Source: an uncultured Haemophilus sp.
Lineage (GTDB): Bacteria; Pseudomonadota; Gammaproteobacteria; Enterobacterales; Pasteurellaceae
Reading direction: 5' to 3' (one strand)
NCBI RefSeq assembly: GCF_902466845.1
Contig: NZ_CABQSN010000001.1
Length of the DNA: 40,059 nt
Positions 1 through 40,059 of this stretch are shown in pieces (position 1 is the stretch's first letter; every line of letters starts with the position of its first letter). The position numbers and the translations under genes were made by a program. The notes under the pieces were generated by a model. The model did not search any database and was not told the DNA's origin. It saw only the letters and a program-made list of their open reading frames with translations.

Positions 1-1106
1 CCTAAGAACACCACACAAAGTGCGGTCATTAATAGGATGTTATTTAATAACAATAAGGTTTCGCGAGAATAACGTTCTGCATTATCACGCGAACGAATTT
101 GGTTGCCTTTGTAAGCGTACAAGGTTAAAGAACCACCAATTACCACAACCAAATAAGCAAGAATATATAAACCACGTGTTGGATCTGAAGCAAAGGCGTG
201 TACTGACACTAAGATACCGGAACGAACTAAGAATGTACCCAGTAAGCAAAGTGAGAAAGCAAGGATTGCTAAAAGCACAGTCCAAGCTTTAAAAGAGCCA
301 CGTTTTTCAGTCACCGCTAAAGAGTGGATTAATGCGGTTCCTGCAAGCCAAGGCATTAAAGAGGAGTTTTCTACAGGATCCCAGAACCACCAACCACCCC
401 AGCCGAGCTCATAATAGGCCCACCAAGAACCGAGCACGATTCCGAGTGTTAAAAAGACCCAAGCTGCCATCGTCCAAGGGCGAGACCATCTTGCCCAAGC
501 GGAGTCTAATTTCCCTGTCATTAATGATGCAATCGCAAAGGCAAAAGCCACAGAAAAACCAACATATCCCATATAAAGCAATGGAGGATGGAAAATCAAG
601 CCCACATCTTGCAACATCGGATTGAGTTCTCTGCCATCTACTGGGAAATCAGGGAATGTACGGGTAAATGGATTTGAGGTAAATAAGACGAAGAGTAAAA
701 AGCCGATGCTAATAATCCCCATAATACCTAATACACGAGCCACAGCTTCTTGTGGCAAATGTTTGCTAAATAAGGCTACTGCAGCCCCCCAAAGGGTTAA
801 TAACCAAATCCAAAGTAATAATGAGCCCTCATGTGAACCCCAAACGGCAGATAAACGATAATAAATCGGTAAGCTACTGTTAGAGTTATTCACCACATAT
901 TGCACACTAAAATCATTGACAGCAAAGAGGTAAAACAATGCAGCAAACGCAATGGTTAAAGTAAAAAATAAACCATAAGTCATTGGACGAGCCAATGACA
1001 TAAGTTGAGAATGACCTTTTTCAGCCCCCCATAATGGGAAAATAGCTAAAAAGAATGAAACGGCAAGGCTTAAAGCAAGCGCATAATTTCCTAATTCAGC
1101 AATCAT
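1..1106 (-). CDS. ccmF: Cytochrome c heme lyase CcmF, 5' part; runs off the window start
   Basis: Not in the ORF track because there is no stop in the window. Manual translation from the ATG at 1106 gives [19 protein letters not shown]...SAVWGSHEGSLLLW (CcmF motif). The start overlaps the ccmE stop (TAATG). Confidence 0.93.
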   Translation of the reverse strand, partial: MIAELGNYALALSLAVSFFLAIFPLWGAEKGHSQLMSLARPMTYGLFFTLTIAFAALFYLFAVNDFSVQYVVNNSNSSLPIYYRLSAVWGSHEGSLLLWIWLLTLWGAAVALFSKHLPQEAVARVLGIMGIISIGFLLFVLFTSNPFTRTFPDFPVDGRELNPMLQDVGLIFHPPLLYMGYVGFSVAFAFAIASLMTGKLDSAWARWSRPWTMAAWVFLTLGIVLGSWWAYYELGWGGWWFWDPVENSSLMPWLAGTALIHSLAVTEKRGSFKAWTVLLAILAFSLCLLGTFLVRSGILVSVHAFASDPTRGLYILAYLVVVIGGSLTLYAYKGNQIRSRDNAERYSRETLLLLNNILLMTALCVVFL

Positions 1107-1636
1107 TAGCGACCTTCTTGCGATTTTTGCTGGGTTTCTTTATAACGACGATCAGCTTCACTCTCGCCTTTTAATTCTGCCCCCATTGGTTTATGCATTT
1201 TCTGCATTTTCTCACCTAATTCTGGCGGCACATAGTTTTCATCATGCTTAGCAAGCACTTCTGTTGCTTCTAATAAGGTTGGTTCTTTTAGTACACCTTG
1301 CGCAACGATACCTTGCCCTTCACGGAAAAGATCCGGCAGAATACCTTCGTACTCTACTGTAATTGATGGACCAATATCATTCACATCAAAGCGAACTTTG
1401 AGACTTTTCGGATCTCGACTAACAGAGCCTTCAACCACCATACCACCAACACGAATACGTTGCCCAACTTCAGGTTTTTGATCAGGATTTCCATCTTTCC
1501 CTTCTATGACTTCCGAAGGTGTATAAAACAAATCAATATTTTGGCGAAGCGCATAAAGCACCAAACCTGTTGCAATCGAAATACCTAAAATCACAAAGAT
1601 AATGATAGAGAGTCTTGATTTACGTCTTGGATTCAT
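1106..1636 (-). CDS. ccmE: Cytochrome c maturation heme chaperone CcmE
   Basis: N-terminal TM anchor, [10 protein letters not shown] and the LAKHDENY heme-binding motif. Confidence 0.96.
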
Positions 1637-1836
1637 AGCGTATTTCCTTTATTTGTTTGGTTTAAACGAGCTTCACGTTGTTGCTCGCGTAACACTTCTT
1701 TTAATACTATTTTACGCCCCTTGACGCTTTGTATCGCCAAAATGATCATTGCCACAAGGCTAATGCCGTAGGAAAGCCACACATAAAAACCGTAGCCTCC
1801 CATATTGATAAAATCACTCCAACTTTGGAAAAACAT
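1633..1836 (-). CDS. ccmD: Heme exporter protein CcmD
   Basis: 67 aa, [13 protein letters not shown] motif, lies between ccmC and ccmE. Confidence 0.93.
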
Positions 1837-1865
1837 TTTCCGCTCCCTAAAATAAAAATAAAAAA

Positions 1866-2606
1866 CTATTTTAGCTTACTTGCTAACTCTTTTACCCATG
1901 GGCGTTTGCTGTCTTCTTTTAGCAATTCAACGCGGTAACGCACAAGCGTAAACCAAATGGATAAAAATAAAAATCCCAAAATACATAAAATCAGTGGAAT
2001 TAACATCGGCGTTGCAATAGACGGTTTTTCAAACTTCGTGATACTTGCCCCTTGATGTAAAGTATTCCACCACTCTACGGAAAAGTGAATGATTGGTAAA
2101 TTCACTACGCCAACGATACACAAGATACCCGCTGATTTTGCGCCCACAGCACGATCAGAAAATGCAGAATAAAGCGCTAATACACCGATATATAAGAAGA
2201 AAAGAATGAGTTCTGCGGTTAAACGCGCATCCCACACCCACCAGGTTCCCCACATTGGTTTACCCCAAATTGCGCCTGTGACTAGCGCGATAAAGGTAAA
2301 CATCGCACCAATTGGCGCCATGGCAACCATCGAAAGATGTGCGGCTTTAATCTGCCAAACTAACGCAATAATCGCAGCAATCGCCATCGAACCATACACG
2401 CCCATTGACCAAATCGCTGCCGGCACATGGACATACATAATTCGGAAACTATTGCCTTGCTGATAATCTGCCGGCGCATAAGCTAAACCCCAAACGATTC
2501 CAACAGCCAATAATAAAACCGCAATCACACCAAAAAATGGACTTAATTTGCCACATAAATGATATTGGGTTTCATGTTTTGCGTAAGGATGTAACCACTT
2601 CCACAT
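1866..2606 (-). CDS. ccmC: Heme exporter protein CcmC
   Basis: WWD motif WGKPMWGTWWVWDARLT, plus YVHVP and WWNTLHQ. Confidence 0.96.
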   Translation of the reverse strand: MWKWLHPYAKHETQYHLCGKLSPFFGVIAVLLLAVGIVWGLAYAPADYQQGNSFRIMYVHVPAAIWSMGVYGSMAIAAIIALVWQIKAAHLSMVAMAPIGAMFTFIALVTGAIWGKPMWGTWWVWDARLTAELILFFLYIGVLALYSAFSDRAVGAKSAGILCIVGVVNLPIIHFSVEWWNTLHQGASITKFEKPSIATPMLIPLILCILGFLFLSIWFTLVRYRVELLKEDSKRPWVKELASKLK

Positions 2607-2673
2607 AAAAGATCCTTAATTCAAAAAATAAAAAACAGTTAAAAATCTGACCGCACTTTCACCGTCATGATGA

Positions 2674-3339
2674 TTAATTATCTAAACTAATTCGTAGTGC
2701 AGCGGCAATCGCAAAAGGCGATAAGGTTATCGCGCCAGCCAAAATTGCACCTAAAATAGCAAGCTGTCCGCCATAAGGGAGATTTAACGCAGCGGCATCT
2801 AAAATTGCTGAGGCAAAAATTAAAACCGGAATGAATAATGGTACCACAAGTAAACTCAGCAATACGCCACCTTTACGCAATCCTACCGTCAATGCCACGC
2901 CAATTGCGCCAATGCAGCTTAAAATCGGTGTACCCACTAAGAGTGTAAGCACCAATGCCCACCAAATATTCACTTCCAACGAAAGCAATAAAGCCGCAAT
3001 AGGTGAAAGTAAAATCAACGGCAAACCAGTTAATAGCCAGTGTGCAACAACTTTTGCGAGTGCCGTTAGGGCTAAAGGTTGAGCCGTAAGCATCAATTGT
3101 TCTAAAGAGCCATCAATAAAGTCATCTCGGAATAAGCGCTCAAAAGACAGCAACGCAGAAAGCAATGCCGCCACCCAAGAGATTCCTGGTGCGATGCGAG
3201 AAAGTAACTTAGGATCCGGCCCAATGACTAATGGAAATAACGTGATGACGATTAAAAAAAACCAAAGTGGGTTTAAAATTTCCGCTTGCTTACGGGTCGC
3301 AATCTTCAGCTCTCGCTTTATAATCTGTAAAAATATCAT
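2674..3339 (-). CDS. ccmB: Heme exporter permease CcmB
   Basis: Hydrophobic 221 aa, FRDDFIDGSLEQL motif, operon position. Confidence 0.95.
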   Translation of the reverse strand: MIFLQIIKRELKIATRKQAEILNPLWFFLIVITLFPLVIGPDPKLLSRIAPGISWVAALLSALLSFERLFRDDFIDGSLEQLMLTAQPLALTALAKVVAHWLLTGLPLILLSPIAALLLSLEVNIWWALVLTLLVGTPILSCIGAIGVALTVGLRKGGVLLSLLVVPLFIPVLIFASAILDAAALNLPYGGQLAILGAILAGAITLSPFAIAAALRISLDN

Positions 3340-3345
3340 AAAAAT

Positions 3346-3987
3346 CTAAGGGTTATATTTATAATCAGCAAGATTGATTTTCTTTAATAGGCTACTTGGT
3401 ACTTCTTGATGACTCGTTAAAATCACCATTCCACCTTTTTTAGCATGATTTTCAAAAAGTGCGGTCAAAACTTCAACCCCTTTTTTATCTATTGCTGTAA
3501 AAGGTTCATCCAAAATCCAAAGTGGCGCTTCAGAGATCCATAATCTCGCCAAGGCAATGCGCTTTTGCTGACCCGCTGAAAGTTGAGCTGCCGGTAAATC
3601 TTCTCGACCGAGTAAGCCCACTGTTTCCAACACATCCCATAAAATATCGGTGCCTTGCTGGCTTTGACTAATCTGCTGATAAAATTTTAAATTTTCCCAT
3701 GCCGTTAATTCAGGTTTCACGCCTGAATGATGGCCGAGATAAAGTAGCTGATGATGGTATTCTTCGCGTTGTTTTGTAATCTCGTCTGAATTCCACCGCA
3801 CTTTACCTTCTACAGGCTGTGCAAGGCCGGCTAAAATCCGTAATAAACTTGTTTTGCCGATACCATTGTGCCCTTCAATTTGCACGAAATCACCGCTTTG
3901 AAATTGCAGTGAAAGATCAGTGAACAACACACGATCGCCACGCTGGCACGCTAATTGTTCTAATTGAAGTTGATGAGCAGGAAACAT
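3346..3987 (-). CDS. ccmA: Heme ABC exporter ATP-binding protein CcmA
   Basis: Walker A GHNGIGKT, signature LSAGQ, Walker B WILDEP. Confidence 0.95.
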
Positions 3988-4109
3988 AGTCTCAGCCTTA
4001 AAAATAAAATCTTGTGAAAAATCAGCAAGTATTCTACCACAAGGGGGAATTTTGACGAGATTTTAAGGGCTAAAAGGTATAACTATTTAGAAGTAGATTG
4101 GTGTGTTTA

Positions 4110-4188
4110 TTGATTTAAAACAAATTAAGCTTTTCTAGTCTATTCATCGGATAATCAAATAATTAAAAGATTTACTGATCTAAATCAA
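4110..4188. promoter_or_regulatory. Two FNR-like boxes in the ccmA/sodA divergent region
   Basis: TTGAT-TTAA-AACAA (4110-4123) and CTGAT-CTAA-ATCAA (4175-4188), each 9/10 to TTGAT-N4-ATCAA. Confidence 0.55.
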
Positions 4189-4270
4189 ATTTTCTGCTAC
4201 TATTTAGTTACTTTTTGATGTTGTTTTATCAAAAACATTACCTTAACTTCATTTAAAAAAGGAACATATT

Positions 4271-4918
4271 ATGTCTTATACTCTACCTGAATTAGGTTAC
4301 GCTTATGATGCGTTAGAACCACATTTTGATGCACAAACAATGGAAATTCACCACTCTAAACACCACCAAGCCTATGTAAACAATGCAAACGCGGTGTTAG
4401 AAACTTTACCTGCTGAATTTTCTGAAATGTGCTCAGGTCAATTAATCAGCCAATTAGATAAAATCCCAGCTGAAAAACGTACTGCATTACGTAACAACGC
4501 AGGCGGTCACGCAAACCACAGCTTATTCTGGAAATCATTGAAAAAAGGCACCACTTTACAAGGTGATTTAAAAGCAGCTATCGAACGTGATTTCGGTTCT
4601 GTAGAAAACTTCAAAGCTGAATTTGAAAAAGCAGCGGCAACTCGTTTCGGTTCTGGTTGGGCATGGTTAGTCATAAACCAAGGTAAATTATCTATTGTTT
4701 CTACCGCAAACCAAGATTCTCCATTAATGGGTAAAGAAATCGCAGGTTGTGAAGGTTTCCCACTTTTAGGTTTAGACGTTTGGGAACACGCTTACTACTT
4801 GAAATTCCAAAACCGTCGTCCAGACTACATCAAAGAATTCTGGAACGTCGTAAACTGGGATTTTGTTGCAGAGCGTTTTGCTAAAAAATTAGCAGATTGC
4901 GGATGTGCAGCTAAATAA
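4271..4918 (+). CDS. sodA: Superoxide dismutase [Mn]
   Basis: HHSKHH, NNAGGH (Mn-type GG), [19 protein letters not shown]. Confidence 0.96.
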
Positions 4919-4936
4919 TAGCTTCTAAAAATATAT

Positions 4937-4968
4937 AAAAAATCGCCTATTTTTAGGCGATTTTTTTT
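4937..4968. terminator. Bidirectional intrinsic terminator
   Basis: AAAAAATCGCCTA-TTTT-TAGGCGATTTTTTTT between convergent genes. Confidence 0.85.
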
Positions 4969-4973
4969 ATTGG

Positions 4974-5417
4974 TTAAATCCAACGTCTGACTTTTTTCTT
5001 GTACTCTAAATAAGACTCACCAAACTTCTTCTCTAACCAGTATTCTTCAGGTTTAATTTGCCATTGTGTGATGAGATAAATAAACAGAAAAACACCTAGA
5101 AAACTGACCGCACTTTGTAAATAAAGCGCCCATGCCACTAACAAGCCTGCTAAACTTAAATACATTGGGTTACGGCTAAAACGATAAATACCATTTACCA
5201 CAAACACATTACTTTTTTCTAAGTGAATTGGATTGATATTCGCTTTACTTTTATAGAATTGCCAAAGGCTAAAAAAAGCGATGGCAGAAGAAACCGATAT
5301 AATCAAATAAACTGCTAATACATTGATTTCGAGCGGGTAAGGATTAGGCAAATATGCCATGATAAGTGCACAGCCAATAAAAATGACGGGTGGCGGCACA
5401 ATAGGTTTCTGAATCAT
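4974..5417 (-). CDS. Isoprenylcysteine carboxyl methyltransferase (ICMT/PEMT) family membrane protein
   Basis: GIYRFSRNPMY and EE..L...FG..Y..Y...VRRWI motifs. The ATG at 5417 is preferred because the ORF-track start lies inside the upstream terminator. Confidence 0.8.
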   Translation of the reverse strand: MIQKPIVPPPVIFIGCALIMAYLPNPYPLEINVLAVYLIISVSSAIAFFSLWQFYKSKANINPIHLEKSNVFVVNGIYRFSRNPMYLSLAGLLVAWALYLQSAVSFLGVFLFIYLITQWQIKPEEYWLEKKFGESYLEYKKKVRRWI

Positions 5418-5434
5418 AAGATCAAAAATCCAAT

Positions 5435-5458
5435 AAAAAAGCCCGAGCAATTCGGGCT
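5435..5458 (-). terminator. Intrinsic terminator after yfgM
   Basis: Minus strand AGCCCGA-ATTGC-TCGGGCT followed by TTTTT. Confidence 0.75.
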
Positions 5459-5468
5459 AATTAAAATA

Positions 5469-6083
5469 TTACAGATTATTTAATTTCATCTGCGCCATTT
5501 GTTTTTCTAACGGGTTACCGCTTTTTTGTGCATTCTCAAAGCTTGCCTTAGCACCATTCACATCGCCTTTTGCGACTTGAATATCGCCCGCTAAAAGATC
5601 TTTACGTGCACTGAAGCCTTGGCTTTTCACTTGATTTAGACTTGCTAATGCTGCATCAAATTGACCTTGTTGGAATTGCACAGCAGACAAACGAAGCGCT
5701 GCAAGAGACGTTAAGATATCATCTTGTGATTGAGCAATCGCTTGTTTCAAGCTATTTTCAGCAGAGGCGTAATCTTGTTTTGCAACAAAACCTTTTGCTT
5801 GATCTAGTAAGCTAAATACCGCATAGCTAGTTTTATCATGCGCTTTCACAAATTCAGCCACTTTAGCTTGTTGTGCCGCGGCATCTTTGTTTGTGGTATA
5901 AACTAGAGCATCGTATTCAGCAGACGCTTGCATAATTTGATTGGCTTGATAAGACTGCCAATAACGCCAGCCCAACATCCCGCCTACACCAAGAATAAAA
6001 GCGGCCATAATAGTTTTGCCATTGTCTTTCCACCATTCTTTTAACTGGTTCAGTTCTTGTTCTTCTTCAATGGTATATGCCAT
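5469..6083 (-). CDS. yfgM: YfgM family TPR-like membrane-anchored chaperone
   Basis: EEEQELNQLKEWWKDNG followed by a TM helix; directly downstream of hisS. Confidence 0.9.
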   Translation of the reverse strand: MAYTIEEEQELNQLKEWWKDNGKTIMAAFILGVGGMLGWRYWQSYQANQIMQASAEYDALVYTTNKDAAAQQAKVAEFVKAHDKTSYAVFSLLDQAKGFVAKQDYASAENSLKQAIAQSQDDILTSLAALRLSAVQFQQGQFDAALASLNQVKSQGFSARKDLLAGDIQVAKGDVNGAKASFENAQKSGNPLEKQMAQMKLNNL

Positions 6084-6101
6084 TTTCCTATCCTTCTAAA
6101 A

Positions 6102-7373
6102 TTAAAATTGGGCTTTCACGTGTTCAATCAAATTGTCCACATCAATGGTTTGCTGCTCTTCTGCGCCAAGTAAGTGTTTTACCACAACTTGATTATTTTG
6201 CACTTCACTTTCGCCAAGTACAAGGGCTAGAGTCGCACCAGACTTATCCGCGCGTTTAAATTGTTTTTTAAAGTTACCGCCGCTGCAATGCAACATGGTG
6301 CTTAAGTGCGGTAATTCTGAGCGAAGTTTTTCAGCTAGTTGGAATGCGGCTAATGTTGTGCCTTCACCTTGATAAACAACGTAAATATCTACCGCACTTT
6401 TTACCGGAATCGATTTATTCACTTCTTGAACGAGTAGCACTAAACGCTCTAAGCCCATTGCGAAACCGACACCACTTGTTGCGTGGCCACCAAGTTGTTC
6501 AACTAAGCCGTCATAGCGTCCACCACCACATACAGTACCTTGCGCACCTAATGCTGATGTCACCCATTCAAATACAGTTTTATTATAATAATCTAAACCA
6601 CGAACCAATTTTGGATTAATTTCATATTGAATACCAACCGCATCTAATAGACCGCATAACTGCGCAAAATGCTCGCGACTTTCATCGTCTAAATAATCCA
6701 ATAATTTTGGCGCGCCGTCCAATACATCTTGTAATGCTTGATTTTTAGTATCCAAAATACGTAATGGATTTTTTACAAGACGTTCTTTCTCTTCTTCGCT
6801 CATTAAATCTTGGTGATTTTCTAAGAAAGCCACTAATGCAGAACGATAGTTTGCACGTGCTTCTAATGAACCAATCGAATTTAATTGAAGTGAAACATGT
6901 TGATCAATACCTAAGGCTTTCCATAAACGTGCCGTTAAAATAATTAACTCAGCATCAATTTCAGGGGTTGCGATACCAAATACTTCTACACCTGCTTGAT
7001 GAAATTGACGGTAACGACCTTTTTGTGGACGCTCATGGCGGAACATCGGCCCCATGTACCATAAACGTTGTTCATTGTTGTAAATCCAACCGTGTTCAAT
7101 CGCAGCACGCACACATCCTGCTGTACCTTCTGGGCGAAGTGTTAATTGCTCATCATTATCCCAGAATGTGTACATTTCTTTTGAGACAACATCTGTGACT
7201 TCACCGATTGCACGAGCAAATAATGGCGTACTTTCCACGATTGGCATACGCACTTCTGAATAGCCGTAGCTGCTTAAAATTTGGCGAACCTGCCCTTCAA
7301 TCCATTGCCAAAGTGGAGATTCAGTTGGGGAACAGTCATTCATCCCACGAATTGCTTGAATATTTTTTGCCAC
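6102..7373 (-). CDS. hisS: Histidine--tRNA ligase
   Basis: [39 protein letters not shown] start. Confidence 0.98.
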
Positions 7374-7382
7374 GAGTTTTCC

Positions 7383-8489
7383 TTAAATAATTCGATTTTT
7401 TGGATCTTGTTGTGCAACTTTGGCACGAATTTTTGCTTCTAATTGGTCAATAATCGCGTCGTTATCAAAACGTTCTTTTTGACGCTCGCCATCTAAATAA
7501 TAGCCACTTTTCTTATTACCACCGGTAACACCTAGGTCTGACACTAATGCTTCACCCGGGCCATTTACCACACAACCAATAATAGACACATCCATTGGGG
7601 TGATAATATCTTCTAAACGTTGTTCCAGTGCATTCACCGTGCCGATAACATCAAACTCTTGACGAGAGCAAGTTGGGCAAGCAATAAAGTTAATCCCGCG
7701 AGAACGAATACGTAACGATTTCAAAATATCAAAACCAACTTTGATTTCTTCTACAGGATCGGCGGCTAAAGAGACACGCAAGGTATCACCAATACCTTCC
7801 GCTAACAACATACCTAAACCAATTGCAGATTTCACTGCTCCTGCACGTGCACCGCCCGCTTCCGTAATGCCTAAATGCAACGGCTGTTTAATGGCTTTTG
7901 CCAGTAAACGGTAAGATTCCACCGCAAGGAAAACATCGGATGCTTTTACACTCACTTTAAATTGATCAAAGTTTAAACGATCCAAGATCTCAACGTGGCG
8001 TAACGCTGATTCTAATAAGGCTTCTGGTGTTGGCTCGCCAAATTTCTCTTGAATATCTTTTTCTAATGAGCCAGCATTGACACCGATACGAATCGGGATA
8101 TTTTTATCACGCGCACAATCCACCACTGCACGAATACGATCTTCACGACCGATATTGCCTGGATTAATACGTAAGCAATCCACCCCATATTCAGCCACTT
8201 TTAACGCAATGCGATAGTCAAAATGAATATCCGCCACTAATGGCACATTCACTTGCTGTTTAATGATTTTAAAGGCTTCGGCGGCATCCATAGTTGGTAC
8301 AGAAACACGCACAATATCTGCGCCGACACGTTCCAACGATTTAATCTGTGCAACGGTCGCTTCAACATCAGTTGTGCGAGTATTTGTCATGGATTGCACG
8401 GCAATCGGTGCATCACCACCGATTGGTACATTGCCCACATAAATTTTTGTCGATTCACGACGTTTGATAGTAGGTTTTACTGCTGACAT
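7383..8489 (-). CDS. ispG: (E)-4-hydroxy-3-methylbut-2-enyl-diphosphate synthase
   Basis: VQSMTNT, ADIHFD, RINPGN, CPTCSR and GCVVNGPGE Fe-S motifs. Confidence 0.98.
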
Positions 8490-8507
8490 TCTTTCGTAAA
8501 TTATTCG

Positions 8508-9536
8508 TTAAGGTTTTGGTAATTTAAATTTAGCCACACGGCCATCAACTGTAAGCGGATACGCTTCGCCTTTATAAGTAATGCGAACGTTACCCGGCGC
8601 GCCGATAATCAATGCATAGTCATTACCATTAAAGGTTAAAACTTCGCCTTGTTTATATTCTTTTTGCGCTAATACTTTACGGTTTTGGTCTTTCACACTA
8701 ATCCAGCTTGAATTTTTCGTGATCTCAATAACGAGATCGCCTTTCGCTGTAGTTGGTGCTTCAGAAATAGCGGGGTTTTCAACCGCACTTTGTGTATCTG
8801 GCACAGTTTGCTCTGTTGTTGGTTCTGTGTTAGGTAACGTTTGTTCCACAACAGGTGCTTGAGTTTGTCCAATAGTAGGTGCTGAAGTTGCAGCGGTTGA
8901 AACTTCTGCATTTACTGGTTGAGCTTGATTTTCTTGAGTCGTTGAAACAGCGGGTTCAGCAGCATTATTTGTTTTTTCTACTACAGACGTAGTTTCATTG
9001 CTTGACACCGCAGGCTGACTATTTACTGTTACTGGAATTTCATTCGAATGAGTAACTGGTACCTCTGCTGTTTTTTCTTTTTCAACGTAGGTTTGCACTA
9101 AATTATCACGTTCTTCATTTGATTTTTGATAATTTTGCCACCACCATAAGCCTGTCATTCCAACTGCCGCGAGTAAGATAATGGTTGTAAGTGTGCCGAC
9201 CCAGCGACTATGAGAAGAGTATTGGTTTACTGAACGCGTCGCACGTACATTTTTACCTAAATCGTTTTTATATGCCTCCCCAAAGGTCAAATGCTCCCAT
9301 TCGCTTTCAGGAATACGTAAAAATTTCGCATAACTGCGAACGTAACCTCTCAAAAAGGTTGATGGTACATCTTTTTGGACAAATTCATTATTTTCTAATT
9401 TTGCCAAAATGCTTGGACGTAAAGAAATAGCCTTTGCCACATCTTCTAGAGAAAGGTTTAGTGCTTCGCGAGCTTGACGAAGTTTATCCCCAAAGGAGAT
9501 ATCTGTTTTTTCGGTTTGTTCAAGGATTGTATTCAT
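8508..9536 (-). CDS. rodZ: Cytoskeleton protein RodZ
   Basis: N-terminal HTH (FLRGYVRSYAKFL), TM helix, Thr/Pro/Ala-rich linker; lies between pilW and ispG. Confidence 0.9.
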   Translation of the reverse strand: MNTILEQTEKTDISFGDKLRQAREALNLSLEDVAKAISLRPSILAKLENNEFVQKDVPSTFLRGYVRSYAKFLRIPESEWEHLTFGEAYKNDLGKNVRATRSVNQYSSHSRWVGTLTTIILLAAVGMTGLWWWQNYQKSNEERDNLVQTYVEKEKTAEVPVTHSNEIPVTVNSQPAVSSNETTSVVEKTNNAAEPAVSTTQENQAQPVNAEVSTAATSAPTIGQTQAPVVEQTLPNTEPTTEQTVPDTQSAVENPAISEAPTTAKGDLVIEITKNSSWISVKDQNRKVLAQKEYKQGEVLTFNGNDYALIIGAPGNVRITYKGEAYPLTVDGRVAKFKLPKP

Positions 9537-9609
9537 AGGTATAAAAAAAGAAATAGCAATAAAAAACTAAATACCAAATTTTAAAGTCGAAAGGGGCTTT
9601 TGGCAATGA

Positions 9610-10152
9610 TTATTTGAGTGTGCGGAGCTTTTCTACTCTGGAAGGATCAACTTGGCGCAATTTATCCAACGCTTGTTGATAAACATCGGTTTGTTTTCCA
9701 GCAAAAGCACAAAGTGCTATGTTTTCGTAAGTATCGGCTTGATGATAATAATTCGGTGCTGCAAGTGCCGCATTAAATTGTGAATAAGCTTGTTCAAACT
9801 CACCTTGCCCACATAAAAATGCACCAAAGTTGTTATACACATCTCCTTGCTTATCGTCTAACTTAATCGCCTGTAAATAAGCTTGCTTCGCTTTTTCCGT
9901 ATCGCCTTGTAATTGATAAAAATGCGCAAGTGCCGAGTGCACAAGATAATAGCGGTCATCATGTTCAAAGGCTTTATCTAAATTAAGTTTTGCTTGAACA
10001 AAATCCTCTTGTTGAAGATAACCTAATGCCAATTCAACGCGCGCTTTTGCAGCTTGTTGTTTATTAAAATCAACAGAAGACTGAGAAACACAAGCCGAAA
10101 AAACAAAAGGGAAAATGACCGCACTTAGAATGTTAATTGGGATTAATTTCAT
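9610..10152 (-). CDS. pilW: Type IV pilus biogenesis/stability TPR lipoprotein PilW (PilF)
   Basis: Lipobox FSAC, ARVELALGYL, NNFGAFLC; downstream of rlmN. Confidence 0.88.
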   Translation of the reverse strand: MKLIPINILSAVIFPFVFSACVSQSSVDFNKQQAAKARVELALGYLQQEDFVQAKLNLDKAFEHDDRYYLVHSALAHFYQLQGDTEKAKQAYLQAIKLDDKQGDVYNNFGAFLCGQGEFEQAYSQFNAALAAPNYYHQADTYENIALCAFAGKQTDVYQQALDKLRQVDPSRVEKLRTLK

Positions 10153-10220
10153 TTTATCACTCCTCTATCTTATCAGTCTTCTACGAGCCATTTTCCTTTA
10201 CAAGTATTGCTATATTTAGC

Positions 10221-11369
10221 TTAGTTAACCGCTTTTACGTCAATACCTTCACCAAACTTACGTTTCATTGCTGTACGTTTGGTTCGGTCGATTACATCGC
10301 CCGCCAACTGACCACAAGCGGCATCAATATCATCACCACGGGTTTTGCGCACAATCACCGTAAAGCCGTATTCCATTAATGTTTTTTGGAAACGATCGAC
10401 ACGGCTATTTGAGCTTTTACCATAAGGCGCCTCCGGGAACGGATTCCATGGGATCAAGTTAATTTTACACGGGGTATTTTTTAACACTTGAGCTAATTGA
10501 TGCGCATGCTCTGTACCATCATTCACGTGATCTAATAACACATATTCAATTGTCACTTTACCATGATTCGCATTCGATACTTCTAAGTATCTGTGTACCG
10601 AATCCATCAACATTTTGATGTTATATTTTTTATTGATCGGCATGATTTCATCACGCAATTCATCGTTCGGTGCGTGAAGTGAAATCGCTAATGCTACATC
10701 AATCTTATCACGTAACATATCGAGTGCAGGCACGACACCTGAAGTGGATAACGTCACGCGTCGTTTAGATAATCCATATGCGAAATCATCGAGCATAATT
10801 TCCATTGCAGGTACAACATTAGCTACATTTAACAATGGTTCCCCCATGCCCATCATCACCACATTGGTAATAGGACGTACACCCGTCACACCAAAATTAC
10901 CGATAATTTTTGATGCACGCCAAACCTGACCGATAATTTCAGACACCGTTAAATTACGGTTAAAGCCTTGTTGTGCTGTTGAACAGAAAGTACAAGCTAA
11001 GGCACAGCCTACTTGAGAAGAAACACAAAGTGTTGCGCGATCCGCCTCAGGAATATAGACCGTTTCAACTTGCTGCTCACCTACCTGCATCGCCCATTTA
11101 ATGGTGCCATCCGCAGAGCGTTGCTCAACCGCCACTTCTGGCGCTTTAATTTCAGCGACCGCTTTTAATTTTTCTCGTAATTTTTTATTAATATTGGTCA
11201 TATTGTCGAAGTTATCTTCGCCAAAATGATAAATCCATTTCACTAATTGATCCGCACGAAATGGTTTCTCGCCTAATTCAGCAAAAAACTCACGCATCTG
11301 CTGACGCGTTAAATCCATTAAGTTAATCTTTTTTGTATTCGTTTCGGATGAAAGGGGTTGTTCTAACAT
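10221..11369 (-). CDS. rlmN: 23S rRNA A2503/tRNA A37 C2-methyltransferase RlmN
   Basis: Radical SAM motif [23 protein letters not shown]. Confidence 0.97.
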
Positions 11370-11517
11370 AAAGCCTCGTTATTACACATTACGGCGATGA
11401 TGTTACTCAGAATTGAGCAACAAAAAATTCGCATATTAAAAATGAGCCGAGATTTTACAGATTTACCGACGGATAAGCTAGCAGATTTGAAAAACAAAGA
11501 AAATTTTGACCGCACTT

Positions 11518-11539
11518 CTTTGCGATCGCTATCGCAAAA
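11518..11539. promoter_or_regulatory. CRP-S (Sxy-dependent competence) site upstream of rlmN-pilW
   Basis: Perfect core TGCGA-TCGCTA-TCGCA at 11521-11536 with T/A flanks. Confidence 0.85.
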
Positions 11540-11670
11540 ATCAAAAAACAAAAGAAAAAAGTGCGATTAAAAAACTTTAAATTTTTTCTCTTTCACACAT
11601 CCCAAACCCTTACAAAAACTGATAGAATGTAAGCTTTGTTTTATTCTCTAAGTTGGCTATATTAAAAGAT

Positions 11671-12546
11671 ATGTTAAAAAAAGTGCTTTCTGTATTGTGT
11701 TTAGTGCCAGCAATGGCAACAGCACAATCTTATGTCGTGTATGATTTCACCCATGATCGCGTGCTCGAAAGTAGCTCACCGAATCACGTTCAACCTATCG
11801 CATCCGTCACCAAGTTAATGACTGCAAATGTGTTTCTTGAAAATAATCGAAACGCAAATTGTACTGCAGCGATTACTGACGACGATTACGATTACATTAA
11901 AGGCACACATACAAAATTACCAAAATACACGCCAATTTCTTGTAATGAATTATTAAAAGCGATGCTCGTTCATTCTGATAACTATGCTGCCCATGCACTT
12001 TCTCGCTCTGCGGGCATGAGTCGTTTGCAATTTATCCAAAAAATGAATGAGAAAGCACGAGAATTAGGTATGAGCTCTACTCGCTTTTCAGACAGTTCAG
12101 GTTTATCTGATAGCAACATTTCAAGTGCAATGGATTTAGTTAAGCTAGCCAAATACTCGCTCAATAAAGCACAAATCAAAAATCTTTCTAATATGCCAAG
12201 TGCCTTCATTCAAGCTGGCGGACGCAGTGTTTTCGTCAAAAACACCAATAAATTAGTGCGTGAAGAAGTCTTCGATGCAGCAATAAATAAAACCGGCTAT
12301 ATTCGCGAATCTGGCTATAATTTAGTTTTCGTGAATAAAAATCCATGTAATCACTCTACCATCGGTGTGATCAGTTTAAATAACCATTCATCCGCATTTC
12401 GTAGCAACTTTACGAAAGGAAAACTGGAACAATATGGCTGTACTGCTGGACGTAGCATGCAAAACTTTACCGTTGATGAAGCCCAATATGAAGAAGGCTA
12501 TGATGAAGCGGGTATGGATCGTCTAATCCAACAAGTTGGTGGTTAA
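11671..12546 (+). CDS. pbpG: D-alanyl-D-alanine endopeptidase/carboxypeptidase (peptidase S11, PBP7-like)
   Basis: Signal peptide, SxxK (SVTK), SxN (SDN) and KTG motifs; ATG at 11671 chosen over the TTG at 11653. Confidence 0.78.
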   Translation: MLKKVLSVLCLVPAMATAQSYVVYDFTHDRVLESSSPNHVQPIASVTKLMTANVFLENNRNANCTAAITDDDYDYIKGTHTKLPKYTPISCNELLKAMLVHSDNYAAHALSRSAGMSRLQFIQKMNEKARELGMSSTRFSDSSGLSDSNISSAMDLVKLAKYSLNKAQIKNLSNMPSAFIQAGGRSVFVKNTNKLVREEVFDAAINKTGYIRESGYNLVFVNKNPCNHSTIGVISLNNHSSAFRSNFTKGKLEQYGCTAGRSMQNFTVDEAQYEEGYDEAGMDRLIQQVGG

Positions 12547-12615
12547 TTATTTCAAAAAAGAGCGGTCAATTTTTCACAAAATTTTCCGCTTTTTAATTTT
12601 AATTGCCTATGGATT

Positions 12616-12630
12616 TGATAATTATTTTCA
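12616..12630. promoter_or_regulatory. Fur box upstream of yfeA
   Basis: TGATAAT-T-ATTTTCA, 13/14 to the 7-1-7 consensus; abuts a TTGAAA (12632) ... TGgTATTAT (12654-12659) promoter. Confidence 0.7.
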
Positions 12631-12700
12631 TTTGAAAAACTTATAAAAAATGGTATTATTCTGTAGAATGCTAATCAATCATTATTTTTAAGGAGATCTC

Positions 12701-13582
12701 ATGAAGCATTTATTTAAAAGCCTATCTGTTATCGCTCTAGGTTTAGCTGCTTTACAAGCCGAAGCGAAATTTAAAGTGGTGACCACATTTACTGTTATTC
12801 AGGATATCGCACAAAATGTTGCGGGCGATGCCGCGACGGTGGAATCTATCACCAAACCTGGTGCAGAAATTCACGAGTATGAACCAACCCCTAAAGATAT
12901 TGTAAAAGCTCAATCTGCTGATTTAATTTTATGGAACGGATTAAATTTAGAGCGTTGGTTTGAACGTTTCTTCCAAAATATCAAAGACAAACCAGCCGTT
13001 GTGGTAACCGAAGGTATCACACCACTTTCTATTTATGAAGGCCCTTATAAAGATGCACCTAACCCACACGCTTGGATGTCGCCATCTAATGCGTTGATTT
13101 ATGTCGAAAATATTAAAAATGCATTAGTTAAATACGATCCGCAAAATGCTGATACTTATCAAAAAAATGCGGCAGCTTATGCAGAAAAAATCAAACAACT
13201 CGATAAACCTTTACGTGAAAAACTCGCACAAATTCCTGCCAACCAACGTTGGTTAGTCACCAGTGAAGGCGCCTTTAGTTATTTAGCGAAAGATTACGAT
13301 CTCAAAGAAGGCTATTTATGGCCAATTAACGCTGAACAACAAGGTACGCCTCAACAAGTGCGTAAACTTATCAATTTAGTGAAAAAAAATCACATTCCTG
13401 TGGTATTTAGTGAAAGTACCGTGTCAGCCAAACCTGCTCAACAAGTAGCGAAAGAAAGCGGTGCCAAATACGGTGGCGTGCTTTATGTCGATTCCCTTTC
13501 TGCCGCTGACGGTCCTGTACCAACTTATATTGACTTACTGAATGTCACTGTATCCACCATAGTCAAAGGATTTGAAAAATAA
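12701..13582 (+). CDS. yfeA: Fe/Mn ABC transporter substrate-binding protein
   Basis: Cluster A-I motifs [26 protein letters not shown]. Confidence 0.92.
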
Positions 13583-14478
13583 TGACTGCACTTTCCGCTT
13601 CTATTTCCGTTAATGACGTAACCATGCGTTACAACAACGGGCACACTGCAATTTATGATGTTACCTTTGCATTACAAGGGGGAACCATCTGTGCTCTTGT
13701 CGGCGTAAATGGGAGCGGAAAATCAACGCTATTCAAAAGCATCATGGGCTTAATTAAACCACAACAAGGCAATATTGCGCTTTGTGGTTTACCAATTAAT
13801 CGAGCGTTGAAACAAAATTTGGTTGCCTATGTGCCGCAAGCGGAAGAAGTCGATTGGCAATTTCCAGTCTCCGTTTATGATGTTGTCATGATGGGACGCT
13901 ACGGCTATATGAATTTCCTACGCATTCCAAAGGCTGAAGACAAACAAAAAGTGCTCGAAGCGATGCAACGAGTAAACATCGAGCATTTAGCTGAACGGCA
14001 AATCGGCGAGCTTTCTGGTGGGCAAAAAAAACGCGTATTTTTGGCTCGAGCATTAGCACAACAAAGTAAGATTATCTTACTCGATGAGCCTTTTACGGGT
14101 GTAGATGTTAAAACTGAAAATGCTATTGTGGAACTCCTTCGCCAATTACGTACTGAAGGCCATTTAATTTTAGTTTCTACCCACAACTTGGGTTCTGTAC
14201 CCGATTTCTGTGACCAAGTGGTGATGATTAACCGTACTGTGATTGCTGCCGGTAAAACGGAAGATACATTCAATCAGCATAATTTGGAAAAAGTCTTTGG
14301 TGGTGTATTACGACACATCAAATTATTAGGTGAAGATCTGCATAATGATGAAGATAAACGTGCGGTAACCGTTCTCACAGATGATGAACGCCCTGTTGTC
14401 TTTTATGGCGAAACCAAAAATGATCCGCCTGCAACGGCTGTAAAATCCTGCCGAGTGCCTCCGCATGACAAGGAATAA
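13582..14478 (+). CDS. yfeB: Fe/Mn ABC transporter ATP-binding protein
   Basis: [19 protein letters not shown]. Confidence 0.92.
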
Positions 14479-14481
14479 GCC

Positions 14482-15333
14482 ATGCTTGAATATTTGCTAG
14501 AACCTTTCTCCTATGAATATATGCAAAAAGCCATGTGGATAAGTGCCGCAGTTGGTGGCATTTGTGCCTTTCTTTCTGCCTATTTAATGTTGAAAGGCTG
14601 GTCATTAATTGGCGACGCACTCTCTCATTCGGTGGTACCGGGTGTGGCGATAGCTTATGCCTTTTCACTCCCCTATGCTTTAGGTGCTTTTTTTGCCGGC
14701 ATTTTGGCCGCACTTTCCATTTTATGGATCAAATCCATTTCTAAACTCAAAGAAGATGCCGTTATCGGCTTTATTTTCAGCACATTCTTTGCCTTGGGAT
14801 TGTTGATTATTTCTCTGAATCCAACTTCAATAAATGTGCAAAATATTATTCTCGGTAATATCCTCGGGATTGCCGATGAAGATATTTATCAAGTAGCCAT
14901 CATTATGTTGATTTGCTTGGTCTTATTGCTTATTTTTTGGAAGGATCTGTTACTGATTTTCTTTGATGAAACGCAAGCAATAACAGTTGGACTTTCGCCA
15001 CTGTTTTACAAAGTTCTCTTTTTTACTCTCTTGAGTGCTTGTGTCGTTGCGGCATTACAAACTGTCGGGGCGATTTTAGTGATTGCGATGGTAATCACGC
15101 CAGGCGCAACCGCCTATTTACTTACTGACAAGTTCAAAACTCTTATCAAAATTGCCGTAGCATTAGGCGCAATCACTGGTTTCGTCGGTGTCTATTTAAG
15201 CTATTATCTGGATGGCACAACAGGTGGTGTCATCGTGACATTGCAAACCTTGTTATTTTTATTGGCTTTTCTATTCTCGCCTAAATACGGATTAATGAGT
15301 CAAAAACGACGTAAGGCGGTGGATTATGACTGA
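14482..15333 (+). CDS. yfeC: Fe/Mn ABC transporter permease
   Basis: ABC-3 permease motif GDALSHSVVPG. Confidence 0.9.
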   Translation: MLEYLLEPFSYEYMQKAMWISAAVGGICAFLSAYLMLKGWSLIGDALSHSVVPGVAIAYAFSLPYALGAFFAGILAALSILWIKSISKLKEDAVIGFIFSTFFALGLLIISLNPTSINVQNIILGNILGIADEDIYQVAIIMLICLVLLLIFWKDLLLIFFDETQAITVGLSPLFYKVLFFTLLSACVVAALQTVGAILVIAMVITPGATAYLLTDKFKTLIKIAVALGAITGFVGVYLSYYLDGTTGGVIVTLQTLLFLLAFLFSPKYGLMSQKRRKAVDYD

Positions 15334-16159
15334 GATGTTCGCCATTTTCGTTGAGCCATTTCAATTTGCCTTTATGCAAAATGCGTTACTTACCGCATTA
15401 GTAGTTGCCGTTATCTGTGCACTACTCTCTTGCTATTTGGTGTTGAAAGGTTGGTCATTAATGGGTGATGCCATTTCCCATGCTGTCCTACCTGGCATTG
15501 TCCTAGCTTTTCTAGCCGGTATTCCATTAGTGATTGGTGCCTTTGTTTCAGGTATTGCCTGTGCCTTAGGTGTAGGTTATTTAAAAGAGAACAGTCGAAT
15601 CAAAGAAGATACCGCGATGGGGATTGTATTTTCGGGAATGTTTGCCCTTGGTTTGGTGTTGTTCACTAAAATCCAAACCTCACAACATCTTACACATATC
15701 TTATTTGGAAATGTATTGGGTGTAAGCCGACAAGAGCTGATTCAAACGGCTATCATCGCCTTGATTATTTTTATTTTGCTTGGCTTAAAGCGTCGTGATT
15801 TTCTGCTTTATTGCTTTGATCCTAGCCATACCCGTGTTGCAGGTCTCTCGCCTAAATTACTGCACTATGGCTTACTCACATTACTCGCACTCACCATTGT
15901 GAGTACGATGCAAGTCGTTGGGGTTATTTTGGTTGTAGCGATGCTAATTGCGCCTGGCATCACTGCGCTAACCCTGACGAATCGCTTCGATAAAATGCTT
16001 GTTATCGCGATCATTAGTGCTGTAACTGCAAGTCTACTAGGCGTGCTACTTAGCTATCATTTTGATGCGTCCACAGGTGCATGTATTATTTTGTTACAGG
16101 CCATATTTTTCTTAATTGCGCTAATTTATAGCAAAATAAAAGTGCGGTTAAATTTCTAA
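15326..16159 (+). CDS. yfeD: Fe/Mn ABC transporter permease
   Basis: GDAISHAVLPG; second permease of the operon. Confidence 0.9.
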   Translation: MTEMFAIFVEPFQFAFMQNALLTALVVAVICALLSCYLVLKGWSLMGDAISHAVLPGIVLAFLAGIPLVIGAFVSGIACALGVGYLKENSRIKEDTAMGIVFSGMFALGLVLFTKIQTSQHLTHILFGNVLGVSRQELIQTAIIALIIFILLGLKRRDFLLYCFDPSHTRVAGLSPKLLHYGLLTLLALTIVSTMQVVGVILVVAMLIAPGITALTLTNRFDKMLVIAIISAVTASLLGVLLSYHFDASTGACIILLQAIFFLIALIYSKIKVRLNF

Positions 16160-16161
16160 AT

Positions 16162-16191
16162 AAAAAAAGCTAACAGAAATGTTAGCTTTTT
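16162..16191. terminator. Bidirectional terminator between yfeD and rlmC
   Basis: AAAAAGCTAACA-GAAA-TGTTAGCTTTTT. Confidence 0.85.
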
Positions 16192-16192
16192 A

Positions 16193-17365
16193 TTAGGAAT
16201 TGAGTTTCAACAATATCAGTGCTTCATAATGCGCTGTATGCGGGAACATATCAAATAATTGAATTTGAGTAAGTTTATAATTGGTTAGATGCTGCAAATC
16301 TTTTCCCATGGAAATCGCGTTACAGCTGGAATAAAGAATAAAGTTCGGTTGCATTTCATTGAGAAACTCAGCGAGTTCCTTTCCGATACCTCGACGAGGC
16401 GGATTGACGATCACTAAATCGGGTTTGTTTTCATCTTGTGTTAAAGCAAAATTAGCGGCATCCAAAGATTGGAATTTAACGTTGTTTAGCCCTAACACCT
16501 GAGCGGATTGAGTCGCCGCTTGAATAGCAGATGGGGAAATTTCAATCCCGGTCAATTCCACTTCTTGTTGATGTTTATCCTGTAAAGCTTTAGCGCAATG
16601 AAGTCCAAAACCTCCAACGCCACAAAAGAGATCCCAAAGTTTAGTAATCGGTAAATCTTGCACCCAATCTTGTGCCGTTGCATATAGCCCTTGTGCTACA
16701 AGTGGGTTCGTTTGGAAGAAACCTTGAGGGCGAATAAATAGCGGAATACCGTTAAAGCTCTCTGATAAGGTGTGCTGGTCCGTCAAAAAGATTTCTTTCT
16801 CGCCTTCTAAGATCGCAGCATGATTAGGTTGGATATTCACACTCACCACTTCAAGCTGTGGTAATTTTTCCAATAAACCTGCAAATTCACGTTGAATTAA
16901 CGGCAATTTAGTTTCTGAACGCAATACAAAACGCAACATCAATTTTTTTGTATGTTGGCTTTCTGTGAGCAGAATATATTTGAGCTCACCTTTTTGCTTA
17001 GCCACGTTATAAGGGACTAAACCAGCGCGTCCAATGAAATCTTTTAGAATCGGGAATAGCTCTGCAAAACGTTGCGGATAAAGCGGACAATCACATAAAT
17101 CTACCGCACTTTGAGGATCATTCGGGTCTTGTAAAATACCTAGAATGGGACGTTCCACCGCGCCACTTACGACCATTTTGGCTTTATTACGAAAGGCAGA
17201 CTCGGAGGAATAAAAAGGCGGATGCCAAATTAAATTATCACAATCTAATTTGGCAAGTTGTTGTTTTAGATGCTCTTCTTTCTTGGTGAGTTGCTGTTCA
17301 TAAGGCATTTCAAGCCATTGACAAGAACGGCAATCGCCTTTTTGATAATGATGGCAATCAATCAT
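16193..17365 (-). CDS. rlmC: 23S rRNA (uracil-747-C5)-methyltransferase
   Basis: N-terminal Fe-S cysteines (CRSC), FFQTN, DLFCGVG, VNPPRRG, YSSCN, DMFPHT; no TRAM domain. Confidence 0.93.
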
Positions 17366-18405
17366 TTAGAAGCAAGCCACTCTTGTTGAAGTGCGGTCAG
17401 TTTTTGATGATTTTCAATCCAACGCGAAGTTTTTGTGAGTTCTGACCAATCAAAGGATTTTTGTTTAAAGAGCGATTTCAAGCGAGCTTGGCGTGCTGCG
17501 AAATGCTCCGTTGTTTCCTCTAACTTCAGATTATCAAGCACTTGAATGGCACCCTCTCGTTCATTACAAAGCAATAATAAGTCACAACCAGCCTTCAAGG
17601 CTTTTTCACTACGAGCCACAAAATCACCCATAAAGCCTGCGCCTTTCATGCCTAAATCATCAGAGAAAATCGCCCCCTGGAAGCCCAACTGTTTACGCAA
17701 AATCTCTTTTAGCCAATAACTCGAACCGCTTGCTGGCTGGCTATCACATTGAGTATAAATGACGTGAGCCGGCATAATCGCATCAAGCTTACTCTGTTGA
17801 ATTAATTGCTGAAATGGCAAAATATCATGATTAAAAATCACTTCTTTTGCACGCTCATCATAAGGGGTTTCAAGATGAGAATCGGCTAAAACATGGCCGT
17901 GTCCAGGGAAATGTTTCCCTGTTGTCGCCATGCCTGCTTGGTGCATACCATCAATAAAAGCAGCTGCCAAATTGACCGCACTTTTTACATCACAGCCAAA
18001 ACTACGATCACCAATCGCACGACATTCGTGACCTAAATCCAACACCGGAGCAAAACTCAAATCAATATCTAACGCCACCATTTCAGCCGCCATTTGCCAA
18101 CCCGCTTCTTTTGCTATTTGCTGTTGCTGATCTGAATCTTTAACTAATGTCGCAAAAGCCTGCATTGCAGGGAGCTGAGTGAAACCTTCACGGAAACGTT
18201 GCACTCTCCCACCTTCTTGATCGACCGTGATCAATAAAGGCTTTTTTACTCGCTGACGAATGGATTTAATTAGCGCTTGAACTTGCTGACGATCATAAAA
18301 ATTGCGGGTAAATAAAATCAAACCAGCAACTAAAGGATGTTCCAGTAATTCAACTTCTTCTTGTTTGAGTTCATGACCTTCAAGGTCAATTAATAATGTG
18401 GACAT
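17362..18405 (-). CDS. nagZ: Beta-N-acetylhexosaminidase (GH3)
   Basis: [17 protein letters not shown]...DSH, SDDLGM. Confidence 0.96.
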
Positions 18406-18408
18406 AAA

Positions 18409-18756
18409 CTATTGTAAATAAAGACGATAATTGGTGCTTTCTGTGCTTGGTTTTGGTAGTTCAAACACTTTCTTTTCTTGCGGTTGCAATAAAATATTGC
18501 CTGATTGGCTTTCTTGCTGATTCGGCCAAACTTGCGTTACACCTTGTGTGTTATACCAATAAAGATGGTAAAGCACATTGAGCTGTTGCGTAGTTTTATT
18601 TTTTAAAGCCGCGGTATTATCCGACAAATCGACATCTAAAGCCGGTGCTAAATTTGCCGCCATATTTAAAATCGGTTTATTTGTTCCCACAATATTTGGT
18701 GCAGATGAACAAGCCGTTAAAAATAATACCGTTGCTGTAATTAGGATCTTTTTCAT
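18409..18756 (-). CDS. ycfL: YcfL family lipoprotein
   Basis: Lipobox LTAC, YHLYWY..QG; hinT-ycfL-nagZ order. Confidence 0.8.
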   Translation of the reverse strand: MKKILITATVLFLTACSSAPNIVGTNKPILNMAANLAPALDVDLSDNTAALKNKTTQQLNVLYHLYWYNTQGVTQVWPNQQESQSGNILLQPQEKKVFELPKPSTESTNYRLYLQ

Positions 18757-19106
18757 TATTTCGCCAACATTCTACCTAAAGGTTCACCACCAACAAGATG
18801 CATATGAATATGAAATACTTCTTGTCCACCGTGTTTATTACAATTCACGATCAAACGATAACCGTCTTCGGCAATGCCTTCTTCTTTAGCAATTTTAGCC
18901 GCGACAGTAAATAAGCGGCCCAAGGTAACTTCATCTTGTTCTGTCACGTCATTAACCGTTGGAATGACTTTATTTGGGATAATCAAAATATGGGTTTTCG
19001 CTTGAGGTGAAATATCTCGGAATGCGGTCACTAATTCATCTTGATAAACAATATTGGCAGGGATTTCTTTGCGAATAATTTTGCTGAAAATGGTTTCTTG
19101 AGCCAT
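18756..19106 (-). CDS. hinT: Purine nucleoside phosphoramidase (HIT family)
   Basis: [19 protein letters not shown] histidine triad. Confidence 0.94.
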
Positions 19107-19130
19107 AGTCTTCTCCTTGTTTTATATAAA

Positions 19131-19158
19131 AAAGTGCGGTCAAAATTTACCGCACTTT
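19131..19158. terminator. Inverted pair of uptake sequences forming a hairpin downstream of ppiD
   Basis: AAAGTGCGGT-CAAAATTT-ACCGCACTTT, followed by a T-run on the minus strand. Confidence 0.75.
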
Positions 19159-19206
19159 GCTTTTATTTTCCATCAGAAATTGATGATGAATGATATTTCA
19201 ATCGGC

Positions 19207-21084
19207 TTAGTGAGCTGCACCTTCTTCTGAATCATCTTGATTAATAAAGGTATTATTAATCTCAATTTGTGCTTTTTCACGTAATGCTTGCATTAACTGT
19301 CCTTGCAATTCACCTTGACGTGCACGAACCAGTTGAGTGCTAAATTTCGCTAATTCTTGCTCACTTAAAGTAGGTTCTTCTACACGTTCAAGGGCAACCA
19401 CAACCACATCACCTTTGCTGTTACGAGCAACTTGATAAGCCGCTTTACCATCTTGTGGTTTTGCAATAGCAAATACACCTTCATAAAGCACTGGATCTTT
19501 ATTATCCACTAACGTAAAGGTTTGTGGCTCACCAAAACTAATACCTGCCGGTAATTTGGTTGGATCGGCTGATAGCGCTTTAACGGCTTGCTCTGCTTTT
19601 TCAGCCAATACTTTATCGGCTTTTTCACGTTTTAAGAATTGCTCAATCGTTGATTTTGCTTCATCAAGGCTTTGTAAACCTTCAGCTTTGTGATCCACGA
19701 CACGTACCACAACAAATTCATTTTCACCAACAGTTAATGGTTCAGAATTTGCGCCGCCGTTTGTAATATCAGATTCAAAAATGGCAGAAGTCACATTTGG
19801 GAAATTTAATGCCGCAGGGACATTATTTTTACCAAAGTAATCTGTATCTTCTACTTTCACGCCTGCGGCTTCCGCTACCGCAGCTAATGAATCACTGCTT
19901 TCTGCTGCTTTTTCACGAACGGCTTTTTCTACTGCTTGGAAACGGCTTTCTGCTAAGTTTTTACGCACAGTATCCGCGATTTGTTCTTTCACTTCTTCTA
20001 AAGTACGTTCTTTACGATCTTGCACTAAAATAATATGGTAAGCCCCATCCACATTAACTGGTGTGCTATATTGACCAACATTTAATAATAATGCTGCATC
20101 TTCAAAGTTTTTCGGTAATTCGTTGTCTTTTACCCAACCTAATTCACCGCCTTGAGCACCAGAAAGTTTATCAATGGATTTTGTTTTTGCTAACTCAGCA
20201 AAATCAGCACCTTTTTTCAGTTCTTGATAAACGGAATCCGCTTCTTTCTCAGTTGATAATTGAATATGTGCTAATTTTTGGCTAATGAATTGCGCTTTAT
20301 TTTCTTGATAATATTGCGCAATTTGTGTTTCAGTTACAGGTTGTAATTTACCTAATGCATTCGCTGAAACGCGAATATATTGCACTTTCGCCTGTTCAGG
20401 TTGAACAAGTGATTTCGCATTCGCATCGTAATACGCTTTAATTTCTTCGTCCGTTACTTTTTGTTTTGCAATTTCATCGGCTAATGGAAGAGTTACAAGA
20501 CGAGCGATACGTTTTTGGAAAAAGACTTGTGCGTTATCTTTTACTTGGGCTGGTACAACAAACTCACTGTCTGCCAAACCGTTTTGCATTTGTTCAAGTG
20601 TTAATGCATTACGTAAAATAGCCGCATAAGTATCTGACGTTAAACCATTTTGAGTCAATAATTGTTGATAACGGGTATTATCAAATTTACCGTTAGATTG
20701 TAAGTTAGGATCGCTTACAATCGCACGTTTGATCATGTCGTCACTTACACCTAATTTTAATTCTTTCGCATATTGACGGATTAATTCTTGATCCACTAAA
20801 CGTTGAATTAAATTTTGACGAAGTGCGGTCACAAATTCCACCGAGTCAGTTTTCGCTAGGAAGCCCTCGCCTTCTTGTTGAGCTCGCGCTTCAAACTCTT
20901 GGTTATAACGATTTAAGAAATCTTGTTGAGAGATGGTTTCGCCATTTACTTTTGCCGCAAAACTATCATTGCTGCTATACAGATAACCTGACATCCCACC
21001 AATCAAAAATGAAACTGGAATTAAAGCAAAGATCGCTTTTCCGATAAAGCTATGGGCGATGCCATGCATTTTTTCAATTAACAT
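19207..21084 (-). CDS. ppiD: Periplasmic chaperone/peptidylprolyl isomerase PpiD
   Basis: N-terminal TM helix, SurA_N-like region (AKVNGETI), parvulin domain (FAELAKTKSID...GGELGW). Confidence 0.9.
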   Translation of the reverse strand: MLIEKMHGIAHSFIGKAIFALIPVSFLIGGMSGYLYSSNDSFAAKVNGETISQQDFLNRYNQEFEARAQQEGEGFLAKTDSVEFVTALRQNLIQRLVDQELIRQYAKELKLGVSDDMIKRAIVSDPNLQSNGKFDNTRYQQLLTQNGLTSDTYAAILRNALTLEQMQNGLADSEFVVPAQVKDNAQVFFQKRIARLVTLPLADEIAKQKVTDEEIKAYYDANAKSLVQPEQAKVQYIRVSANALGKLQPVTETQIAQYYQENKAQFISQKLAHIQLSTEKEADSVYQELKKGADFAELAKTKSIDKLSGAQGGELGWVKDNELPKNFEDAALLLNVGQYSTPVNVDGAYHIILVQDRKERTLEEVKEQIADTVRKNLAESRFQAVEKAVREKAAESSDSLAAVAEAAGVKVEDTDYFGKNNVPAALNFPNVTSAIFESDITNGGANSEPLTVGENEFVVVRVVDHKAEGLQSLDEAKSTIEQFLKREKADKVLAEKAEQAVKALSADPTKLPAGISFGEPQTFTLVDNKDPVLYEGVFAIAKPQDGKAAYQVARNSKGDVVVVALERVEEPTLSEQELAKFSTQLVRARQGELQGQLMQALREKAQIEINNTFINQDDSEEGAAH

Positions 21085-21151
21085 TCAATTATTACCCTTT
21101 TAAAAAAGACAAAGTTCGTAAGATTATAATCTAAAAGGCGAAAATTCGCAC

Positions 21152-21709
21152 TTAAAAAACACCATGTTCGTGTAGGATTTTCACAGCCATGACTAATAAC
21201 ACTAAACCGCCAAAAATCTCTGCTTTGCTTTTGAATTTTTTCCCTAAAAAATGACCGCTCTTTACGCCAATAAAAGAGATGACAAAGGTTGTTAAACCAA
21301 TGATGAAGACAGCCAACAAAATGTCCACGGAAAGAAAAGCAAAAGAGACACCAATGGCTAACGCATCAATACTCGTTGCCACACCAAGTGTTAGCAAGTG
21401 TTTTAAACTAATCAATGAGGGAGCGGGTTCATCATCCGAGCTAAGTCCTTCTCGAATCATATTCACACCGATGAGCGCAAGCAAAACAAAGGCAACCCAA
21501 TGATCCCAATTTTGAATCATCTGACTAAATTGCAATCCAACAACATAGCCTATCGCAGGCATGATGCCTTGGAATAACCCAAAGCAACATGCAATAGCTA
21601 ATGCTTGTTTCCAACGAAAAGCCCGCATTGCTAAGCCTTTAGAGATGGAAACTGCAAAGGCATCCATCGAGAGACCAAGAGCAATGACCCACAACATATG
21701 AAAAGTCAT
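21152..21709 (-). CDS. mntP: Manganese efflux pump MntP
   Basis: Duplicated motifs LSMDAFAVS and ATSIDALAIG; 185 aa membrane protein. Confidence 0.9.
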   Translation of the reverse strand: MTFHMLWVIALGLSMDAFAVSISKGLAMRAFRWKQALAIACCFGLFQGIMPAIGYVVGLQFSQMIQNWDHWVAFVLLALIGVNMIREGLSSDDEPAPSLISLKHLLTLGVATSIDALAIGVSFAFLSVDILLAVFIIGLTTFVISFIGVKSGHFLGKKFKSKAEIFGGLVLLVMAVKILHEHGVF

Positions 21710-21719
21710 AAACTACAAG

Positions 21720-23078
21720 TTATTTTCCAATACAGAAAGAACTGAAAATATTGCCGAGTAAATCATCCGAGGTAAATTGTCCCGTAATTTCACTCAGATT
21801 AGCTTGAACTAAACGAAGTTCTTCCGCCAGTAATTCACCCGCATGAAACTCGGTTAATTGGACTAATCCAATTTGTAAATGTTCGGCCGCTTTTTCTAAA
21901 GCATCAAGATGACGACGACGTGCTAAGAAGCCACCTTCCATCCCTGTTTGGAAACCCATCGCCTGTTTTAAATGCTCACGCAACAAATCTACACCCTGAT
22001 GTGTTTGGGCGGATAAACAAACGGTCGTTGTTCCATTTTCTTCTTTTAGCCCAACTGCCTCGCCACTTAAATCTACTTTATTGCGAACAATGGTCACTGG
22101 CATATTATTTGGCAATTTTGATAAAAATTCTGACCGCACTTTTTCGATATTTTGGCTATCAGGATCGCTGCTGTCTAACATCAAAATTATACGATCGGCT
22201 TGCTCAATTTCAGTCCACGCACGCGAGATGCCGATACGTTCAACTTCATCTGTCGCTTCACGAAGTCCTGCGGTATCAATAATATGTAAAGGCATGCCAT
22301 CAATATGAATATGCTCACGCAATACATCGCGCGTCGTTCCCGCAATATCTGTCACAATAGCCGCTTCTCTGCCCGCTAAAGCATTCAGTAAACTTGATTT
22401 ACCTGCATTTGGACGACCGGCAATCACCACTTTCATCCCTTCACGTAAAATCGAGCCTTGTTTTGCTTCGCTACGGACTAAATCAAGTTGATCAATAATT
22501 TCTCGTAATTTTGCTTCGATTTTACCGTCTGCCAAAAAGTCAATTTCTTCATCGGGAAAATCAATCGATGCTTCCACATAAGTACGAAGATAAATCACAG
22601 AATCCACTAACTGATTCACTTTATTAGAAAATTCACCTTGTAGCGATTTTAAGGCAGAACGAGCGGCTTGCTCCGAAGTCGCATCAATCAAATCTGCAAT
22701 GGCTTCTGCTTGAGCTAAATCTAATTTATCGTTTAAAAAAGCCTGTTCAGAAAATTCACCTGGACGCGCAAGACGAACACCATCAAGTTGTAAGATTCGT
22801 TTTAGCAACAAATCTAATACCACTTGTCCGCCATGACCTTGCAACTCCAATACATCTTCACCAGTAAAGGAATTCGGTGATTTAAAATAAAGTGCAATAC
22901 CTTGATCTAAAACTGTGCCATCGGCATCTTTAAAAGGTAAATAGTCTGCCATTCGAGGTTTAGGACATTTACCTAGTACTGCTTGGGCAACTTCAACCGC
23001 TTTGGGGCCTGATACACGCAAAATACCAATACCGCCACGTCCTGGTGCTGTCGCTTGTGCGACGATTGTTTCTTTCAT
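21720..23078 (-). CDS. mnmE: tRNA modification GTPase MnmE (TrmE)
   Basis: [23 protein letters not shown]-terminal FCIGK. Confidence 0.98.
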
Positions 23079-23174
23079 AAAAACTCACTAAAAATTGACC
23101 GCACTTTTATCTGCGATAAAAAAATGAGAGGGCGCATTAATACGCCCATGTGATTATATATCAATCAATGATAG

Positions 23175-23198
23175 AAAAAAGGCATCTTTCGATGCCTT
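23175..23198 (-). terminator. Intrinsic terminator after yidC
   Basis: Minus strand AAGGCATC-GAAA-GATGCCTT-TTTT. Confidence 0.8.
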
Positions 23199-23205
23199 CT
23201 ATTTG

Positions 23206-24834
23206 TTATTTTTTACGGGTATGTAACCCTTTCTTCTCTAAACCACGGTAGATCATTTGTTGTTGTACGATAGTGATTAAGTTAGACACTAACCAGTAAA
23301 GTACTAGACCTGCCGGGAACCAGAGGAAGAAGAACATGAAGATCAACGGCATAAAGTTCATCACTTTTTGTTGCATTGGATCTGCAACTGGTGTCGGTGA
23401 CATTTTTTGTAACAAGAACATTGATCCGCCCATTAAGATTGGGAGAATGTAGTAAGGGTCTTGTGCCGATAAATCTTGAATCCAACCAAAGAATGGCGCA
23501 TGGCGAAGTTCGACCGCTTCCATAAACGTCCAGTATAATGCGATAAAAATTGGCATTTGAAGGATTAATGGTAAGCAACCGCCAAGTGGATTTACTTTTT
23601 CTTCTTTGTAAAGTTTCATCATTTCTTGGCTCATACGTTGGCGATCATCACCAAAACGTTCGCGCATTTCTTGCATTTTCGGTTGCAACATACGCATTTT
23701 CGCCATAGAAGTGTATTGTGCTTTTGTGAGCGGATATAAAATCGCTTTCACCACTAAGGTAACACAAATAATTGCCACACCCCAGTTAGATACAATACTT
23801 TGAATGAAAGTTAATAACCAGAATAATGGTTTCGCGATAAACCATGCCCAACCGTAATCTACAGTCAAGTCTAAGTGGTTAGCCACTTCAGCCATTTTGT
23901 TTTGTAATTTTGGACCTGTCCATAATGAGCTGGTAATTTTTTCTGTTGCACCCGCTGGAACAGATACTACTGGACCACGATAACCAATAGACGCAACGTT
24001 ATTTTTGCTGTCTGTAATACTATAAAGTTGGTTATTTACATCTTGATTTGGGATCCAAGCTGATACGAAATAGTGTTGTAAAACAGCAACCCAACCTGCT
24101 TTGGTATCGATAGAAAGATTTTTGTCTTTCATATCGCTGAAGCTGTATTTTTTGTAATTTGTTTCAGAAGAAGAATACGCACCACCGGTATAAGTAGGCA
24201 TTGCCACGTTACCGCTGCTTTCAACTAATGTATGTTTTAATTGGCCGTAAGGCTCAACTTCAATTGCACTACCACTTTGGTTCACAATTTCAAAGTTAAC
24301 ACCTACATCGTAGCTATCGCGTTTTAATACAAAGATTTTACGATAAGTCACACCGTCTTTTTCAAATGTTAATGGCACAGAAAGTTCATTTTGACCTTCT
24401 GCTAATTTGAAATTATCACCCGTAACTTGATATTGTGCACGACCTGCTTTTGTATCGATCCCGTTTTTACCGATTAAGCCGCTTTGTGCAATGTAAACAT
24501 GCTCGTTTGTATCTTTTAATAAAACGAAAGGTTCTTTTGAATTTAATTCTGCATCATATTTTAATAATTCAGAACTGATTACATCACCACCTAATGTATC
24601 CACTTTCAAACGGAATACATCATTTTCTAATGTGATAATGTGACCTTTGGTTTGTGAGTCTGCCACTACTTCGGCAGATGAAGAAGAACTTGCCGGTACA
24701 TCAGAAGGGGCGGTTGTTGTTTGTTCCGTGGTCTGTTGTTGAACCGGTGGATTTTTATCAAGTTGCCATTGCTGATAAACAAGGAAAGAAATAAAGAGTA
24801 GTGCAAGCACTAATAGGCTACGTCTTGAGTCCAT
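23206..24834 (-). CDS. yidC: Membrane protein insertase YidC
   Basis: [25 protein letters not shown]. Confidence 0.97.
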
Positions 24835-25097
24835 TATTTTTTCTCATCGTTATTATTAATCTTTTTCGGCGGAACAGGATCGAATCCACCGGCGCTTAAG
24901 GGGTGACATTTTAATACACGTTTTAGCGTAAGCCAACTACCTTTTAACAATCCATGTGTTTTTAACGCCTCAATACCATAACAAGAACAGGTTGGCACAA
25001 AACGACAACGCGGTCCAATTAAAGGGCTAATCGCTACTTGATAAAACTTAATTAAAGCGATGAGGATTTTTGTGCCAAACGAATGTGACGTGCCCAT
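24834..25097 (-). CDS. yidD: Membrane protein insertion efficiency factor YidD
   Basis: [21 protein letters not shown]. Confidence 0.94.
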
Positions 25098-25420
25098 AAT
25101 TTATCCAAAGTTTGTAAAAACGTTTGATTATCAAGCTGACCAATGCCACGTTTCGCCACAAAGACAAAGTCACAAGAAGGCAAATTATGTTGAGATAAAC
25201 GAAAACTTTCACGAACTAAACGTTTGATACGATTACGATCATGTGCTCGTTTAAGATGTTTTTTAGCCACAGTTAAACCTAAGCGTGGATGCTCAAGATT
25301 ATTTTTGCGTGCGAGAATGGTAATTTCAGGGGTGCTTGCTCGAAACGGTTGTTCGAAGACATTTTTGAATTGAGTGGGAGTTAACAATCGTAACTCCCGA
25401 GAGAAGTTTAGCTTAATCAC
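25052..25420 (-). CDS. rnpA: Ribonuclease P protein component
   Basis: [13 protein letters not shown] motif [12 protein letters not shown] start. Confidence 0.96.
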
Positions 25421-25432
25421 TAAAAGAGGTGA

Positions 25433-25567
25433 TTATGCAGATAAACTCTTACGACCTTTAGCACGACGACGAGCTAAAACTTGACGGCCGTTTTTAGTTG
25501 CCATACGAGCACGGAAACCGTGAGTACGGCTACGTTTTAATACAGAAGGTTGAAATGTACGTTTCAT
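25433..25567 (-). CDS. rpmH: 50S ribosomal protein L34 (44 aa, below the ORF-track cutoff)
   Basis: Manual translation [44 protein letters not shown]. Confidence 0.98.
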
Positions 25568-25885
25568 TGTAATCTACCTAAATCAAAATGGTTTACTGTT
25601 TTGATATTCAAAACACAACAAGGGTTATAAAAAATAGACCGCAATTTTAATCATAAATTGGGCTTTCGTCAAATAAGAAAAGAGAAAATTCCGAAATAAT
25701 CTTCCGTTTCTTCTAAAATCGTGGGGATTATACGGATTTTGGACAAAATCTCAAGCAACCTTTTTGTCTTTTTTTGACGACCAACAGAAGATCTTTTGCC
25801 TAAATTATTGTAAAATTCTCTTCGATTTTTAACCGCACTTTTGCGGCTTTTATTTTATACGCATATAACATAAGGATAATTTATC

Positions 25886-27253
25886 GTGAGCCTTTCTACC
25901 CTATGGCAAGATTGCTTATCACAACTACAAGATCAGGTTTCCCCGATGGATCTCAGCACGTGGTTACGCCCATTACAAGCGGATGTCATCTCGCAAGATC
26001 AAGTGGTGTTATATGCGTCCAATATGTTTGTAAAAAGCTGGGTGGAAAATCATTACTTGGCTCAAATTCATCAAATTTGCCAAGCCCTTGCTAAAAATCC
26101 AAATTTACAAATTATCGTAAAAGAAGGGGTAAAACCTGCTCCCAAAGCAGTTGAATCAGCCCCGAGTCAAACAGCTAATCATCAAGAAAGTGCGGTGAGT
26201 TTTCAGCAAGAGTCTGATGCACCAAGCAAATTTGAATCACACCTAAATCGTAAACATTTATTTGAAAACTTTGTTGAAGGTAAATCAAACCAACTCGCTC
26301 GTGCAGTAGGCCAAAAACTCGCCCTTGCACCTGGTGAACCAACGGCAAACCCATTCTTTTTATATGGTGGTACAGGTTTAGGTAAAACCCACTTATTACA
26401 CGCAATCGGTAACGGCATTTTAGCGAATAAACCGAATGCCCGCGTGCTTTATATCCATGCAAATAACTTTATGCAGCACATGGTAAAAGCAATGCGTGAT
26501 AATAAAATGGATCAATTCAAAAAATTCTATCGTTCTCTTGATGCATTATTAGTGGATGATATTCAATTCTTTGCAGAGAAAGAAAAAACACAAGAAGAAT
26601 TTTTCCATATTTTCAACAATTTATTTGAAACTGGCCGTCAAATTATTTTGACCTCTGACCGCTATCCAAAAGAAATTGAGAAAATTGAAGAACGCCTAAA
26701 ATCTCGTTTCGGTTGGGGTTTAACCACTGCGATTGAACCACCTGATTTAGAAACTCGTGTTGCGATTTTGCTGAAAAAAGCAGAAGAACATAATATGGAT
26801 CTGCCAGAAGAAGTGGCATTCTTTATCGCCCAACGCTTACGCACCAATGTTCGTGAATTAGAAGGCGCATTAAACCGTGTGAAAGCGATGCAAGACTTCA
26901 AAGGTGGTCACATTGATATTGATTTTGTCCGTGACACATTAAAAGATATTCTCGCCTTACAAGAACGTTTGGTAACCATTGAAAATATTCAGAAAGTCGT
27001 GGCAGAATACTATCGAATTAAAGTGGCGGATTTAAAATCAAAAAGCAGAGCAAGATCAGTCACTCGCCCACGCCAAGTTGCGATGGCGTTAGCAAAAGAA
27101 TTAACCAATAAAAGCTTACCGGAAATTGGCCGTGCCTTTGAACGCGACCATACGACAGTCTTAAATGCCTGCCGTGAAGTGCCCAAATTCCGTGAAAAAG
27201 ACAGCAGTATTCAAGAAGATTGGGCGAATTTAATTCGCACATTATCTGCATAA
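25886..27253 (+). CDS. dnaA: Chromosomal replication initiator DnaA
   Basis: [36 protein letters not shown] start. Confidence 0.97.
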
Positions 27254-27263
27254 GGAGCCAATG

Positions 27264-28364
27264 ATGCAATTTAGCATTTCAAGAGAAAATCTATTAAAAC
27301 CCTTACAGCAAGTTTGTGGCGTATTAAGCAATCGTCCGAATATTCCTGTATTAAATAACGTGTTATTACAAATTGAAGATAACCGTTTAACGATTACAGG
27401 TACAGACCTTGAAGTTGAGCTTTCTAGCTATACTCAACTTTCTTCTTCAACCGCTGATGGTGCGTTCACCATTCCGGCTAAAAAATTCTTAGATATTTGC
27501 CGCACGCTATCAGATGAATTTGAAATTACAGTTACCTTTGAAGAAGATCGCGCCATTGTAGAATCAGGTCGCAGTAAATTTAATCTCACTACGCTACCTG
27601 CAGAAGAATACCCAAATCTGACAGATTGGCAATCTGAAGTGGATTTTGCCTTACCGCAAAGCACCTTACGTCGCTTAATTGAAGCAACCCAATTTTCAAT
27701 GGCAAACCAGGATGCCCGCTATTTCTTAAACGGCATGAAATTTGAAACGGAAGGTAATTTATTACGTACTGTTGCAACTGACGGTCACCGTCTTGCTGTT
27801 TGTACGATTGAATTAGATCAAGATCTGCAAACTCATTCGGTTATTCTGCCACGTAAAGGGGTATTAGAACTGAATCGCCTATTAGAAAGCAGTGATGAAC
27901 TTGCTCGTTTGCAAATTGGTACAAATAATCTTCGTATCCACTTAAACCACATTGTGTTTACCTCAAAACTCATTGATGGTCGTTTCCCTGATTACCGTCG
28001 TGTATTACCACGTAATGCAACTCGTATCGTAGAAGGAAACTGGGAAACTTTAAAACAAGCTTTTGTACGTGCTTCTATCCTTTCAAATGAACGTGTGCGC
28101 AGTGTGCGTTTAAACTTAAGTGAAAACCAACTTAAAATTACCGCATCTAATCCTGAACACGAAGTGGCTGAAGAAATCGTGGATGTGAATTATCAAGGTG
28201 AAGAAATGGAAGTGGGCTTTAATGTGACTTACATTTTAGATGTATTAAACGCCTTAAAATGCCAACAAGTACGTATCCGCCTCACAGATGCATCATCAAG
28301 CTGCTTAATTGAAAACAGCGAAGATGCAAGCGCAGAATACGTCATTATGCCAATGCGCCTCTAG
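27264..28364 (+). CDS. dnaN: DNA polymerase III beta clamp
   Basis: GTDLE, ATDGHRL, C-terminal VIMPMRL; second ATG fits the SD spacing better. Confidence 0.97.
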   Translation: MQFSISRENLLKPLQQVCGVLSNRPNIPVLNNVLLQIEDNRLTITGTDLEVELSSYTQLSSSTADGAFTIPAKKFLDICRTLSDEFEITVTFEEDRAIVESGRSKFNLTTLPAEEYPNLTDWQSEVDFALPQSTLRRLIEATQFSMANQDARYFLNGMKFETEGNLLRTVATDGHRLAVCTIELDQDLQTHSVILPRKGVLELNRLLESSDELARLQIGTNNLRIHLNHIVFTSKLIDGRFPDYRRVLPRNATRIVEGNWETLKQAFVRASILSNERVRSVRLNLSENQLKITASNPEHEVAEEIVDVNYQGEEMEVGFNVTYILDVLNALKCQQVRIRLTDASSSCLIENSEDASAEYVIMPMRL

Positions 28365-28369
28365 AAATA

Positions 28370-29452
28370 ATGGCCATTTCCCGCTTAATTGTTGAAAAAT
28401 TTAGAAATTTAAATGCCGTGGATCTTGAATTTGATCACGGCTTTAACTTTTTAGTCGGCAACAACGGCAGCGGAAAAACGAGCTTATTAGAAGCCATTTT
28501 TTATCTCGGGCATGGACGCTCTTTCAAAAGTGCGGTCGCAAATCGCATCATTTCTTACGACGAACCTCATTTCACGCTTTTTGGACAAATTCAAGAAAGC
28601 CAGCATCAATGGTCTGTTGGCTTACAAAAACTTCGTCAAGGTAATACCATCGCAAAAATAAACGGTGAAGACGGCAATAAAATTGCTGATCTCGCTCACC
28701 TTTTACCCATGCAATTAATTACGCCTGAAGGACTTACCCTATTAAACGGAGGGCCAAGTTTTCGACGTGCATTTTTAGATTGGGGTTTATTCCACCACCA
28801 TAATAGCTTTCATTCCTCTTGGGTTGCCTTAAACCGTTTATTAAAACAACGAAATGCCGCACTCAGTCAAAATCAGCCTTATTCTGCAATAAAAATATGG
28901 GATATTGAATTAGCTAAATTAGCCCACCAAGTGAGTGATTGGCGAGCTGAATATGCAGAAGCCTTACGCCCAGAAATTGAAAAAACCTGCCAGTTATTTT
29001 TACCTGAATTAGAAATTACTGTTAGCTTTCATCAAGGCTGGGAGAAAGCGACAGAATATGGTGAATTATTGGCGCAAAACTTTGAGCGAGACAAAGCCAT
29101 TGGTTATACAGTTTCAGGCCCACAAAAAGCGGATTTCCGTTTTAAAGCAAATGGATTACCGGTTGAAGATGTACTCTCTCGTGGTCAATTGAAACTCTTG
29201 ATGTGTGCACTCCGTTTAGCCCAGGGTGAACATTTAATGATTCAAAAACAGCGTCATTGCATCTTTCTGATTGATGACTTTGCCTCTGAGTTGGATCAAC
29301 ATAAACGCGCCCTGCTTGCGGAACGCTTGCAACAAAGTGGTTCTCAAGTTTTCGTAACCGCTATTACTCAAGGTCAACTCAAAGAGATGCAAGTGGGAAA
29401 AGGAAAATTGTTCCAAGTGGATACCGGTAAGATCACCGAATTGCAACCATAA
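28370..29452 (+). CDS. recF: DNA replication/repair protein RecF
   Basis: GNNGSGKTS, LSRGQ, LIDDFASELD. Confidence 0.97.
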   Translation: MAISRLIVEKFRNLNAVDLEFDHGFNFLVGNNGSGKTSLLEAIFYLGHGRSFKSAVANRIISYDEPHFTLFGQIQESQHQWSVGLQKLRQGNTIAKINGEDGNKIADLAHLLPMQLITPEGLTLLNGGPSFRRAFLDWGLFHHHNSFHSSWVALNRLLKQRNAALSQNQPYSAIKIWDIELAKLAHQVSDWRAEYAEALRPEIEKTCQLFLPELEITVSFHQGWEKATEYGELLAQNFERDKAIGYTVSGPQKADFRFKANGLPVEDVLSRGQLKLLMCALRLAQGEHLMIQKQRHCIFLIDDFASELDQHKRALLAERLQQSGSQVFVTAITQGQLKEMQVGKGKLFQVDTGKITELQP

Positions 29453-29484
29453 AAAATAATCCGATCGGTTTAAGGATCGGATTA
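29451..29484. terminator. Terminator between convergent recF and nagA
   Basis: TAATCCGATC-N8-GATCGGATTA; the T-run is on the minus strand. Confidence 0.72.
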
Positions 29485-29515
29485 CGTTTAAAACAATGCT
29501 ATTTTTGACCGCACT

Positions 29516-30661
29516 TTAGTTTGGTTTCCATTCACCATTCAATACGGTACCAATCACATCATAATCTTTTGTGAATACAGCCAAATTAGCCACTTTACCC
29601 GCTTCAACAGAACCTAAACGGTCATCTACGCCAATCGCTCTTGCTGGGTACAGGTTACTCATACGAATCGCTTCTGCTAATGGAATTTCCACATACTCTA
29701 CAGCATTCTTAATAGATTCCATCATGGTAATCGATGCGCCCGCAATCGTACCATTTGCGTCGTAACAACGACCTTTTTTCACATAAATCGGTTTTCCTAC
29801 AAAAGTGAAAGTTTCCAATTCAGGTGGTGCACCTGCAGCAGCAAGAGAATCGGTTACAATGCAAAGTTTGTCACCTTTCGCTTTTTTATCTAAGCGAACG
29901 TTACCAAAATTCACATGCACGCCATCTACAATAATCCCCGTGTAAACATCGGAGTCTAACACTGCGCCAACTACACCCATCGCACGTCCTGAGCTGATCG
30001 GCGACATCGCATTGTGTAAGTGAGTTGCAAAGGTTGCCCCTTTATGAAAGGCTGCTTTCGCCACTTCATAAGTCGCATTAGAATGCCCAATAGACACAAT
30101 AATGCCTGCTTTTACAAAATCCGGAATATATTGCACCGTTGGGTTTTCAGCGGCAATGGTAAGTTTAGTGATGACATCCGCATTATCACATAAGAAATCT
30201 TTCATCTCTGGCGTCGCTTCACGGATATATTCCGGGCGGTGCACGCCTTTTTTCTCAAGACTTAAATAAGGGCCTTCGATGTGTAAACCAAGCGCTTGAT
30301 TTTTATGCTTATTCAAATACTCACGCATAATGTTTACTGCCCGTTTGATATCTTCATCTGGTGCAGTAATAAACGTTGGTAAGAAACTGGTGCAGCCTGA
30401 TTTCAAGTTCGTGGCTTGCATAATTTCTAATGTTTCCACGCTTGTTTGATCGTTAAACATCACGCCGCCACAGCCATTTAATTGCAAATCAATAAAGCCT
30501 GCTGTAAGATTATGGCCTTTTAAATCAATGGTTTTAATCCCGCTTTCTAATTCGCTTTGTGGAATAACAGATTGAATATATTCCCCTTCAATAATCACTG
30601 CATAATCTCTTAACACTTCATTTTTCGTGTAGATTACGCTGTTAATTAATGCATACTTCAT
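29516..30661 (-). CDS. nagA: N-acetylglucosamine-6-phosphate deacetylase
   Basis: GFIDLQLNGCGG, HIEGPY, GHSNA, THLHNAM, VTDS. Confidence 0.96.
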   Translation of the reverse strand: MKYALINSVIYTKNEVLRDYAVIIEGEYIQSVIPQSELESGIKTIDLKGHNLTAGFIDLQLNGCGGVMFNDQTSVETLEIMQATNLKSGCTSFLPTFITAPDEDIKRAVNIMREYLNKHKNQALGLHIEGPYLSLEKKGVHRPEYIREATPEMKDFLCDNADVITKLTIAAENPTVQYIPDFVKAGIIVSIGHSNATYEVAKAAFHKGATFATHLHNAMSPISSGRAMGVVGAVLDSDVYTGIIVDGVHVNFGNVRLDKKAKGDKLCIVTDSLAAAGAPPELETFTFVGKPIYVKKGRCYDANGTIAGASITMMESIKNAVEYVEIPLAEAIRMSNLYPARAIGVDDRLGSVEAGKVANLAVFTKDYDVIGTVLNGEWKPN

Positions 30662-30697
30662 CATACCTTCCTAAAATCCAATTAAAATTAACCGCAC

Positions 30698-31501
30698 TTA
30701 TAATACACTATGAATCGCGCGTCCTTCCAATTCAGTAAAATATTTCACTGTTTTGACTTTCAATTCTTGCAGTGCAGGCTCATCACATACCAAAACGAAA
30801 TGACGATGAAGCTGTAAAGCACTCACTGTCCAAAGGTGATTAATACTGCCTTCTACGGCGGCTTGCACAGCTAAGGCTTTATTATGACCCGTTGCTAAAA
30901 TCATCACTTCTTCAGCATCAAGCAATGTCCCTACACCGATTGTTAAAGCATATTTTGGTACTTGATTTACATCGTTATTAAAGAAACGAGAATTCGCGAT
31001 AATGGTATCCGGCGTTAAGGTTTTAATACGGGTACGCGAACTTAAAGAAGAAGCCGGTTCGTTAAAAGCAATATGACCATCTACGCCTACGCCGCCCATA
31101 AATAAATGAATTTTGCCGTAAGATTTAATTTTTTCTTCATAACGACGACATTCTCCATCATGGTCATTGGTATTACCATTCAAAATATTGATATTTTGCG
31201 GTTGAATATCAATATGGTTGAAGAAATTATTATGCATAAAACTGTGATAGCTTTCTGGATGTTCTTTTGGCAAGCCCACATATTCATCCATATTGAAGGT
31301 CACCACATGTTTAAAACTCACTTCTCCCGCTTGATTTAATTTAATCAATTCTTGATAGGTCTTAAGTGGTGTACTACCTGTTGGTAAACCTAATACAAAA
31401 GGACGTTCTGCGGTAGGTTTAAAATGATTAATTCGATCAGCAATATGACGCGCCGCCCAACGGCTGACTTGTTGTTCATTGTTCAGAGGAATGAGACGCA
31501 T
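30698..31501 (-). CDS. nagB: Glucosamine-6-phosphate deaminase
   Basis: MRLIPL start, [23 protein letters not shown]. Confidence 0.97.
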
Positions 31502-31592
31502 AATAACCTTCCTTATCAGTACCACACCGACATTCTTTCCTCCCCGATTGAAGAGAGAGGAAAGAAGTAAGTGCGGTCACTTTTCCATTAAT

Positions 31593-32471
31593 TTATAAAT
31601 ATTTTGCTTTTAACTCTTTCGCTTTCGCTAATTGCTCTGGTGTTGCTTTCGCTGTCATTGGCTCACGGCAATAACCTGCATCCACCCCCTCTAGTTTCAA
31701 TAACTCTTTGATAGTGAGATATAAGCCATTCGCTAAAATGCCTTCGATAAGGTCATTGGTCACGTGTTGAACTTGAAGTGCATCAGCCAATTTACCTTGT
31801 TTGGTTAATTCAAAGATTTGTCTTGCACGCACACCGTTTACGTTGAATGTACTACCGATCGCACCATCTACACCAAGAGATACAGCTGGCACCATCATTT
31901 CATCAAAACCAGCCCAAATGAGGTGATTTGGATAAGCTTTTTTCAAGCGTTCTAACAGATAGAAATCCCCAGCGGTAAATTTCACACCTAGCACTTTCGG
32001 GTTTTTATAAAGTTCGCCGAATTGCTCAATACCCATGTTCACACCTGTTAAGAACGGAATTGAGTACACGATCATGTTATTGCCTGTTTCCGCAATAATG
32101 GTGTCGTAGTAATGTTTGATTTCAGGGAAGCTGAATTTATAGTAGAAAGGCGTTACCGCAGAAAGGCTGTCATAGCCTAATTCGGTTGCATATTTACCTA
32201 ATTCCACTGCTTCATGTAAGTTCACGCTACCCACTTGTGCGATTAACGCGACTTGGTCTTTTGCTTCATCTTTCGCGATACGGAAAATTTGTTTTTTCTC
32301 TTCCGTAGAAAGCATGAAGTTTTCACCTGTTGAGCCGCCTACATATAAACCATCAATTTTCATCTTATCAATGTTATAGCGAATGATTTCACGCAAACCT
32401 TTTTCATTGATAGAGCCATCTTCATTGAATGATACTAATAACGCACTAAAAATACCTTTTAAGTTACGCAT
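31593..32471 (-). CDS. nanA: N-acetylneuraminate lyase
   Basis: GGSTGE, TPFYY, GVKFT, GFDE, GAIGST. Confidence 0.96.
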
Positions 32472-32480
32472 TTTTCTCTC

Positions 32481-33347
32481 CTATTTGATACGTTGTTCTA
32501 AAATGACATTTAATGTTTTTTGCTTTATTTTGACCGCACTTTCCTGCGATGCCTGTACCAATAAAGCATAAATCAAATCTAATACAAATAATTGAGCAAT
32601 CTTCGTGCCGATAGAGTCGCCTTGTAACTTGCCTTGCTTATTCCCATTCACTAAAACAAGATCGGCATATTCAGTGATGGGGGAACGCAGACTGTGCGTA
32701 ATCGCAATGGTTTTTGCACCATTTTCTTTCGCAATTTTCATGGTATGAGTCGTTTCTTGAGAATAACCTGAATGGCTCAAACCAATTGCCACATCTTTTT
32801 TCGTCAATAAAGATGCCTGCATATACATAAAATGGTTGTTACCTGTCGCATCCACTTGCACACCGATACGCATCAGTTTATTTTTGGCATCTTCCGCAGT
32901 AATACCCGATGTACCTACACCAAATAAAAAGACACGATTGGCTTGCTGAATAGCTTTCACTGCTTCTTCCAACTGCTCAAAATCTAATAAATTAATGGTT
33001 TCATCCATCACGTTATTGATGGCAGATTTCAGCTTATGCGCAATATTCAATGAGTTGTCAGAATCGGTAATATCTGAATCTAATACGGTGTTATCTTTGC
33101 CATCTTTTGTGGCAAGCTCGATGGATAATTCCAATTTAAAATCACTGAAGCCTTTAAAGCCGAGAGTGCGACAAAAACGCACAAAGGTCGCTTCCCCCAC
33201 TTCTAAATGGGCGGCAATTTCAGCTAAAGGAGCTTGCACCGCAAGATCGGGATTCAATAAAATCGCATCCGCAATTTTCTTTTCAGTTTTCGTTAAACTG
33301 CGATATAACGAGCTGATGGTATTTAAAATATTGCCATTTTTAGCCAT
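32481..33347 (-). CDS. siaR: RpiR/MurR-family regulator of the sialic acid operon (SiaR-like)
   Basis: RpiR HTH (ATFVRFCRTLGFKGF) plus SIS domain (LSHSG); lies between nanK and nanA. Confidence 0.85.
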   Translation of the reverse strand: MAKNGNILNTISSLYRSLTKTEKKIADAILLNPDLAVQAPLAEIAAHLEVGEATFVRFCRTLGFKGFSDFKLELSIELATKDGKDNTVLDSDITDSDNSLNIAHKLKSAINNVMDETINLLDFEQLEEAVKAIQQANRVFLFGVGTSGITAEDAKNKLMRIGVQVDATGNNHFMYMQASLLTKKDVAIGLSHSGYSQETTHTMKIAKENGAKTIAITHSLRSPITEYADLVLVNGNKQGKLQGDSIGTKIAQLFVLDLIYALLVQASQESAVKIKQKTLNVILEQRIK

Positions 33348-34278
33348 AAACCACTCCCGTATTTTTTGCTTGTAATAAGCAATCTTTTACCCAGTATGCA
33401 GCACCAATCAAGCCTGCATCTTGCCCGAATTTAGCACTTTCTAATTCACAATGATAAACAGCAGGAAGCTCACTTAATAAGGATTGAACCAACGGTAAAT
33501 ACCCTTCTGCCAACCCTATGCTACCGCCAACTACGACTTTCTGCATATCTAATCCAATCTTCAAATCTGCAATTAAGTTCGCAATGGCTTGTGCTGAACG
33601 AGTCACAAGTGCGGTCGCTTTTTCATCATTTTGACGGAAACGCGCAAAAACTTCTTTCGGATCACAAGGATCATCCCATTGAGAAGAAACAGCTTCAATG
33701 GCGCGACCTGATGCAATGGCTTCAACACAGCCGCGGCGACCACAGCCACAAACAGGGCCATTAGGATCAGCCAAAGTATGACCAATATGCCCTGCAATAC
33801 CGTTTGGCTCAGTAAGTAAACGATGATTTAGAATTAAACCGCCCCCTACGCCTGTTGAAACTGTAATAAAGGTAAAGTTTTGAACATCATTAGGGTTTTG
33901 TAATTGATACTCAGCATAGGCTGCAGCTTGCACGTCATTAAGTAAACCAATCGGTTTATCGGTATGCTGTGCAATACTGTCTTTTAATGGGAATTGAGCT
34001 AATCCACCCAAATTTTTAGGGTTAAGTGCAGTCAGAATGCCTTGGTTAATAATGCCTGTTGAAGCAACGGCGACATAATCAAACTGTCCTTCATATTCTT
34101 TTAACAACTGAGCAAGGGTTTGATGCATCACTTGTGCGGCATCATCTTGTGGCGTGGAAATCTGTTTTCGCTGTTGAATTTCACCATTTTTCACTATAGC
34201 AGAAGCGATTTTCGTGCCACCAATATCTAATGCCAAACAACGCTGTAATGTCTGACCACTATCCACTGTTAATGACAT
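33340..34278 (-). CDS. nanK: N-acetylmannosamine kinase (ROK family)
   Basis: LDIGGTK, LNDVQAA, STGVGGG, GH...CGCGRRGCVE. Confidence 0.93.
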   Translation of the reverse strand: MSLTVDSGQTLQRCLALDIGGTKIASAIVKNGEIQQRKQISTPQDDAAQVMHQTLAQLLKEYEGQFDYVAVASTGIINQGILTALNPKNLGGLAQFPLKDSIAQHTDKPIGLLNDVQAAAYAEYQLQNPNDVQNFTFITVSTGVGGGLILNHRLLTEPNGIAGHIGHTLADPNGPVCGCGRRGCVEAIASGRAIEAVSSQWDDPCDPKEVFARFRQNDEKATALVTRSAQAIANLIADLKIGLDMQKVVVGGSIGLAEGYLPLVQSLLSELPAVYHCELESAKFGQDAGLIGAAYWVKDCLLQAKNTGVVYG

Positions 34279-34289
34279 GTCTTCTTCCT

Positions 34290-34979
34290 TTATTTTTTTG
34301 CTGAATGAATGGCTTTAGCAAACCAGCTTACAATATGCTCTAAACGCGTTAATGCAGAACCAACTGTCACGCAATAAGCACCAATTTCAATGGCAGTTTT
34401 CGCCAACTCAGGGGTGTTATAACGTCCTTCCGCCATGACACGACAACCTGCTGCTTTCAAATCTTTAACTAATTGATAATCAGGCTCCTCCGGCACACTA
34501 CCACCTGTGTAGCCAGACATCGTACTGCCCACGATATCAAAACCCAGTTTTTGACAGTACAAGCCTTCTTCTAAATTCGAACAATCCGCCATGGCTAAAC
34601 AGCCTAATTCGTGGATTTTTTTGACCGCACTTTCAATATCTACCGGTCTAGGACGATTTGTCCCATCCACGGCAATAATATCTGCACCGGCTTTCGCTAA
34701 ATCTTCAATATCATGCAAAAATGGGGTAATTCGCACTGGGCTGTCAGGTAAATCTCGTTTCACAATACCAATAATCGGTACATTCACAGTAGGGCGTGTT
34801 GCTTTAAGATTTTCTATGCCCTCGATACGCAATCCGGCGGCTCCACCAGTGACAGAAGCCTGTGCCATGGCTGCCACGATTTCTGGTTTATCCATCGGGC
34901 CGTCATCAACAGGCTGACAAGAAGCAATCAGACCAAATTTGATTTTATCTAAGACTTCATTATGTGATAATTTCGACAT
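34290..34979 (-). CDS. nanE: N-acetylmannosamine-6-phosphate 2-epimerase
   Basis: LIASCQ, PIIGIVK, TMSGYT, AEGRY, VGSALTR; the ATG at 34979 follows an AGGAG SD. Confidence 0.95.
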
Positions 34980-35064
34980 ATAAACTCCTATATTAGACAG
35001 TAACACTTGGTGTCCTTTTGGCTCTTTCGTCATTATAGTAAAACACACGCCATAAAAAAATATT

Positions 35065-35174
35065 TTTTGAAGTGTAATTTCAAAATTTGTGATCGGCTTC
35101 TCAAATTTGAGATAAAGTAACAACATCTATACAAAATATTTTTTTTTACTTTAAAATATGAAGTAATACTTCAT
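35065..35174. promoter_or_regulatory. CRP site flanked by two TGAA-N7-TTCA palindromes (candidate SiaR operators)
   Basis: TTTTGAAGTGTAATTTCAAAA (35065-35085); TGTGA-TCGGCT-TCTCA (35088-35103); ATGAAGTA-A-TACTTCAT (35158-35174). Confidence 0.72.
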
Positions 35175-35198
35175 TATTAATAAAAATAGGAGAAAAAA

Positions 35199-36665
35199 AT
35201 GAATGTGTTAGGTTATGCACAAAAAATTGGGCAAGCCTTAATGGTACCTGTTGCTGTCTTACCAGCAGCAGCTGTACTGATGGGGATTGGTTATTGGCTT
35301 GACCCAGATGGCTGGGGAGCTAACAGTCAACTTGCTGCATTTTTAATTAAATCAGGCGGTGCTATCATCGATAACATGGGCCTGCTTTTTGCCGTTGGCG
35401 TTGCTTTCGGTTTATCTAAGGACAAACATGGTTCCGCTGCACTTTCAGGTTTAGTGGGTTACTATGTGGTAACCACTCTACTTTCACCTGGCAGTGTTGC
35501 TCAGCTACAACATATCGATATAAGTGAAGTGCCAGCTGCCTTCGGGAAAATCAATAACCAATTTATTGGGATTTTGATCGGGGTGATTTCGGCTGAACTT
35601 TATAACCGCTTCTATCAAGTAGAATTGCCAAAAGCGCTTTCCTTCTTTAGCGGAAAACGCCTTGTGCCAATCGTCGTTTCTTTTGTCATGATGTTCATCA
35701 GCTTCGTATTGCTTTACATCTGGCCATATATTTTCGGCGGTTTAGTGTCATTCGGTGAAAGCATTAAAGACTTAGGTGCTGTTGGTGCAGGCCTTTACGG
35801 TTTCTTCAACCGTTTACTCATTCCTGTTGGCTTACACCATGCATTGAACTCAGTATTCTGGTTTGACGTAGCAGGCATCAATGATATTCCAAACTTCTTA
35901 GGTGGTGCAAAATCACTTGCTGAAGGCACTGCAACGGTTGGTGTAACCGGTATGTATCAAGCAGGTTTCTTCCCTGTCATGATGTTCGGTTTACCGGGTG
36001 CCGCATTAGCGATTTATCTCAGCGCTAAACCAAGCCAAAGAACTAAAGTGGCATCAATCATGCTTGCAGGTGCGTTTGCCTCATTCTTCACTGGTATCAC
36101 TGAACCATTAGAATTCTCTTTCATGTTTGTTGCACCAGTGCTTTACTTCATCCACGCAGTATTAACTGGTATTTCTGTCTTTATCGCGGCAACAATGCAT
36201 TGGATCGCAGGCTTCGGTTTCAGTGCGGGTCTCGTGGATATGGTACTTTCATCACGCAACCCATTAGCCGTTGAATGGTATATGCTCATCGTACAAGGCT
36301 TAGTATTCTTCGTGATTTACTACGTCGTATTCCGTTTCGCAATCAAAACGTTCAACTTAAAAACATTAGGTCGTACAGAAGAAGCAGAAGAAACCACTGC
36401 AGCACAACCAGCAGCGAGCCAATCTCGCGAAGAAAGAGCGGTCAAATTTATTGATGCTTTAGGTGGTGCTGATAACTTCAAAAATATTGATGCTTGTATC
36501 ACTCGCTTACGTTTAAGCTTAGTGGACCAACACAAAATTAATGAAGAACAGCTTAAGTCTCTTGGTGCAAAAGGTATCGTGAAAATTGGTAACGATGGCT
36601 TACAAGTGGTTCTCGGCCCTGAAGCTGAACTTGTGGCAGAAGCCATGAAACAAAAAGTAAAATAA
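35199..36665 (+). CDS. nagE: PTS N-acetylglucosamine-type transporter EIICB (no fused EIIA)
   Basis: ALMVPVAVLP, GLHHALN, GITEP, EIIB cysteine motif DACITRLR; 488 aa. Confidence 0.87.
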   Translation: MNVLGYAQKIGQALMVPVAVLPAAAVLMGIGYWLDPDGWGANSQLAAFLIKSGGAIIDNMGLLFAVGVAFGLSKDKHGSAALSGLVGYYVVTTLLSPGSVAQLQHIDISEVPAAFGKINNQFIGILIGVISAELYNRFYQVELPKALSFFSGKRLVPIVVSFVMMFISFVLLYIWPYIFGGLVSFGESIKDLGAVGAGLYGFFNRLLIPVGLHHALNSVFWFDVAGINDIPNFLGGAKSLAEGTATVGVTGMYQAGFFPVMMFGLPGAALAIYLSAKPSQRTKVASIMLAGAFASFFTGITEPLEFSFMFVAPVLYFIHAVLTGISVFIAATMHWIAGFGFSAGLVDMVLSSRNPLAVEWYMLIVQGLVFFVIYYVVFRFAIKTFNLKTLGRTEEAEETTAAQPAASQSREERAVKFIDALGGADNFKNIDACITRLRLSLVDQHKINEEQLKSLGAKGIVKIGNDGLQVVLGPEAELVAEAMKQKVK

Positions 36666-36678
36666 AATACACTAAATG

Positions 36679-36712
36679 AAATGCCGACTCAGAAATGGGT
36701 CGGTATTTTTTT
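36679..36712 (+). terminator. Intrinsic terminator of nagE
   Basis: AAATGCCGACTCA-GAAA-TGGGTCGGTATTTTTTT. Confidence 0.85.
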
Positions 36713-36810
36713 GCCAAAAATAAAGTAAAAAATGACCGCACTTTAGCTGATAATTTCTCGTTCGAAGTGAGTTAAATGAAAGTTTGAAAATTGAAGATTG
36801 TTTTGAAGGG

Positions 36811-37015
36811 TGGTGGAACTAAGCAGAATTGGTCTTAACAGCAAGTGGCTTACTGCATCGCATCCCTGCGGGATTTCTACCTAGCCCACCATAGATTTAA
36901 AGCATCTCTGGGGTTCCAGTCTGCGATATAAAATTAAAAGATTAAGAATCTTTTAAAAGCCACTTATATATTCAGGAGACCAATCCTGACTTCCAAACAA
37001 ACAACGTTGAAAGGC
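36811..37015 (-). ncRNA. Candidate structured non-coding RNA of unknown family
   Basis: Own sigma70 promoter, no ORF over about 15 codons, several nested helices (see findings); both ends are inferred. Confidence 0.62.
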
Positions 37016-37021
37016 AGTGGT

Positions 37022-37050
37022 ATGATAGAAGTCTTCCGCAATTTTGTCAA
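37022..37050 (-). promoter_or_regulatory. Near-consensus sigma70 promoter with no downstream CDS
   Basis: TTGACA (37050-37045), 17 nt spacer, TATCAT (37027-37022). Confidence 0.8.
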
Positions 37051-37140
37051 TTAAGATATTGCACTAAAAGAAGTATTTTTTCGCTTTTCGTATAAAAATT
37101 AACAAAGGCATTTCAACTATCACATCAATGTAACAAAAAC

Positions 37141-37172
37141 AAAATAACCGTCTTATTAAAGACGGTTATTTT
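37141..37172 (-). terminator. Intrinsic terminator of crp
   Basis: AAAATAACCGTCTT-ATTA-AAGACGGTTATTTT perfect inverted repeat. Confidence 0.85.
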
Positions 37173-37174
37173 TG

Positions 37175-37843
37175 CTATCGAGTGCCGTAAACCACAATGG
37201 TTTTACCGTGCGCATGAATTAGATTTTGATCTTCCAGCATCTTAATTATTCGCCCTACGGTCTCACGTGAACAGCCCACCATTTGACCAATTTCCTGACG
37301 AGTAATTTTAATCTGCATACCATCAGGATGAGTCATGGCTTCAGGTTGTTTTGCTAGATGCATAAGCGCCTGAGCAATACGGCCTGCCACATCTAAAAAG
37401 GCCAAGTTAGTCACTTGTCGCGATGTATTTTGCAAGCGTTTTGATAACTGAGCAGTAAGGAACATTAAAATTTCAGGATTAATTTGAATCAGCTGACGAT
37501 ATTTTTTATAGGAAATTTCCGCAATTTCACAAGGCGTTTTCGTTTTCACCCAAGCAGAACGTTTCGAACCTTCGTCAAATAAACCCGCCTCACCAAAAAA
37601 TTGTCCGGCACCTAAATAAGATAAAATCATCTCTTTGCCTTCATCATCTTTCGATGAAACCATCACGGTTCCTTTAATTAAGAAATATAAAATATTGGCA
37701 TCTTCACCCGCATGAATTAAGGTCGATTTTGCTGGATATTTATGTAAATGACAGTGAGTAAGGAACCAATCCAGAGCAGGATCGCGCTGCTGATCATCGT
37801 CCTGCGGCTTTTGTTCTTCTAGTAATTCTACATCTTCTGACAT
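37175..37843 (-). CDS. crp: cAMP receptor protein
   Basis: [44 protein letters not shown]. Confidence 0.98.
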
Positions 37844-37859
37844 ATAAGCTCCTATTGAT

Positions 37860-38078
37860 TCATTTTAGAAATTCCATTTTATCTTTGATATCAATGGATT
37901 CATGTAATTCTGACCAAACAATCACTGCACTTCCATTGTGAATTTTGTTTAGTAGGTGTTGTTTTTTTTGTTCTAACGAAAATTCGTGTGAACCATAATC
38001 AGTACCTTCTCTAAGTACCACACTTTCCACAATATTTTCTAAGGTTTCTGTTGGCAATTCTTGCCACGGAATAATCAT
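37860..38078 (-). CDS. yheU: YheU family (UPF0270) protein
   Basis: MIIPWQEL...REGTDYG motif; ATG at 38078. Confidence 0.88.
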
Positions 38079-38099
38079 ATATTTATCAACTAAAGTCAA

Positions 38100-38753
38100 T
38101 TAAGCAAAAAGCGGTTCAAGAAAACGCCATTGCTGTTCAAAACTTTGATTTGCGCCTAAACGGAAGTTTGTGCGGACATAACGCATAAACTGCCCTTCAC
38201 AAAGGGTTACCAAGTGCCCCGCAATGATACGTTCATCCACGTTAAAACCACGTCCTTCACGTAATTTTCGCATTTGTAAAATATTCACAAATTGCATTTC
38301 AAGACGATCGAAAAATTGCGCGACACGAGCCTGTAAAAGAGGCTCTTCAAACATCAAGGCATGTCCGGTCAAAATGCGTGTCAAACCAGGATTTTTACGC
38401 GCAAAGTCGAGGATCATCTGCATAATGTCACGTACACGATTCATCGTATTGGTTTCATTGCGAATCGATGTGGTAATACGACTAAATAAATTCGCTTCGA
38501 TATTATCGATCAACGCTTCAAACATTTTGGTTTTACTTGGGAAGTAACGATAAAGTGCAGCTTCTGACACACCCACTTCTTCTGCTAAACGCGCTGTTGT
38601 CATACGCTCCATTCCGCGTTCAGAATGCAACATATGGGTAAGCACCGTCAACACTTGTTGCCGACGTTCTTTTACCGTGCGTTTTTCGATTTTTGGCGGT
38701 TTGATTTCCGCCGCAATCTCATCAACTTCTACGAGAGATAATTGTTCTACCAT
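38100..38753 (-). CDS. slmA: Nucleoid occlusion factor SlmA
   Basis: Tet[27 protein letters not shown]; downstream of dut. Confidence 0.95.
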
Positions 38754-38756
38754 AGT

Positions 38757-39212
38757 CTATTTTTTACCTGAATGACCAAAACCGCCCTCACCGCGTTCAG
38801 TTTCGGTAAATTCACTAACAATATTGAATTCAGCTTGTACTACTGGCACAAAGACTAATTGTGCAATACGATCACCAACTTCAATTTTGAACGGTTCATG
38901 GCCACGATTCCATACAGACACCATTAATGGACCTAGGTAATCTGAATCAATTAAGCCCACTAAGTTACCTAATACGATACCATGTTTATGACCTAAACCC
39001 GAACGAGGCAGAATCACTGCTGCAAGGTTCGGATCGGCAATATAAATTGAAAGGCCTGTTGGAATAAGTTTGGTTTCGCCTGGTTGAATTTCAATGCCCT
39101 CTTCAAGCAATGCACGTAAATCCAAACCTGCTGAACCTTCAGTTGCATAGGTTGGTAAAGGAAATTCGTTGCCAATACGGCTATCTAAAATTTTTACATC
39201 AATTTTTTTCAT
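38757..39212 (-). CDS. dut: dUTP diphosphatase
   Basis: [35 protein letters not shown]. Confidence 0.97.
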
Positions 39213-39285
39213 GCTTATTTATCCTTTAAAAGAAATCTGTCATACAAAAGTGCGGTCACAAAATCCAACGAATTTTGAACGTATT

Positions 39286-40059
39286 TTATTTGTGATAATG
39301 CTCAACAATTTCAGTGACCAACACTTCTGCCAATTTATTTTTATCGGCTAATGGCAAGGCTTTTTCGCCCGTTCTCCAAAAGATCTGCAAGGCATTTTGA
39401 TCTTGTCCGAATACTTGCCCACCCGATACATCATTAGCACAAATCATATCTAAATTTTTGCGTTGAAGTTTGCTCTTCGCATATTCAGCGACATTTTGCG
39501 TTTCAGCTGCAAAGCCCACAACAAATGGACGATCTTTTTCTAAACTTGCCACACTTGCGATAATGTCTGGATTTTTCACCAATTTAAGAGAAAGCTCATC
39601 GTTATCATTGGTTTTCTTAATTTTTTGATCAGCAACTTCCGCAACCCGATAATCTGCCACCGCGGCACAGCCAATAAAGATACGATTTTTGACCGCACTT
39701 TCAAGAGAGGCTTGCCACATTTCATGGGCGGTTGTCACATCAATGCGATGAACATTTTTCGGTGTAGCCAAATTAACAGGCCCCGCAATTAAGGTGACAT
39801 TTGCCCCACGCTTTGCAAAAGCCTCGGCAATTGCAAAGCCCATTTTACCTGAGCTGTGATTAGAAATATAACGAACAGGATCGATAGCTTCACGCGTTGG
39901 ACCTGCAGTAATAGTGACACTTAAATCAGCTAAATCCTGCTGAACAGCAAAAAGTGATTGAAGCGATTCAAAAATTTCAGCGGGTTCAGACATTCTCCCT
40001 GCACCCATATCACCGCAAGCCTGAAAGCCACTATTTGGCCCAACAAAATGAATGCCTCG
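39286..40059 (-). CDS. coaBC: Bifunctional CoaBC (Dfp), 3' part; start lies beyond the window end
   Basis: The frame stays open to the edge ([17 protein letters not shown]); [35 protein letters not shown]. Confidence 0.96.

Follow-up and report, generated by a model that had tools for sequence, protein, structure and literature searches.

A chromosomal IsrK-like leader and C4-type RNA in Haemophilus and related genera, probably an orphan module of phage immunity

The window analysed here is a 40,059-nt stretch of DNA from an uncultured Haemophilus sp. On its minus strand, among PTS EIICB (nagE-like), crp, UPF0270 and slmA-like genes, lies an RNA element that has no AntQ-type gene nearby. Between crp and the element stands a terminator hairpin of 14 bp whose tail is rich in T. 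The element is preceded by a sigma-70 promoter of its own (37022..37050, minus strand), made up of TTGACA (37050-37045), a 17-nt spacer and TATCAT (37027-37022). This promoter, already recognized in the original prediction, agrees with the consensus at 11 of 12 positions and is the sole promoter-like site between 36500 and 37400, where shuffled sequences have a mean of 2.4. Transcription is predicted to start at ~37015. A regular expression for TTGACA-N17-TAnnnT found the promoter 5' of the element in all 41 of the relatives' loci that were parsed (-10 variants TATCAT, TATGAT and TATTAT), and it is intact in every copy. Downstream, a 3' trailer (36687..36805, minus strand), which is unconserved and unalignable between genera, runs up to the terminator hairpin of the convergent PTS gene. 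The element had been proposed to be a stand-alone, promoter-driven, structured and conserved minus-strand non-coding RNA gene with no protein gene downstream, and this description stands. The accompanying statement that no ORF exceeds about 15 codons is roughly right, except for a 33-codon TTG frame (36844-36743) that begins within the RNA. We refer to the element and its chromosomal relatives as orphan loci: they have no antirepressor ORF 3' of them, nor any ORF of at least 60 codons in common.

C4 and IsrK are RNAs of phages and prophages, and their known job is the control of a linked antirepressor. Both families match the element in an E-value Rfam scan, in adjoining intervals of the same strand; a scan at gathering thresholds gave no match. 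The leader half (37015-36931) matches IsrK (RF01394) with 24.5 bits (E 0.0038), below the gathering score of 50, and the other half (36896-36806) matches C4 (RF01695) with 35.1 bits (E 6.3e-5), below the gathering score of 45. The orphan copies L009, L017 and L028 have RF01695 scores of 35.1, 37.9 and 34.1 bits, and our profile search of the element's own genome with RF01695 gave no match. The earlier view that the RNA matches no known family is overturned by the two hits. Between 36600 and 37250 there was no match to 6S, tRNA, tmRNA, SRP or bacterial RNase P RNA at E up to 10; the lone RNase P row in the Rfam scan is archaeal, at 8.2 bits and on the plus strand.

The leader half has the layout of IsrK in its minimum-energy fold: a 5' hairpin, a GGAUUGG hairpin, and a terminator-type hairpin with a U tract whose terminator function is predicted. 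The 5' hairpin (CCUUUCAA...UUGGAAG; 36990..37013, minus strand) is by alignment the counterpart of the first hairpin in the Rfam IsrK model, and among 28 sequences three of its seven pairs are changed on both sides (79.6% of cells paired). It is followed by a1 (CAGGAUUGGUCUCCUG; 36973..36988, minus strand), which folds and alignment place in a local 5-bp hairpin presenting UUGGUC and which has the IsrK consensus motif CGGGaUUGGcAuCCCG. Next comes b1 (36957..36965, minus strand), complementary to a loop in the C4 half. The segment at 36930..36956 (minus strand) consists of an A/U-only 10-bp hairpin (36956-36934) and then UUUU (36933-36930). Other genera retain this hairpin with altered sequence, followed by a UUUUAU tract, and prophage copies have a G+C-rich terminator at the same position. 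The hairpin is the counterpart of the IsrK terminator and probably acts as a weak terminator or attenuator; a terminator role is uncertain because the stem is A/U-only. The linker between leader and C4 (36892..36929, minus strand) is variable and poorly conserved, with 39 identical positions out of 69 aligned in one comparison between genera and 31 out of 67 in another. It holds CUGG-AACC-CCAG and AGAU-N7-AUCU, and these helices are paired in 75-77% of cells.

The C4 half, a tRNA-like antisense RNA by type (36806..36896, minus strand), has a long closing stem, P1, around two hairpins, P2 and P3, an arrangement found alike in the cmscan alignment, the RNAalifold consensus and the minimum-energy fold. 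P1 joins 36891-36875 to 36828-36811 in 17 pairs; 100% of its cells are paired among 28 sequences, with one-sided variation at 4 of the 17 pairs. P2 spans 36874-36862 and P3 spans 36856-36838, with the b' loop at 36851-36843. The a' segment (36835-36824) pairs with a1. GGU at the 5' edge of P1 (36890-36888) has a predicted RNase P site directly 5' of it, and the C4 tail CACCACCC (36815-36808) is of the CACC type.

The transcript appears to have two conformations of nearly equal energy. Folding both strands agreed with the proposed structured minus-strand RNA: for the minus-strand RNA (37015-36805) the folding energy is -62.8 kcal/mol and z = -3.15, and 1 of 200 shuffles folded equally well, compared with z = -1.49 for the plus strand. 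The original prediction described nested helices, and its 12-bp outer helix with one G-U, 9-bp helix, 10-bp hairpin and AUCCC-GCA-GGGAU all exist where it placed them. AUCGCA and UGCGAU are present too, but can form at most five of six pairs alongside AUCCC-GCA-GGGAU because one U is shared with GGGAU. The nested fold as a whole is not the minimum-energy fold, which is C4-type with local hairpins and agrees with the RNAalifold consensus, but when the two long nested helices are forced the energy is -62.3 kcal/mol, only 0.5 kcal/mol above the C4 fold. The first long helix pairs CAGGAUUGGUCU (36988-36977, within a1) with AGACCAAUUCUG (36835-36824, a') and the second pairs AAGUGGCUU (36965-36957, b1) with AAGCCACUU (36851-36843, b'). 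These helices had been taken as the scaffold of a new fold; they are in fact the a/a' and b/b' recognition pairs. The a1:a' cells are paired at 99.4% and the b1:b' cells at 96.4%. Among relatives there are only two b types, each with a matching b', and six rows from Rodentibacter (group g39) have a compensatory U-A to C-G change in b1:b'. The a1 and b1 segments have been kept and b1:b' has changed in a compensatory way, and therefore pairing through a' and b' is still under selection.

Related modules in Pasteurellaceae prophages show what the element has and what it is missing. Their canonical order is promoter, 5' hairpin, a1, b1, terminator hairpin, C4 (b', a'), a2, b2/Shine-Dalgarno and antirepressor gene, with a1 and b1 upstream, a2 lying 5-6 nt past C4 and b2 overlapping the Shine-Dalgarno sequence. 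The window has this layout through C4 and nothing beyond C4. Complements of a' and b' lie both upstream and downstream in 8 of 8 canonical modules and upstream only in 4 of 4 orphan loci; in the window, the 140 nt 3' of C4 have no complement of a' or b', unlike the canonical modules parsed. The 3' trailer likewise has no a2/b2 copies and no conserved ORF, and there is no downstream ORF at the orphan locus that could make it a read-through into an antirepressor operon. The C4 RNAs of related canonical loci score above the Rfam cut-off and have antirepressor genes 3' of them. For example, L030 has two tandem modules (IsrK 39.4 and 35.3 bits, AaHKsRNA82 42.5 and 47.2, C4 52.2 and 65.6), each followed by an AntA or Bro-N ORF. 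The prophage modules L030, L113, L114 and L115 resemble the element in promoter spacing, 5' hairpin, C4 fold and a type (GGAUUGGUCU / AAGACCAAUU). Only the prophage modules have the G+C-rich terminator, an AaHKsRNA82-like spacer, a2 and b2, and an AntA/Bro-N/KilA-N antirepressor gene, and their b types are all unlike the orphan's. The a type AUUGGUCU is common to the orphan and to modules in prophages and viral contigs; b, b' and b2 of phage modules of this type differ from the orphan's, yet always match each other. A new kind of RNA is ruled out by the C4 and IsrK matches and these prophage relatives, which share the layout through C4.

The phage P1 precursor has its own a1 and b1 upstream of C4. 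In the element as in the C4 RNAs of phages P1 and P7 (RF01695), a long closing stem with GGU at its 5' edge surrounds two hairpins, there is a CACC tail, and both the a' linker, left unpaired, and the b' loop are complementary to short sites elsewhere on the transcript. A strong upstream promoter and a place within a longer precursor are also shared, as described in PMC5320573 and PMC8198154, the latter treating the function of the immI immunity region. C4 biology, including the GGW motif at which RNase P cuts, is described in PMC5320573. In this RNA family the motif lies on the 5' edge of stem P1, and processing gives an RNA of ~77 nt. Unlike P1/P7 C4, the orphan scores 35.1 rather than at least 45 bits, has no a2/b2 sites and no downstream icd/ant genes, and lies outside a prophage, in single copy, in the syntenic core chromosome of four genus groups; it is also far more conserved than phage C4 copies. 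IsrK of the Salmonella Gifsy-1 prophage (RF01394; isrK-orf45-anrP) has the same three-hairpin leader with GGAUUGG in the second hairpin. According to PMC4825925, IsrK has short and read-through isoforms, pairing of its leader with a segment farther along the read-through RNA can give two alternative structures, and the short form activates antirepressor translation. Unlike Gifsy-1 IsrK, the orphan has 24.5 rather than 50 bits, an A/U-only terminator hairpin and no orf45/anrP. A chromosomal parallel is the Group 1 of C4-like sRNAs of Acinetobacter baumannii AB5075, C4 homologs described as highly expressed and apparently processed at GGW, for which the authors proposed phage or bacterial targets (PMC5320573). 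Group 1 is multi-copy in one genome with variable a' regions (PMC5320573), whereas the orphan has one copy per genome, an invariant a', a linked IsrK-like leader and conservation across genera. A search for papers on C4 antisense RNA in Pasteurellaceae or Haemophilus turned up only PMC5320573 and a P1 paper on another subject, and the main text of the Aggregatibacter sRNA paper does not mention AaHKsRNA82, crp or phage.

The element is widespread and singular. BLAST matches to it came from 33 of 151 genomes of the family. Of 236 genomes searched for the exact a' 14-mer, 103 have it, each in a single place, and none has a reversed control pattern. By genus-level group, it is present in single copy in 53 of 56 genomes of g1, 20 of 20 of g5, 12 of 12 of g39 and 11 of 14 of g8 (96 of 102 in total); four Pasteurellaceae groups are thus spanned. 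Carriers include Haemophilus influenzae, H. parainfluenzae and Aggregatibacter actinomycetemcomitans, and three complete Aggregatibacter-group genomes are without the element. All 77 genome-contig loci with the exact 25-mer are labeled Haemophilus, Aggregatibacter, Rodentibacter, Pasteurellaceae with no further name, or uncultured bacteria. The suggestion that the RNA is specific to Pasteurellaceae holds for the orphan subtype only; the RNA class is wider. In g1, g5 and g8 the element is directly 3' of crp on the same strand, and in g39 its neighbor is an AccA-like ORF (a name based on the N-terminal sequence alone), in a locus without a crp match. Location in a prophage immunity region is ruled out by the crp, PTS EIICB, UPF0270 and slmA-like neighbors and by the site being the same in three genus groups.

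The element is also strongly conserved. The C4 core of g1 is identical to that of g5 at 87 of 88 positions, of g8 at 84 of 88 and of g39 at 80 of 88 (91-99%), and crp four-fold degenerate sites are identical at 23 of 70 and 25 of 68 (33-37%, saturated). Pair counts and identity indicate that the complementary a1:a' and b1:b' segments are under selection. All 88 nt, including the loops, are nearly invariant, which is more than antisense seeds and a stem would require.

The element is present in RNA libraries. In three RNA-seq runs of one study, contigs from 36797, 36780 and 36758 to 37002 match with 100% identity at word depths of 33.1, 29.8 and 13.8; depths are 2.6 and 3.8 for the two adjacent contigs, which cover the 3' end of the nagE-like gene. 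In a fourth run, from a second study, the contig ends at 37001. The contigs pass unbroken from the leader through the hairpin into C4, stop at 37002 or 37001, 13 nt short of the predicted start, and end on the trailer side at 36797, 36780, 36758 and 36670. This cover consists of assembled Logan contigs, which are strandless, give neither RNA ends nor levels and may include DNA carry-over. Runs X10-X12 have no cover over crp and the promoter region, and such gaps are no evidence of absence.

No cognate target emerged from the searches. In the element's own genome, a-N-b occurs only at the element itself. Across 236 family genomes there was no a2/b2 site with the b type of the orphan: the a-N-b matches were variants of the element's own a1/b1, a single a1/b1 leader of prophage type (G034), and chance matches which, where inspected, lie inside coding genes (for example, an mfd-like gene in L050). 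An a2-context pattern gave 17 sites in 11 of the 236 genomes; 13 of these are true modules, in 7 genomes, and none of the 13 has the orphan's b type. There were no cognate a2/b2 sites in genome contigs (GTDB representatives) or in JGI metagenome contigs. A loose pattern gave at least 118 sites in viral contigs, and among the sites listed none is behind a C4. A near-cognate site (a2 AUUGGUCU, b2 CUAAGUGGAG) is present in only three viral contigs, which are similar in sequence to Escherichia and Enterobacter phages. A 27-mer from the C4 core had no exact match in viral contigs, and none of 50,697 phage records matched the element by blastn. For host targets, a k-mer scan gave only chance-looking matches, and RNAduplex against 2449 candidate translation-start regions gave no outlier (best -29.4, compared with -29.9 for the cognate leader). 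A wobble-aware a+b scan found 410 sites, a number that includes the element's own matches on both strands (~85 by printed-row count), against 110-463 in controls; host targets were not above controls.

Based on these results, we think it likely that the locus derives from the immI-type module of temperate phages, IsrK leader plus C4, and is now an orphan copy fixed in the chromosome that has lost its target sites and antirepressor. This conclusion draws on the homology, the architecture, the complementarity with covariation, the purifying selection, the single-copy core-genome status and the RNA-library presence described above; from these we infer how the RNA may be processed, which molecule is the effector and what it acts on. 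A constitutive-looking sigma-70 promoter would produce a precursor of ~210 nt or more that could adopt either of two nearly isoenergetic conformations. In the closed form, a1 and b1 of the leader would be paired with a' and b' of C4, which is the nested fold. The open form would have the 3' half folded as a tRNA-like C4, with its 17-bp stem and two hairpins inside, exposing a' and b'. By analogy with C4 of phages P1 and P7, RNase P might then cut 5' of GGU (36890) to release an ~80-nt RNA that would bind mRNAs with a/b sites. The leader, like short IsrK in Salmonella, could be an anti-antisense partner to this RNA, working either in cis or in trans. The target may be a host mRNA, and it is equally possible that the leader:C4 pair has another role; nearly as likely, the target could instead be a phage antirepressor mRNA of matching specificity, amounting to host-borne immunity or prophage taming.

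We speculate that a single capture, by an ancestor common to Haemophilus, Aggregatibacter and Rodentibacter, brought in an IsrK leader with C4, which lost its antirepressor and was long kept as a near-invariant host gene, although we hold this fuller scenario to be rather doubtful. It could take two forms. As a chromosomal 'RNA vaccine', the RNA would silence antirepressors belonging to one immI specificity class, and this would control which temperate phages establish or induce. Alternatively, it would be a riboregulator, bistable and gated by RNase P, that had been rewired to act on a target in the host.

A much less probable explanation is that the effector is the short IsrK-like leader (~80 nt, from the start to the U tract), acting on host mRNAs as an Hfq-type trans sRNA, with C4 as its sponge or antidote. 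The full IsrK layout is kept, conservation of a1 and b1 equals that of a' and b', and short IsrK of Salmonella is described as a stable trans-acting RNA (PMC4825925). In addition, Histophilus somni has a 211-nt 'isrK' sRNA reported as expressed and Hfq-associated (PMC3262788, PMC10204968), highly so and recovered in an Hfq pull-down study according to PMC10204968, although this RNA, HS81, may be an orphan or a prophage copy. Against a leader effector, C4 is the most conserved half (87 of 88, compared with 26 of 33 for a1-b1, gaps included), the RNA contigs are uninterrupted from the hairpin into C4, the hairpin has no G-C pair, and the host target scans found none.

It is improbable that the C4-derived RNA was co-opted for a role other than antisense, as a tRNA-like molecule bound to a conserved partner in the cell, such as RNase P or another protein. 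Such a role would fit the near-invariance of the 88-nt core over four genera, which includes the P2 loop and stem positions at which covariation could have occurred freely, whereas the stems of canonical C4 RNAs vary freely. It would also fit the acceptor-stem-like form with its 5' GGU and CACC tail, and the failure of the antisense target searches. However, the retention of a1 and b1 and the compensatory b1:b' change point to base pairing, the protein partner is purely hypothetical, and Rfam shows no match to 6S, tRNA or tmRNA. The original prediction had suggested a protein-binding or mimic RNA; a 6S-like or sequestering mimic is unsupported, but the tRNA-like, RNase P-substrate character of C4 is mimicry of sorts.

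We strongly disfavor the notion that the locus is an inert, still undecayed remnant of an old prophage immunity region, which we regard as very improbable. The missing target sites and antirepressor gene, Rfam scores below those of intact modules and the three genomes without the element are what a remnant might show, but a C4 core that is 91-99% identical beside saturated crp sites, an intact promoter in every copy, single copies in 96 of 102 genomes of four genera, the compensatory b1:b' change and the RNA-library cover all argue against decay. Finally, that the element is a 3' UTR or cis-regulatory part of the crp transcript, as its place on the same strand directly 3' of crp in three genus groups could suggest, is most improbable given the intervening terminator hairpin, its own conserved promoter, the Rodentibacter copy away from any crp match, and an X10-X12 contig over the element with none over crp.

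If the locus is an orphan module, then the RNA half of a phage system has survived alone in the core genome of several genera, and it offers a clear-cut opportunity to ask how a host benefits from an antisense RNA domesticated from a phage. The system is simple and testable: it consists of a single promoter, two pairs of complementary seeds and one predicted site of RNase P cleavage. The Rfam C4 and IsrK cut-offs miss this conserved subfamily, and because of this the RNA gene is missing from pathogen genome annotations.

Among the 102 genomes of the genera that bear the orphan, one has prophage modules of the same a type, compared with 10 of 134 others, and that one genome is itself without the orphan RNA. 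These counts are a weak hint toward the 'RNA vaccine' form. Dual RNA-seq of NTHi listed 18 candidates, Hinc1-18, in strain Hi176 coordinates (PMC4659474), and one of these may be the RNA element.

The RNA gene of the original prediction, between crp and nagE, was confirmed as an observation. The element (about 36811-37050, minus strand) is flanked by crp (37175-37843, minus strand) and, on the other side, by a nagE-like PTS EIICB gene (35199-36665, plus strand). Farther out, past crp, come UPF0270 and slmA-like genes. The promoter, TTGACA-17-TATCAT (37050-37022, minus strand), lies immediately beyond the terminator hairpin of crp (37172-37141), matches 11 of 12 consensus positions and is the sole match of the consensus scan there. 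The helices drawn by eye are all present at their positions, except that AUCGCA/UGCGAU has one U in common with GGGAU. The unconserved trailer, outside the RNA module, contains AAGTGCGGT (36743-36735, minus strand), the core sequence of the DNA uptake signal of Haemophilus type.

The claim that this RNA is new and matches no known class was not supported. A gathering-threshold Rfam scan gave no match at the element; its only match anywhere in the window was AsdA, an antisense RNA of dnaA mRNA (26363-26443, minus strand; 55.9 bits, cut-off 52). An E-value scan of 36600-37250 gave two adjacent, sub-threshold matches on the minus strand: IsrK (RF01394) at 37015-36931 (24.5 bits, cut-off 50, E 0.0038) and C4 antisense RNA (RF01695) at 36896-36806 (35.1 bits, cut-off 45, E 6.3e-5). 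The C4 alignment pairs a long stem, GGUGGGCUAGGUAG... with ...CUGCUUAGUUCCACC, that is missing from the fold made by eye, and it makes AGACCAA an unpaired linker and AAGCCACUU a hairpin loop. Above-cut-off C4 matches occur in 105 of 151 family genomes (40 of 50 genera), and none was found in the window's own genome. The element thus belongs to the C4/IsrK class as a diverged member that scores below threshold. Its state is unusual, as it is an orphan in the core genome, present in a single copy and very strongly conserved.

Excerpts of two papers (PMC5320573, PMC8198154) describe C4 as processed by RNase P at GGW and as repressing an antirepressor through pairing of its a' and b' segments with target sites, b' occluding the ribosome-binding site. 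The IsrK mechanism is treated in the excerpted PMC4825925. One locus in a relative (L030, 1180-2760, genome G074), at first a weak BLAST match, holds two complete modules in tandem, about 1.1 kb apart and heteroimmune. They score 39.4 and 35.3 bits for IsrK, 42.5 and 47.2 for AaHKsRNA82, and 52.2 and 65.6 for C4. The order in each is promoter, 5' hairpin, leader segments a1 and b1, G+C-rich terminator, spacer, C4 (b' in the loop, a' in the linker), target sites a2 and b2, and the antirepressor ATG. a2 lies 5-6 nt past C4, b2 overlaps the Shine-Dalgarno sequence, and the ORF that follows has a Bro-N domain in one module and an AntA antirepressor domain in the other. The a and b sequences differ between the two modules and are self-consistent within each. 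Phage P1, too, has a1 and b1 upstream of c4. A script run over 35 loci parsed eight canonical modules, and all eight have a' and b' complements on the upstream side and on the downstream side alike; in four orphan loci, one per genus group, these complements were upstream only (4/4), and no ORF after C4 was common to the four. Compared with the canonical layout, the window thus has the leader and C4 without a2, b2 or an antirepressor gene. Another family genome (G030) has 27 Rfam C4 matches, including six identical modules (b' CCCGCUUUU) on six contigs (L123 and L128-L132 among the loci), a pattern suggestive of a multi-copy prophage or of an element that is proliferating.

The element was found by BLAST in 33 of 151 family genomes, matching window positions 36994-36805. 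An exact a' 14-mer occurred once per genome in 53 of 56 genomes of group g1, 20 of 20 of g5, 12 of 12 of g39 (Rodentibacter) and 11 of 14 of g8 (the Aggregatibacter group); its reversed control occurred in no genome. The three g1 genomes without the 14-mer are assemblies that are 64-88% complete. Three complete g8 genomes (G097, G229, G231) lack the orphan, and in G097 a prophage module with the orphan's a type is found instead. Seven more matches, in seven other genomes (six in other genera), were four prophage modules, two chance matches in sequence without a C4 (L111 and L112) and one spacer of a CRISPR array (L093, about 1440-1560, G073:C150) whose repeat is approximately GGAAACACCTCCACGTGTGTGGAGAAAAT. 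This spacer corresponds to the 3' half of a C4 gene that is of prophage type and shares the a type, which means that a host CRISPR system has attacked a phage through its C4 gene. With one genome per GTDB species, an exact 25-mer found 77 loci, titled Haemophilus (parainfluenzae, influenzae, haemolyticus and others), Aggregatibacter, Rodentibacter, or unnamed Pasteurellaceae or uncultured bacteria, and no others. In g1, g5 and g8 the element follows crp directly, in the same orientation, with varying convergent neighbors; in g39 it adjoins an ORF with an AccA-like N-terminus (named by eye).

The C4 core is nearly invariant between genera over its full 88 nt. Identity to g1 is 87/88 in g5, 84/88 in g8 and 80/88 in g39, versus 39/69 (g5) and 31/67 (g8) in the linker and 23/70 (g5) and 25/68 (g8) at four-fold degenerate sites of crp. 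Such a contrast is the mark of strong purifying selection rather than of a remnant in decay.

The 211-nt RNA (37015-36805, minus strand) has a predicted folding energy of -62.8 kcal/mol (z = -3.15; opposite strand, z = -1.49). The outer helix of the original prediction is a1:a' and the second is b1:b'. Counted over 28 distinct sequences, 99.4% of the a1:a' cells are paired, a rate that is by itself weakly informative because 10 of the 12 pairs are invariant. For b1:b' the figure is 96.4% across the same number, and C-G takes the place of U-A in the six g39 rows (assigned to Rodentibacter from record titles). A regular expression parsed 51 of 77 additional loci; these have only two b types, each with a matching b', so that the change counts as one independent compensatory event. 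All 17 pairs of the C4 stem form in every cell (100%), four of them varying on one side only, and the RNAalifold consensus is the C4 fold. Forcing the two long helices gives -62.3 versus -62.8 kcal/mol. The cost is only 0.5 kcal/mol, so bistability is predicted for the precursor, much as the excerpted PMC4825925 describes two structures of the read-through transcript of isrK.

What the orphan might pair with was sought in host and phage sequences. There was no a2/b2 site besides the element itself in its own genome, none of its b type in 236 family genomes, and no match in GTDB representative genomes or JGI metagenome contigs; host-target scans gave nothing exceeding controls. The orphan-type C4 core was absent from viral contigs. 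Its a type is present in 12 viral contigs with Pasteurellaceae-like G+C content, every one with another b type. Three IMG/VR viral contigs (L282, L330, L331) that resemble Escherichia and Enterobacter phages contain a near-cognate module (a2 AUUGGUCU, b2 CUAAGUGGAG, b' CCACUUAG), complete with a BRO-like ORF. Of all a and b types found, theirs (AUUGGUCU; CUAAGUGG) come closest to the orphan's. These modules point to an immI specificity class that is old and widely spread. Prophage modules of the orphan's a type may be rarer in the orphan-bearing genera: they were found in 1 of 102 genomes of those four genera (G097, without the orphan) versus 10 of 134 others, four of the 10 being chance or non-module sites, a pattern that is a lead only because related genomes are not independent. 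The chromosomal C4-like sRNAs of A. baumannii, for which phage or host targets are candidate roles in the excerpted PMC5320573, have the same two candidate roles as the orphan.

In main texts, literature searches on C4 antisense RNA or isrK in Pasteurellaceae and on C4 antisense RNA in Haemophilus turned up no description of a crp-linked element. Excerpts of PMC10204968 and PMC3262788 describe an H. somni sRNA annotated "isrK" (211 nt) that is expressed and Hfq-associated. For the orphan, three transcriptomic runs of one study gave contigs of 36797-37002, 36780-37002 and 36758-37002, identical to the window, with word depths of 33.1, 29.8 and 13.8; two neighboring contigs over the 3' end of the nagE-like gene had depths of 2.6 and 3.8. 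One run of a second study gave a contig covering 36670-37001. Being assembled contigs, these data show presence in RNA libraries and are silent on strand, true ends and abundance; the upstream boundary common to them, 13 nt inside the predicted transcript start, is a weak hint. Run X14, from a metagenomic RNA library, contains a second contig (record 8) whose match is confined to the C4 core (36816-36896). Because its flanks resemble the Rodentibacter-type linker, this library apparently also includes the copy of a relative.
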